A stretch of DNA of 64,000 nt, from the NCBI RefSeq assembly GCF_035084215.1, contig NC_090332.1, forward strand, positions 27,280,001 through 27,344,000. The letters are read 5' to 3'. The notes under the pieces are model-generated. The model searched no databases. It was not told the DNA's origin and saw only the letters and a program-made list of their open reading frames with translations. Each line of letters begins with the position of its first letter. The stretch's first letter is position 1. Shown here piece after piece: positions 1 to 64,000 of this stretch. Origin of the DNA: Heptranchias perlo. Taxonomy: Eukaryota. The translations under genes and the position numbers were made by a program.

Positions 1-2555
1 ACGTAACTGAAGTCCCTTATCCCTGGAATCATTCTAGTAAATTTCATCTGCACCCTCTCTAAGGCCTTCACATCTTTCCTATAGTGCGGTGCCCAGAACT
101 GGATACAATACTCCAGTTGTGGCCGAACCATTGTTTTATAAAGGTTCATCGTGACTTCCTTGCTTTTCTACACTATGCCTCTATTTATAAAGCCGAGGAT
201 CCCGAATGCTTTTTTAACACCTTTCTCAACCTGCCCTGCTACCTTCAACGATTTGTGTACATATACCCCCAGATCTCTCTGTTCCTGTACCCCTTTTAGA
301 ATTGTGCCCTTTAATTGATATTGCCTCTTCTCATTCTTCCTACCGAAATGTATCACTTCGCATTTTTCTGCATTAAATTTCATTTGCTACGTGTCCACCC
401 ATGCCACCAGCCTGTCTATATCCTCTTGAAGTCTATCACTATCCTCCTCACTTGTTCACTATACTATCAAGTTTTGTGTCATCTGCAAATTTTGAAATTG
501 AGCCCTGTACACCCAAGTCCAAGTCATTAATATATATCAAGAAAAGCAATGGTCCTAGTACCGACCCCTGCGGAACACCACTGCACACCTCCCTCCAGTC
601 CGGAAAACAACCGTTCACCACTACTCTGTTTCCTGTTAGTTAGCCAATTCTGTATCCTCTCTGCTACTGCCCCTTTTATTCCACGGGCTTCAATCTTGAT
701 GACAAGGCTATTATGTGGTACTTTATCAAACGCCTTTTGAAAGTCCATATACACCACATCAACTGCATTGCCCTCATCTACTCTCTCTGTTACCTCATCA
801 AAAAAATCTATCAAGTTGGTTAAACACGATTTGCCTTTAACAAATCCGTGCTGGCTTTCCCTAATCAATCAAGTGACTGCTAATTCTGTCCCGGATTATC
901 GTTTCTAAAAGTTTCTCCACCACCGAGGTTAAGCTGACTGGCCTGTAGTTGCTGGGTTTATCTTTACGCTCTTTTTTGAACAAGGGTGTAACATTTGCAG
1001 TTCTCCCATCCTCTGGCACCACCCCCGTATCGAAGGATGTTTGGAAGATTGTGGCCAGTACCTCCGCAATTTTGACTCTTATTACTCAGCAACCTAGGAT
1101 GCATCCCATCCGAACCAGGTGACTTACCTATTTTAAGTACAGCTAGCCTTTCTAGTACCTCCTCTATCAATTTTTAGCCCATCCAGTATCTCAACTACAT
1201 CTTTCTTTACTGAGACTCTGACAGCAGCATCTTCCTCGGTAAAGACAGATGCAAAGTATTCATGTAGTACCTCAGCCATGCCCTCTGCCTCCATGAGTAG
1301 ATCTCCTTTTTGGTCCCTAATCGGTCCCATCCCTCTTCTTACTACCCGTTTACTGTTTACATGCCTATAGAAGACTTTTGGATTCCCATTTATGTTGGCT
1401 GCCAGTCTGTTCTCATGCTCTCTCTTTGCCCCTCTTATATTCTTTTTCACTTCCCCTCTCAACTTTCTATATTCACCCTGGTTCTCACTTGTGTTATCAA
1501 CCTGACATCTGTCATACGCCCCTTTTTTCTGCTTCATCTTACTCTCTCTCTTGTCATCCAGGGAGCTCTGGCTTTTGTTGCCCTACCTTTCTCCCTCGTG
1601 GGAATGTACCTGGAATCTACCCGAACCATCTCCTCCTTAAAGGCCGCCCATTGTTCAATTACAGTTTTGCCTGCCAATCTTTGATTCAAGTTTACCCAGG
1701 CCAGATCTGTTCTCATCTCACTGAAATTGGCCCTCCTGCTATTGAGTGCTTTTATTTTAGAGTGGTCCATGACCTTTTCCATAGCTGTTCTAAACCTTAT
1801 GATACTACGATTGCTGTTCCCTAACTGTTCCCCCACTGACATTTGCTCCACATGGCCCGCCTCACTCCCCATAACCAAATCCATCAATGCTTCTTCCCTC
1901 GTTGGGTTGGAAATGTACGAGTCAAGAAAGTTCTCCTGAACACACTTCAAAAATTCCTCCCCCTTGTATTCTTACTATCCCAGTCTACATTAGGATAGCT
2001 GAAGTCCCTTGTTATCACTACTCTATGGCTTTTGCACCTCTCTGTAATTTCCCTGCAAATTTGCCCCTCTATATCCTTCCCACTAGTTGGTGGCCTATAG
2101 AATACACCCAGTCGTGTAATGGCACCTCTATTGTTTCTTAACTCTAACCAAATAGATTCTGTCCTTGACCCCTCCAGGACATCCTTTCTCTCGAGTACTG
2201 CAATATTCTCTTTAATACTGCCAAACCCCCTCCTTTCTTTCCTTCCCTATCTTTCCTGAACACCTTGTATCCAGGCATATTTAGTACCCAGTCCTGCCCT
2301 TTTTTTTGCCAGATCTGCATTATCGCCATGACATCATATTCCCATGTGGCTATTTGCGTCTGCAGCTCACCAACCTTATTTACCGCGCTTGCGCACATGC
2401 GCTGTAAACCAATCTTAGACTTTCTTGTACTCTCTTATCCACCGAATACTGTATTATTTCTTATTCTAGTGCTATCTTTCTCTCCCAATCCTTTGTGCAC
2501 CTTGTTTCTCCTTTCCAATGCTACATCCAGGTGCCCATCCCCCTGCCAAATTAGT
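1..2555 (-). mobile_element. Decayed CR1-type LINE ORF2 (endonuclease + reverse transcriptase), running off the window start; intronic in TRERF1
   Basis: Minus-strand ORF pieces QHGFVKGKSCLTNL...DFQKAFDKVPH (527-868), MKFNAEKCEVIHFGRKN (168-383), KSPGSDGMHPRLL, and APE-like GYKVFRKDREGKKGGG (2144-2398); multiple frameshifts. Confidence 0.93.
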
Positions 2556-5500
2556 TTTCCTCATCGTAAAGCAGATATCATTCTGCATTTGAGGGTGGCA
2601 ATAAGCAGTTTGCTGTTGTAGTATCAAGTTTCTGAAACTTTTGTAGCTGCAGCACAATTTGAGACAATGTCTGAATTTGTTACAGTAATAAGATTATTTT
2701 TGGAAGATAAAGATACTTTACAGATTACCTTGGCCTTTCTGTGAGCATGTTCAAGTTTTGTCTGTTTTTAACTGGAAAACTTGAAAACCCATAAAAGTTG
2801 GGGGGAAAGCATGTTTGTGTAGACATTGGGTGAGGACCAGATCAGGCTTGGCCATGCTCCCCTTCTCCAATAAGTGAAATAACCCATGTCACTCACTGTC
2901 TAGGTCCGCACATGAGAAATGGCTATTTGAACACAGTACATGGAGATTAGCTGGTGCTCATGGAACAATATTCCAGCAATAATCAATACTTTCAGGAAAC
3001 GAGGGGAGAAAACTGAAGGAACAAAAAAAAGCCTTTCATTCAAAGCATTTTATTACTCACTGATTCACTAGCTCCTCCTGTGTAATATTAATTGAATTGC
3101 TCTTGAACAAGAAGAACCTCTCCTTCCAAGAGAGTGGGAAGCAGTAGAAATCAGTGACTGACACAGATTCAGGCCTAGAAATTCGTTGACGAAGAGCCTG
3201 TTTTACGGGCATAAAACGGGCACCTCAATCTAAGCCTCAATGATGGATGCCGTGCGTGCGCAAATTCCGTGGTAGAAGTTTACCACCTGCCATATTGGTA
3301 AATACCTGAAGTATAGGTGTCCAGGAGCTGCGCATGAAACAGGCATTAGGCCCTTGTTTCAGGACCCCTTTCCGAAATTGGACTACCCTGAAGAGGGACC
3401 GCTGGAGGCCAACACCAAAAAGGTAAGTTTAAAAGAATACTTATCTGAACGGGGAGCAAGAGTGCTGCTCTTGGCTCCATAGCAGTCCCGACGACCGTTG
3501 CCGACCACCTGTGTACCCCTTCTCCCGATCACTTTCTACCCCGTCCTCCCTCCCAGGACCTACCTGCTGGCAATGCAACAACCTGAAATTTAAATACGCT
3601 TCGCTGGCGAGCTACCTGGGGAAGCGCAGGTCAAATTTAAATGTGGCTCGAGGCTTAATATAGTGTGCACCTCGGGCCTACCCGATTCGGCACGGGGATC
3701 GATCCATGAGCCCAGTCACGCCGGCAGGTTGGAGCTTTATAATTTTCCCCACTCTATCCTTTCCAATTATTGTTTTTTTGGGGGGAAAGAAACGTTTAGA
3801 GCTTTAATATCCTGTTTCAGCCATCATTGTATAGTTACTTCTGTGCGCCATTAAGTTTTTAAAATGTGATCTTGTTGGAAATTATTCTTATTCCAATTAG
3901 TGATTTTTATTTGTTACTTATAAAGCAACACTAGGCAAAGTGAAAGGTGGAGCGTATTAGAAAACTAAGTAAAATATGAATAAATATACAAATTTATATA
4001 TCACTGTGCGTGATGTGAAATCTACACCAAAATTTTATCAGATTGCACAGTGTATGTACAAGTATATGTAGTTTCACACGTGTATCTGCATTTGTTTTAC
4101 TGTAACATTTCCACAAAAGTACTTCAACTTTTTCCTGTAATAGCTTGTGATTCATTTTTTGCAACCCCATTCCAAGCCAGTTGAAGTGCTGCAATATTAT
4201 CCATTAATGGTCATCATAAGTTACGTATAACAATGTAGATGTATTTTTGTTTGACTAAATTCCCAGGTCCTCAGTTCCTCTAATTCTTATTACTGATTAG
4301 ATGTGAGATTAATTAATAAGGCAAGATGAACTATTCACATTTAAATGCTGTATTCTTTATTAAGTTAATTATGTACTTTCTGCTGTACAATAAGATCAAT
4401 GTTTATAGATTGCTGCATTGTATTTTTGAGATGGAGAAAAAGGATATATTTTATAATTGTTCAGCTTTTGAGTTAGCAGATTGGTTATTAAAAGTATGCA
4501 AGGCTGGAATTTGCTAGAAACTCGCATCTACAGCGTGCGCCATTACTATTTCCAGGAAATTATGGCATGAGTGACTCGGGCCATTACATACGCCACGGGA
4601 AAAGTTGCTGGGATGCCCGTGAAACTTGACTAAATAGTGAGAATTCCATTTTCATAGCTCTGTGTCCCCTCCCCACCCACCCCTTATAAAGTCAATGGTG
4701 ATGTCCAATTTGCTGGATTAACACTACTTTGATCATCACTGTTACTTAGACTGAACCAGAACAGCATTTGCGACGTGGCAACGGTGTGATTTATTGCTCC
4801 AAGATTGTTTTCCCTTAAATAAAAACGTCTTTTTATTGAGCTTTGCCGATTTATTTAGCTAGTGCAAAAATAATCTTTTGGACATTCTAGCTGGCCGGTA
4901 AGTTTCCTGTTAAATGGAATTGAATTTTTAAAAGCCATTTAATGTTTGCATCGATTCACTGATCTTTGGTCCCTTAACAATGTCAGTCTCTAATTTTAAC
5001 ATGGAGTATCGATCCAAATATTTGTTTCTTTTGGAATTCATATTGATAAATACATTCAATTCCATATCAATGGGATAGTGCATCAGTAAATTTTGTTGAG
5101 GGAATAAATGTTAAATTGTTCTCTTTGAAGAGTTAAGATGACTATTGGAGATCATGCTGCTGCTGCTGCGCTGAATATAAAGGCAGGGATATCCGAGAAA
5201 TGAATTAAGTAATTCCTACAGATCTTGAATTTAATTTTGTATATATTTCCCCTGCAAAAACACAGGACATGTGCTTTGAAATGAATTTGCTCACCAACAT
5301 CTGAAAACGATTACATTCAGAAGCCTTCAGTTAGCTCTGGTATCTGCAGCCACACGTGCCAGGAATAACTTTAGAAAACAAAATAAAAATCGAACAAGAT
5401 TTGTGGTGTATTCTCAAAACGGGACTCAAGGTCGAATACGCACTTTTGTAAACAAGAATAAAAAGTGGATGAATAATGCGATACAGTTCAAGAGATCAGA

Positions 5501-7184
5501 ATTGATATCAAACATTTGTCAATGGCCGTCAGTTGCCCCACTTCCAAATCGCAATGATCCTCGTTGTGGTGTATTCTAATGAGATCTCCAGAAAATGTTG
5601 GTGTAAATTCGCTACTGGAGGATCGGGGCGCGCAACGGCCTAGCTCATGGTGCTTGGGGCCATATGCGCCATTCCAGAAAATTCAGGGCATTAGTTTTAT
5701 CACTCTCCTGATGGCTTGGTCTGGCACTGAGCCTTGTGGACTAGGAAGGTCCAAGGTTCTGTCTCTGGTGTGGGATGAGAGGGATGATCTCAGAGTTAAT
5801 CTCCACCACTGCTCTGCCCATTGGATTTCCCACCAGAAGTGATGGGTGATGTTCAGTATAACTACTTGTATGTGGGTGGGCATACTGAAATGATATTTAA
5901 ATGACGGAAATATATCATTCGACATATTGCTTGTCATTTGACCCATACAAATGGTGGCACGAGACACTGTTTGCCCCTTGCGTCAAGTGTTACTGTGGCG
6001 GTGGGGAGGGGAAGAGGTTAAATTTTAAAATCCAGCAACCTATGCAGTCAATTGTAGAGTGAACTACTTGTACAGGTCACAGTTCCAGAATTAAAAAACT
6101 TTTTTTTAAAAATTATTCCGAATATTCCCAGCAATTCTGAGATCACCAGCTATGCTAAGCTGCAACAGGCTCCAATGCCTGCCCCAGTAAATCTCTGCTC
6201 CCACTACTGATTGACTCCTTGGTGGAGGCCAGTCAGCTTTCCAAAGAAAAAGATCGGTTTGGATTGCATTTTTGTTTTAGGTGGAACTCTGCAAAAGAGA
6301 AGATCTGTTCCTAAATGTCAGTGATTTGATCATGTTGGCCATCGCACCAGAGCACAATCCTGTCCTTGGCTGATATTCAGACTTGCCATTTCTAGCAGGA
6401 GTTGCTGGATAGTGATCAGGAGTGAAAACGTTGACTGATGTGTTTCGTTTGTTTTTCTTCTCCCTTTCTCGCTCAGTCACACTGAAACAAAGTGCAAGGC
6501 ACAACCAAGGTTGAAAAGAGTAGGAGAAAAGATGAGGTAAATCAAGAAATAGTAGTTAGGTAATCCCAAACTACAATCAGCTAATTTAGCACATGCCAGG
6601 GAAAAAGCAATCTGTGACCTGCCACTCTGTAACTCAGTGTATTGTAGCTCCAATGAGTCATAAAGTCACACTACCAAAACAGACATTATCATTTTTTTAA
6701 AAAAACACTAAATTAAGATTACGTTTTTTTTAAACTTGGAACAATATTTGTCAATTTGCCTTCATTCTTTTTAAAAGGTACCTTTTGAAGAATCTCAGCC
6801 TAGGATTTTGCTGACAGTTATAAACCACTTTGGTTTGCTCACAATTTATTAAGTCATCTGAATTGTCAGACTGGTGCCTGGTTTATAAAAGACATTTGAA
6901 TCACAAGACGAAATTAGAGCTTTGAAATCATTCATTCTGTGGAATCTATTCTCGATCCAAATAAGCATTTCTTACAGAAGAGGTTGCTTAGCAGTCTGCC
7001 TGGCCACTTTATGACTGCCATTTTCTGTTGGCTCAGATTCCTACAGTGGAGCTCTGGTTCCTGTTGAGATCCAGCAGCATCCAGTTTCGCCTGAAGAGAT
7101 TTATTTCGGTTTCAAGTGTTTTGCATATTCCTGACTCCCAGTAGCTGAACTTTCTAACTTTCATCCTGCATTAAGCTATTAGGA

Positions 7185-7446
7185 TAATTGGCAAAAGAAC
7201 CAGAGGGGTGATGAGGAGAATTGTTTTTACACAGAGAGTTGTTATGCACTGCCTGAAAGGGTAATGGCAGCAGATACAATGGTAACTTTCGAAAGAGAAT
7301 TGGATATATACTTGAACAAGAAAACTTTGCAGGGCTATGGGAAAAGAGCTGGGGAGTGGGACTAATTGGATAGCGCTACCAAAGAGCTGGCCCAGGCATG
7401 ATGGGCTGAATGGCCTCTTTCTGTGCTGGAAATTCTATGAATCTAT
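7185..7446 (+). mobile_element. 3' fragment of CR1-type LINE (or its partner SINE tail)
   Basis: Ends in TGGGCTGAATGGCCT...TTCTATGAATCTATG, a tail shared with other CR1 copies in the window (e.g. near 26600, 28135, 59000). Confidence 0.75.
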
Positions 7447-8291
7447 GTATGCACAGGCTAACGGTTAAATTTGACTGAGAATCTGGAGCATGGCATTACA
7501 ACCTGGCATATAGATTGACAGCAACACAAACAATGACCAACGTTACACCAACTTTAAAATCAATAAAAGAAAATCACCAACCAGTTGCACTGAAATAAGT
7601 AGCTAGGTTATAATACATAAACTGCACATATATAAACTGCAATCACCAACAGATTAATCAAGTGACCAGCCATTTACAGTAGCCTATAGGGTTGTGTTTT
7701 TCTTTCAACTACTTTTGAAGTGCTGTAATTACTCCTACGTTCGTATGTACATAATTAAATTTAGAAAAGGTTGAGAGCTGTAGTTTGATACTAATTAAGA
7801 GAATTGTCTCAAAGTTGTGGCTTACTCTCTGTTCTTGATTTTCTCGCCTCCTTTCCTGAAAGTACTCTCTCCTGCTGAGGTGCAGTTCCATAGGCTCTGA
7901 CAGCTGTCAGGTACCTCACCCAAGTGGCTATTAATCATGTGTGAGGTTAGCTTCTTTAAAGGTGGCTTGAAGTGAAAAAAGATTAACATCCTATTCCTTG
8001 GTATCTGGATAAGGAAAATACTAGAAATTCTGCTTAAATGAATTATTCAAGGATCAATCCTTCTTTGCAATGTTTATCAAAGGGATATATGCCACTATGC
8101 AAACCCCATTATAACGCACTGGCCCACAAATTGGCGATTTCATGCCAATTGCCAAATCAAGGTTTGAGCCAGTGTCACAAACCTTGATTTCAACTCTAGT
8201 ATTTCACAAAACCCACTGTACAGGTCTGTGATTTGACTAAATTTCCTTTTTCTCTTAACAGTGAATTATGGTTTCTGCTCCCTTTCTATAG

Positions 8292-8465
8292 TTCAGTGAT
8301 GAGGATGAAGAGTTGGAGGATGAGGATGAAGACGACAGAAAATCAGATAAAGATGAGGAGAACACAGAAGTACGGAAGTCCCCCTTGCCGCTACAGATAG
8401 CTGTTTTGGAGCAGCCAGTTGTTCAGGGGCCTACATTTATGTGTGAAATGCCTAATTGTGGTGCA
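8292..8465 (+). CDS. TRERF1: TRERF1 internal coding exon (acidic tract and first half of a C2H2 finger)
   Basis: ttctatag| acceptor and |gtaagt donor; 174 nt, phase 0-0; FSDEDEELEDEDEDDRKS...FMCEMPNCGA matches the TRERF1 C-terminal region as I recall it. Confidence 0.92.
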
Positions 8466-9225
8466 GTAAGTATCATCAGTTGTTGGCTTCAAGATATGCT
8501 GAATGAGATACAGCCCACTAAATTATACCTCCAGGGAATTCAGGTGCCATTCATGTTCTTCTCCCTCCCCCCCCCCCCCCCCGCCCCCCTTTCTAAGAAA
8601 AAAATATTTTATAGCCCGCAAGAAGATGGCCGAGTTCAAACCTATTGGTTTCAAAAACTGGGGAAAAAATTGAGTTCAAAATGCTCACCCTGCCTTGAGT
8701 CATGTAGAGGGATTGTGTGCCTCAAATAGCCAACTGTTTCAAAATCTCTACTTTCATGCAATCAGGAGATGCAGCAGAAATCTCTTTCACTTTAACTGAT
8801 GCAGCCTCGCGTAGCCAGAGGTGCATTATGGGGCACTCTCAGCACAGGGATGTTTGGATCCCCACCCGATTTCTAGAAGCAGACATTGGACCTACCAGAG
8901 CTGCTTCTGGTACAACAGTAAGCAGTTTGAGGAAACAAATGAGGTCTAAGAATTCTTTCTGCTCACCCTTTCATTATAAAGTTTGATTCTGCAAATCTGA
9001 ATAATTTAACACTTTAGCTGTATTCCTTTGTTCAAAAAAAACACTATTCAAATCTATCACTGTTTACAACTCTCGTACAGACAATATTGCAGGATGGAAC
9101 AATGATACCATCTGCTGGTCAGACCATTTAAAAACATCAGTACCTACAAAGGAAGCGAATACGGGATATGTGCATAACTTCTTCATTACCGCAGCCCATT
9201 TTAGTCTCTGACAACAAACAGCATA

Positions 9226-9642
9226 AAAAGAAAGACTTGCATTTGTATAGCATCTTTCACGACCTCAGGATGTCCCAAAGTGCTTTACAGCCAATGAAGT
9301 ACTTTTGAATTGTAGTCACTTGTACTATAGGAAACACGATAGCCATTTTGCACACAGCAAGGTCACAATGACCAGATCATCTGTTTTTTAGTGATATTGG
9401 CCAGGACACCAGCAGAGCTCCCCTGCTCTTCTTCGAATAGTGCCATGGGATCTTTTACATCCACCCAAGAGGGCAGATGGGGCCTCGGTTTAAGATCTCA
9501 TCTGAAGGACTGCACCTCCGACAGTGCAGCACTCCCTCAGTACTGCACTGAGGTGTCAGCCTAGATTATGTGCTCAAGTCTCTGGAGTGGGACTTGAACT
9601 TCTGACTCTGAGGCGAGAATGGTACCAACTGAGCCAAGGCTG
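9226..9642 (-). mobile_element. tRNA-derived SINE with Deu-like core and L2-like tail (SacSINE1/DeuSINE-like)
   Basis: Minus strand begins TTGGCTCAGTTGGTA (A box) ... GTTCAAGTCCC (B box), core GAGTGCTGCACTGTCGGAGGTGC..CTTCAGATGAGA..TTAAACCGAGG; several copies in the window. Confidence 0.8.
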
Positions 9643-10912
9643 TCATACATAATGCGATGCTCAATGTTCTACTGCTGCTTGAATATCAGTCTGCCAAATT
9701 TCAACAGGTAGTGCCATGTTCTGCTATGCTTTGAAAGGAAAAGCAGATTTTGTTAAATTGCATTGTGCACTACGGGCCAATAATGCATCTCCTGAGCAGC
9801 AGCACTGGCACAGTGCAGGTGCTATATGCGCTGCACACACATGAATTAGCCTCAGCAGATAATGTATGGTCAGAGCATTTGCATAATTTTCTGTTGCTTT
9901 GCATATGTCGCTCATAACATGCTGTGAGCGACAGGGCCAGAATGTTGGGTGACTGCAGCAGCCAACTTTGCAATTTTTTTAGCATGGAGTGGGGGCAGGG
10001 AAGAGGGTTGGGGAATGGCCCTGGCTAGTGAAGGCATTTGGCAGGTATGACTGGGAAATTTCTGACGCAGCCCCCCTTCAGCAAATGTGTTGTGTTGTGC
10101 AACTGCAGTACTGCTCGGGCAACTGCATAATTTAAGTGCAAGCATTGGCCTTGGTCATAGGCTTCTAGATTCCCCATTACATTTGTGCATCAGATGCCCA
10201 TCATATAAGCCCCTACGTAAGCTCATCCAAGAAGTACTGGTGAACATTTTGAATGAAGGCCTTTTTTTCCTACATAACAATCACTGCAATCCAAAAGTAA
10301 TTTGTTCTATGAAGCACCTGAAGATATTTCAACAGCGCCGTGTAAATGCTGCAAGTATTTTTTATATAGGTTTTACTCTATACACTTTATAGGAGCACCA
10401 TCTTTTTGGAAAATTTAGGGCATATTGTAACCTCACAATGAGCAGACTTTTTTTTGGTGTTGATGTTTGAAAAACATGAGAGCATCGCTAAAAGTAAAAG
10501 ACTCTTTCTTTCCCTGGAATACCATGATAATCTTTTAATAGTGCTTTTTAGACTGAACAAAGCGTCTGGGGTTTTAAAATTATAATTTTTCATACTGTAC
10601 ATGTGGTAGATGGTAACATAGAACATACACATTCCTTCAAAATAGTTGTTGGAGTACTCATTTGTTTGTCTGCAAGATTTTAAACAGATTCCATTCCTGA
10701 TCACTAAACCATTTTTCTCTTTCTACTCTAAATAGTTTATCACAATGGTCTCCTTAATTATTTTTTTAATGTAGTGTATTTAAGACTAAAGTTGCAGACC
10801 TTACCGAAAAACTGAAGAACTTTTGTATTGTTGAAATGACTTAGTGGTCCAGCATGGTATAGGATGAATAAATTGAATCTTTTATTTTCACCTTCCCCAA
10901 TCTTTCTTTTAG

Positions 10913-11115
10913 ATATTCAGCTCCAGGCAGGCTTTAAATGGTCATGCACGTATTCATGGTGGTTCAAACCAAATCCCAAAGCAGAGTTCTGCGGCTAAAC
11001 TTAAAGTGGGAGGACCTCAGTCTGGCTACACGTCTGTCAAGAGTTCGCCTGCACACAGTACGGCTAGTGGTGAAACAGATGCTGCTACAATTTTCCCTTG
11101 TAAGGAATGTGGAAA
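10913..11115 (+). CDS. TRERF1: TRERF1 penultimate coding exon
   Basis: ctttttag| acceptor and AA|gtaagt donor; 203 nt; [20 protein letters not shown]...[28 protein letters not shown]; this frame is absent from the ORF track. Confidence 0.95.
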
Positions 11116-11302
11116 GTAAGTTTGACAGCACTTTTTTTCCCCTAAATGTCTCCTGCATTTTTTAAATTAGCTGCCCATTTTGCATAATTTCATTCTATTT
11201 TATCTTAGTTTCATGTTCAGATACGGAAAAAAAATTAATAACCTATGCTTTCCTGCATTTTACTGAGTCAGCATAGTTTTACAAGTTACTTTTATGTTTC
11301 AG

Positions 11303-11606
11303 GATGTTCTACAAAATTAAAAGTAGAAATGCTCATATGAAAACTCATAGACAGCAAGAGGAACAGCAGCGACAGAAGGCCCAGAAGGCCCTTGCAGTTG
11401 CTGAAATAGCAACAATAGCCAGGCCTGCTACACCAATGGCACCTATGTTACTTCATCCAGACCATATGAGTATGGTAAAGCAGCAAATGGAAGTGGAAGA
11501 TCATGACATCATTCAGGAGTTAGATGATGTGATGGAGGAATCTGATGTCATGGATACAGACCTACTTTTAGATGGGGAAGATGGAGAATTTCTCCAGGAT
11601 GACTAA
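11303..11606 (+). CDS. TRERF1: TRERF1 last coding exon
   Basis: gtttcag|G completes the Lys codon; [29 protein letters not shown]...DTDLLLD...QDD*. Confidence 0.95.
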
Positions 11607-12745
11607 TTGTAAATCTGTTTTATATAAAATAAAAAATATAAAGTAACTCAATTACAATTAATTGAACAAAATTGCTACTTTTTCTAAGTCATCAGGAAGT
11701 CCTAAGGCTAGTTCAAATGCAGTATGCAAAAGAATCCCAGGAGACTTGCACATAAATAAAAGTGCTCTTGACTTGCTTTTTTGTCATTTATATGATTACA
11801 TAAGGCTAAACAAAGCCTTATGGACTTTTATTTTCCCGCTCAGCTGCTTGTTAAAAGTTACTTCGAAGCATTGAAACCAAACGGGTTTTTTGCTAAAGAA
11901 AAAAGTTTTTGTCTTGAGTAAAAGTTTCAGAAATTAAATTGTCTACTTTTCTATAAAACAAAACAAAAAAAAGCTGTAAATAAGGTTCAAAATTATATAT
12001 ATTTTAAAAGAAAGTCAAATCCGATTTGTTTACGGATTTATTTAACTGCTGTTTCTTGGTGTTATCTAGCAGGTAGGGTGTAAATACTTTATATCGCAAA
12101 ATTCTATTATGAAAGCAAAATATTTTTGAAAGTAAAAGTGTCAAAATGACTGAGATGGCAGATCTTCACTGGGGCTGTTTTCTGTTATTATGATGATGTA
12201 CAGAGTTATTAAAGCTTTATTTTATAAATTTTGGGGTACTGTTAGTGGCCAAATTGCATGCCTTTTACTCCATAATGTAATTTATTTTTTTTAATTGCAC
12301 TGTAAGTGTTTTTTCTAAGGAGTGTATGGAGACCTTTTCATACATTGTTATCTTATTTCTGCTATAACTGAATGCAGTGTATTTGACACGTTATGAATGA
12401 AGCACTATGTATAGACAGTGAATGACTTCACTTTGTAACATGCTTTTGTTGTATATGCAAAAAAAAAACCCTTTAGGAAGATTTCTGTGCCATGTCCTTG
12501 GGAAGGCTGCATAATTTTTAAAAAGTGATGGCATCTTTAAAGTAGGCAGTATTTTCTTGTGAATTTAATACTCACTTTCGCAACGAGTAAGTTGTGCTTG
12601 AATATGTACCCATGGTTTTTTTTTTAAAATGTGATGGGATTAATATTGATTTTTTTTTTCCTATTAAACTAATCAAAGAAAGTGATTTTTTTTTTATTTT
12701 TCTGCCCTCCAGCATTCCTTAAATAAAAGTTATTTTGAAAGAGAA
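11607..12745 (+). other. TRERF1: Probable TRERF1 3' UTR
   Basis: Repeat-free AU-rich stretch after the stop codon; AATAAA near 11628, near 11755 and at 12722-12727; true cleavage site unknown. Confidence 0.55.
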
Positions 12746-13326
12746 TTCCATTATGCACGAGGGTGCTTTTAACCTATTGACTAAATTCCTGTAATCAGTC
12801 TATGACATTTAATGTATTTGTGATATCAAGATTCCTGGCATCCAATTCACCCTAAATCAGGCAATAATCAGACAGATGACCCCAAGATCATAGCTGTTGA
12901 TACCAGACAATTCCTTGTGTACTCAGACTTCACAAATATTTCTTCCATGACTTTGCTTTATAAAATTTTTTAATAGCTGTGTTGCCTGTGATGGTTTGGT
13001 ATGTAAATGAATTGGTATGTAAATGAATTGCCTAGTATGCTGCTGAGCCATAAGTTTTAGGGAGCTCTCTGCTTAGTTCTCTGATCTGGCCTGAGATAGT
13101 TGATCTCCGCTGAGGCAGCAGTGAAAACAATGTATCCTTGGCCTAGGGAAGCAAAAAAAAAAGCCGGGATTTCTGCTTCTGTTTGTTGTCTCCTGCTGGA
13201 ACATGTGTAAGTGTATGCACAGAATGAAGACATGGTTGGGCTTGGCTCTAATGCCCTCTACACTTGAATAGTTTGTTGACACTTCCGATGTGGGCTCCTA
13301 TGTGAAGAATGGCTACATTGGGTGAC

Positions 13327-13457
13327 AATTGTAAACAATTTTACAACACCAAGTTATAGTCCAACAATTTTATTTGAAATTCACAAGCTTTCGGAGGCTT
13401 CCTCCTTCCTCAGGTGAATGTGGAAATGAAATCCTCGAACCCTTCGCATTTATAAAT
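13327..13457 (-). mobile_element. Short Penelope-like element fragment with hammerhead motif, flanked by 11-bp direct repeats
   Basis: CATTGGGTGAC at 13316-13326 and 13458-13468; near-identical to the insertion at 14496-14699. Confidence 0.75.
13379..13419 (-). ncRNA. Minimal type I hammerhead ribozyme-like motif
   Basis: Minus strand: AUUCAC-CUGAGGA-A-GGAGG(AAG)CCUCC-GAAA-GCUU-GUGAAU; 6-bp stem I, 5-bp stem II, palindromic AAGCUU in place of stem III. Confidence 0.75.
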
Positions 13458-14495
13458 CATTGGGTGACCTATAGCAGTCAGCACTTTCAGGAAAGGAAAA
13501 GAGAAAATTAAAAAGATGAGATACCTGAAGAACAGACCTGTTCACTGTTAGCTGCTTTTATTGCTTTCGTGTGGAAGAGTGATATTATAGCACTCCAGAT
13601 GACTATGTTCCTTTAGCAAGAAAATGCACATATATGGGAACATCACTTTGCATAAAAACTGAGTATCATCAGTGTCCAGAAGAATTTGGTAACAGAAGAC
13701 ACTTCCTACTTTAAACAAGAATCCTGCTAGTGCATCCATCTCCTGATTTAGGTGCCAGTTAAGGGAGGGGACAATACATTAGACCCTTAGGAATACTCAC
13801 TTGTTGCATGTGCAGAATTTGAGAGGAAGGGACGGAGATTTCAAGGTTGATGCGGGTAATGTGCGACAATTGAAAAGTAGCTAAGACAGTAACTTGTGGT
13901 ATGTTTGCACATTTTTAAAAAAAAACACTTGTTCTACCCACACAAGAGACACAAGTCATTTTACAGTCATTCTAATCATTCTCCCCAACTCACGCAGCAT
14001 CCAGAGCCAAGAGAGAGGGCTAAGGACCTTCTCTCAGGCTTCCACCAAAGCTCTTCAAAACTAGCCACTAAGAATAGCAAAAACGTCTTGGAGTCGCTCT
14101 AATTTGTCTTCTTTCCTTATGTGGAAGTGTTTAAAATTGGGACTTTGCTCTGTCGAGCATAGCTATGAACAAAGTTTAGTTAGAAAAACAAGTCTTTTAC
14201 ACCAGTTGCCATGTTGCGACCTGGTTCCTCCTTGGCCCCACCCCACAACCTCTGGTACTGCCAACATTGGGATCCAAGGTGGGAAAGTTGGCAGCAAAAC
14301 AATGAGACTTGGGCAGGAGACGAGAGGAATAGCACAATAGGTCCCGAGGTTGGCTACCTTCGCTATACTCCCTGTAGACTAAAACTGCACATGGCATATG
14401 CCTGCTGACACCCATGGCCACAAACAGGCATACTACCACTCTGCCACCAGAAATTAGAGCTTTTATGGATACATCACACTGCCTACATTTTTATA

Positions 14496-14699
14496 ATGTG
14501 GAGATGCCGGTGATGGACTGGGGTTGACAATTGTAAACAATTTTACAACACCAAGTTATAGTCCAGCAATTTTATTTTAAATTCACAAGCTTTCGGAGGC
14601 TTCCTCCTTCGTCAGGTGACGAAGGAGGAAGCCTCCGAAAGCTTGTGAATTTAAAATAAAATTGCTGGACTATAACTTGGTGTTGTAAAATTGTTTACA
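14496..14699. mobile_element. Penelope-like insertion forming a perfect inverted repeat
   Basis: Arms 14532-14614 and 14617-14699 (83 bp each, no mismatch, GG spacer); TACATTTTTATA at 14484-14495 and 14696-14707. Confidence 0.8.
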
Positions 14700-17192
14700 T
14701 TTTTATATATTACATAATCTATTTACCACACAGCCAATGGGGAATCTAATTTTTATTTATATAAAGAAAGCATTTTAATATTCTAAATCTGAATTCAAGA
14801 GCCAAATGATTCTGTGAACATATGGTCCTTTTAAAACGAACTATTTGGAAGGATTGAGTTCGCATAGCGGGTTAGCACACTTGTTTCACCCATATCCTGG
14901 ATTCAAAGCCAGCCCAAACTGACTCTTCAAGGTGAAGCCTTAAGGACCCTTTTGGCATCTTCTAGTAGCCATGACCCAGAGTACAAAACTCCCTATAATT
15001 TAGCAGTCTCACTCAGAAGCCACAAGCATAGCTTCTATGCTAGATGCAAATAGCACATTAACACATTTGAGGCAGAGTAGCGATCTTTGCACTGAGGCTG
15101 GCTATGCTATATGTGACCTGTAAGTGCTTGACGCTTATATTAGTTTACTGATTTGTGAAACTTCCCTTCTGCATTGCTAATGTTATTCTCCTTAATGAAC
15201 ACAAAATCCCCATCAAGCTTACCACTTCTGTTTGCATTTTGGCAAAATTATACTCTGATTTTAATGCTGAGCATTGGTGTTTCTGCCCAATAAGATTCAC
15301 TACAGTATTTTTCAACATTATGTCTGACTTATTTTTACTGTTACCCAAGTATTCCTCATTTTATTTACCAGTCTGTTTCTCTTGTCTTCCTTACTCTCCA
15401 CTGAGCTGTTCTACCTATTTTAATCCTAGTCTGGCAAATGTTTTGCATTGCTTTATACAGTGATGCGCTAAACCAAATATTTTATACAAAAGTTTGGTTT
15501 GAAACTCCTTGGCATGAACTACATCCCAATCAGCCAAAAATTGAGACTGCAGAGCGACATTCCAGAAAAATAGAGTACATCACAAGCCTCTGAAGAGTGT
15601 AAGTTCTCAGTCTAGCCAACATTCCTCCCTTAACCAAAACTACCAAAGTAAACCTGATTAATTGCTTACTTATCTCATTTGCTGTTTGTGGGACTTTGCT
15701 GTGCACAATTAGCTTGCTGTATTTCTCTAAATAATCGCAGTAATTGCACTTCAAAAATAGCTATTTGGTTGTGAAGAGCTTTGCGACATCCCGAGGTTGT
15801 GATGAGATGGAATGTAAATGCAAATTATTTCCTTTTACCAGTTTGTTTTCTTCTCTTAAAGGCAGTGACTTGTGCTAGGATTTTGTGTGCTTTGCATGAG
15901 TTCAGCTGTCTTTCATTCCTTCACCCAAGTGGCCATTTTTCATGATCACTGGACAGAGTGTTGGCACACTGCTCAACTGTAAAAGCACCACAGACCCGAT
16001 ATCTAGACGATCACTAGCCAGATACCTGGAAAATATATTAAGGACCATGGAAAGTTTTTTTCTTCACTCTCCTTGGGGTCACTGAGGCTAATTGGGGTCG
16101 ATCCGTCCTTGCCGTAGCTAACTCAGCTCAGAGCAGTGACTAAATCTATGACCTTCCTGGTGTGTATGACTCTGTTCCAATTCACACGTTATCAGGGAGG
16201 CATCAAGTATGTGCTTAAGTATTAAACATCCCCATCCACAAAACAAACTTAGCTCAAATAATTTTCATGTTTTAAGTAATTATTTTTACTGAAATATAAG
16301 ACATGTACTGTCTAGTATAAACTTTACAAAAAATAAACCACCTTAGCATTAAACTATATGACAATTTATGGGCCCTGACTAAACTTACTGGTTTATTTTT
16401 TGGTAAATCATCACTCCCCACTGTGTGTCCTTTATATAGGTCACTGTTTATTAATTTCAGGAAACTGGGAAGTGTAATGGCTTTGAACACTAGGGCCAGG
16501 TTTGAATCAAACCTAAGAATGATGGGATAAAAGTCTCTCTGCTGGCTGTAAGTGAAATTAGGTGCGCATTCTCAACCCTCCATTGGTAGGTTTGTTTCAA
16601 CACCAAAAACATGGATGCTTGGTATATGTATGTAATGGAAATGACACTTTGACGAAGTGTTCTGTAGTTGGAGTTGTGTAAAGAAAGTTGTAGACGGCAT
16701 CTAACCCATGCCCGACCTTGGAATGCTTGATGCAGAAATAAAGTACAAAAAAGTGAAAATTCTTATCTTCCCCCATTTTCAGCATTTCATAATAAAAAAA
16801 AATTCTAAAATTTAAAGAAGTTGGAGTTAATTCAAAGAAATTACTTTCTGGTTTGGTTAATTCAACTATTCAGAATATTTTTGCAGTAAGCATTCCCAAC
16901 CTGGAACATTAGTATATTCAGCACTGTCTTCAGTTCAGCTTTTAAGGTCAGTGATAATGCAGCATAAATGAGCCTATGGTCAACATCTGAAGCTCATTAC
17001 AACTAAGAACTTGATCCAATTATAGATGTAGCTTAATATCTTCAGTCAGGGTCACCTTGTCCACAGTTACTTTTACTTCTGTGATCATAGAATTTTAAAT
17101 GGTTACAGCAGAATCATAATCAGTACCTGCTATCTGAGAAAATGGGAGCAGTGGTTATGATCTGAAGTTGTTGCATTCAATGTTGAGGTTCT

Positions 17193-17512
17193 GCTGTAAC
17201 CATTTACACCTCCTCTGGACCCATCTTTTGTTTATTGCCCTCTTTTGCCTTGCACTATCATCCCGTTTGTCATTTAATCACTCCTGCCCTCCACCCCATC
17301 ACAGACCTTCCATTGTGTTCTTTCCTCCCCCCTCCCTCCCTCCCTCCCCTCCCCCCAAATTTCCCTGGCTCTGTACTTGCTTGTAAGTTATTAAATCTCT
17401 AACTTCTTCCAGTTCTGATAAAAGGTTGTCGACCTGAAACATTAACTCTGTTTATCTCTCCACAGATGTTGCCTGACCTGCTGAGTGTTTCCAGCATTTT
17501 CTGTTTTTATTT
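17193..17512 (+). mobile_element. 3' region of a second Penelope-like family with a degenerate hammerhead motif
   Basis: Pyrimidine-rich tract, then AGTT-CTGATAA-A-AGGT..ACCT-GAAAC-ATT-AACT (17411-17447) and TGCCTGACCTGCTGAG..TCCAGCATTTTCTG. Confidence 0.6.
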
Positions 17513-18813
17513 GCTATCCTAAGTATGCCACTGGGCCCTTCCATGCAACAGCAGGAGATATTGGGCTAGAATTTGCTGGCAAAATAACGGCAAGTTTAAT
17601 CAGTGTGTAAATGGTCCAACAATTTGTGGTGATGAAGTTGCGAATCACCACAATTTGCTGGACGATTTGCAACACTTCGCTGTTAGCCTCTCAAATGGCA
17701 GCACGCTGTCAACATCCCCATGAGTTTCAAAAATTTGCTGCATATGCACATTAATTGCCAATTAAATTTGCCGCAGAAAGTTAGGGCTGCTACTAAAAAG
17801 GTTTGGGGGGAAAGTAGTGAAATAGGATTAGAGTAAATAGCTCCAGTGTGAAGCCATTGGGTAAATGGCCTCTTTCTGTGCCAAATTTTCTATGATGGGT
17901 GGCTCATCACATTCAATGTTCAGATAAAGTGAAAAAATAAGTGGAATGCTGGGATATGTAATAAGTATAGTAGACTATAAGCTTCTGGAGGTTATGCTGG
18001 AACTTTACAATGCACTGGCCATATCTCAAAATAATGTACAAATATTAGAGAGAATACCAACAAGGCTAATCCTGAGTGTGAAGGGGATGAGATTTGAGGA
18101 AAGACTAGACACGATCAAGCTCTAATATCATATCAGCTTGTTTTAAGTCCTGTGGAACTTCCCTATTGTCCAGTGATCCCTTCATGACTATAACTAGGGC
18201 ACCCACAAATTCTCTTAAATAAAATAAATTCTCTTCACTGTCTCCCTTAGAACCATGGACTATATGCCATCTTTTAATTTGTCAAATACCTCTGCGTCAC
18301 AGACTTCAAAGAACACTGCACAAATTGAGCAGCAAGTTGTTGTTCTCTTTGATTAATATTTCTATGTCATTTTCAGTTTTAGTGCCTCTTTATCTTTAAG
18401 AATTTTAACTTCCTAACTACTCTTTTAGTATTATAATACTGGAAGGATATTTTATTGTAATTAACTTCTTTTACGATCTTCATCACGGGGCCTTTTTGCT
18501 CCTCCAGTATTTTTTTAACACATTTCCACAATTTCCTCTTCTCATCCCATAATTCAGCTCTTTTCCTTCCAGACGTTATATATTCTGCTTTTCCCTTCTC
18601 ATTTTTTTCACCCATTTTGGATGTTGTCTAGTTATTTTACAATTCTTGGGCATAATTGTTATCGTACATGTTCTATAATTGATACATTTCTCCTCAACTG
18701 ACTTTTCCCTGTTAGTTCACCCCCTTATTCCTTTGAAATTTGCTTTTTTAAAGTCATGTATCTCTTTTCTGGTTCAGAAACTGTTACATAATTCTTCCTT
18801 CCAAAATAATAAT

Positions 18814-19570
18814 GGGCCAGAACTTGCGCACAGCGACGTGGCGAGGCTCTCCATACATCTTGTGGAAAAAAAGGAACGAATATACTTACTGCAGAGTCCA
18901 CGATGTCAACTTTCTCCATCTTGAAGTTTTCTCAAGCTGTGCATTGTCAAATCAACGTCAGTTTGGGACAGACTGCGGGAATGGAAGCCACGCCCACAGA
19001 ATCTGTCAGGAAGAGAAGTCACACCCACAAGCAGGCAAGTAGAAATCATTCATTTAAAGTAAACTTCTTTAAATAAAAATTTAACTTTTATAAAAAGCCA
19101 AGCAAATAATTGAATTTAATTAAAGAGACAGAAGTTAAAAGTTTAAAAAAATTTTAACTTTTTAATTTAGACATTTTTTAATGAAATGATCAAAAAAAAT
19201 TACAATAAGAAGTAATATAACATTCCATATTTTTTAATTTAATTTTTAGTTGTTTCATAGTCATTATTAGTCATCATGCTTTTAAAAAGTAGTGCAGACC
19301 TGGTATTTTTCAGCGTACCTTTTGGTGGCATATTTTCGTTTCAGCTGGGCAGGTGGTTAAGTTTACAATTGTTCATTGATTTGAGTGATTGTAGAGTAGC
19401 ATGCCCCTTTAATTCGCTGCTGTCAAACTGCTGGTGAACCAGAGAGCAAGCTCACAATTTCCGGGTTTTAGTGCGCATGTGCACATTCGTGAACTTGCTC
19501 CATCGATTCGTCGGCGGAGAGAGAGGATGCCATTGAGGGACGGCGTCCCGAAGTGAGTAACTTCTGCCCC
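18814..19570. mobile_element. Putative non-autonomous DNA transposon (PIF/Harbinger-like MITE)
   Basis: Imperfect 14-bp TIRs, GGGCCAGAACTTGC vs reverse complement GGGGCAGAAGTTAC (11/14); AAT on both flanks; CpG-rich ends and AT-rich centre. Confidence 0.55.
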
Positions 19571-19574
19571 AATG

Positions 19575-20200
19575 AATAAGCAGCAGATACTTGTTAGGGG
19601 AGTGGTGTTGGAGAGTGCAGTACCCCAGAGATCAGTGTTAGGAGTCATTCAGTTCCTAATCTACATTGGACTTGGATTCAGAAATGCTATGCAAACTGGT
19701 GGAGGCAATCAAATTGGAGCAAGCAGCCAGGGACCTACAAATGGAGTTAAATAAAATCTGCAGATGGGCAGATCAGTGGCAGATGAAATTCAGTACAAGC
19801 ATGTTCAAGGTACTACACATTGGAAAAAGAACAGGGGTCATAAGTACTCTATGGATGGTGTGGAAATAAATTAAAGTGAAATGGAAAAGGATCTGGGTGT
19901 ATTAGTCGATTTGGCAAGTAACATGTCACCTCACTGTGGAGTAGCAATAACAAAGCTAATAGAATGCTAAACTGTATTACAAGATTTTGGAATAAGTGTG
20001 AAGATGTCATGCTTAAACTGTACAATGCTTTGGTGATACTGCATATTGACTATTGCATCCAGTTTTGTTCACCAAGACATGAGAAATATTTAAGGCATGG
20101 AGATTGTGCAGGGAATAGCCGCAAAGCTTGACTTTAAAGAAATGAATAATTGCAGCTCTTTAGTCTTGAGAGGAGGTGACTGCAGGTATCTGATATAAGT
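19575..20200 (+). mobile_element. Old CR1-type RT fragment
   Basis: VPQRSVLG and RWADQWQMKFS..FKVLHIG motifs in broken frames. Confidence 0.75.
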
Positions 20201-20412
20201 ATGTTTGAAGCAAAGTTTTATGTATTTTATTTAAATTGTCTTCAGCTAGGCATAATAATGTGAATTTAAAATAACTTCAGGTTGCTGTATTGATTTTTTT
20301 GAAAGAGATAATTTGTCATGATAACAATGGTAAACACTATCCTAAATTGTTGGCCACGTCTACTGCCACCACTATAGTGTCATTGTCAGGCAGGCTACAG
20401 AGTTAAGACAAG

Positions 20413-20630
20413 GCACAATGCTAACACTACTGATTTCAGAGAACAAACAGTGCTAACACTACCAAGTCCAGAGGACGCCAAGCGCTGTTACTACTGATTT
20501 CAGAGGATGCACAGCACTGATACTACCAAGTTCAGCGAATACACAGCACTGACACTACTGATTTCAGACAACACAGTGCTAACACTACCAAGTTCAGACA
20601 ATGCACAGCGCTGACTCTACCATGTTCAGA
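20413..20630. repeat. ~32-bp minisatellite, about 7 units
   Basis: Consensus near RCACAGYRCTRACACTAC(TGAT/CAAG)TTCAGA..; TACTGATTTCAG and TACCAAGTTCAG variants alternate. Confidence 0.85.
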
Positions 20631-23600
20631 TAGGAAGGTGTGAAGACATGAAGGGATTTCAACATGAGGATGAGAATTTTAAGATCAAGGCGTTCCTGGA
20701 CCGGGAGCCAATGTAGGGCAGCGAGCACAGGGGTGATGGGTGAACAAGACTTGATGCGAGTTAGGATACGTGCAGCAGAGTTTTGGATGAGCTCAAGTAT
20801 ATTGAGGGTGGAAGATGGGAGGCTGGCCAGGAGAGCATTGGAATAGTCAAGTCTAGAGGTAACAAAGGCATGAATGAGGGTTTCAGCAACAGATGAGCTG
20901 AGGCAGGGGCGGAGACGGAGACGTGCGATGTTACGGAGGTGGAATTAGACGGTCTTGGTGATGGAGCAGATATGTGGTTGGAAGCTCATCTCGGTCAAAT
21001 AGGATGCCAAGGTTGCAAATGGTCTGGTTCAGCCTCAGACAGTGGCCAGGGGAAGGGATGGAATCGGTGGCTAGTCAACGGAGTTTGTGGCGGGGACTGA
21101 AGACAATGGCTTCGGTCTTCCCAATATTTAGTCGGAGGAAATTTTTGTTCATCCAGTCGGACAAGCAGTGTGACAAATCAGGGACGGTGGAGGGGTCGAG
21201 GGAGGTAGTGGTGGTGAGGTAGAGCTGGGTGTCCTCAGCGTACGTGTGGAAACTGACATCGTGTTTTTGGATGATGTCACTGAGGGGCAGCATGTAGATG
21301 AGAAATAGGAGGGGGCCAAGGATAGATCCTTGGGGGACTCCAGAGGTAACGGTGTGGGAGTGGGAAGAGAAGCCATTGGAGGTGATTCTCTGGCTATGAC
21401 TGGATAGATAAGAATGGAAACAGACAAGCACTGTCCCACCCAGCTGGACGATGGAGGAGAGACACTGGAGGAGGATGGTGTGGTCAACTGTGTCAAAGGC
21501 TGAAGACAGGTCGAGAAAGATGAGGAGGGATAGTTTACCATGGTCACAGTCACATAGGATGTAATTTGGACTTTGATAAGGGTCTTTTCTGTACTGTGGC
21601 AGGGGCGGAAACCTAATTTGAGGGATTCAAACATGTGGGAAAGATGGGCGTGGATTTGGGAGGCGACAACACATTCAAGGACTTTGGAAAGGAAAGGGAG
21701 ATTTGCGAGGACAGATGAATCAAAGATGGGTTTTTTGAGGAGGGGAGTGATGACGCAGATTTAAAGGGGAGGAGGACAATACCCGAGGAGCGGGAACCGT
21801 TAACAATATCAGCTAACATGGGGGCCAGGAAGGGAAGTTGGGTGGCCAGCAGTTTGGTAGGAATAGGGTTGAGGGAGCAGGAGGTGGGTCTCATGGTCAA
21901 GATGAGCTCGTAGAGGGCATGAGGGGAGACAGGAGAGAAAGATGCAAACTCAGGGACAAGGGCAGGGGGGAGCCGTAGGGGAAGTTTGGCTTAGTGGGCT
22001 AGGGGAAGGAAGGGAAGCGGCAGAGGCAGCTGAATGGATAGTCTCAATCTTCGTGACAGAGTAGTCCATGAGCTTCTCGGACTTGTTGTCGGAGATGAGG
22101 GTGGAGGAGGCAGGGGAGAGGGGTTTAAGAAGACAGTGTGTAGTGGAGGAGAAGTCGGGGGTTATCTTTGCATTCCAGGATGACCTTGGAGTAGTGAGCG
22201 GTTTTGGCAGAGGAGAGCAGGATCCGATAGTGCTTTACATGGTCCAGCCAGATCTGGCGATGAGTGGCTGAACCAGTTGTTCACCATAAATGTTCAAGTC
22301 TGCGACCCTTGGATTTAAGGGAGAGGAGATAAGGGGCTGTACCGGGGGAATAACCAGGGTGAGGAAGAGTAATGGTTTTATTGGGGACAAGGGCATCAAA
22401 GGGAGGTGAGGGTGTGATTGAGCAGATCGGTAGCTGCAGAAATGTTGTGGTGAATGGAGGGCCAAAGGCTAGACAATTGGGAATTTGAAACTGCCGTTGT
22501 AAGTGACTTGGGGGAGAGTTTTTTCCAGGGGCGAACCCAGAAGGATGTCGGATTGGGAGGGGGAAGGGGGATGCGGGAGGAGAGGAATACAAAGAAGTGA
22601 TCAGAGATGGCCTTATCCGTGATTAAAACGATGGGAGTAGAGAGGCCACGTCAGATGGCAAGGTCGAGGGGGTGGCCATGAATATGGGTAGGGGAGTTTA
22701 TATGGAGGAAGAGATTAAGGGAGGATAGGGTGGCAGTGAATTCAGAGGAGAGAGAGCATGATGAGTTGAGATGGAGGTTGAAGTCGCTCGGTGCAGAGGC
22801 TGATGAAAGTAATGAAGATATTTCGATGAGAAACTTGGTGTGGTACTTGTGTGGGTGATAGAGAACGAGGATTTAAAAGGAGAGGTGAGAGGGGTGGAAC
22901 AAGGTGAGATGCTGAAAGGAGGAGGAGGTGCCAGAGGAGTAGAGAAATAGACCAAGGTGTGATTTGGTGATAAGGGCCACACCGCCACCGCGGCGGTCCG
23001 GGTAGGGCAAGTAGTGGAAGATATAGCCAGGCGGGGAGACTTTTTTTATTATTCGTTCATGGGATGTGGGTGTCGCTGGCGAGGCCGGCATTTATTGCCC
23101 ATCCCTAATTGCCCTTGAGAAGGTGGTGGTGAGCCGCCTTCTTGAACCGCTGCAGTCCGTGTGGTGAAGGTTCTCCCACAGTGCTGTTAAGGAGGGAGTT
23201 CCAGGATTTTGACCCAGCGACGATGATGGAACGGCGATATATTTCCAAGTCGGGATGGTGTGTGACTTGGAGGGGAACGTGCAGGTGGTGTTGTTCCCAT
23301 GTGCCTGCTGCCCTTGTCCTTCTAGGTGGTAGAGGTTGCGGGTTTGGGAGGTGCTGTCGAAGAAGCCTTGGCGAGTTGCTGCAGTGCATCCTGTATTTGG
23401 TACACGCTGCAGCCACGTTGTGCCGGTGGTGAAGGGAGTGAATGTTTAGGGTGGTGGATGGGGTGCCAATCAAGTGGGCTGCTTTGTCCTGGATGGTGTC
23501 GAGCTTCTTGAGTGCTGTTGGAGCTGCACTTATCCAAGCAAGTGGAGAGTATTCCATCACACACCTGACTTGTGCCTTGTAGATGGAGGAAAGGCTTTGG

Positions 23601-24529
23601 GGAGTCAGGAGATGAGTCACTCACCGCAGAATACCCAGCCTCTGACCTGCTCTTGTAGCCACAGTATTTATATGGCTGGTCCAGTTAAGTTTCTGGTCAA
23701 TGGTGACCCTTCATTAAGGGGGAAGGTGTCATCACCCATCAGCCAGGTTTCCATCAAGGCCATGATGTCGATGCAATCATCCACAATAAGCTCATGGATG
23801 GCAAGGGACTTGTTCACTTATTCTGGAGGGGGATGCGGAGAGGGGCAGTGATAGCTGAGTCCACAGGATCAGCGCTGGGAGGGGTCATTGGGACAGGAAG
23901 GAGATTGGCAAGATTAGCCCCCATTCGGCGTGCTGGGCAGGAAAGTCGGTGAGAGTAGGATGAGGCATTTGGGGTTGCCGCTCGTAAGGAGGCAGTGACG
24001 AGTGCCTAGATGGGCCCTTCGGAGGATGTGAAGAGTGGGACAGAGGGAAGCTGTAGGCTTAGCTAAGAGGGAGTTAAGCCTGGGGTGGCAGCAGGAGAGT
24101 AGGAAGGTGGAGGAGTGCTGAAGGGTTGGGGTAGGGATTTTGGGGGGGCAGAGTACTTGTGAGGGGAAAAATGAAAGGAGACACGCCAACAGGAGAGAGG
24201 GGCCTTGGAGGGGTAAAGAGAAAAGGTGAAATAGAAGTAATGGTCTCAGGTCCGGAGCGGTAGCCAAAACACACACGCGAATGGACTCGGAAACTCAAGT
24301 TATATAGGTGTGGTTACATAGCAAGGTTGGGATAGATAGATCCTAGTAATAAACAGGGAATAGAGAGGAGACAATAGGAGGGAGTCCAAAGTTAAAGTTC
24401 GAGGTCCCGTGGTGGGATAAAGTTGACGTAGATAGGGTGGAGTCAGGTTGGAGCATCGAGGAACTGATGTCCAGGTTCGGAGACAAGTGTGGAGGGCAAG
24501 CCAATAGGATGTCTCCAATTCCATGTGCT
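20631..24529 (-). mobile_element. Long L2-type LINE (endonuclease, RT and 5' region), decayed and interrupted by a nested LINE
   Basis: [17 protein letters not shown]...HTYAEDTQLY...LRLNIGKTEAIVF (21075-21431), CSLNPIPTKLL, RRGGGVALI (near 22980), ALMETWL (near 23745). Confidence 0.88.
23041..23709 (-). mobile_element. 5'-truncated young LINE nested in the L2 endonuclease region
   Basis: Open C-terminal ORF2 frame (IYKAQVRCVMEYSPLAW...HHHLLKGN*) and A-rich tail; highly similar to 50416-51420. Confidence 0.88.
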
Positions 24530-25522
24530 CTCATTTTTCTTAACAGTCTCTTATGTGGAACCTTGTCGAATGCCATCAGCATGATCTGTAAAAACTCCCA
24601 CCAAACTCCCCTGTCTGCTGGAGGAGTGAGGCCTCCACATTGAGCAGCCTCCCACCTCGCTTTGACTCTGAAAACACTTCACGCCAGGCCAAAGCAGCAA
24701 TCAACTTGTGGGCCCCTTTAAATATGTGGCCCATGAATGGGCACTGCAAGATCATGCAGGGGCATTTCTCTGTGAGGCTGAATTTGACAAATCCACAGCA
24801 TTGACTATTTTACATAATTTGAGCTGTAAGGTTGGTTTAGTGATGGCGCATTTCATTTAACGAGAACGGGTGAGAGTGGCGTAATTAGAAGTGATGTCAC
24901 TAGAGGAGCCATAACTTTTAGCATGCTCTGCGAGTGACGTCATTGGGAGGCCTGTGCACGCACAGGAGAATGTCACACGTCGATCGAAAACCGGAAATAC
25001 TCACAGTCGCTAACCACTCCCGTCAAACTTAATACTGTGGGAGAGTGCTGCGGTGACTGATGGCAGTTGTGTTTGGGCCATGGATTGTTTTCAGGTTTAT
25101 TGGGTAGAAACTGCGTTGGGGCGGATGTTGCGATTTACATTACAAAGTGAATAGTGACACTGCGTCCGATGCCGTGCATACATCGGGCTTTCCGAGAAAT
25201 CAACTCACTGCCATTCACGCTCAAGAGTGTGATCCACGTCTAACGGAGGAGAACGTGATTCAGGTCTAACGGTGGGGGCGGGGAGGAGCAGAAGAACGTG
25301 ATTCAGATCTAACGTGTGGAGGAGGAGAACGTAATCCCTTTCCCCAACTGGACCACATTCTCCTTCTCTTAACCCCCCCCCCCCCTTAGATCTGGATCAC
25401 ATTCTCACCCCTCCCCCCCCCCCCCCCCCGATCTGCTCCCTCCAGGTTCCCCCTTCCCACCCTACTTCTCCCTTTCCCCCACAGCTCCTGCTCCCCATCC
25501 CCCTGCTTCTACCCTTCCTCCA

Positions 25523-25861
25523 AGCACATGAAATTGGAGGCAACCTATTGGCTTGCCATCCACACCTGTCTCCGAACCTGGACATCAGTTCGTCGATGCT
25601 CCAACCTGACTCCACCCTATCTATGTCAACTCTATCCCACCACGGGTCCCCTGACTTTAACTTTGGAGTCCCTCCTATTGTCTCCTCTCTATTCCCTGTT
25701 TATTACTAGGACCTATCTATCCCAATCTTGCTATGTAACCACGCCTATGTAACTTGAGTTTCCGAGTCCATTCGCATGCATGTTTTGGCTACCGCTTCGG
25801 ACCTGAGACCATTACTTCTATTTCACTTTTTCTCTTTACCCCTCCAAGACCCCTCTCTCCT
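25523..25861 (+). repeat. Inverted copy of 24191-24529 (5' region of the L2-type element)
   Basis: Parallel ORF-track translations 24300-24524(-) and 25528-25752(+) are near-identical. Confidence 0.9.
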
Positions 25862-26097
25862 CCCACCTGGTGCTCGGCCTCCGGTCCATGCTTTTAGTGA
25901 ACAGTGGCGAGGGCAGTTGGTGACCTACCATGCGCATGCCAAGGCCCAACACACCCTGGGCCTGAATGCGCATGTGCTAGTCCTTAGCAGTAGTCATGGC
26001 ATAAATTGTTTGGAGACATCTGCATCTCCATGGAGGGGAAGGTATCTAGCCTAACTGGATTACCTCCATGTCTTTGAAATGCTAATGAATGCAAAGG

Positions 26098-26450
26098 AAA
26101 GAACAAACTTGCAATTATATAGTACATTTCATGTCCTCAGGAAGTTCCAAAGCACTTCACAGCCAATTAATTACTGTTGAAGTGTAATTATGATTATGTT
26201 GACAAATACAGAAGCCAAATTGTGCACAGCAAGGTCTTACGAACAACTGTGAGGCAGTTTACCAGTTAATCTGTTTTGGTGCTGTTGGATGAGGGATAAA
26301 CGTTGGCCAGGACACTAGGAGAACACCCCTATTCCTCTTCGAATACTGCCATGGGATCTTTCACGTCCCCTGAACAGGCAGATGGGTTTAACATCCCCTC
26401 TGAAAGATGACACCTCCAACAATAAAGAACTCCCTTAGTACTGTACTGAA
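26098..26450 (-). mobile_element. DeuSINE-like SINE, partial
   Basis: Aligns by eye to 9226-9550. Confidence 0.7.
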
Positions 26451-27539
26451 TTGGGAGAGCAGAAAAAATGTTGATTGCTGCACCATGAGAGGAGTTGCCA
26501 CCCATTGATATTCCAGGGCAGGAATCAAGAACAGACATCTTAACATACAGCCAATTGATTGCTTCACACCCTATCTTCTTGAATGGTAAAACTGGCACAG
26601 GGCTGAATGGCCTCCTTCTGTGCTGTAAGATTCTATGAACTGATTAATAACATGATTGCCTTCCTAGTGACAAAAAGCTTCTTTGATCTTCTGTATTGTC
26701 ATCAGCCTTGGAATCCCAAAAGAGTTGTATATTGGGTGTGAGTTTTCTTGTATCTTCACTTTCCCGTTTGCCTGCCTTTTCTATGTTGTGGCAATAGGAG
26801 GGGCACCAAGATACTAAATGAGGATCATCAAATAGTCAGTTAAACTGCTAGGGTTTGGGACTCTTACTATTTTGTTTTGATGTAGTTTAAGCATTATGCG
26901 AGTCAAAATATTGTACTGCGGGTTACTTGCTGTTTCATTTGCTTCTGTATAATCGTCCTCCTTGTAAATCATTTGGACTATTAGTTACAATCTGATAGTG
27001 CAGCATTGGTGTTTTCTGCTTTTCTCAGTGGACAGGTGCACGCGGTGGACAACCAACGTGCAGCTCTAGTGCTTCACACTGTGATAAAAGGGCAAGTGTT
27101 CGTCCTGCACCACGCTATCCCATTCACAACACATATACACCGAGAATTTCCTCGGTTCTGTAACTTCATTGGCCATAAGGTTGCAAGTTGCTGATCATAA
27201 GAGATACTGGTCTGCCATTTTGCTCTGAATTTGAGTAACTGTTGAGAGGGGGTCTACTTCAAGTTAAGCCAAGACAAAAACAAGGGAAACTGGGCTATAC
27301 ATTCGTAAAAAGTCAATTTAGTCTAATGTGTGGAAGAATTTCTTCCCACAGAGACTTCAACACCTGGAATGTTCTCTGGGTCGGGCAGTAGAAGCACATC
27401 CCATAGTCAAAATACAGTTGGATATGATGAAGCCATTGTAATTTGTTTTATAATGGATGGATAGGGTAAGAGACGAATAACCGTCCACAGCTGTGTGCTT
27501 CTGCAATTACTATCCGCCATCACATCTTCCTCTGGCTGA

Positions 27540-27609
27540 CGATACACCAGCGACCCGGAAGCAGTGCTGTTGTCCCGGAAGTTGCCGGCGGCGGTGCCCA
27601 GCTGCCAAG
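27540..27609 (+). promoter_or_regulatory. MRPS10 proximal promoter / 5' UTR
   Basis: CpG-rich; tandem CCGGAAG (ETS/GABP) sites near 27556 and 27576; CAAGATGG (YY1-like) overlapping the ATG. Confidence 0.7.
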
Positions 27610-27669
27610 ATGGTGACGATACCGAGGGGTTTGTGTAATGTCTTCAGCCGGCTGCTCCGGCAGCACCAG
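27610..27669 (+). CDS. MRPS10: MRPS10 coding exon 1 (mitochondrial presequence-like)
   Basis: GCCAAG-ATG-G context; MVTIPRGLCNVFSRLLRQHQ|gtaacg; Arg-rich with no acidic residues; phase 0. Confidence 0.75.
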
Positions 27670-27829
27670 GTAACGCTCCACCGCCCTTTGCTGCTTTTAC
27701 TACCCGGGGTCTGTGCAGCGTTTATATTTTAGCGCCACTTGCATGATGTCTCGTTACCCGGGCAGTTGTCATTCTCGCATAGCTTTAAACCCCCCCCCCC
27801 CCCCAACCACCAAATTAGAGACGGACCCC

Positions 27830-28166
27830 TGAGAGGATAGAGAGAAACTATTTCCGCTGGTTGGGGATTCTAGGAGTAGGGGGCACAGTCTAAAAATTAG
27901 AGCCAGATCTTTCAGGAGTGAGATTAAAAAACATTTCTATACACAAAGGGTTGTAGAAGTTTGGAACTCTCTTCCGCAAAGGCAATTGATGCTAGTTCAA
28001 TTGCTAAATTTAAATCTGAGATAGATAGCTTTTTGGCAACCAAAGGTATTAAGGGATATGGGCCAAAGGCAGGTATATGGAGTTAGATCACAGATCAGCC
28101 ATGATCTTATCAAATGGCAGAGCAGGCATGAGGGGCTGAATGGCCTGCTCCTGTTCCTATGTTCCT
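27830..28166 (+). mobile_element. CR1-type LINE 3' fragment in MRPS10 intron 1
   Basis: Typical 3' end with (GTTCCTAT)n tail; AGACGGACCCC on both flanks (27819-27829, 28167-28177). Confidence 0.8.
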
Positions 28167-28254
28167 AGACGGACCCCCGGGACCCATCCCTGAGAGAGAC
28201 GGACCTCCGGGACCCGTCCCTGAGAGTTAACCCCCCAATCCGCTGAGAGTTGGA

Positions 28255-29430
28255 TAGAAATTACAGCACTGAAACAGTCTGTGTTGGTGTTTATCTTCCA
28301 CAGGAGCAGCAAAATCCCATGTGCCCATTCTGTTTCCAGATCCCTTTATTCTCCTTTTCCATCCACAATATCTAACCTATATTTAAATGTTGACATGGTC
28401 GCTGCTTCAAACAGTAACCCTGGCAGTTAATTTCACAGCCTCACCACCCTCTGTATAAAAATGTTTCTCCTGCTCTCTTACTACAGGTCCTAAATCTCTT
28501 TCTTTTAATCTTATATCTATGTTTCATCATTCTACACCCCTCAATCATTGGAAACAGTTTGTTTCTATCTAGTCTGCCCCATCGCTTCATAATTTTACAC
28601 CTCTTAAATCACCATAATCGACTCAGCTCTACTGAAAACCGCCCCAATTTTTTCAAGTCTCTCCTCATATCAGGCAATATCCTAGTGAACTTGTGGTGTA
28701 CCGTAGCCTCAATATCCTTCCTATAATGTAGAGCCCAAAACTGCACGAAGTACTCCCAACTGTGGTCTTACTAAGGTTTTCTTTAGATTCACCGTTATAT
28801 CTCAATTTTTGTATTCTATACCTCTTGCCATAAAATCCAATTTTCCATCAGCTTTTTTTATGGCTGTACCCACTGGGAGTGCTACTTTTAATATCTTCCA
28901 TAATCACCCAGCTTCTGCCCCCAAAGTCTAATTATTACTTTGATTTTTTTAAAACCAAAACCTCACCCTCTGCTAGTGTTTTGCCCATTCCACCATCATC
29001 TCAATATCCCCTTGCAGCTTAATTTCGTCCTCAGAATTATTTACTATGCCTCCTATTTTAGTATGATCTGCAAATTTGGATACCATTCCCTCAAACCCTG
29101 CATCCAAATCGTTCATTTACACAGTGAACAGAAGCAGTGTCAGAACAGAACTCTATGGGACACCGCTACCCACTTCCAAATACCCTTGAGAAACTGCCAT
29201 TTCCTTCCTTCTAACCAATTTAATCCAATTTGCTACCATCCCCCTAGTTCCATACCCCTTAATCTTCTCCAAAAGTCTCTGTAGTAGCTTGTCAAAAGCT
29301 TTCTGAAAGTTCACGTACATCACATCCACTGCATTTCCACTATCCATCGTATTTGTCACCTCGTCAAAGAACTCCATCAGGTTTGTCAAACACAACCTTT
29401 CTTTATGAAATACTTGTTGGCTGCTTCTAA
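28255..29430 (-). mobile_element. Decayed CR1-type RT fragment
   Basis: CLTNLMEFFDEVT...NFQKAFDKL (29153-29395). Confidence 0.8.
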
Positions 29431-29689
29431 TTATTTTCTCTTCATCATGCCCTGGACCACACGTTAAAGACCAACTCCCTGAACCCCATGTGAATGCTTA
29501 ATACCTCAGACTGTGTGAAAGATCAACCCCAGACCCTGTGTCAAAAGATCTATTCCCAAACTGTGTAAAAGATCAATCCCTGTACCCCATGTGAGAGATC
29601 AATCCCCAGACCACATGTGAAAGATCATCCCCTTCACTCTTCATTTCTCAGTGTAGGGACAGGTAGGGGTGCTGAGCATTATCTTTTTC

Positions 29690-30260
29690 ATTTTAAATAC
29701 AGCGATTTTGGAACCTAGACACACTGCTCAATCCCAAGCTGAGCTTACTTCTCCACATCCAAATCTCTTAAGTCTGTTTTCTTCCACCTCCAAAACATTG
29801 CTCCCTCCACCTCTACCTCTTCCAAAACCCTATATCGATGCCATTATCATCCGGAGGCTTGACTTGTCCAATGTGCTTCTTGCTGGACTCCCAAACTGTA
29901 ACCTGTATAAAAAGGTGCAAGTCATTCAGAACACAGAGTCTTCTCTTGCATGAAATGCTGCGCTCCCATCACCTCTATCCTTACCGAGCTCCTCTGGTTC
30001 CTGTGACCTATCACATGCATTTAAAGATCCTTATAATCCTCATTTTGAAATCCCTCTTTTGCCTTGTCCCACAGCAGTCTTTCCCAGTGTTACTCCTTTC
30101 CTATACCATATTACTCCTTGCCCTCCACTCCCTTCCATCATCAGCAGCTGGCCCTCCAACCACCATAATCTTGCCCTCTGGAAATCTCTCCACCTTACTA
30201 CTTCCCCCATTGCTTTCAAAAGTCTTCTTAAAAACCCTGGTTTTCGATAATGTTGGTGGC
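29690..30260 (+). mobile_element. Old L2 3' fragment
   Basis: RLDLSNVLLAGLP...VQVIQN motif. Confidence 0.7.
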
Positions 30261-30544
30261 CCCTGAAACTTTTTCTGTCTTCCTTTTATACTCTCAAAGA
30301 TGTCTTTCTGTCTAGGAATGCAAATTGTTTAAAAGATATTCCATTTGTTGTAACTTAATCTCTGTAGAGTGTCTTTATCAGGAGGAGGTTATGTTACATT
30401 CCTGGAAGTGCTGTAGCTTAATCAAAGTTCAGTATGCCGAAAGAAAGATATGTGGGATCTCCATGTTAGCTCTGTTTTCTTTTGACTAGTAAAGATACAC
30501 GTGCATGAATGACTTAAAAAAAAATCATACTGTTTGACTTTCAG

Positions 30545-30603
30545 GTTAATCGAGTGTCACCTTTGAATTATGCCAGCAACAATATGATAACAGCATGTCT
30601 TTG
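30545..30603 (+). CDS. MRPS10: MRPS10 coding exon 2
   Basis: gactttcag| acceptor and TG|gtaagt donor; 59 nt, phase 0-2; VNRVSPLNYASNNMITACL; called on splice signals and phase because this region is poorly conserved. Confidence 0.65.
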
Positions 30604-31644
30604 GTAAGTTCAAAGATATTAGGTGACTTCAGATTAAGTATATTCCTATCAATATTCCTTTCAAAAATAAGCAGAGACAAAGAATTTTTACGGTGCATTT
30701 ACATAACAACTGTAATATTGGTGCAAAGTGGTGTGTAATTGTAGCCCAAATCTCAACTCAGAACCTGAACTGGAGGAGGGATTCTCAATGTGCATTGTTC
30801 TGGAGACGCCTGCACACCCTCACCAACATCGAACTTGTAGTGTAAATACACTACAAGTCTAAGTTAACTTTCTAATCTTAAGTTTTTTTTTGCTGAATAT
30901 GTTTGTATACAGAGTATTGGTGACATCATGACAACTCATTTGGAGGAATCTCTGTGCCGAGTGTGATGAAACTTAATTAAATGCAAAAAATAACATTTTC
31001 AGATATGTCTTGTGTTAATCATATTTCAGCTGATTGTAGTTCAGCTCCCTTACACCTTCAGGCATAGTCAAACAAATCAACAGAAATAAAATACGTTGTG
31101 CAATTGATTTTTAAAGGAGTACTGATGAGGAACGTTCCTTCATTAAATAGTAACACTTTAACTTATATCAGCAGAGTAATTTTAACTCAGCATTCCTAAT
31201 GATACTGGATGCCATTATTGCATATTGGTTTTGCCAGATTCACTCATAGTGTGTGCAATAAGCAGAATCATTTATTTTAATATTTATTCCTTGTAGCCAT
31301 GGTATTGAGATTGCTGGCCCAGTTAAGCTTCTGGTCAATGGTGAACCCTTGAATGTTGATGATGGGGGACACGGCAATGGTGGTGCCTTTGAAGGTCAAG
31401 GGGATGTGGTTGGGCCTTTTCTTGTTCGAGATGGTTATTGCCCAGGACTTGTGGTGTGAATCTTACCTGTGATTTGTCAGGCCAAGCCTGGATATTGTCC
31501 AAGTCCTGCTGCAGGCTGGCTGCGGTTGCTTCATCATTGGAGAAGTTGTGAATGGATGTGCAATGCCACAGAAAATCGACTAGTGTCTTGTGTAAAAGTC
31601 TTTTCTGTCACGTATACAATCACCCTTCTGTCACTCTTAGTCAA

Positions 31645-32560
31645 ACATCAACAACTTACATTTATATAGCGTCTTTAACATAATAAAACGTCCTAAGGAG
31701 CGCAATCAGACAAAAATTGACACCGAGCCAAAGAAGGAGCCATTAGGACAGGTGATCAAAAGCTTGGTCAATGAGGTAGGTTTTAAGGAGCATCTTGAAG
31801 GAGGAGAGGTGGAGAGGCAGAGATATTTAGGGAGGGAATTCCAGCGCTTAGGGCCTAGACGGCTGTAGGCACAGCCGTCAGTGGTGGGGTGAAGGAACAG
31901 GGGGATGCACAAGAGGCCAGAGTTGGAGGAATGCGGAGTTCTCAGAGGGTTGAAGGGCTGGATGAGGTTACAGAGATAGGGAGGGTTGAAGCCATGGAGG
32001 GATTTCAACACGAGCATGAGAATTTTAAAATTGAGGTGTTGGTGGACCGAGATCCAATGTAGGTCAGTGAGCACAGGGGTGATGGGTGAATAGCACGGTG
32101 CAAGTTAGAAATACGGGCAACAGAGTTTTGGATGACCTTAAGTTTATGTAGGGTGGAAGATGGGAGGCCAGCCAGGAGAGCATTGGAATAGTCGAGCCTG
32201 GAGGTAACAAAAGCATGGATGAGAGTTTCAGCAGCAGATGTGCCGTGGCAGGGGTGGAGACAGGCGATATTAGAGGTGGAAGTAGGCAGTCTTGGTGATG
32301 GAGAGAAAATGGGGTTGGAAGCTCCGCTCAGGGTCAAATAGGACACTGAGGTTGGGTACAGTCTGGTTCAGCCTGAGACAGTGGCCAGGGAAAGGGACAG
32401 AATCAGCTGGAGAATGGAGTTTGTGGTGGGGGCCATAGACAATGGCTTCGGTCTTCCCAACGTTTAGAGGAAATTTTAGCTCCTCCAGGACTGGATGTTG
32501 GATAAGCAGTCTGACAACACAGAGGCATTGGAGGGGTCTTGACAGGTGGTGAGGTAGATC
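31645..32560 (-). mobile_element. L2-type LINE 3' portion
   Basis: ETLIHAFVTSRLDYSNALLAGLP, LTDLHWISVHQHLNFKIL; tail AGACGCTATATAAATGTAAGTTG. Confidence 0.88.
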
Positions 32561-33139
32561 TTATCCAAGAGAGAGTTGAGCCTGGGATGGCATCAAGAGA
32601 GTAGGAAGGTCGACAAGTAGTGAATTGCCCAATAATCAAAGCATTATAATCAGCCCAAATGTATTCCAACCTAGGCAAAGTTGTTAAGCAAATTTAGTCT
32701 ATTACACCTAATAGTAGCTGGAGCAGAAAGTTAAAACAAACAAAAAAGAAATGAACAATTGAAGCTAGGTGTTAACTTAGCTTAAACTTTTTAAACGATT
32801 CTTACAATTAGGATAATTCATACTTCCTGTCTTCTGCACTCAGGTTTCTAACGAATGAAATGTTAAAATGTTACATATCAGCCGCACCCCACCCCGCAAC
32901 CAAGAACATGCCATTCCACAATGTGTCCTATTTGCCTGTCAAACTAAGGCCAGGGTTCTCAAGTGCAATCTGACATCAAAGCAAATTAGCTTTTATTTCA
33001 AGATTGCAATTATACAGCCTTAAAGGGATACAGTTTTACATTGTGTTTTACATGGTAAGATGTCCTGTGCTTATAAAACCTCCGACTTACCGCTAGCAGT
33101 GCCACAGGAGATTCACTAATGTATATTCATAAACTCTTG

Positions 33140-33592
33140 CATGTTAGCTTGACACGGTGGCAGCACTCTTATCTCGGAGTCAGAAAGTTGTGGGTTTAAG
33201 TCCCATTCAAGGACTTCAGTACATAGTCTAGTTTGACACTTCAGTGCAGTACTGAAGGAATGCTGCATTGTTGGGAGTGCTGTCTTTTGGATGAGATATT
33301 GGGCACTATCTGCCTGTTCAGGTGGATGTAAAAAGATCCCGTAATACTTCTTTTGAAGTGGAGCAGTGAGTTCTCCTGGTATCTTGGCTAACAATCATCC
33401 CCCAACCAACACTAACAAAAACGGATTAAGTGGTCATTTATCTCACTTGCTGTTCATGGGATCTTGCTGAGTGCCAACTGGGTGCCACATTCGCTACATA
33501 ACAACAATGACTGCACTTCAGAAGTAATTAATTGGCTGTAAAATGCTTATAAATGTCCTGAAACATGAAAGGTGCTATCTAAATGTAAGTCT
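33140..33592 (+). mobile_element. DeuSINE-like SINE
   Basis: Degenerate A/B boxes, Deu-like core and L2-like tail; same family as 9226-9642. Confidence 0.75.
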
Positions 33593-33698
33593 TTAGAAGC
33601 TTTTTAAATATGATTTAGTTTTTGTAAAATTTAGATGCTGTACATACAAAAAATTATGTAATAATTATTTCATATACGTTGTTCCTGTTTAACGGCAG

Positions 33699-33768
33699 CA
33701 AAAGGCCAGTGCTGACACTGTCATCAGGAATCCATTTGGGGTCTCCACACTACGCCACAGCTCCCTTG
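33699..33768 (+). CDS. MRPS10: MRPS10 coding exon 3
   Basis: ggcag| acceptor and TTG|gtaagg donor; 70 nt, phase 2-0, restoring frame between exons 2 and 4; (C)KRPVLTLSSGIHLGSPHYATAPL. Confidence 0.65.
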
Positions 33769-34067
33769 GTAAGGTTTCCTGCCTATTTTAGTGACTGTAT
33801 CGGTGCTATGTTTAGTCTGTCAGGATTTGTGCTGCATATTTTAAGTAGTTAGCTTGCCATGAAATCTAGACATGAATTTCAAGTAGACCAATTTTGCTAA
33901 CTTAATTCTTAAGAGATCAGATTAGAAAATACCCAATTGTTCTTTTCAGGTACTTCATATAGTTAGTTTTTTTTTAGGAACAAAATTATCTGTGCACCTT
34001 TTAGAAAATGTTGAGTTTGTATAAAAATACGAATGATACTTGTAACAATATATCCATGGACACTTGC

Positions 34068-34930
34068 ATACATAGAAATAGGCCTTTCAGCACAACCAGT
34101 CCGTGTCAGTGTTTACCTTCCACGTGAGCAAATAACATTAATTGTATTTACCCACCCTGTTCCCATATCCTTTCAACCCCTTTTCCTTCATCCACCTATC
34201 CATCCTAATCTTGAATGTTAACATAGTTTCTGCCTCAACCACTAACCCTGGATGTGAATTCTACAGAAGTGTCTTCTACCCTCTGTTCTAAATCTTTTAC
34301 ACTTAATTTTGTATCGATGACCCCTCGTTCTTGAACCCTCAACTACTGGAATCAGTCTGCTTCTATCTACCCTGTCCGATCCTTTCATAATTTTAAACGC
34401 CTATTATATCACCATGTAATCTGTTCAAATGAGAAAGGCCCAATATTTATATTTCCTCATACCAGGCAGCATCCTACTGATTCTGCGTTTCTAAAGCCTC
34501 AATATCGTTAGTTTAGTATGGAGACCAATACTGCACACTCTACTCTGATGTCTGATTAAGGTTTTATATAGGCTCATAATTATCTCTTGGCTTTTATATT
34601 CAATACTACTTGAGATAAAATTAGCTATTTTTACAGCCGTATCAATCTGAGGTGTTGCCTTTAATGTCCTGTACCCCCAAGAACCTCTGCTCTTCCACAG
34701 CACCAAGCCCATTTCCTTTCAGAGTATAATTATTGCTGTTATTTTTTTAAAACCTAAATGCATTACCTCAAAATTACTGACATTGAATTCCAGCTGCCAC
34801 TTTATAACCCGTTGCCCCATCTTATCAATATTCCTTTGCAGTTTCCTTTTGTCTTCTAAAGAATTGGTAACATCTACAAATTTTGTCACCACTCCCTCTC
34901 GACCTGTATCCAAATCATTTATGTGAACGG
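34068..34930 (-). mobile_element. Old CR1-type fragment
   Basis: KWQLEFNVSNFEVMHLG and IEYKSQEIIMSLYKTLIR motifs. Confidence 0.75.
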
Positions 34931-35577
34931 AAGTAGGTTATCTTAAGGGGTAGAATCACTTCTAAGAACAGAAAATCCTCAGTAGTTTACTGGAAATCTT
35001 ATTAAAAAAACAGTGTGTGCAATCAGGTTGGCAGATGTAGAAGTAAGAAATCTTTATTTGTAGACTCTTCACAATATTCCGTCAACATTTCAAAATTTGT
35101 ATTTAACTTAAAGAAACTAGTTTGAATGACATTTCTGCTTAGAATAACATGCAGTTGTATTAAATAAGACGTGCACATTTGGAAAAAGTTGGTTGAATCA
35201 TTTATCCTGATATTCCCTTTATACTGGGATGCAGATCAACAGACAGCAGTCTTTCCGCTACCACATGTGGCCATTTTGACACATGACGTTGGATAGTGAG
35301 CTAATTGACTATATCGTCTATCACAGCAGAACCCAATCCTTTTCTCATGAACCATCTATATAATGCAGTCTTAACAATTGTTGCTAGATGGTGATCAGAA
35401 TCATGTATGCTGGCTGATTTGTTCCCCCACCATCCTAGCCAAGGCTAAGTGTTGCACCCAAATACCACGCTTGCTGAAATTGGTGATGTAGTATAGAACA
35501 GGGATCAGACCTGGGAGTCTTGTGATCTGCATGGCCAAGTACCTAGTTATGCAGCGCATTTACCCTATTCCCTTTGA

Positions 35578-35985
35578 AGTGTCAGCTTGGCTTAGAAGGG
35601 TGTGAGTTTAAGCCCCACTGCAGGACATCACATAACTCAAGGTGATACTTCACTGCAGTTCTGAAGGAGTCCTGCATTGTTACACTTGCCATCTTAAACT
35701 GAGGCCCTGACTGTCTGTTTCAGGTGGCTATAAAGAACTCATAACATTTTTTTTGAAGAAGAGCAGAGAGTTCTTCTGGTGTCCTAAGCAAAATTCATCT
35801 CTCAGCCAACACCACCAAAGCCGATTAACTTTTTTAGTTGTTGGAATCCTGCTTTGTGCAAATTGGCTGCTGCATTTGCCTGAAAGCAACAGTGATTACG
35901 CTTCAAAAGTAATTCATTGACTGTGAAGCACTTTGAAACATCCTGAGGACGAGAAAGGTGCTATATAAATGTGAATTCTTTCTTC
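35578..35985 (+). mobile_element. DeuSINE-like SINE
   Basis: Same family core and tail as the other copies. Confidence 0.7.
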
Positions 35986-36204
35986 TAAGTCATTAGGTGG
36001 GGAGGCTGGTTAAAACATTTTCTAGTTCATTTTTATTTGCTTTACTGTTTACTGTTAACTGTTAAGGTGCAAATTTAAATCTGTCAAGTTTTGGAATATT
36101 TGGCTGCTTTGGGACTTTTGAGTCATTTCATTTTAAAGAGGATATCTCCATCTCTGCAATAAGTTCTTTTGTCTGTCGTGCTTTATGATTTTATGTTAAT
36201 GCAG

Positions 36205-36344
36205 ATAACAGTAACAGATGAGCCTGATGCACTTTACAAGAAGATCTCTGTGTTGGTGAAGGGTCATGATAAAACTGTACTGGATAGCTACGAATATTTT
36301 GCCACACTTGCTGCTAAAGAGCTGAATATCACTGTTGATAAAGT
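36205..36344 (+). CDS. MRPS10: MRPS10 coding exon 4
   Basis: aatgcag| acceptor and GT|gtaagt donor; 140 nt; [42 protein letters not shown] is the start of the uS10m domain. Confidence 0.95.
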
Positions 36345-37179
36345 GTAAGTACTTAATTGCTCTTATAAGCAGCTCCCTTGCATCTTTTTGGATTTAATAT
36401 GCCAAGTGGATTCTTTTCAAATACCCTCTAAATTTTAAATTTTCCTTGTTATTTTCTTCCATTCCCCCCCACCATTACCTGTACTATGACAGTGTCGGCA
36501 CTGATGAATTGGCTGCCAAGTGCAATGCAGGTTAACTTCCTGTTCAATTTTTATTTTCCTGCCTTCTAAGAAAATCTTCTAGGAAAATTCTCCAATGTTG
36601 AGACTTGGTATATATTTACCTCAACATTACCACTTTACATTTGTGATCCTTTCATTCAAATGCACTACAGTGATACAGGCAAAAGAAATCCCATGTATTC
36701 AACTGCTCCACAGTATCAATGGCACTGTTGTGTCTGAAGACAGACTTCCATTGCCATGTCCCCACTAGTATACTGTACATAAATTATAGCAATGAAGAAA
36801 TAACTTTAAATTTTTTGGTCTATTCATGTTTTCATTCTCACAGCAAAGCCAAATCCCTGCTAGTATTACTGCTGCTACTTCTCTTCCTCACAAATTATGT
36901 TAATTACTTTTTCTTTGTGATTTTTGTGTTCAAAAGATGCTAGTACTAGGAATGGAACAATTTTCAGCCACCCCGTTTCAGCATAAAGTACTCACATGTC
37001 AGTTAGTTGCAGAGTAAAACTCTGCCTCAAAGTTTACACCTCAGAGGAAACACCCCCATTGCACCAGTGTTACATTTTCCATTTCCCACCGCAGTCATCC
37101 TGTCATCTGTCTAAGTGAGATTTCCAATTAGTACCATTGTTGGGGCAATGCACACTAGTAACCGGATCTAGACTGTCCA

Positions 37180-37460
37180 AGCTACTCCAATTCTGGCCTC
37201 TTGTGCATCCCCAACTTCCTTCGCCCCACCAGTGGCAGCCGTGCCTTCTGCTGTCTAGGCCCTAATCTCTGGAATTCTCTCCCTAAACCTCTCCATCTCT
37301 CTCCTCCTTTTAACCTACCTCTTTGACTAAGCTTTTGGTCTCCTGTCCTAATATCTCCTCCTTTCCCAGTGTCAATTTTTTTTGTCTGATTACGCTCCTG
37401 TGAAGCACTTTGGGATGTTTTACTACATTAAAAGGCACTATATAAATGCAAGTTGTTGAT
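37180..37460 (+). mobile_element. L2 3' end fragment
   Basis: Reverse-complement match to 31645-31940, including the tail. Confidence 0.75.
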
Positions 37461-38317
37461 ATAAGATTCTTACACCCCATCAATCTGGACCTGATTGAAA
37501 TCTAGATCTCAGAGGGGAAGGCAGATTGTAACTCACTGTACCACTCACTACTGTATTATGCAAAATATCTTTACCCCTGTAAATCAAAAATATCCATGAA
37601 TTTTTATTCCACATACCATTAGGAATGAGCCCCTGGACCATGGACTCTTGGGGATTTCTAAACAGGAACTTGCTAAATGGCTTGTTGGCCATGTTTGGTG
37701 CCTCCTCACCGTTATGCAGCTCCAAGTGAGGATGAAGCCATATTGTAGCATCAAATGTCACAATAATCATAAACTATATTCATAAGAGATCCATCTCAAA
37801 AGGGATAGAATGAGTTAGGTGTTGCATGGAATGTAGGTAACATTTTCAATCTGAGAAATAGGTAGGTTATTTCCCTTTACTTTTAGTGTCACCCAGATTT
37901 TACACTAGCCCAGTCAACCTGTGATGGAAAAAATTATTCAGCTACCTATTATGGGGGAGAATTTCTGTGGGCTTCGCTAAATCTCACGAAACTTTGGCAG
38001 CTGATCGGTGAAAACCCTGAAGAAGTGGCATAAGTGGCCATTTTTAGCCATTTATGGCTAAAAATGGCCACTTCATGGGTTACACTTCATGGGCACATCT
38101 GTTTTGTCTGCTTTGTCCTATGCTTATACTTTTTATAGTTTTCCCACAGTCTCTCCTATAGAACATATCATTGCAGCAACACTGAAAACAGTCGTTTTGA
38201 TATTTATATGCAGCTGGGACATTGCATTTGTAAAGTCAATAAAAGTAAAATTGATGTCCTGTGGTTTAAAATAACATTTTTGTGAAGTTAATTTGTATTG
38301 TTTTCTTTCTTTTTAAG

Positions 38318-38426
38318 GTATGAACCGGCAAAGAAAATTGATAGAATGACACTTCTCAAATCTATTCACATTTTCAAGAAGCATAGAGTTCAGTATGAGA
38401 TGAGAACTCACTACAGATGTATAGAG
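38318..38426 (+). CDS. MRPS10: MRPS10 coding exon 5 (ends at a GC donor)
   Basis: tttttaag| acceptor; [36 protein letters not shown]|gcaagt; 109 nt, phase 2-0. Confidence 0.93.
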
Positions 38427-52444: not shown

Positions 52445-53902
52445 TAGAAAAATTGGTTAACAAGTTTATTGCATGAAAGGCCTAAAAAAAATCTTACGGG
52501 CAGGTTTTAAATTGCCCAACATTCAAATCACTACATTTTAATTACCCACAGATCTTGTTCCAACTGTTTGATCTATAAATTAAAATATTGATCTCTTCTA
52601 ATACTACCTTTTAATATTAATATATTACTGGAAGCCAGATATGTAGTGGGACATTCCCACATAAAATTTAGTTAACCATACCTTAACAAATTATTGTTTC
52701 TTCGTATATACAATTCCTGCTTGCAGATTTAAGACCCAAGGTAGGGCTAGCCTAAGGTTAACTTGAATTGCACACTGGTCAGAAGATAGAATTCAGCCCT
52801 CAGCACAAAGGGAACTAGCAAGGTTCGTTGTTAAACGAACTGCTTTAGTGGCAAGTTAGGTTGTGATCATCCTGGAAGATGGCAGGCTCTGTTCCAAAAT
52901 ACTTTTTTCCGTCGTTACGTTATGTTTCTTTGCCACTAACATGGCAACATTAGAAAGAATTACAGGTGTTCATTAAATTCTTTGTAGCAAATACTGATAA
53001 CACTTTCATTAGAATATTCATATGAATATATGGTAAAAGTTACTATACATTACTTCATTAAAATATTCAAATGAATGTAGTTAGATACATTAACTGTATA
53101 ATATTTTTGATTGTCAAACATAACATGTTACACTTCAATTATTGTTTAATAACAAAATCAAAAGGGTCAAGCTGCATTGTATATATATTTTGGGAAAATG
53201 AATTTAAAACCCTTTGAAATTCACAATTGTTTTAAATATTTTTTTTATTTCCTCAGGAGTTTTTCATTATGCTCTTTCTGGTTCAGAAAGTAACATTAAT
53301 CCACATTTACTTCAATTACATTATTTAGTGTTTCTAACAGTTCAAAACTTAAACAGTGTGATTTCTTTTCCACGTATGGAATCATCCAACCATTAACTAC
53401 TTTTACTTTACATTGTTACTTGCTGTCAGTATTTTCAAATTTAAAAACACTTCACTTCTATAAAATAAGGATGCACAGGCAATATTTCTAGACAAACAAC
53501 ATTATTAAAACAATCACAGCTACCTAAGCTAAAATAGTTGCACAAAAATATTTTCAAACTGCATAAAAGTAGACTGCATGATTCTTTACAAAGATAAATG
53601 CTTGACCTCAGCAGAGACATCTAGACATAAAACTGGTTATTTAATCATTCAAGATTAAATGTGTGCGTGAGGCACCGAAAGGAGTCCATACAGCTTATAT
53701 AAAACAATGCTTCGAAAGTCCAAGGAGTCACAGAAATATATATTTGTATGGCTTGTGCCATCTGGTGCATGAGGGCTGCTGCAAATATTGTTGACAAGTC
53801 TCAACTAAGTTTCTTTGCCAGCTTTACTATTTGCTGATCCTAGTCCGGCCATCTCAAAACTTTTTGTGTGCGCCCCACTATACAATTTAACAGTAAGTGG
53901 CT
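52445..53902 (-). other. Probable 3' UTR of the RGG-protein gene
   Basis: Repeat-free AU-rich stretch after the stop codon; minus-strand AATAAA at 52465-52470. Confidence 0.5.
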
Positions 53903-53984
53903 TTAAAAGCGTCTGCCACCTGGCGGTCCAGGCCATCTCTGGCCCCGTCCAGGTGGCGGCGGCGCACCAGGTCCATTGTGAAAG
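53903..53984 (-). CDS. RGG/Pro-rich protein, last coding exon
   Basis: ccttttacacag| acceptor; (G)FHNGPGAPPPPGRGQRWPGPPGGRRF*TAA; phase 2 start. Confidence 0.85.
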
Positions 53985-54283
53985 CTGTGTAAAAGGATAA
54001 AATCACAATTTTTTTTGTTTTATGGCGTACTTATCTTTATTAAAAAATTAAAGTTAGTTATAAAAATCTAACAGTTATACTACTTTTAATTATTTTATAC
54101 ACTAAATAGTCATTTGAAACATTCTTGACATGCAGATTTTTATCGGCTTCCAAAAAAATAACATTACTCACTACATTAAGGGCTAGTTACAAAAATTAGA
54201 TCCAAGCATTTTGTTTAATTTAGAGAAAAAGAATTTACTGCGTTTTGGGAAAATTATCCCACACAACCCTGAACTTCACTTAC

Positions 54284-54403
54284 CCTCTCGGAGGTGGGAA
54301 AACTCCTCTTCGCATGCCTCTACCTCGAATAAAGGGGGGTCTTCCTCTGAAGCGCATTGGTCCTGGAGGAGGAGGAAGATGAGGAGGGCCACCACCCCTA
54401 AAT
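54284..54403 (-). CDS. RGG/Pro-rich protein, coding exon 4
   Basis: gtcttgcag| acceptor and GG|gtaagt donor; 120 nt; (R)FRGGGPPHLPPPPGPMRFRGRPPFIRGRGMRRGVFPPPR. Confidence 0.87.
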
Positions 54404-55099
54404 CTGCAAGACAATTATCAAATGCTAAGACTGAAGAAAGCAAATCAAACACATTTTATTCAAACTAGGACCACGATGAAGGTGAGGTACTAAACTGCTG
54501 AACAAGGTTACATAGGGCTGGCAGGGACAGTTGGAGCCAGAACATGTAGAAAGTCCCAATCTCAGTTGAGGCCTTATAATTAAAATACTAAAATTTTCAT
54601 TATTTAGTAATAGAACAAATTGTATATGTTTTCTGCTAAAATCCCTTGCAAGCCATATACTTGCAATCACCTCACCAAAAAGTTCAAGGACATTGGTATT
54701 ATACATCACAACATTTTGTGCTCCCAACAACTGCTACAGAATGTTTACAAACACAACTAAAAACAGTAAAGGTTCAGTACCTGTTAGAACTGAAACTAGT
54801 GAATTTTCCAATCAATCAATATTCAAGTTAATGTAATCTATTAAATAGTGATATAACTCTACAAAGCTGAGCTTCTCTGTACAGTCGTTTCATGTCTTAC
54901 TAAAATATTCTAAATATACCCCATACTACCCAGTCCTTTATCCAAAAAATCTTTTCCAATAAAAAAAAGCATCTGTTGTCCTCACCAACAGCAAGCAATT
55001 AGCAGAAGGCATTTCATGGAACATCATTATTAACTGAGTATTCTGCAGAGACTATTATAAACATAAAACATTCTTATATATCCTGAATTATTCCCTCTT

Positions 55100-55712
55100 G
55101 TCCAGTCATATAGACTAATGGAATGTTGGCCTTTATCTCAAAGGTTTGGAATACAAAAATGAGGAAATGATGTTTCAGTTGTTCAGAGCTTTGTTCCAAC
55201 CACATATGCAGTGCTGCATTCATTTTTGGGCACTGAACCTTAGGAATGATATATTGGCTTTGAAGGGGGTGCAGCACACGATACCGGGCTTGAAAGGTTA
55301 AATTATGAGGACAGGTTGCAAAAATTTAGTTTGTATTCCCTTGAGTTTAGAAGATTAAGGGGGTAATCTAATTGAGCTAAAATTATAAAGGGATTTGATA
55401 GTTTCTTTGCTTCCAGCCTATGTCCTCTGGGGTGGAGGAATTCAGAATAAGGATGCATAGTCTTAAAATTAGAGCTAGGCCAATTAGGAGTAAAATCAGG
55501 AAGCACTTTTTCCACACAGAGAGCAGTGCAAATCTGGAATTCTCTCCTGCAAAAGGTTGTGGATGCTGGGTCAATTGAAATTCTCAAGACTGAGATCGAT
55601 AAGATTTTGTTAGGTAAGGCTATCAAGGGACATGGAGCAAGGGCAGGTAAATGGAATTGAGCAACATATCAGCCATGATCTAACTGAATGGTGAAACAGG
55701 CTCGAGAGGCTG
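55100..55712 (+). mobile_element. CR1-type 3' fragment
   Basis: Typical CR1 C-terminal and 3' UTR sequence, homologous to 41645-42200. Confidence 0.75.
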
Positions 55713-56387
55713 AAAGAGACAGAATGTTCTGAAGACAATGGGCTAAGTCTCCAGGTGATTGTTCCTGATCTGTGCTTGGTCTTGTCACGCAAATCAAATG
55801 GCGTGGTTTCAAAACAGATCTCGTCTTATTGATCAAATAGTATCATAAAGGTTCAATTTGCCATACACTTTATACAGTTTAAAGTAATTAATTTCAATCT
55901 TACAGCCCTGTACCAACTTATTTCGGAATCCAAGAGAGACTAGTAACACTTCTAAGCCAGTATGTCCAATATTTAGACAAAATATTCAACAAAACAAGGA
56001 TATAAGCAAACAAAACAAGGATATAAGCAAACAAAACAACGGATAAAGTTCTTTCAAGGATGTAGATGGTATGACTGCATACTAAGGTATTTTGCAACTC
56101 TGGGACTTGAGTACAAATTCACTGACTGAATAATCTACGTGAAAGGGTTTGGGTAGTCCATCCCATTCCAGTCAGAAACCTGTAAAGATAGCTGGTGTAA
56201 AAAATGGGAAAAATTCACAACCATAAATGTAGATACTCTTTTGAAGTTTGCATTGAGGCACATCACTGGAAGAGGGCAGTACAAGTATCCAGTTGTTCTG
56301 TAGCTAATCTAGTTGGATTTGATATCAATATTAAGTTCCCAAAATAAAACTTTTATTCCCCAGCACAGACATCTCTCATTGATTTGC

Positions 56388-56890
56388 CAATGTAGGTCAA
56401 CGAGCACAGGAGTGATGGGTGAGCAGGAGCTGGTGTAGGATAGGATTCGGGCTAGGTTTTGGATGAGCTAAAGTTTCTGGAAGCTAGAGGATAGGAAGCC
56501 GGCTAGGAGAGCATTGGAATATCGAGTCTAGAGGTGACAACAACATGGATGAGGGTTTTAGGAGCAGATTGGCAGGGGCGGAGATGGGCAATATTACAGA
56601 AGTGGAAGTAGGCAGTTTTTGTGATGGAGAGGGTATAGGGTCGGAAGCTCAGTTCGGGGTCAAATAGGATGCCGAGGTTGAGAACTGTCGGCTTCAACCC
56701 GAGACAGGGGCCGGGAAAGGGGATGGAATCGGTGGCGAGGGAACAGAGCTTGTGGCAGAGGTCAAAGACAATGGTCTTCCCAATGTTTAATTGGAGGAAA
56801 TTGCAGCTTATCTGGGACTGGACGTCAGACAAGTAGTCTGACCACACAGAGATAGTGGGGGGTCCAGAGAGGTGATGGAGAGGTAGATTT
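56388..56890 (-). mobile_element. L2 fragment
   Basis: NFLQLNIGKT...LNLGILFDPELSF...TLIHVVVTSRLD. Confidence 0.8.
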
Positions 56891-57504
56891 TAGAGTACTT
56901 TCAACCTGCTTGACTTGAGATTGAAATCTAGTTCCATTTGGATTTATGTGGCATTAATAGCATACTTTCATATTCTCTGTTCGTGACAGGGCCATGGCAA
57001 ACCAATCGATCGTTGCTGGTGCCTGACCGGACTTCAGTTTTGCCCTAAAGTTCATTTATCCACTATTTATGGGGTCACCTGTCTGCAATTTCATATTGCT
57101 AATATAGAAAATAGCCTTGCTGCTGGCACTTGTTTATGCCTAAAGAGTAAGCAACAATCAAGCTATTTTGATTTATGCAACTTATTTTGGATGGAGAGAT
57201 GTAATAATTCTAAAGATGCATGAATGGTGCCGCATTCAAAAGAAGAAACCCTTACAATTTAATCGTCTTTGTTGTGTGAAAATTAGAATTCAAAACGCCA
57301 AATTCTGTTAAATGACAGCTTGCAACATCCCATTTTCATCCATTTAATGTCTACCAGCTTTAAAAATTTCAATCCCTCTAGTAATGCAACTTATCAATAA
57401 CTGTTTATGTTGCAAATGTTCCAGTCTAGTCCTTGCACATGATCTGGTTCAGGGGTATCACCAATGTGTTTCCAATTCCCTATCAAATCCTATAAGTCCC
57501 TTAC

Positions 57505-57651
57505 CTTGGCGTGGGAAGGAAAGGCATATCTCCTCGTCCACCAAATGGACATTCCATCCCTCCCCTCATAAGATGTGGTCCATGCCTAGGCGGACCTCTT
57601 CGACCACGGGGATCTGGATATGGACGCATTCTAGTATTTCCCATACCACGT
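57505..57651 (-). CDS. RGG/Pro-rich protein, coding exon 3
   Basis: ctgtttttag| acceptor and AG|gtaagg donor; 147 nt; (R)RGMGNTRMRPYPDPRGRRGPPRHGPHLMRGGMECPFGGRGDMPFLPTP. Confidence 0.88.
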
Positions 57652-58488
57652 CTAAAAACAGAAAACAACATTTTTACTCTCAAATGAGAAAATACAATTC
57701 ATATAAAGTTAATATTTTTAACTGTGATCATAAAATCATTGTCAAAATTAAACCCTCTCAAACACTTTTTTGTGTGAATCAAAGTGAGGGATGTTAGCAC
57801 CAGGAAAATAGAACTTAATGTTCATGCACCCAGTGTCAGCAAACAATCAGTCAGATGCAGACTGAAGCTCCCTCTGTCCACCCCAACAAAATAATATAAA
57901 TTTAAGTATATTACATATTACAATGAAAATAATGGGATGTGTTAAAAGCTTTGGCAGTCAGGATAGAAGGAGTCAAAACATCCTGTAGATCCGGCACAAA
58001 CATGATGGGGCAAATGGCCTCCTTCTGTGCTGTAAGATTCTATTATTCACAATGACACAAACAATGGTTAACTGGGTAAATGCACCACACAGCTTGCCAA
58101 TGAGCCATACAGACCATGCTTGATCCCCGATCTGTGTCGAATTACCCTATCTCAAACACAGCTAGTTGATGGGCGTACATAATTAGCCTTTGTCCCTGGG
58201 TTAGGGTAGAGGGAAAAAAATATTGACTACTGCCCTCCTTTTCTGATCACCATCAATCGACGCTCTGCAAATACACATGTTCGGATTACTGGCTGAGGGC
58301 AAGGTTGACACTGGCTTTGATGGCCCCAAGTCAAATATGCTACCAACACATAACTTTCCATGTTTACCAATGAAGAATAATCACTTGGATAAGCCACTGC
58401 AGGGCTGCTGCTTCTGGAAGTGGACCCCAGATCAAGTGCCCATCTTAAGGATAGGGGGGGAGAAAATTGAGAAAGAAATGAGAAATAC

Positions 58489-58662
58489 CTTGCAGGTCCA
58501 AATCCATTAGCAGCTGCTTGTCCTCGCCCAAATCTGCCAGGTGGTCCACCTCTACTCACTGGTCCTTGGCCCTTAGGCCCTCCAAAAACACCTCTGCTGC
58601 CTCTTCCCCTGCCACCTCTGGCCATTCGCCCGCCTTTTCCTCTTCCTTTAGCTCCACGACCC
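58489..58662 (-). CDS. RGG/Pro-rich protein, coding exon 2
   Basis: tattttgaccag| acceptor and AG|gtattt donor; 174 nt; (R)GRGAKGRGKGGRMARGGRGRGSRG...NGFGPA. Confidence 0.85.
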
Positions 58663-59509
58663 CTGGTCAAAATAGTAGCATTACATTTTACTTCTCTTCA
58701 CTGCATGTTACATTTAGTATAAAAAGGGGCCATAATCCAAACAGCAGAAAATCTTCAGGGTCTTGGACTGTTATTAAGTCCCTCTAGTACAATTGCAAAA
58801 TTGAACTAATTAGTAAGTTATTTTCCCCAACTATCCATCTTGGCATAAGAAGTTAAAACATAAGAAGTATTTTCTCACATCCAAATGTAGTTATTTTCCT
58901 GATTACAGGTCTTAGAAATTGGCCAGCAAACAAATACACAGTTTTGGCCATTTAGTTTAGAAGAAACAAGTATGGAGCTTAAACACCAGCATGGACTCGT
59001 TGGGCTGAATGGCCTGTTTCTATGCTGTATATTCTATGTAATTCTATGTAAGTGATGGATTAATTTAAGGTTCACAGGTATTTTCCAGTAATCAAAATGT
59101 TAAATAAATATGAGACCAGAGACCTCACTTAAGTGAAGAAAGGTTTGTGAAATAAAGTTTTGTTTTCAAAATATCTTAGGATAGCTAACAGTTTGTGAAG
59201 CTCACTATAAATAGTGCTGAAATTTTGGGCTCATTGCATCCCACAAATTATGCATGTCCATGTTATTTCTGATTTGATGACATTTCCTCAAATATCATAA
59301 GCAGGTTTGCAACATCCCACCCACAAGAACGTTTTATATGAAGTACAACTAGTTCATGAACTAAACTCCCCAAACATGAATTTGTAAGTAATAAGAGTGA
59401 TTCCAAGGCAAACACCTGATTGAGTGGATGATATTAAACCAAAGGAGAGAGCTCACGGGGCTTATAATAGTCATTAGATGATATTATAGCCCTAAAATCC
59501 AAGTTTTTG

Positions 59510-59700
59510 AAATGTGCGCAATGCACTTCAGAGGCTGCAGCAATTCAGATTGAAGCCTTTACTGCAACCTCACTGGCCCCAAATATAGACACTAATGCTA
59601 TTATTGCACAACATCACTGGATCATCCAAGTTGATCATGGATTAATCCATAGGTCAACTTGTAGAATCAGTCACCTGGTTTCAGTTGATTACCTGCAAAT
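59510..59700 (-). ncRNA. Candidate intronic H/ACA-type RNA (family not recognised)
   Basis: Hairpin, then AUAGCA (59601-59596), hairpin, then ACA (59515-59513) followed by UUU; the 13-bp stem has two G-U pairs only on the minus strand. Confidence 0.45.
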
Positions 59701-59873
59701 TACATGATCCCTACGTGTTTTTATATAATTTCATTGCTCAACATACTTCTCAACCTGTTATGTGTCAAGGCTTTTTTTTGCCTTATTTTGAATGAACCTT
59801 TACCATTTTTCATTTTATCAACCCACTATTTACATCAAGATGTCCAAGACCATATATCAACACATTAGCTTAC

Positions 59874-59914
59874 CTAATTTCGTCACTGCCACCAGTCTGT
59901 TCATCATAATCCAT
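59874..59914 (-). CDS. RGG/Pro-rich protein, probable first coding exon
   Basis: gatttacag|ATG and AG|gtaagc; 41 nt, MDYDEQTGGSDEI, phase 2 matches the next exon; an upstream coding exon cannot be excluded. Confidence 0.7.
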
Positions 59915-59969
59915 CTGTAAATCAAAATTTAAAAAAAAATTCAAGTTGCTTTGCTTAGTACATCTCACT

Positions 59970-62170
59970 AAAGTCGATGAACCTCCAACTGAGCCTCATC
60001 ACAAACTTTGGCTCTTTCTAGCCTTATACCTGCAGTTATGAGAGCAGTGTCCCAGCTTCTTACCATCCAACTCCCCCCCCCCCCCCAACTTCCACTTTTC
60101 AGTTCCATGATCAGTAGTATCATCAGCTGAGCTCTATCCTCTGACTCAGTCCCACGTCTTTCAAAACCGCTATCAACCACCCCCTCAAAAAACCCTGATC
60201 TCAACCACTCCATTCTCTCCAGCTACTGCTGATCTCTAACTTTCCCTTTCTCTCTAAAGTCCTGGAACATATTGTTGCATTGCAACTATGCTCCCACCCT
60301 GACTACTTCCTGTTCAAAGCCCTTTATGTTTCCGTCCCACTCCGTACAGAAACCATACTTGTCAAAAGTCACCAACGTCCTATGTGATTGTGACCAATGC
60401 TGACTGCCCCATCTCAACCGCCCCACTACCTTCAACATTGTCAATCCACTCCATTTTCGTAGATTGTCTCTTCTCCACAGTTCATGCAGCACTGCTCTTT
60501 GCTGGTTACATTCCTAACTGTCATACCATAGACGTTACATTGCCTCAACTGGCTTCTCCTTACATGCCTGCAAAATTGTTTCTGGTGTATCCCAGTCTTG
60601 GCTCTCTCATCGTCATTTATAAGCTACCCTTTGGTAATATTATCCAGAAGCATGGGATCAGCTTTCACGCGTTTGCTGATGACACCCACTCTACCATGCC
60701 AACTCCACTTCATCGGCTGTCCCTGTCCCTAATTTCCTCCATTCCAGGATGGTAGAAGGCAACTTAGATGGACAGAGAATCTGGCAGAATACGGGCAGTT
60801 GAGTGTTAAACAAGCTGCATTAGATCAATGGTGGAGGATGGGAAGCAGCAAATAGACATTTGAAAAATGGAGTCTAAATGATAAGAGTTTCAGTGGTGCT
60901 GGGGCTGAGAGAGGGGCAGAGGAAGGCAATGTTGCAAAGGTGGAAATAAAGTGGTCTTAGTGATGGATAGGATGTGTCTTTGAAGCTCAGCTTTGAGTTG
61001 AATAGGACGCCGTGTAGTTGACACTTAATGCCCGTAGGGCAACTAGGGATGGGCAATGAATACTGCCTTTAATTGTCAGGTGTGGCTCAATGGTAGCAGT
61101 CATGCCCAAGTCAGAAATTTGTGGGTTCAAGCCCCACTCCACAGATTTGAGCACATAATGTACGCTGACACTTCAGTGTAGTACCAAGCAGTATTATTAT
61201 AAAGGAGGAGTTGCACTGTCAAAGGTGGCAACTTTCGGATGAGACATTAAACTAGGGCCTAGACTGCCCTCTCACATGGACATTCGAAAAGCAGGGGAGT
61301 TCATGTGGTGTCCTGGTCAACGTTTATCCCTCAACCAACATCATTAAAAAAACAAATTGCCTGGATAGTTATCTCATTTTTGTTTATGGGATCTTGCTGT
61401 GCACAAATTAGCTTCCACGTTTCCCTACATTACAGCAGTGGCTACAGTTCAAAAAGTGTTTAATTGGCCATAAAGTGCTTTGGGACATCGGGAAGTCTTG
61501 AAAGGCATTATATAAATGCAAATTCTTTATTTCAATGGAGGTTGGCGGCATGACTGCATCAAGTGCTGCAGAGAGATTGATGAAGTCAAGGAGGGATCAT
61601 GAATCATAGTCACAGACGATGTCATTGTGGTCTTGATCCTGTGAGCATGGCAGAAGCTGGACTGTGAGGATACAAACAAGCAGTTTTTGGAGAGTGGGGC
61701 ACAGAGCTGGGTGGCGACAATTTGTCTGATGACCTCAGACAGGAAGGGGAGGTTAGAGATGGGGCGGTATTTAAAGAGGATGGATGGTTTGAGGAGGAGT
61801 GTTTATGGCAGTGAAGAAAGGAACCGCTATGAGCAAATGGCACCATTAACAATGTCAGCTAACAAGGGGACCAGGAAAGGTGGCTGACTGTGGTTAGGAG
61901 TTAAGTGGGGAGGGAATTGAAGGAGCAGTAGGTGGTCTCGTGGAAGACATGAGTCTAGAGAGAGTGCAGAGGGGTGGTAATGGGAGAGAATCTATCGTCT
62001 AACAGGGTTTGAAGCTAGAGTGGGTATGGGACTGGAGAGGAAGGGGAGTTCATGTCAGAAGCAGCTGCATACCATTTTCAATCTGAGGCCAGAAATCCAC
62101 AAGCTCATCACATTTGGTATCTTGAGGTTAGGATGGAGCAAAAGAGTTTGAGGCAGTCAGTCAAGGAGAA
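59970..62170. mobile_element. Cluster of old L2 fragments in both orientations
   Basis: KHGISFHAFADDT (+, near 60670), GVLFNSKLSF (-, near 60990) and further minus-strand RT remnants at 61540-62170. Confidence 0.7.
61075..61530 (+). mobile_element. DeuSINE-like SINE, near full length
   Basis: TGGCTCAATGG (A box), GGTTCAAGCCC (B box), CTTTCGGATGAGACATTAAAC core, L2-like tail. Confidence 0.8.
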
Positions 62171-62177
62171 ATGGAGA

Positions 62178-62542
62178 CATAGATATAGAGTCATAGAGTT
62201 ATACAGCACGGAGAGAGGCCCTTCGACCCATCGTGTCCGCGCCGGCCATCAGCCCTGTCTACTCTAATCCCATATTCCAGCATTTGGTCCGTAGCCTTGT
62301 ATGCTATGGCATTTCAAGTGCTCATCGAAATGCTTCTTGAATGTTGTGAGGGTTCCTGCCTCCACAACCCTTTCAGGCAGTGAGTTCCAGACTCCAACCA
62401 CCCTCTGGGTGAAAAAGTTCTTTCTCAAATCCCCTCTAAACCTCCCGCCTTTTACCTTGAATCTATGTCCCCTTGTTATAGAACCCTCAACGAAGGGAAA
62501 AAGCTCCTTAGTATCCAACGAAGGGAAAAAGCTCCTTAGTAT
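62178..62542 (-). mobile_element. Young CR1-type 3' fragment with a 27-bp tandem duplication at its 5' truncation
   Basis: ELFPFVEGSITRGHRFKVKGGRFRGDLRKNFFTQRVV; CAACGAAGGGAAAAAGCTCCTTAGTAT twice (62488, 62516). Confidence 0.85.
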
Positions 62543-63479
62543 AATTGATTTTGAAAGATCACTGAAAAGTAGAACTTTTGATTTTATGGAATCACTTTTA
62601 AGTTTGTCTCATAAATATATAAAGCCACTTTATTATAAAGGTTTGCCAAACAAGTAAATGGAGTGAAAAACAAAACTTTGAGTGCTTTCTGAATCACTGC
62701 CTTGATTTACAGGAGCCGCTATCCAATTTTTCTCTTTGATCAATCTCTGGGTTTGAGGAAAGGGAGTGACAAATAAACGAAATCTAGGACCAGCATCACA
62801 GACCAATCCTGAGAAAGTCTAACTCTAGGTTATCGATAATAATCCACTTATGTTTAAAAGAAAACGTGAAAGGATTATTTGGTGTATACCAGATTGTAAA
62901 GCCAGGGATGTTGTATAAAGGACACATTGCGAGAGAAGGAATCAGGTTGAAGTCACTCGCGCAGTGAGGGGAAAAGAGAAACATAACTCACTGCTACTGT
63001 CCTGACACTTGTACAATTCAATAAAATAAACGGGACTGTTAAAGCACAGGTTCTTAATACAATCGCTCTGCTTTCTTGTTAAGATCATCAATTGGTGTAT
63101 TCTTCTAAATGAAGAGTATTTCACATTTATAGCGTATTATTTTACTGATATTTACAGAAGGCCCGTTTTTTTTTAAACATTGTCAAGCATAAGAAAAGTT
63201 TGTCTGAAACCCCTTCGGGATAGAGAACAGTCAGTGAGACCCCAACTCAAGACAAAGAACCCGGCTCAAACAACCTCAGCCGCGGCTAGAAATCCCCGCC
63301 CCATTCGGATAGCGGCGTAAAAAATGAGAAATGCGCGCCCGATTGCATACTTGCCTCCACTGTGCAGGTGGGATTAAAGATAAAAGGCGCGCTCTTTACT
63401 TTTTTTTAAAGCTCCCTCGAGCCAAACCACACGCGGTTTATAAACGGTTTTTAATTTTCCAAAGAAAATCCCGTGAAGC

Positions 63480-63815
63480 AAACTAACGGTAACCGCTGAC
63501 CACAAAATGGCGAGTTACATCGCGACTCAACCAAACTTCACTCTCCGAATTCTGGCGATCTGATTGATGGTTCGCTTTCCAATCGTTAACGCCTCCTCTC
63601 AAAGAAGGTCTTTGATTGGGCGCTGTCTACGTCAATCAGATTTCTCCGCCATCTCTTTAGGCAGAATTGATCAAGTTAGGGTTTAAGGGAAGCGAGTGAA
63701 CCAATCGAATGAGGCCATATTGGGAGGTTGCAGTAGGCTCGCCACCGGAAACTGTCCAATCGAATCCAAAGCAAGCGCGTGCTCTCAGCCAGTAGAAGTG
63801 TCGCGCGGAGCGGTA
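63480..63815. promoter_or_regulatory. Probable bidirectional CpG-rich promoter (UTP25 and the RGG-protein gene)
   Basis: CCAAT at 63579, 63701, 63756; ATTGG at 63615, 63719; YY1 AAAATGGCG at 63504-63512; ETS CCGGAA at 63745. Confidence 0.75.
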
Positions 63816-63925
63816 ATGGGGAAAAGGAAAAGTAGCGCAAGGTCTCGGGAGATTGGGAACAACTTAACCAAGAAACAGAAAAAACATCTCCGGGAGTTCG
63901 GGGAGGAACACCCCTTTCATGATAA
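63816..63925 (+). CDS. UTP25: UTP25/DIEXF (U3 snoRNA-associated protein 25) coding exon 1
   Basis: [36 protein letters not shown], then AA|gtgagt; [17 protein letters not shown] is the vertebrate UTP25 N-terminus. Confidence 0.93.
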
Positions 63926-64000
63926 GTGAGTGTATCTGCCGTTACCTTGAACGGCACTTCCCTACCTGTCTCTTGGACCAAGCTTTTGGCCGCCTCTCTT

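What the first reader, a model, noticed from the sequence alone, without database searches (positions are those of the whole stretch)
53903..59914. Unrecognised gene for a ~187-aa RGG/Pro-rich protein with a PY-NLS-like motif, head-to-head with UTP25
Seen: five exons with canonical splice sites join into one 564-nt ORF, MDYDEQTGGSDEIRGRGAKGRG...TRMRPYPDPRGRRGPP...PPPPGRGQRWPGPPGGRRF*. It has no recognisable folded domain, dense RG/RGG repeats with aromatic and Met spacers, and polyproline runs. Established: such tracts bind RNA, are PRMT substrates and drive condensates; R-X(2-5)-PY is the transportin-1 PY-NLS core. Inference: a stand-alone disordered nuclear or nucleolar RNA-binding protein co-regulated with a ribosome-biogenesis factor. 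I recognise no human orthologue; it may match an uncharacterised fish gene.
Basis: partly seen in the sequence, partly recalled or inferred. Interest (0 to 1): 0.8.

Follow-up and report, generated by a model that had tools for sequence, protein, structure and literature searches.

The report
Conserved domainless RG/Pro protein, switchable tail
This is a real but unstudied shark gene, shared with bony fish, amphibians, lizards and turtles and not found in mammals or birds, for a small unstructured protein whose almost unchanging tail can be kept or dropped by an ancient splicing choice.

Summary
The gene is real. Five minus-strand exons give 564 nt and 187 aa. All four introns are spliced in contigs of 4 of 4 runs, and a sixth, non-coding 5' exon joins through a GC-AG intron. 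It is not unannotated: RefSeq holds the identical protein under a spurious "CPSF6" name, and it is the orthologue of the uncharacterised teleost gene si:ch211-51e12.7. The family has 82 clusters (cartilaginous and ray-finned fish, amphibians, lizards, turtles); none is from a mammal, bird, crocodilian or snake. I found no Pfam family, no fold and no paper on it. A distal last exon, shared from shark to lizards, removes it. The R-x-x-PY core is conserved (68 of 82), but the full hydrophobic PY-NLS pattern fits only 8 of 82. Head-to-head with UTP25 holds in this shark but may not in teleosts, so a nucleolar role is weakly supported. Best reading: a disordered nuclear RNP adaptor whose docking tail is switched by last-exon choice. 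The function is inferred, not shown.

The parts
63355..63536 (-). Non-coding first exon (5' end at least 63536); holds an ATG-TAA start-stop at 63520-63515 and a YY1-like motif at 63504
   Evidence: Joined to 59914 in contigs of X1, X5, X9; in-frame stop 18 codons upstream of the main ATG, strong Kozak context; motif scan
59915..63354 (-). First intron, 3,440 nt, GC-AG
   Evidence: Joint 59914/63355 with ends CT..GC in 3 of 4 runs; donor AG|GCAAGT
59874..59914 (-). Coding exon 1 (aa 1-14), short acidic N-terminus, least conserved part
   Evidence: 10% identity to 22 bony-vertebrate rows
58489..58662 (-). Coding exon 2 (aa 15-72): basic RG arm (14 K/R, no acidic residue, 8 RG), ending in the N-G-F-G-P-x start of the PY block (58508-58489)
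57505..57651 (-). Coding exon 3 (aa 73-121): R-M-R-P-Y core at 57632-57618; skipped in frame in some shark models
   Evidence: exon-skipped models P0008, P0015, P0017
54284..54403 (-). Coding exon 4 (aa 122-161): polyproline of variable length and a conserved G-P-M-x-F-R-G-R-P-P block
   Evidence: 24-nt in-frame insertion in runs X9 and X13
53985..54283 (-). Last intron, 299 nt; when retained, gives a 161-aa product without the tail
   Evidence: X1 contig runs unspliced across 53956-54312 at depth 23.8 against 33.3 for the spliced joint; translation
53903..53984 (-). Coding exon 5 (aa 162-187) with the near-invariant tail (53950-53903) and stop
   Evidence: 92% identity over aa 170-187 to 22 bony-vertebrate rows; Trp exactly 9 residues before the C-terminus in 93 of 95 sequences that have it
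53230..53902 (-). Proximal 3' UTR with AATAAA at 53249-53244; single copy in the genome
   Evidence: Aligned parts of the X5 and X13 contigs end at 53252 and 53280 (weak hint of a poly(A) site)
52001..52349 (-). Distal alternative last exon: acceptor at 52351-52350, adds G-V-T-stop (stop 52342-52340), gives the 163-aa tail-less isoform; continues left of 52001
   Evidence: Join equals RefSeq XP_067844956.1 = P0001; X1 contig starts at 52348 with 30 leading letters from elsewhere; same ending type in 25 of 74 tail-less family sequences
63537..63815 (.). Shared CpG-rich promoter region, at most about 280 bp; five CCAAT boxes
   Evidence: CpG o/e 0.85-1.62 against 0.34 for the window; 5 CCAAT in 260 bp against 2.6 per kb
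63816..63925 (+). First coding exon of the divergent neighbour, taken as UTP25
   Evidence: Open frame and GT donor; UTP25 domains downstream on the same strand; link between them inferred

Best explanation
SHOWN: a single-copy, spliced gene, orthologous to teleost si:ch211-51e12.7 and at least as old as jawed vertebrates. It encodes a 20-kDa, pI about 12, unfolded protein built of phase-2 exons: an RG arm, an NGF..RxxPY block, Pro-rich spacers and a near-invariant C-terminal tail. Annotated isoforms from shark to lizards drop the tail through the same distal last exon, or through last-intron retention. INFERRED: the protein enters the nucleus through transportin-1 (RG arm plus PY block). It partitions into RNA-rich nuclear assemblies through methylatable RG and aromatic residues. 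It uses the tail as a short linear motif, probably read together with the free C-terminus, to dock on a conserved folded subunit of the pre-mRNA splicing or 3'-end machinery. Choosing the proximal exon and poly(A) site against the distal exon switches docking on or off, plausibly as feedback on its own RNA. Confidence: gene and orthology about 0.97; tail is a functional binding or targeting motif about 0.85; mainly nuclear about 0.7; the whole mechanism about 0.5.
For: Splicing in 4 of 4 runs. 82 clusters found with a tetrapod profile, and a 26-protein tree that follows the major groups (5 label changes, the least possible; 0 of 200 shuffles as low). Conservation is blocky: tail 92%, NG..PY block 72%, exon 4/5 block 59%, against 10-35% elsewhere. 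The tail's Trp lies 9 residues from the end in 93 of 95 sequences, and the last residue is F or Y in 85 of 86. R/K/H-x2-5-PY sits at the homologous place in 68 of 82; anywhere in the protein it is found in 73 of 82 against 24 in shuffles. This protein matches the hydrophobic PY-NLS pattern of PMC2408616 at residues 68-83 when Pro counts as hydrophobic (3.4% of shuffles). The [GR]-[VI]-[TRAI]-stop ending occurs in 25 of 74 tail-less sequences, from shark, eel, frogs, lizards and turtles. Val at that place cannot come from read-through into a GT intron at a phase-2 junction, so it implies a shared distal acceptor. The last exon with its 3' UTR differs less than coding exons 2-4 in three other-species runs: 0.8/2.9/1.9% against 3.6/6.1/6.1%, Fisher p about 0.001, 0.001, 0.00003. 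Precedent for removing a C-terminal signal by an alternative 3' end: SFPQ (PMC12372870, passages).
Against: No partner, location or RNA binding was measured. Only 8 of 82 clusters fit the hydrophobic PY-NLS pattern with its 7-12 residue linker (40 of 82 if the linker may be 4); the basic pattern fits 2 of 82, below the 6.4 of shuffles. Leatherback turtle and one teleost lack the PY. The gene name is absent from the supplements of a zebrafish embryo mRNA-interactome study whose table does use ch211 names (one file not searchable; an Arg-rich protein may give few usable peptides). The tail matched nothing in the PDB, Pfam or named Atlas clusters, so its partner class is a guess. Short isoforms outside this shark rest on automated gene models. 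The UTR comparison ignores gaps (57 gap letters in X9, 15 in X13), leaves out an X5 piece at 52001-52230 (10 of 230 different), and had no control gene.
Confidence: 0.5

Rival explanations
1. The tail is itself a targeting or stability signal (import, retention or C-terminal degron), not a docking site for an RNA-processing complex; the last-exon switch moves or destroys the protein, as the alternative SFPQ C-terminus does.
For: Basic residues followed by a terminal aromatic at a fixed distance from the end. SFPQ loses a C-terminal NLS in its alternative isoform (PMC12372870, passages). 17 of 74 tail-less sequences end in G, GG or GT; G-ending C-degrons are recalled, not tested.
Against: A separate conserved PY block already offers an import signal. 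Fifteen near-invariant positions with Trp, Gly and Pro are more than a classical NLS needs (inference).
Confidence: 0.18
2. A nucleolar ribosome-biogenesis cofactor (GAR-like), co-expressed with UTP25 from one bidirectional promoter.
For: 5' ends within about 280 bp, CpG-rich, five CCAAT boxes; very basic RG arm; MRPS10, another ribosome gene, is the other neighbour.
Against: Only 4 RGG. Three teleost models fuse a bHLH gene directly upstream, and its best shark match is on contig C5, not C8, so the pairing may not be conserved. No snoRNA or other Rfam match in the window. Divergent housekeeping pairs often have unrelated functions (general knowledge).
Confidence: 0.14
3. A cytoplasmic scaffold: RNP-granule or translation regulator, or a ligand platform for SH3, WW, EVH1, GYF or profilin domains through its polyproline runs.
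For: 35 prolines, F-P-P-P-P in several sharks, P-P-P-G repeats; RG-rich disordered proteins also populate cytoplasmic granules (general knowledge).
Against: Polyproline length and position vary freely (24-nt indel; 27% identity in the middle region), while the PY block is conserved. Names such as 'formin-like' and 'WAS-like' are automatic and inconsistent among close orthologues.
Confidence: 0.14
4. A by-product: an antisense transcript of the UTP25 promoter with a chance low-complexity frame, or family hits that reflect composition alone.
For: Low complexity; divergent promoter transcripts are common.
Against: In-frame indels only, an invariant tail found in 0 shuffles, a tree that follows the species groups, and no unrelated low-complexity proteins named among 82 hits at E up to 10.
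Confidence: 0.02

Closest known systems
si:ch211-51e12.7 (uncharacterised teleost gene) and its unnamed RefSeq orthologues
   Same: Same length class, same four conserved blocks, same terminal tail, same tail-less short isoforms; members group by lineage in one tree.
   Different: Nothing in kind. The shark form has a shorter acidic N-terminus and a two-residue longer PY linker; its upstream neighbour is UTP25, whereas three teleost models show a bHLH gene.
PY-NLS cargoes of transportin-1 (hnRNP A1 type, hydrophobic subclass)
   Same: Disordered, basic, R-x2-PY core, upstream F-G-P-x motif resembling the FGPM of hnRNP A1 (PMC2408616, passages and one section).
   Different: No RRM or other folded domain; the signal is central, not terminal; the linker is 2-3 residues shorter than the published pattern in most bony-vertebrate orthologues.
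SFPQ alternative last-exon switch
   Same: An alternative 3' end removes a short conserved extreme C-terminus (PMC12372870, passages).
   Different: No DBHS domains; no sequence homology shown; the tail's role here is untested.
CPSF6, SmB/B', U1-C, SF3B4, fibrillarin, WASP, formin, K10 (automatic names given to orthologues)
   Same: Pro/Gly/Arg-rich composition only.
   Different: No RRM, Sm, zinc-finger, methyltransferase, WH1 or FH2 domain: 0 Pfam families at E up to 1 for this protein, and none passing among 28 aligned members.
CHTOP and PRR3 (small RG- or Pro-rich nuclear proteins; recalled)
   Same: Small, largely disordered, RG- or Pro-rich; PRR3 is recalled as lying beside GNL1.
   Different: Neither name appears among the hits; their known domains are not found here. 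Direct comparison was not possible.

Membership tests
si:ch211-51e12.7 orthologous family | Significant profile match to proteins carrying that gene name | tested here: met
   P0026 E 4e-10 and P0036 E 4e-7 with a shark-only profile
si:ch211-51e12.7 orthologous family | Shared ordered motifs and terminal tail | tested here: met
   Alignment A3; block identities
si:ch211-51e12.7 orthologous family | Single copy and a tree that follows species groups | tested here: met
   One locus in G000 (two weak hits read as noise); tree (amphibians not one clade, with a long caecilian branch)
si:ch211-51e12.7 orthologous family | Conserved gene neighbourhood | tested here: inconclusive
   Shark: MRPS10 and UTP25. 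Teleost fused models suggest a bHLH neighbour. No other vertebrate genome could be read.
PY-NLS (transportin-1 cargo) | Structurally disordered and overall basic | tested here: met
   pTM 0.12, mean pLDDT 54.9; pI about 12
PY-NLS (transportin-1 cargo) | C-terminal R/K/H-x2-5-PY core | tested here: met
   Residues 79-83; 68 of 82 at the homologous place
PY-NLS (transportin-1 cargo) | Hydrophobic N-terminal motif with a 7-12 residue linker | tested here: inconclusive
   Met in this protein if Pro counts as hydrophobic; 8 of 82 in the family against 4.0 shuffled; 28 of 82 with linker from 5, 40 of 82 from 4
PY-NLS (transportin-1 cargo) | Basic-subclass pattern | tested here: not met
   No match in this protein; 2 of 82 against 6.4 shuffled
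PY-NLS (transportin-1 cargo) | RanGTP-sensitive binding to transportin-1 | not testable with these tools
   Needs a binding assay
RG/RGG-motif RNA-binding proteins | Clustered RG/RGG repeats in a disordered region | tested here: met
   21 RG, 4 RGG
RG/RGG-motif RNA-binding proteins | RNA binding and arginine methylation | tested here: inconclusive
   Name not found in one zebrafish interactome supplement; methylation not testable
CPSF6 / SmB / fibrillarin / WASP / formin (RefSeq auto-names) | The family's folded domain | tested here: not met
   0 Pfam families; no secondary structure reported for the model; only a chance PDB hit, E 4.2

The most novel reading that the evidence does not exclude
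An undescribed jawed-vertebrate regulator made only of disordered sequence. Its 15-residue Trp-centred C-terminus is a new short linear motif for a core nuclear RNA-processing factor, and an alternative last exon kept since the shark-lizard split toggles it, under feedback. Mammals (and perhaps birds, crocodilians and snakes) lost it; in mammals the loss may coincide with a chromosome break, since it sits between MRPS10 and UTP25, which are recalled to lie on different human chromosomes (6p21.1 and 1q32.2).
Probability: 0.25. Interest if true: 0.72.

Novelty: new member of a known kind. Interest (0 to 1): 0.42.

Why it matters
The gene is already modelled in RefSeq, so its existence is not news. 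What appears undescribed in the sources searched is the family itself. It is hidden under more than a dozen wrong automatic names, has no Pfam entry and returned no paper. Its near-invariant terminal peptide gives a ready bait for finding a partner that must itself be conserved across jawed vertebrates, and the partner may exist in humans even if the ligand does not. The shared tail-less exon offers a clean test of an ancient last-exon switch in zebrafish or Xenopus. If the loss in mammals is real, it is a case of an RNA regulator lost in our lineage.

Tried and rejected
Pfam on five sharks and on 28 aligned members: nothing passing. PDB by profile: one chance hit. Rfam over the window: 0. ESM Atlas: top cluster of 122 members, all eukaryote and commonest Chordata, no Pfam family, probably the protein's own; tail against named clusters gave no usable hit. 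The structure model was too poor for a fold search, so none was run. Paralogues in G000: two weak hits (C46 E 0.04, C7 E 5.6) contain stops and lack the motifs. A longer N-terminus from the 5' exon is rejected: in-frame stop upstream, and the only ATG there is followed by a stop. dN/dS could not be computed, because one search lists only some differences; of the 7 changed codons it allowed scoring for X5, 3 were silent and 4 changed the residue, which is uninformative. No run is on record as RNA; this is no evidence either way. Literature: 0 papers for 'ch211-51e12.7' and '51e12.7'. For '51e12' or two family peptides, 32 papers; the 20 listed look unrelated by title and hold neither peptide; 12 were not seen. 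0 papers for the two synteny searches; listings gave nothing on this gene. The medaka bidirectional-promoter supplement held none of utp25, diexf or 51e12, with no control for its naming. The RBP2GO paper's supplement was unreadable and may bear on RNA binding. Earlier scan notes: none. IRF6 as a neighbour: no IRF match on C8 among 16. A 3' UTR overlap with MRPS10 is unlikely as the cause of UTR conservation: its last coding exon ends near 40660. No complex prediction was sent, as no justified partner sequence was in hand.


Full report
Observation. All introns are GT-AG, all junctions are phase 2, and the join is 564 nt, 187 aa. The protein is G50, R35, P35, with 21 RG and 4 RGG. The window lies on contig C8 of a 3.25-Gb genome; exon 2 and both tested parts of the 3' UTR are single copy. 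An identical protein is in RefSeq as XP_067844955.1, labelled Heptranchias perlo and auto-named 'CPSF6 isoform X1'.

Expression. Four of 16 listed runs were laid, one from each study and organism label; their type is the tool's guess. All four introns are skipped at the predicted places in 4 of 4 runs. In 3 of 4, a further exon at 63355-63536 joins the ATG exon across a 3,440-nt GC-AG intron. That exon is non-coding: it has an in-frame stop 18 codons upstream, and its one ATG is followed by TAA. X1's pieces show no differences from the window, so X1 may not be independent of the annotation; the other three runs diverge. Two runs carry a 24-nt in-frame insertion in exon 4.

Family. A search with exon 3 alone found six shark clusters. 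A seven-shark profile found 35 clusters and 7 among 50% representatives. A 12-sequence tetrapod profile found 82 at E up to 10: by their labels 8 cartilaginous fish, 40 ray-finned fish, 13 amphibians, 11 lizards, 7 turtles and 3 unnamed. Several carry the name si:ch211-51e12.7; the rest carry inconsistent automatic names (CPSF6, SmB, U1-C, SF3B4, fibrillarin, WASP, formin, collagen, K10). A tree of 26 chosen full-length members groups sharks, teleosts, lizards and turtles each as one side of a well-supported branch; the amphibians split around a long caecilian branch. None of the 79 named clusters is from a mammal, bird, crocodilian, snake, lamprey or invertebrate. The collection does hold mammals and a snake (no bird appeared in that control). 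Only 8,000 candidates were scored, and rays, carpet sharks, zebrafish and Xenopus are also missing among the representatives, so loss is likely (about 0.75 for mammals) but unproven.

Anatomy. AlphaFold2 with 28 sequences gave pTM 0.12, no residue at pLDDT 90 or more and no reported secondary structure. Pfam, PDB and Rfam gave nothing. Identity to 22 bony-vertebrate rows is blocky: 10% in exon 1, 35% in the RG arm, 72% in the NG..PY block, 27% in the middle, 59% in the exon 4/5 block and 92% in the last 18 residues. Among 169 family sequences (representatives plus listed members, so not independent), 95 have the Trp motif, and in 93 the Trp is 9 residues from the end. With a stricter pattern, the last residue is F or Y in 85 of 86. 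A motif fixed to the terminus in an otherwise drifting disordered protein points to recognition by a folded partner (inference).

PY-NLS. It is conserved at the same place in 68 of 82 clusters; most of the 14 misses are partial or exon-skipped models, and some are true changes. PMC2408616 (passages and section 8 read) gives the hydrophobic and basic patterns and names FGPM as the hnRNP A1 motif. This protein fits the hydrophobic pattern at residues 68-83 if Pro counts as hydrophobic; without Pro it does not. Only 8 of 82 fit with the 7-12 linker, because bony vertebrates have a shorter one. The basic pattern is not met. It works like a PY-NLS by anatomy; membership needs a binding test.

The switch. 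RefSeq's second isoform (163 aa) equals exon 4 joined to an acceptor at 52349, ending G-V-T-stop; retaining intron 4 gives 161 aa. Run X1 has a contig that starts at 52348 with 30 letters from elsewhere, and another that crosses intron 4 unspliced. Of 74 tail-less family sequences, 25 end in [GR]-[VI]-[TRAI] (shark, eel, three frogs, lizards, turtles), 17 end in G, GG or GT, and the rest vary. At a phase-2 junction a GT intron cannot supply Val as the next whole codon, so these endings imply a shared distal exon (inference from automated models). The proximal AATAAA at 53249 lies 5' of the distal acceptor, which makes this an alternative last-exon choice. The last exon with its UTR differs less from three other species than coding exons 2-4 do (6 of 733, 57 of 1,984, 21 of 1,133 against 16, 27, 27 of 440), and two intronic pieces differ by 10-12%. 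Gaps were not counted, one X5 piece (10 of 230) was left out, and no control gene was laid. SFPQ is a precedent for dropping an extreme C-terminal signal this way (PMC12372870, passages), without implying homology.

Neighbourhood. UTP25 domains lie 12-24 kb right of the window on the + strand. The two 5' ends are at most about 280 bp apart, in a CpG-rich stretch with five CCAAT boxes. On the other side lie MRPS10 (window 38319 to about 40660, +) and an ELM2 gene related to MIDEAS (TRERF1 by recall). Three teleost models fuse a bHLH frame directly upstream of the orthologue, and its best shark match is on C5, so the UTP25 pairing may be lineage-specific. From recall only, TRERF1-MRPS10 is on human 6p21.1 and UTP25 is beside IRF6 on 1q32.2, which would put this gene at a mammalian breakpoint. 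No IRF match lies on C8, and two paper searches found nothing on this.

Mechanism. Best reading (0.5): a transportin-imported, RG-driven nuclear RNP adaptor whose tail docks on a conserved RNA-processing factor, switched by last-exon choice. Rivals: the tail as a targeting or stability signal (0.18), a nucleolar partner of UTP25 (0.14), a cytoplasmic scaffold (0.14), a by-product (0.02). Gene structure, orthology and motif conservation are shown; location, RNA binding, partner and feedback are inferred.

Novelty. The gene model is known. The family returned no paper in the searches; supplements are not covered by those searches, most subscription journals are missing, and the gene name was absent from the readable supplements of PMC5495070. 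It is a new member of a known kind of protein, with an unexplained invariant tail and an old isoform switch. Interest 0.42.

Noticed in passing
window 38319-38423 and about 40400-40660, +: Last exons of MRPS10 (mitochondrial ribosomal protein S10), tail-to-tail with the gene.
   Followed up: partly
L017:3176-3586 + and G000:C8:27246794-27246925: ELM2-domain gene related to MIDEAS, probably TRERF1, upstream of MRPS10.
   Followed up: partly
window 52274-52268, minus strand: A good-looking donor (CAG|GTGAGA) 66 nt after the distal stop codon; if used, the short isoform could be an NMD target. The X1 contig reads through it; no joint seen among those shown.
   Followed up: partly
window 63520-63515, minus strand: ATG-TAA start-stop in the 5' exon, next to a YY1-like motif.
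   Followed up: no
proteins P0024, P0045, P0118: Three teleost gene models fuse a mesogenin-like bHLH frame (name recalled) to the orthologue, probably joined neighbours.
   Followed up: partly
proteins P0025, P0030, P0104, P0097 cluster: Turtle orthologues show changes in otherwise fixed motifs (W-L-G in loggerhead, no PY in leatherback), which may mean relaxed selection in that lineage.
   Followed up: no
window 527-868, 1947-2246, 21075-21626, 42136-42501, 51067-51426 (all minus): LINE-type reverse transcriptase or endonuclease fragments; deep cover at 55.2-56.8, 58.0-58.4, 58.8-59.2 and 60.8-62.8 kb marks further repeats inside the gene's introns.
   Followed up: no
L014:6937-9888 +: A 984-aa open frame left of the window, amid LINE-like sequence; not identified.
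   Followed up: no
L007, L008 and L006: Three single-exon ARF6-like genes on C10, C8 and C44, seen while building the taxon control.
   Followed up: no
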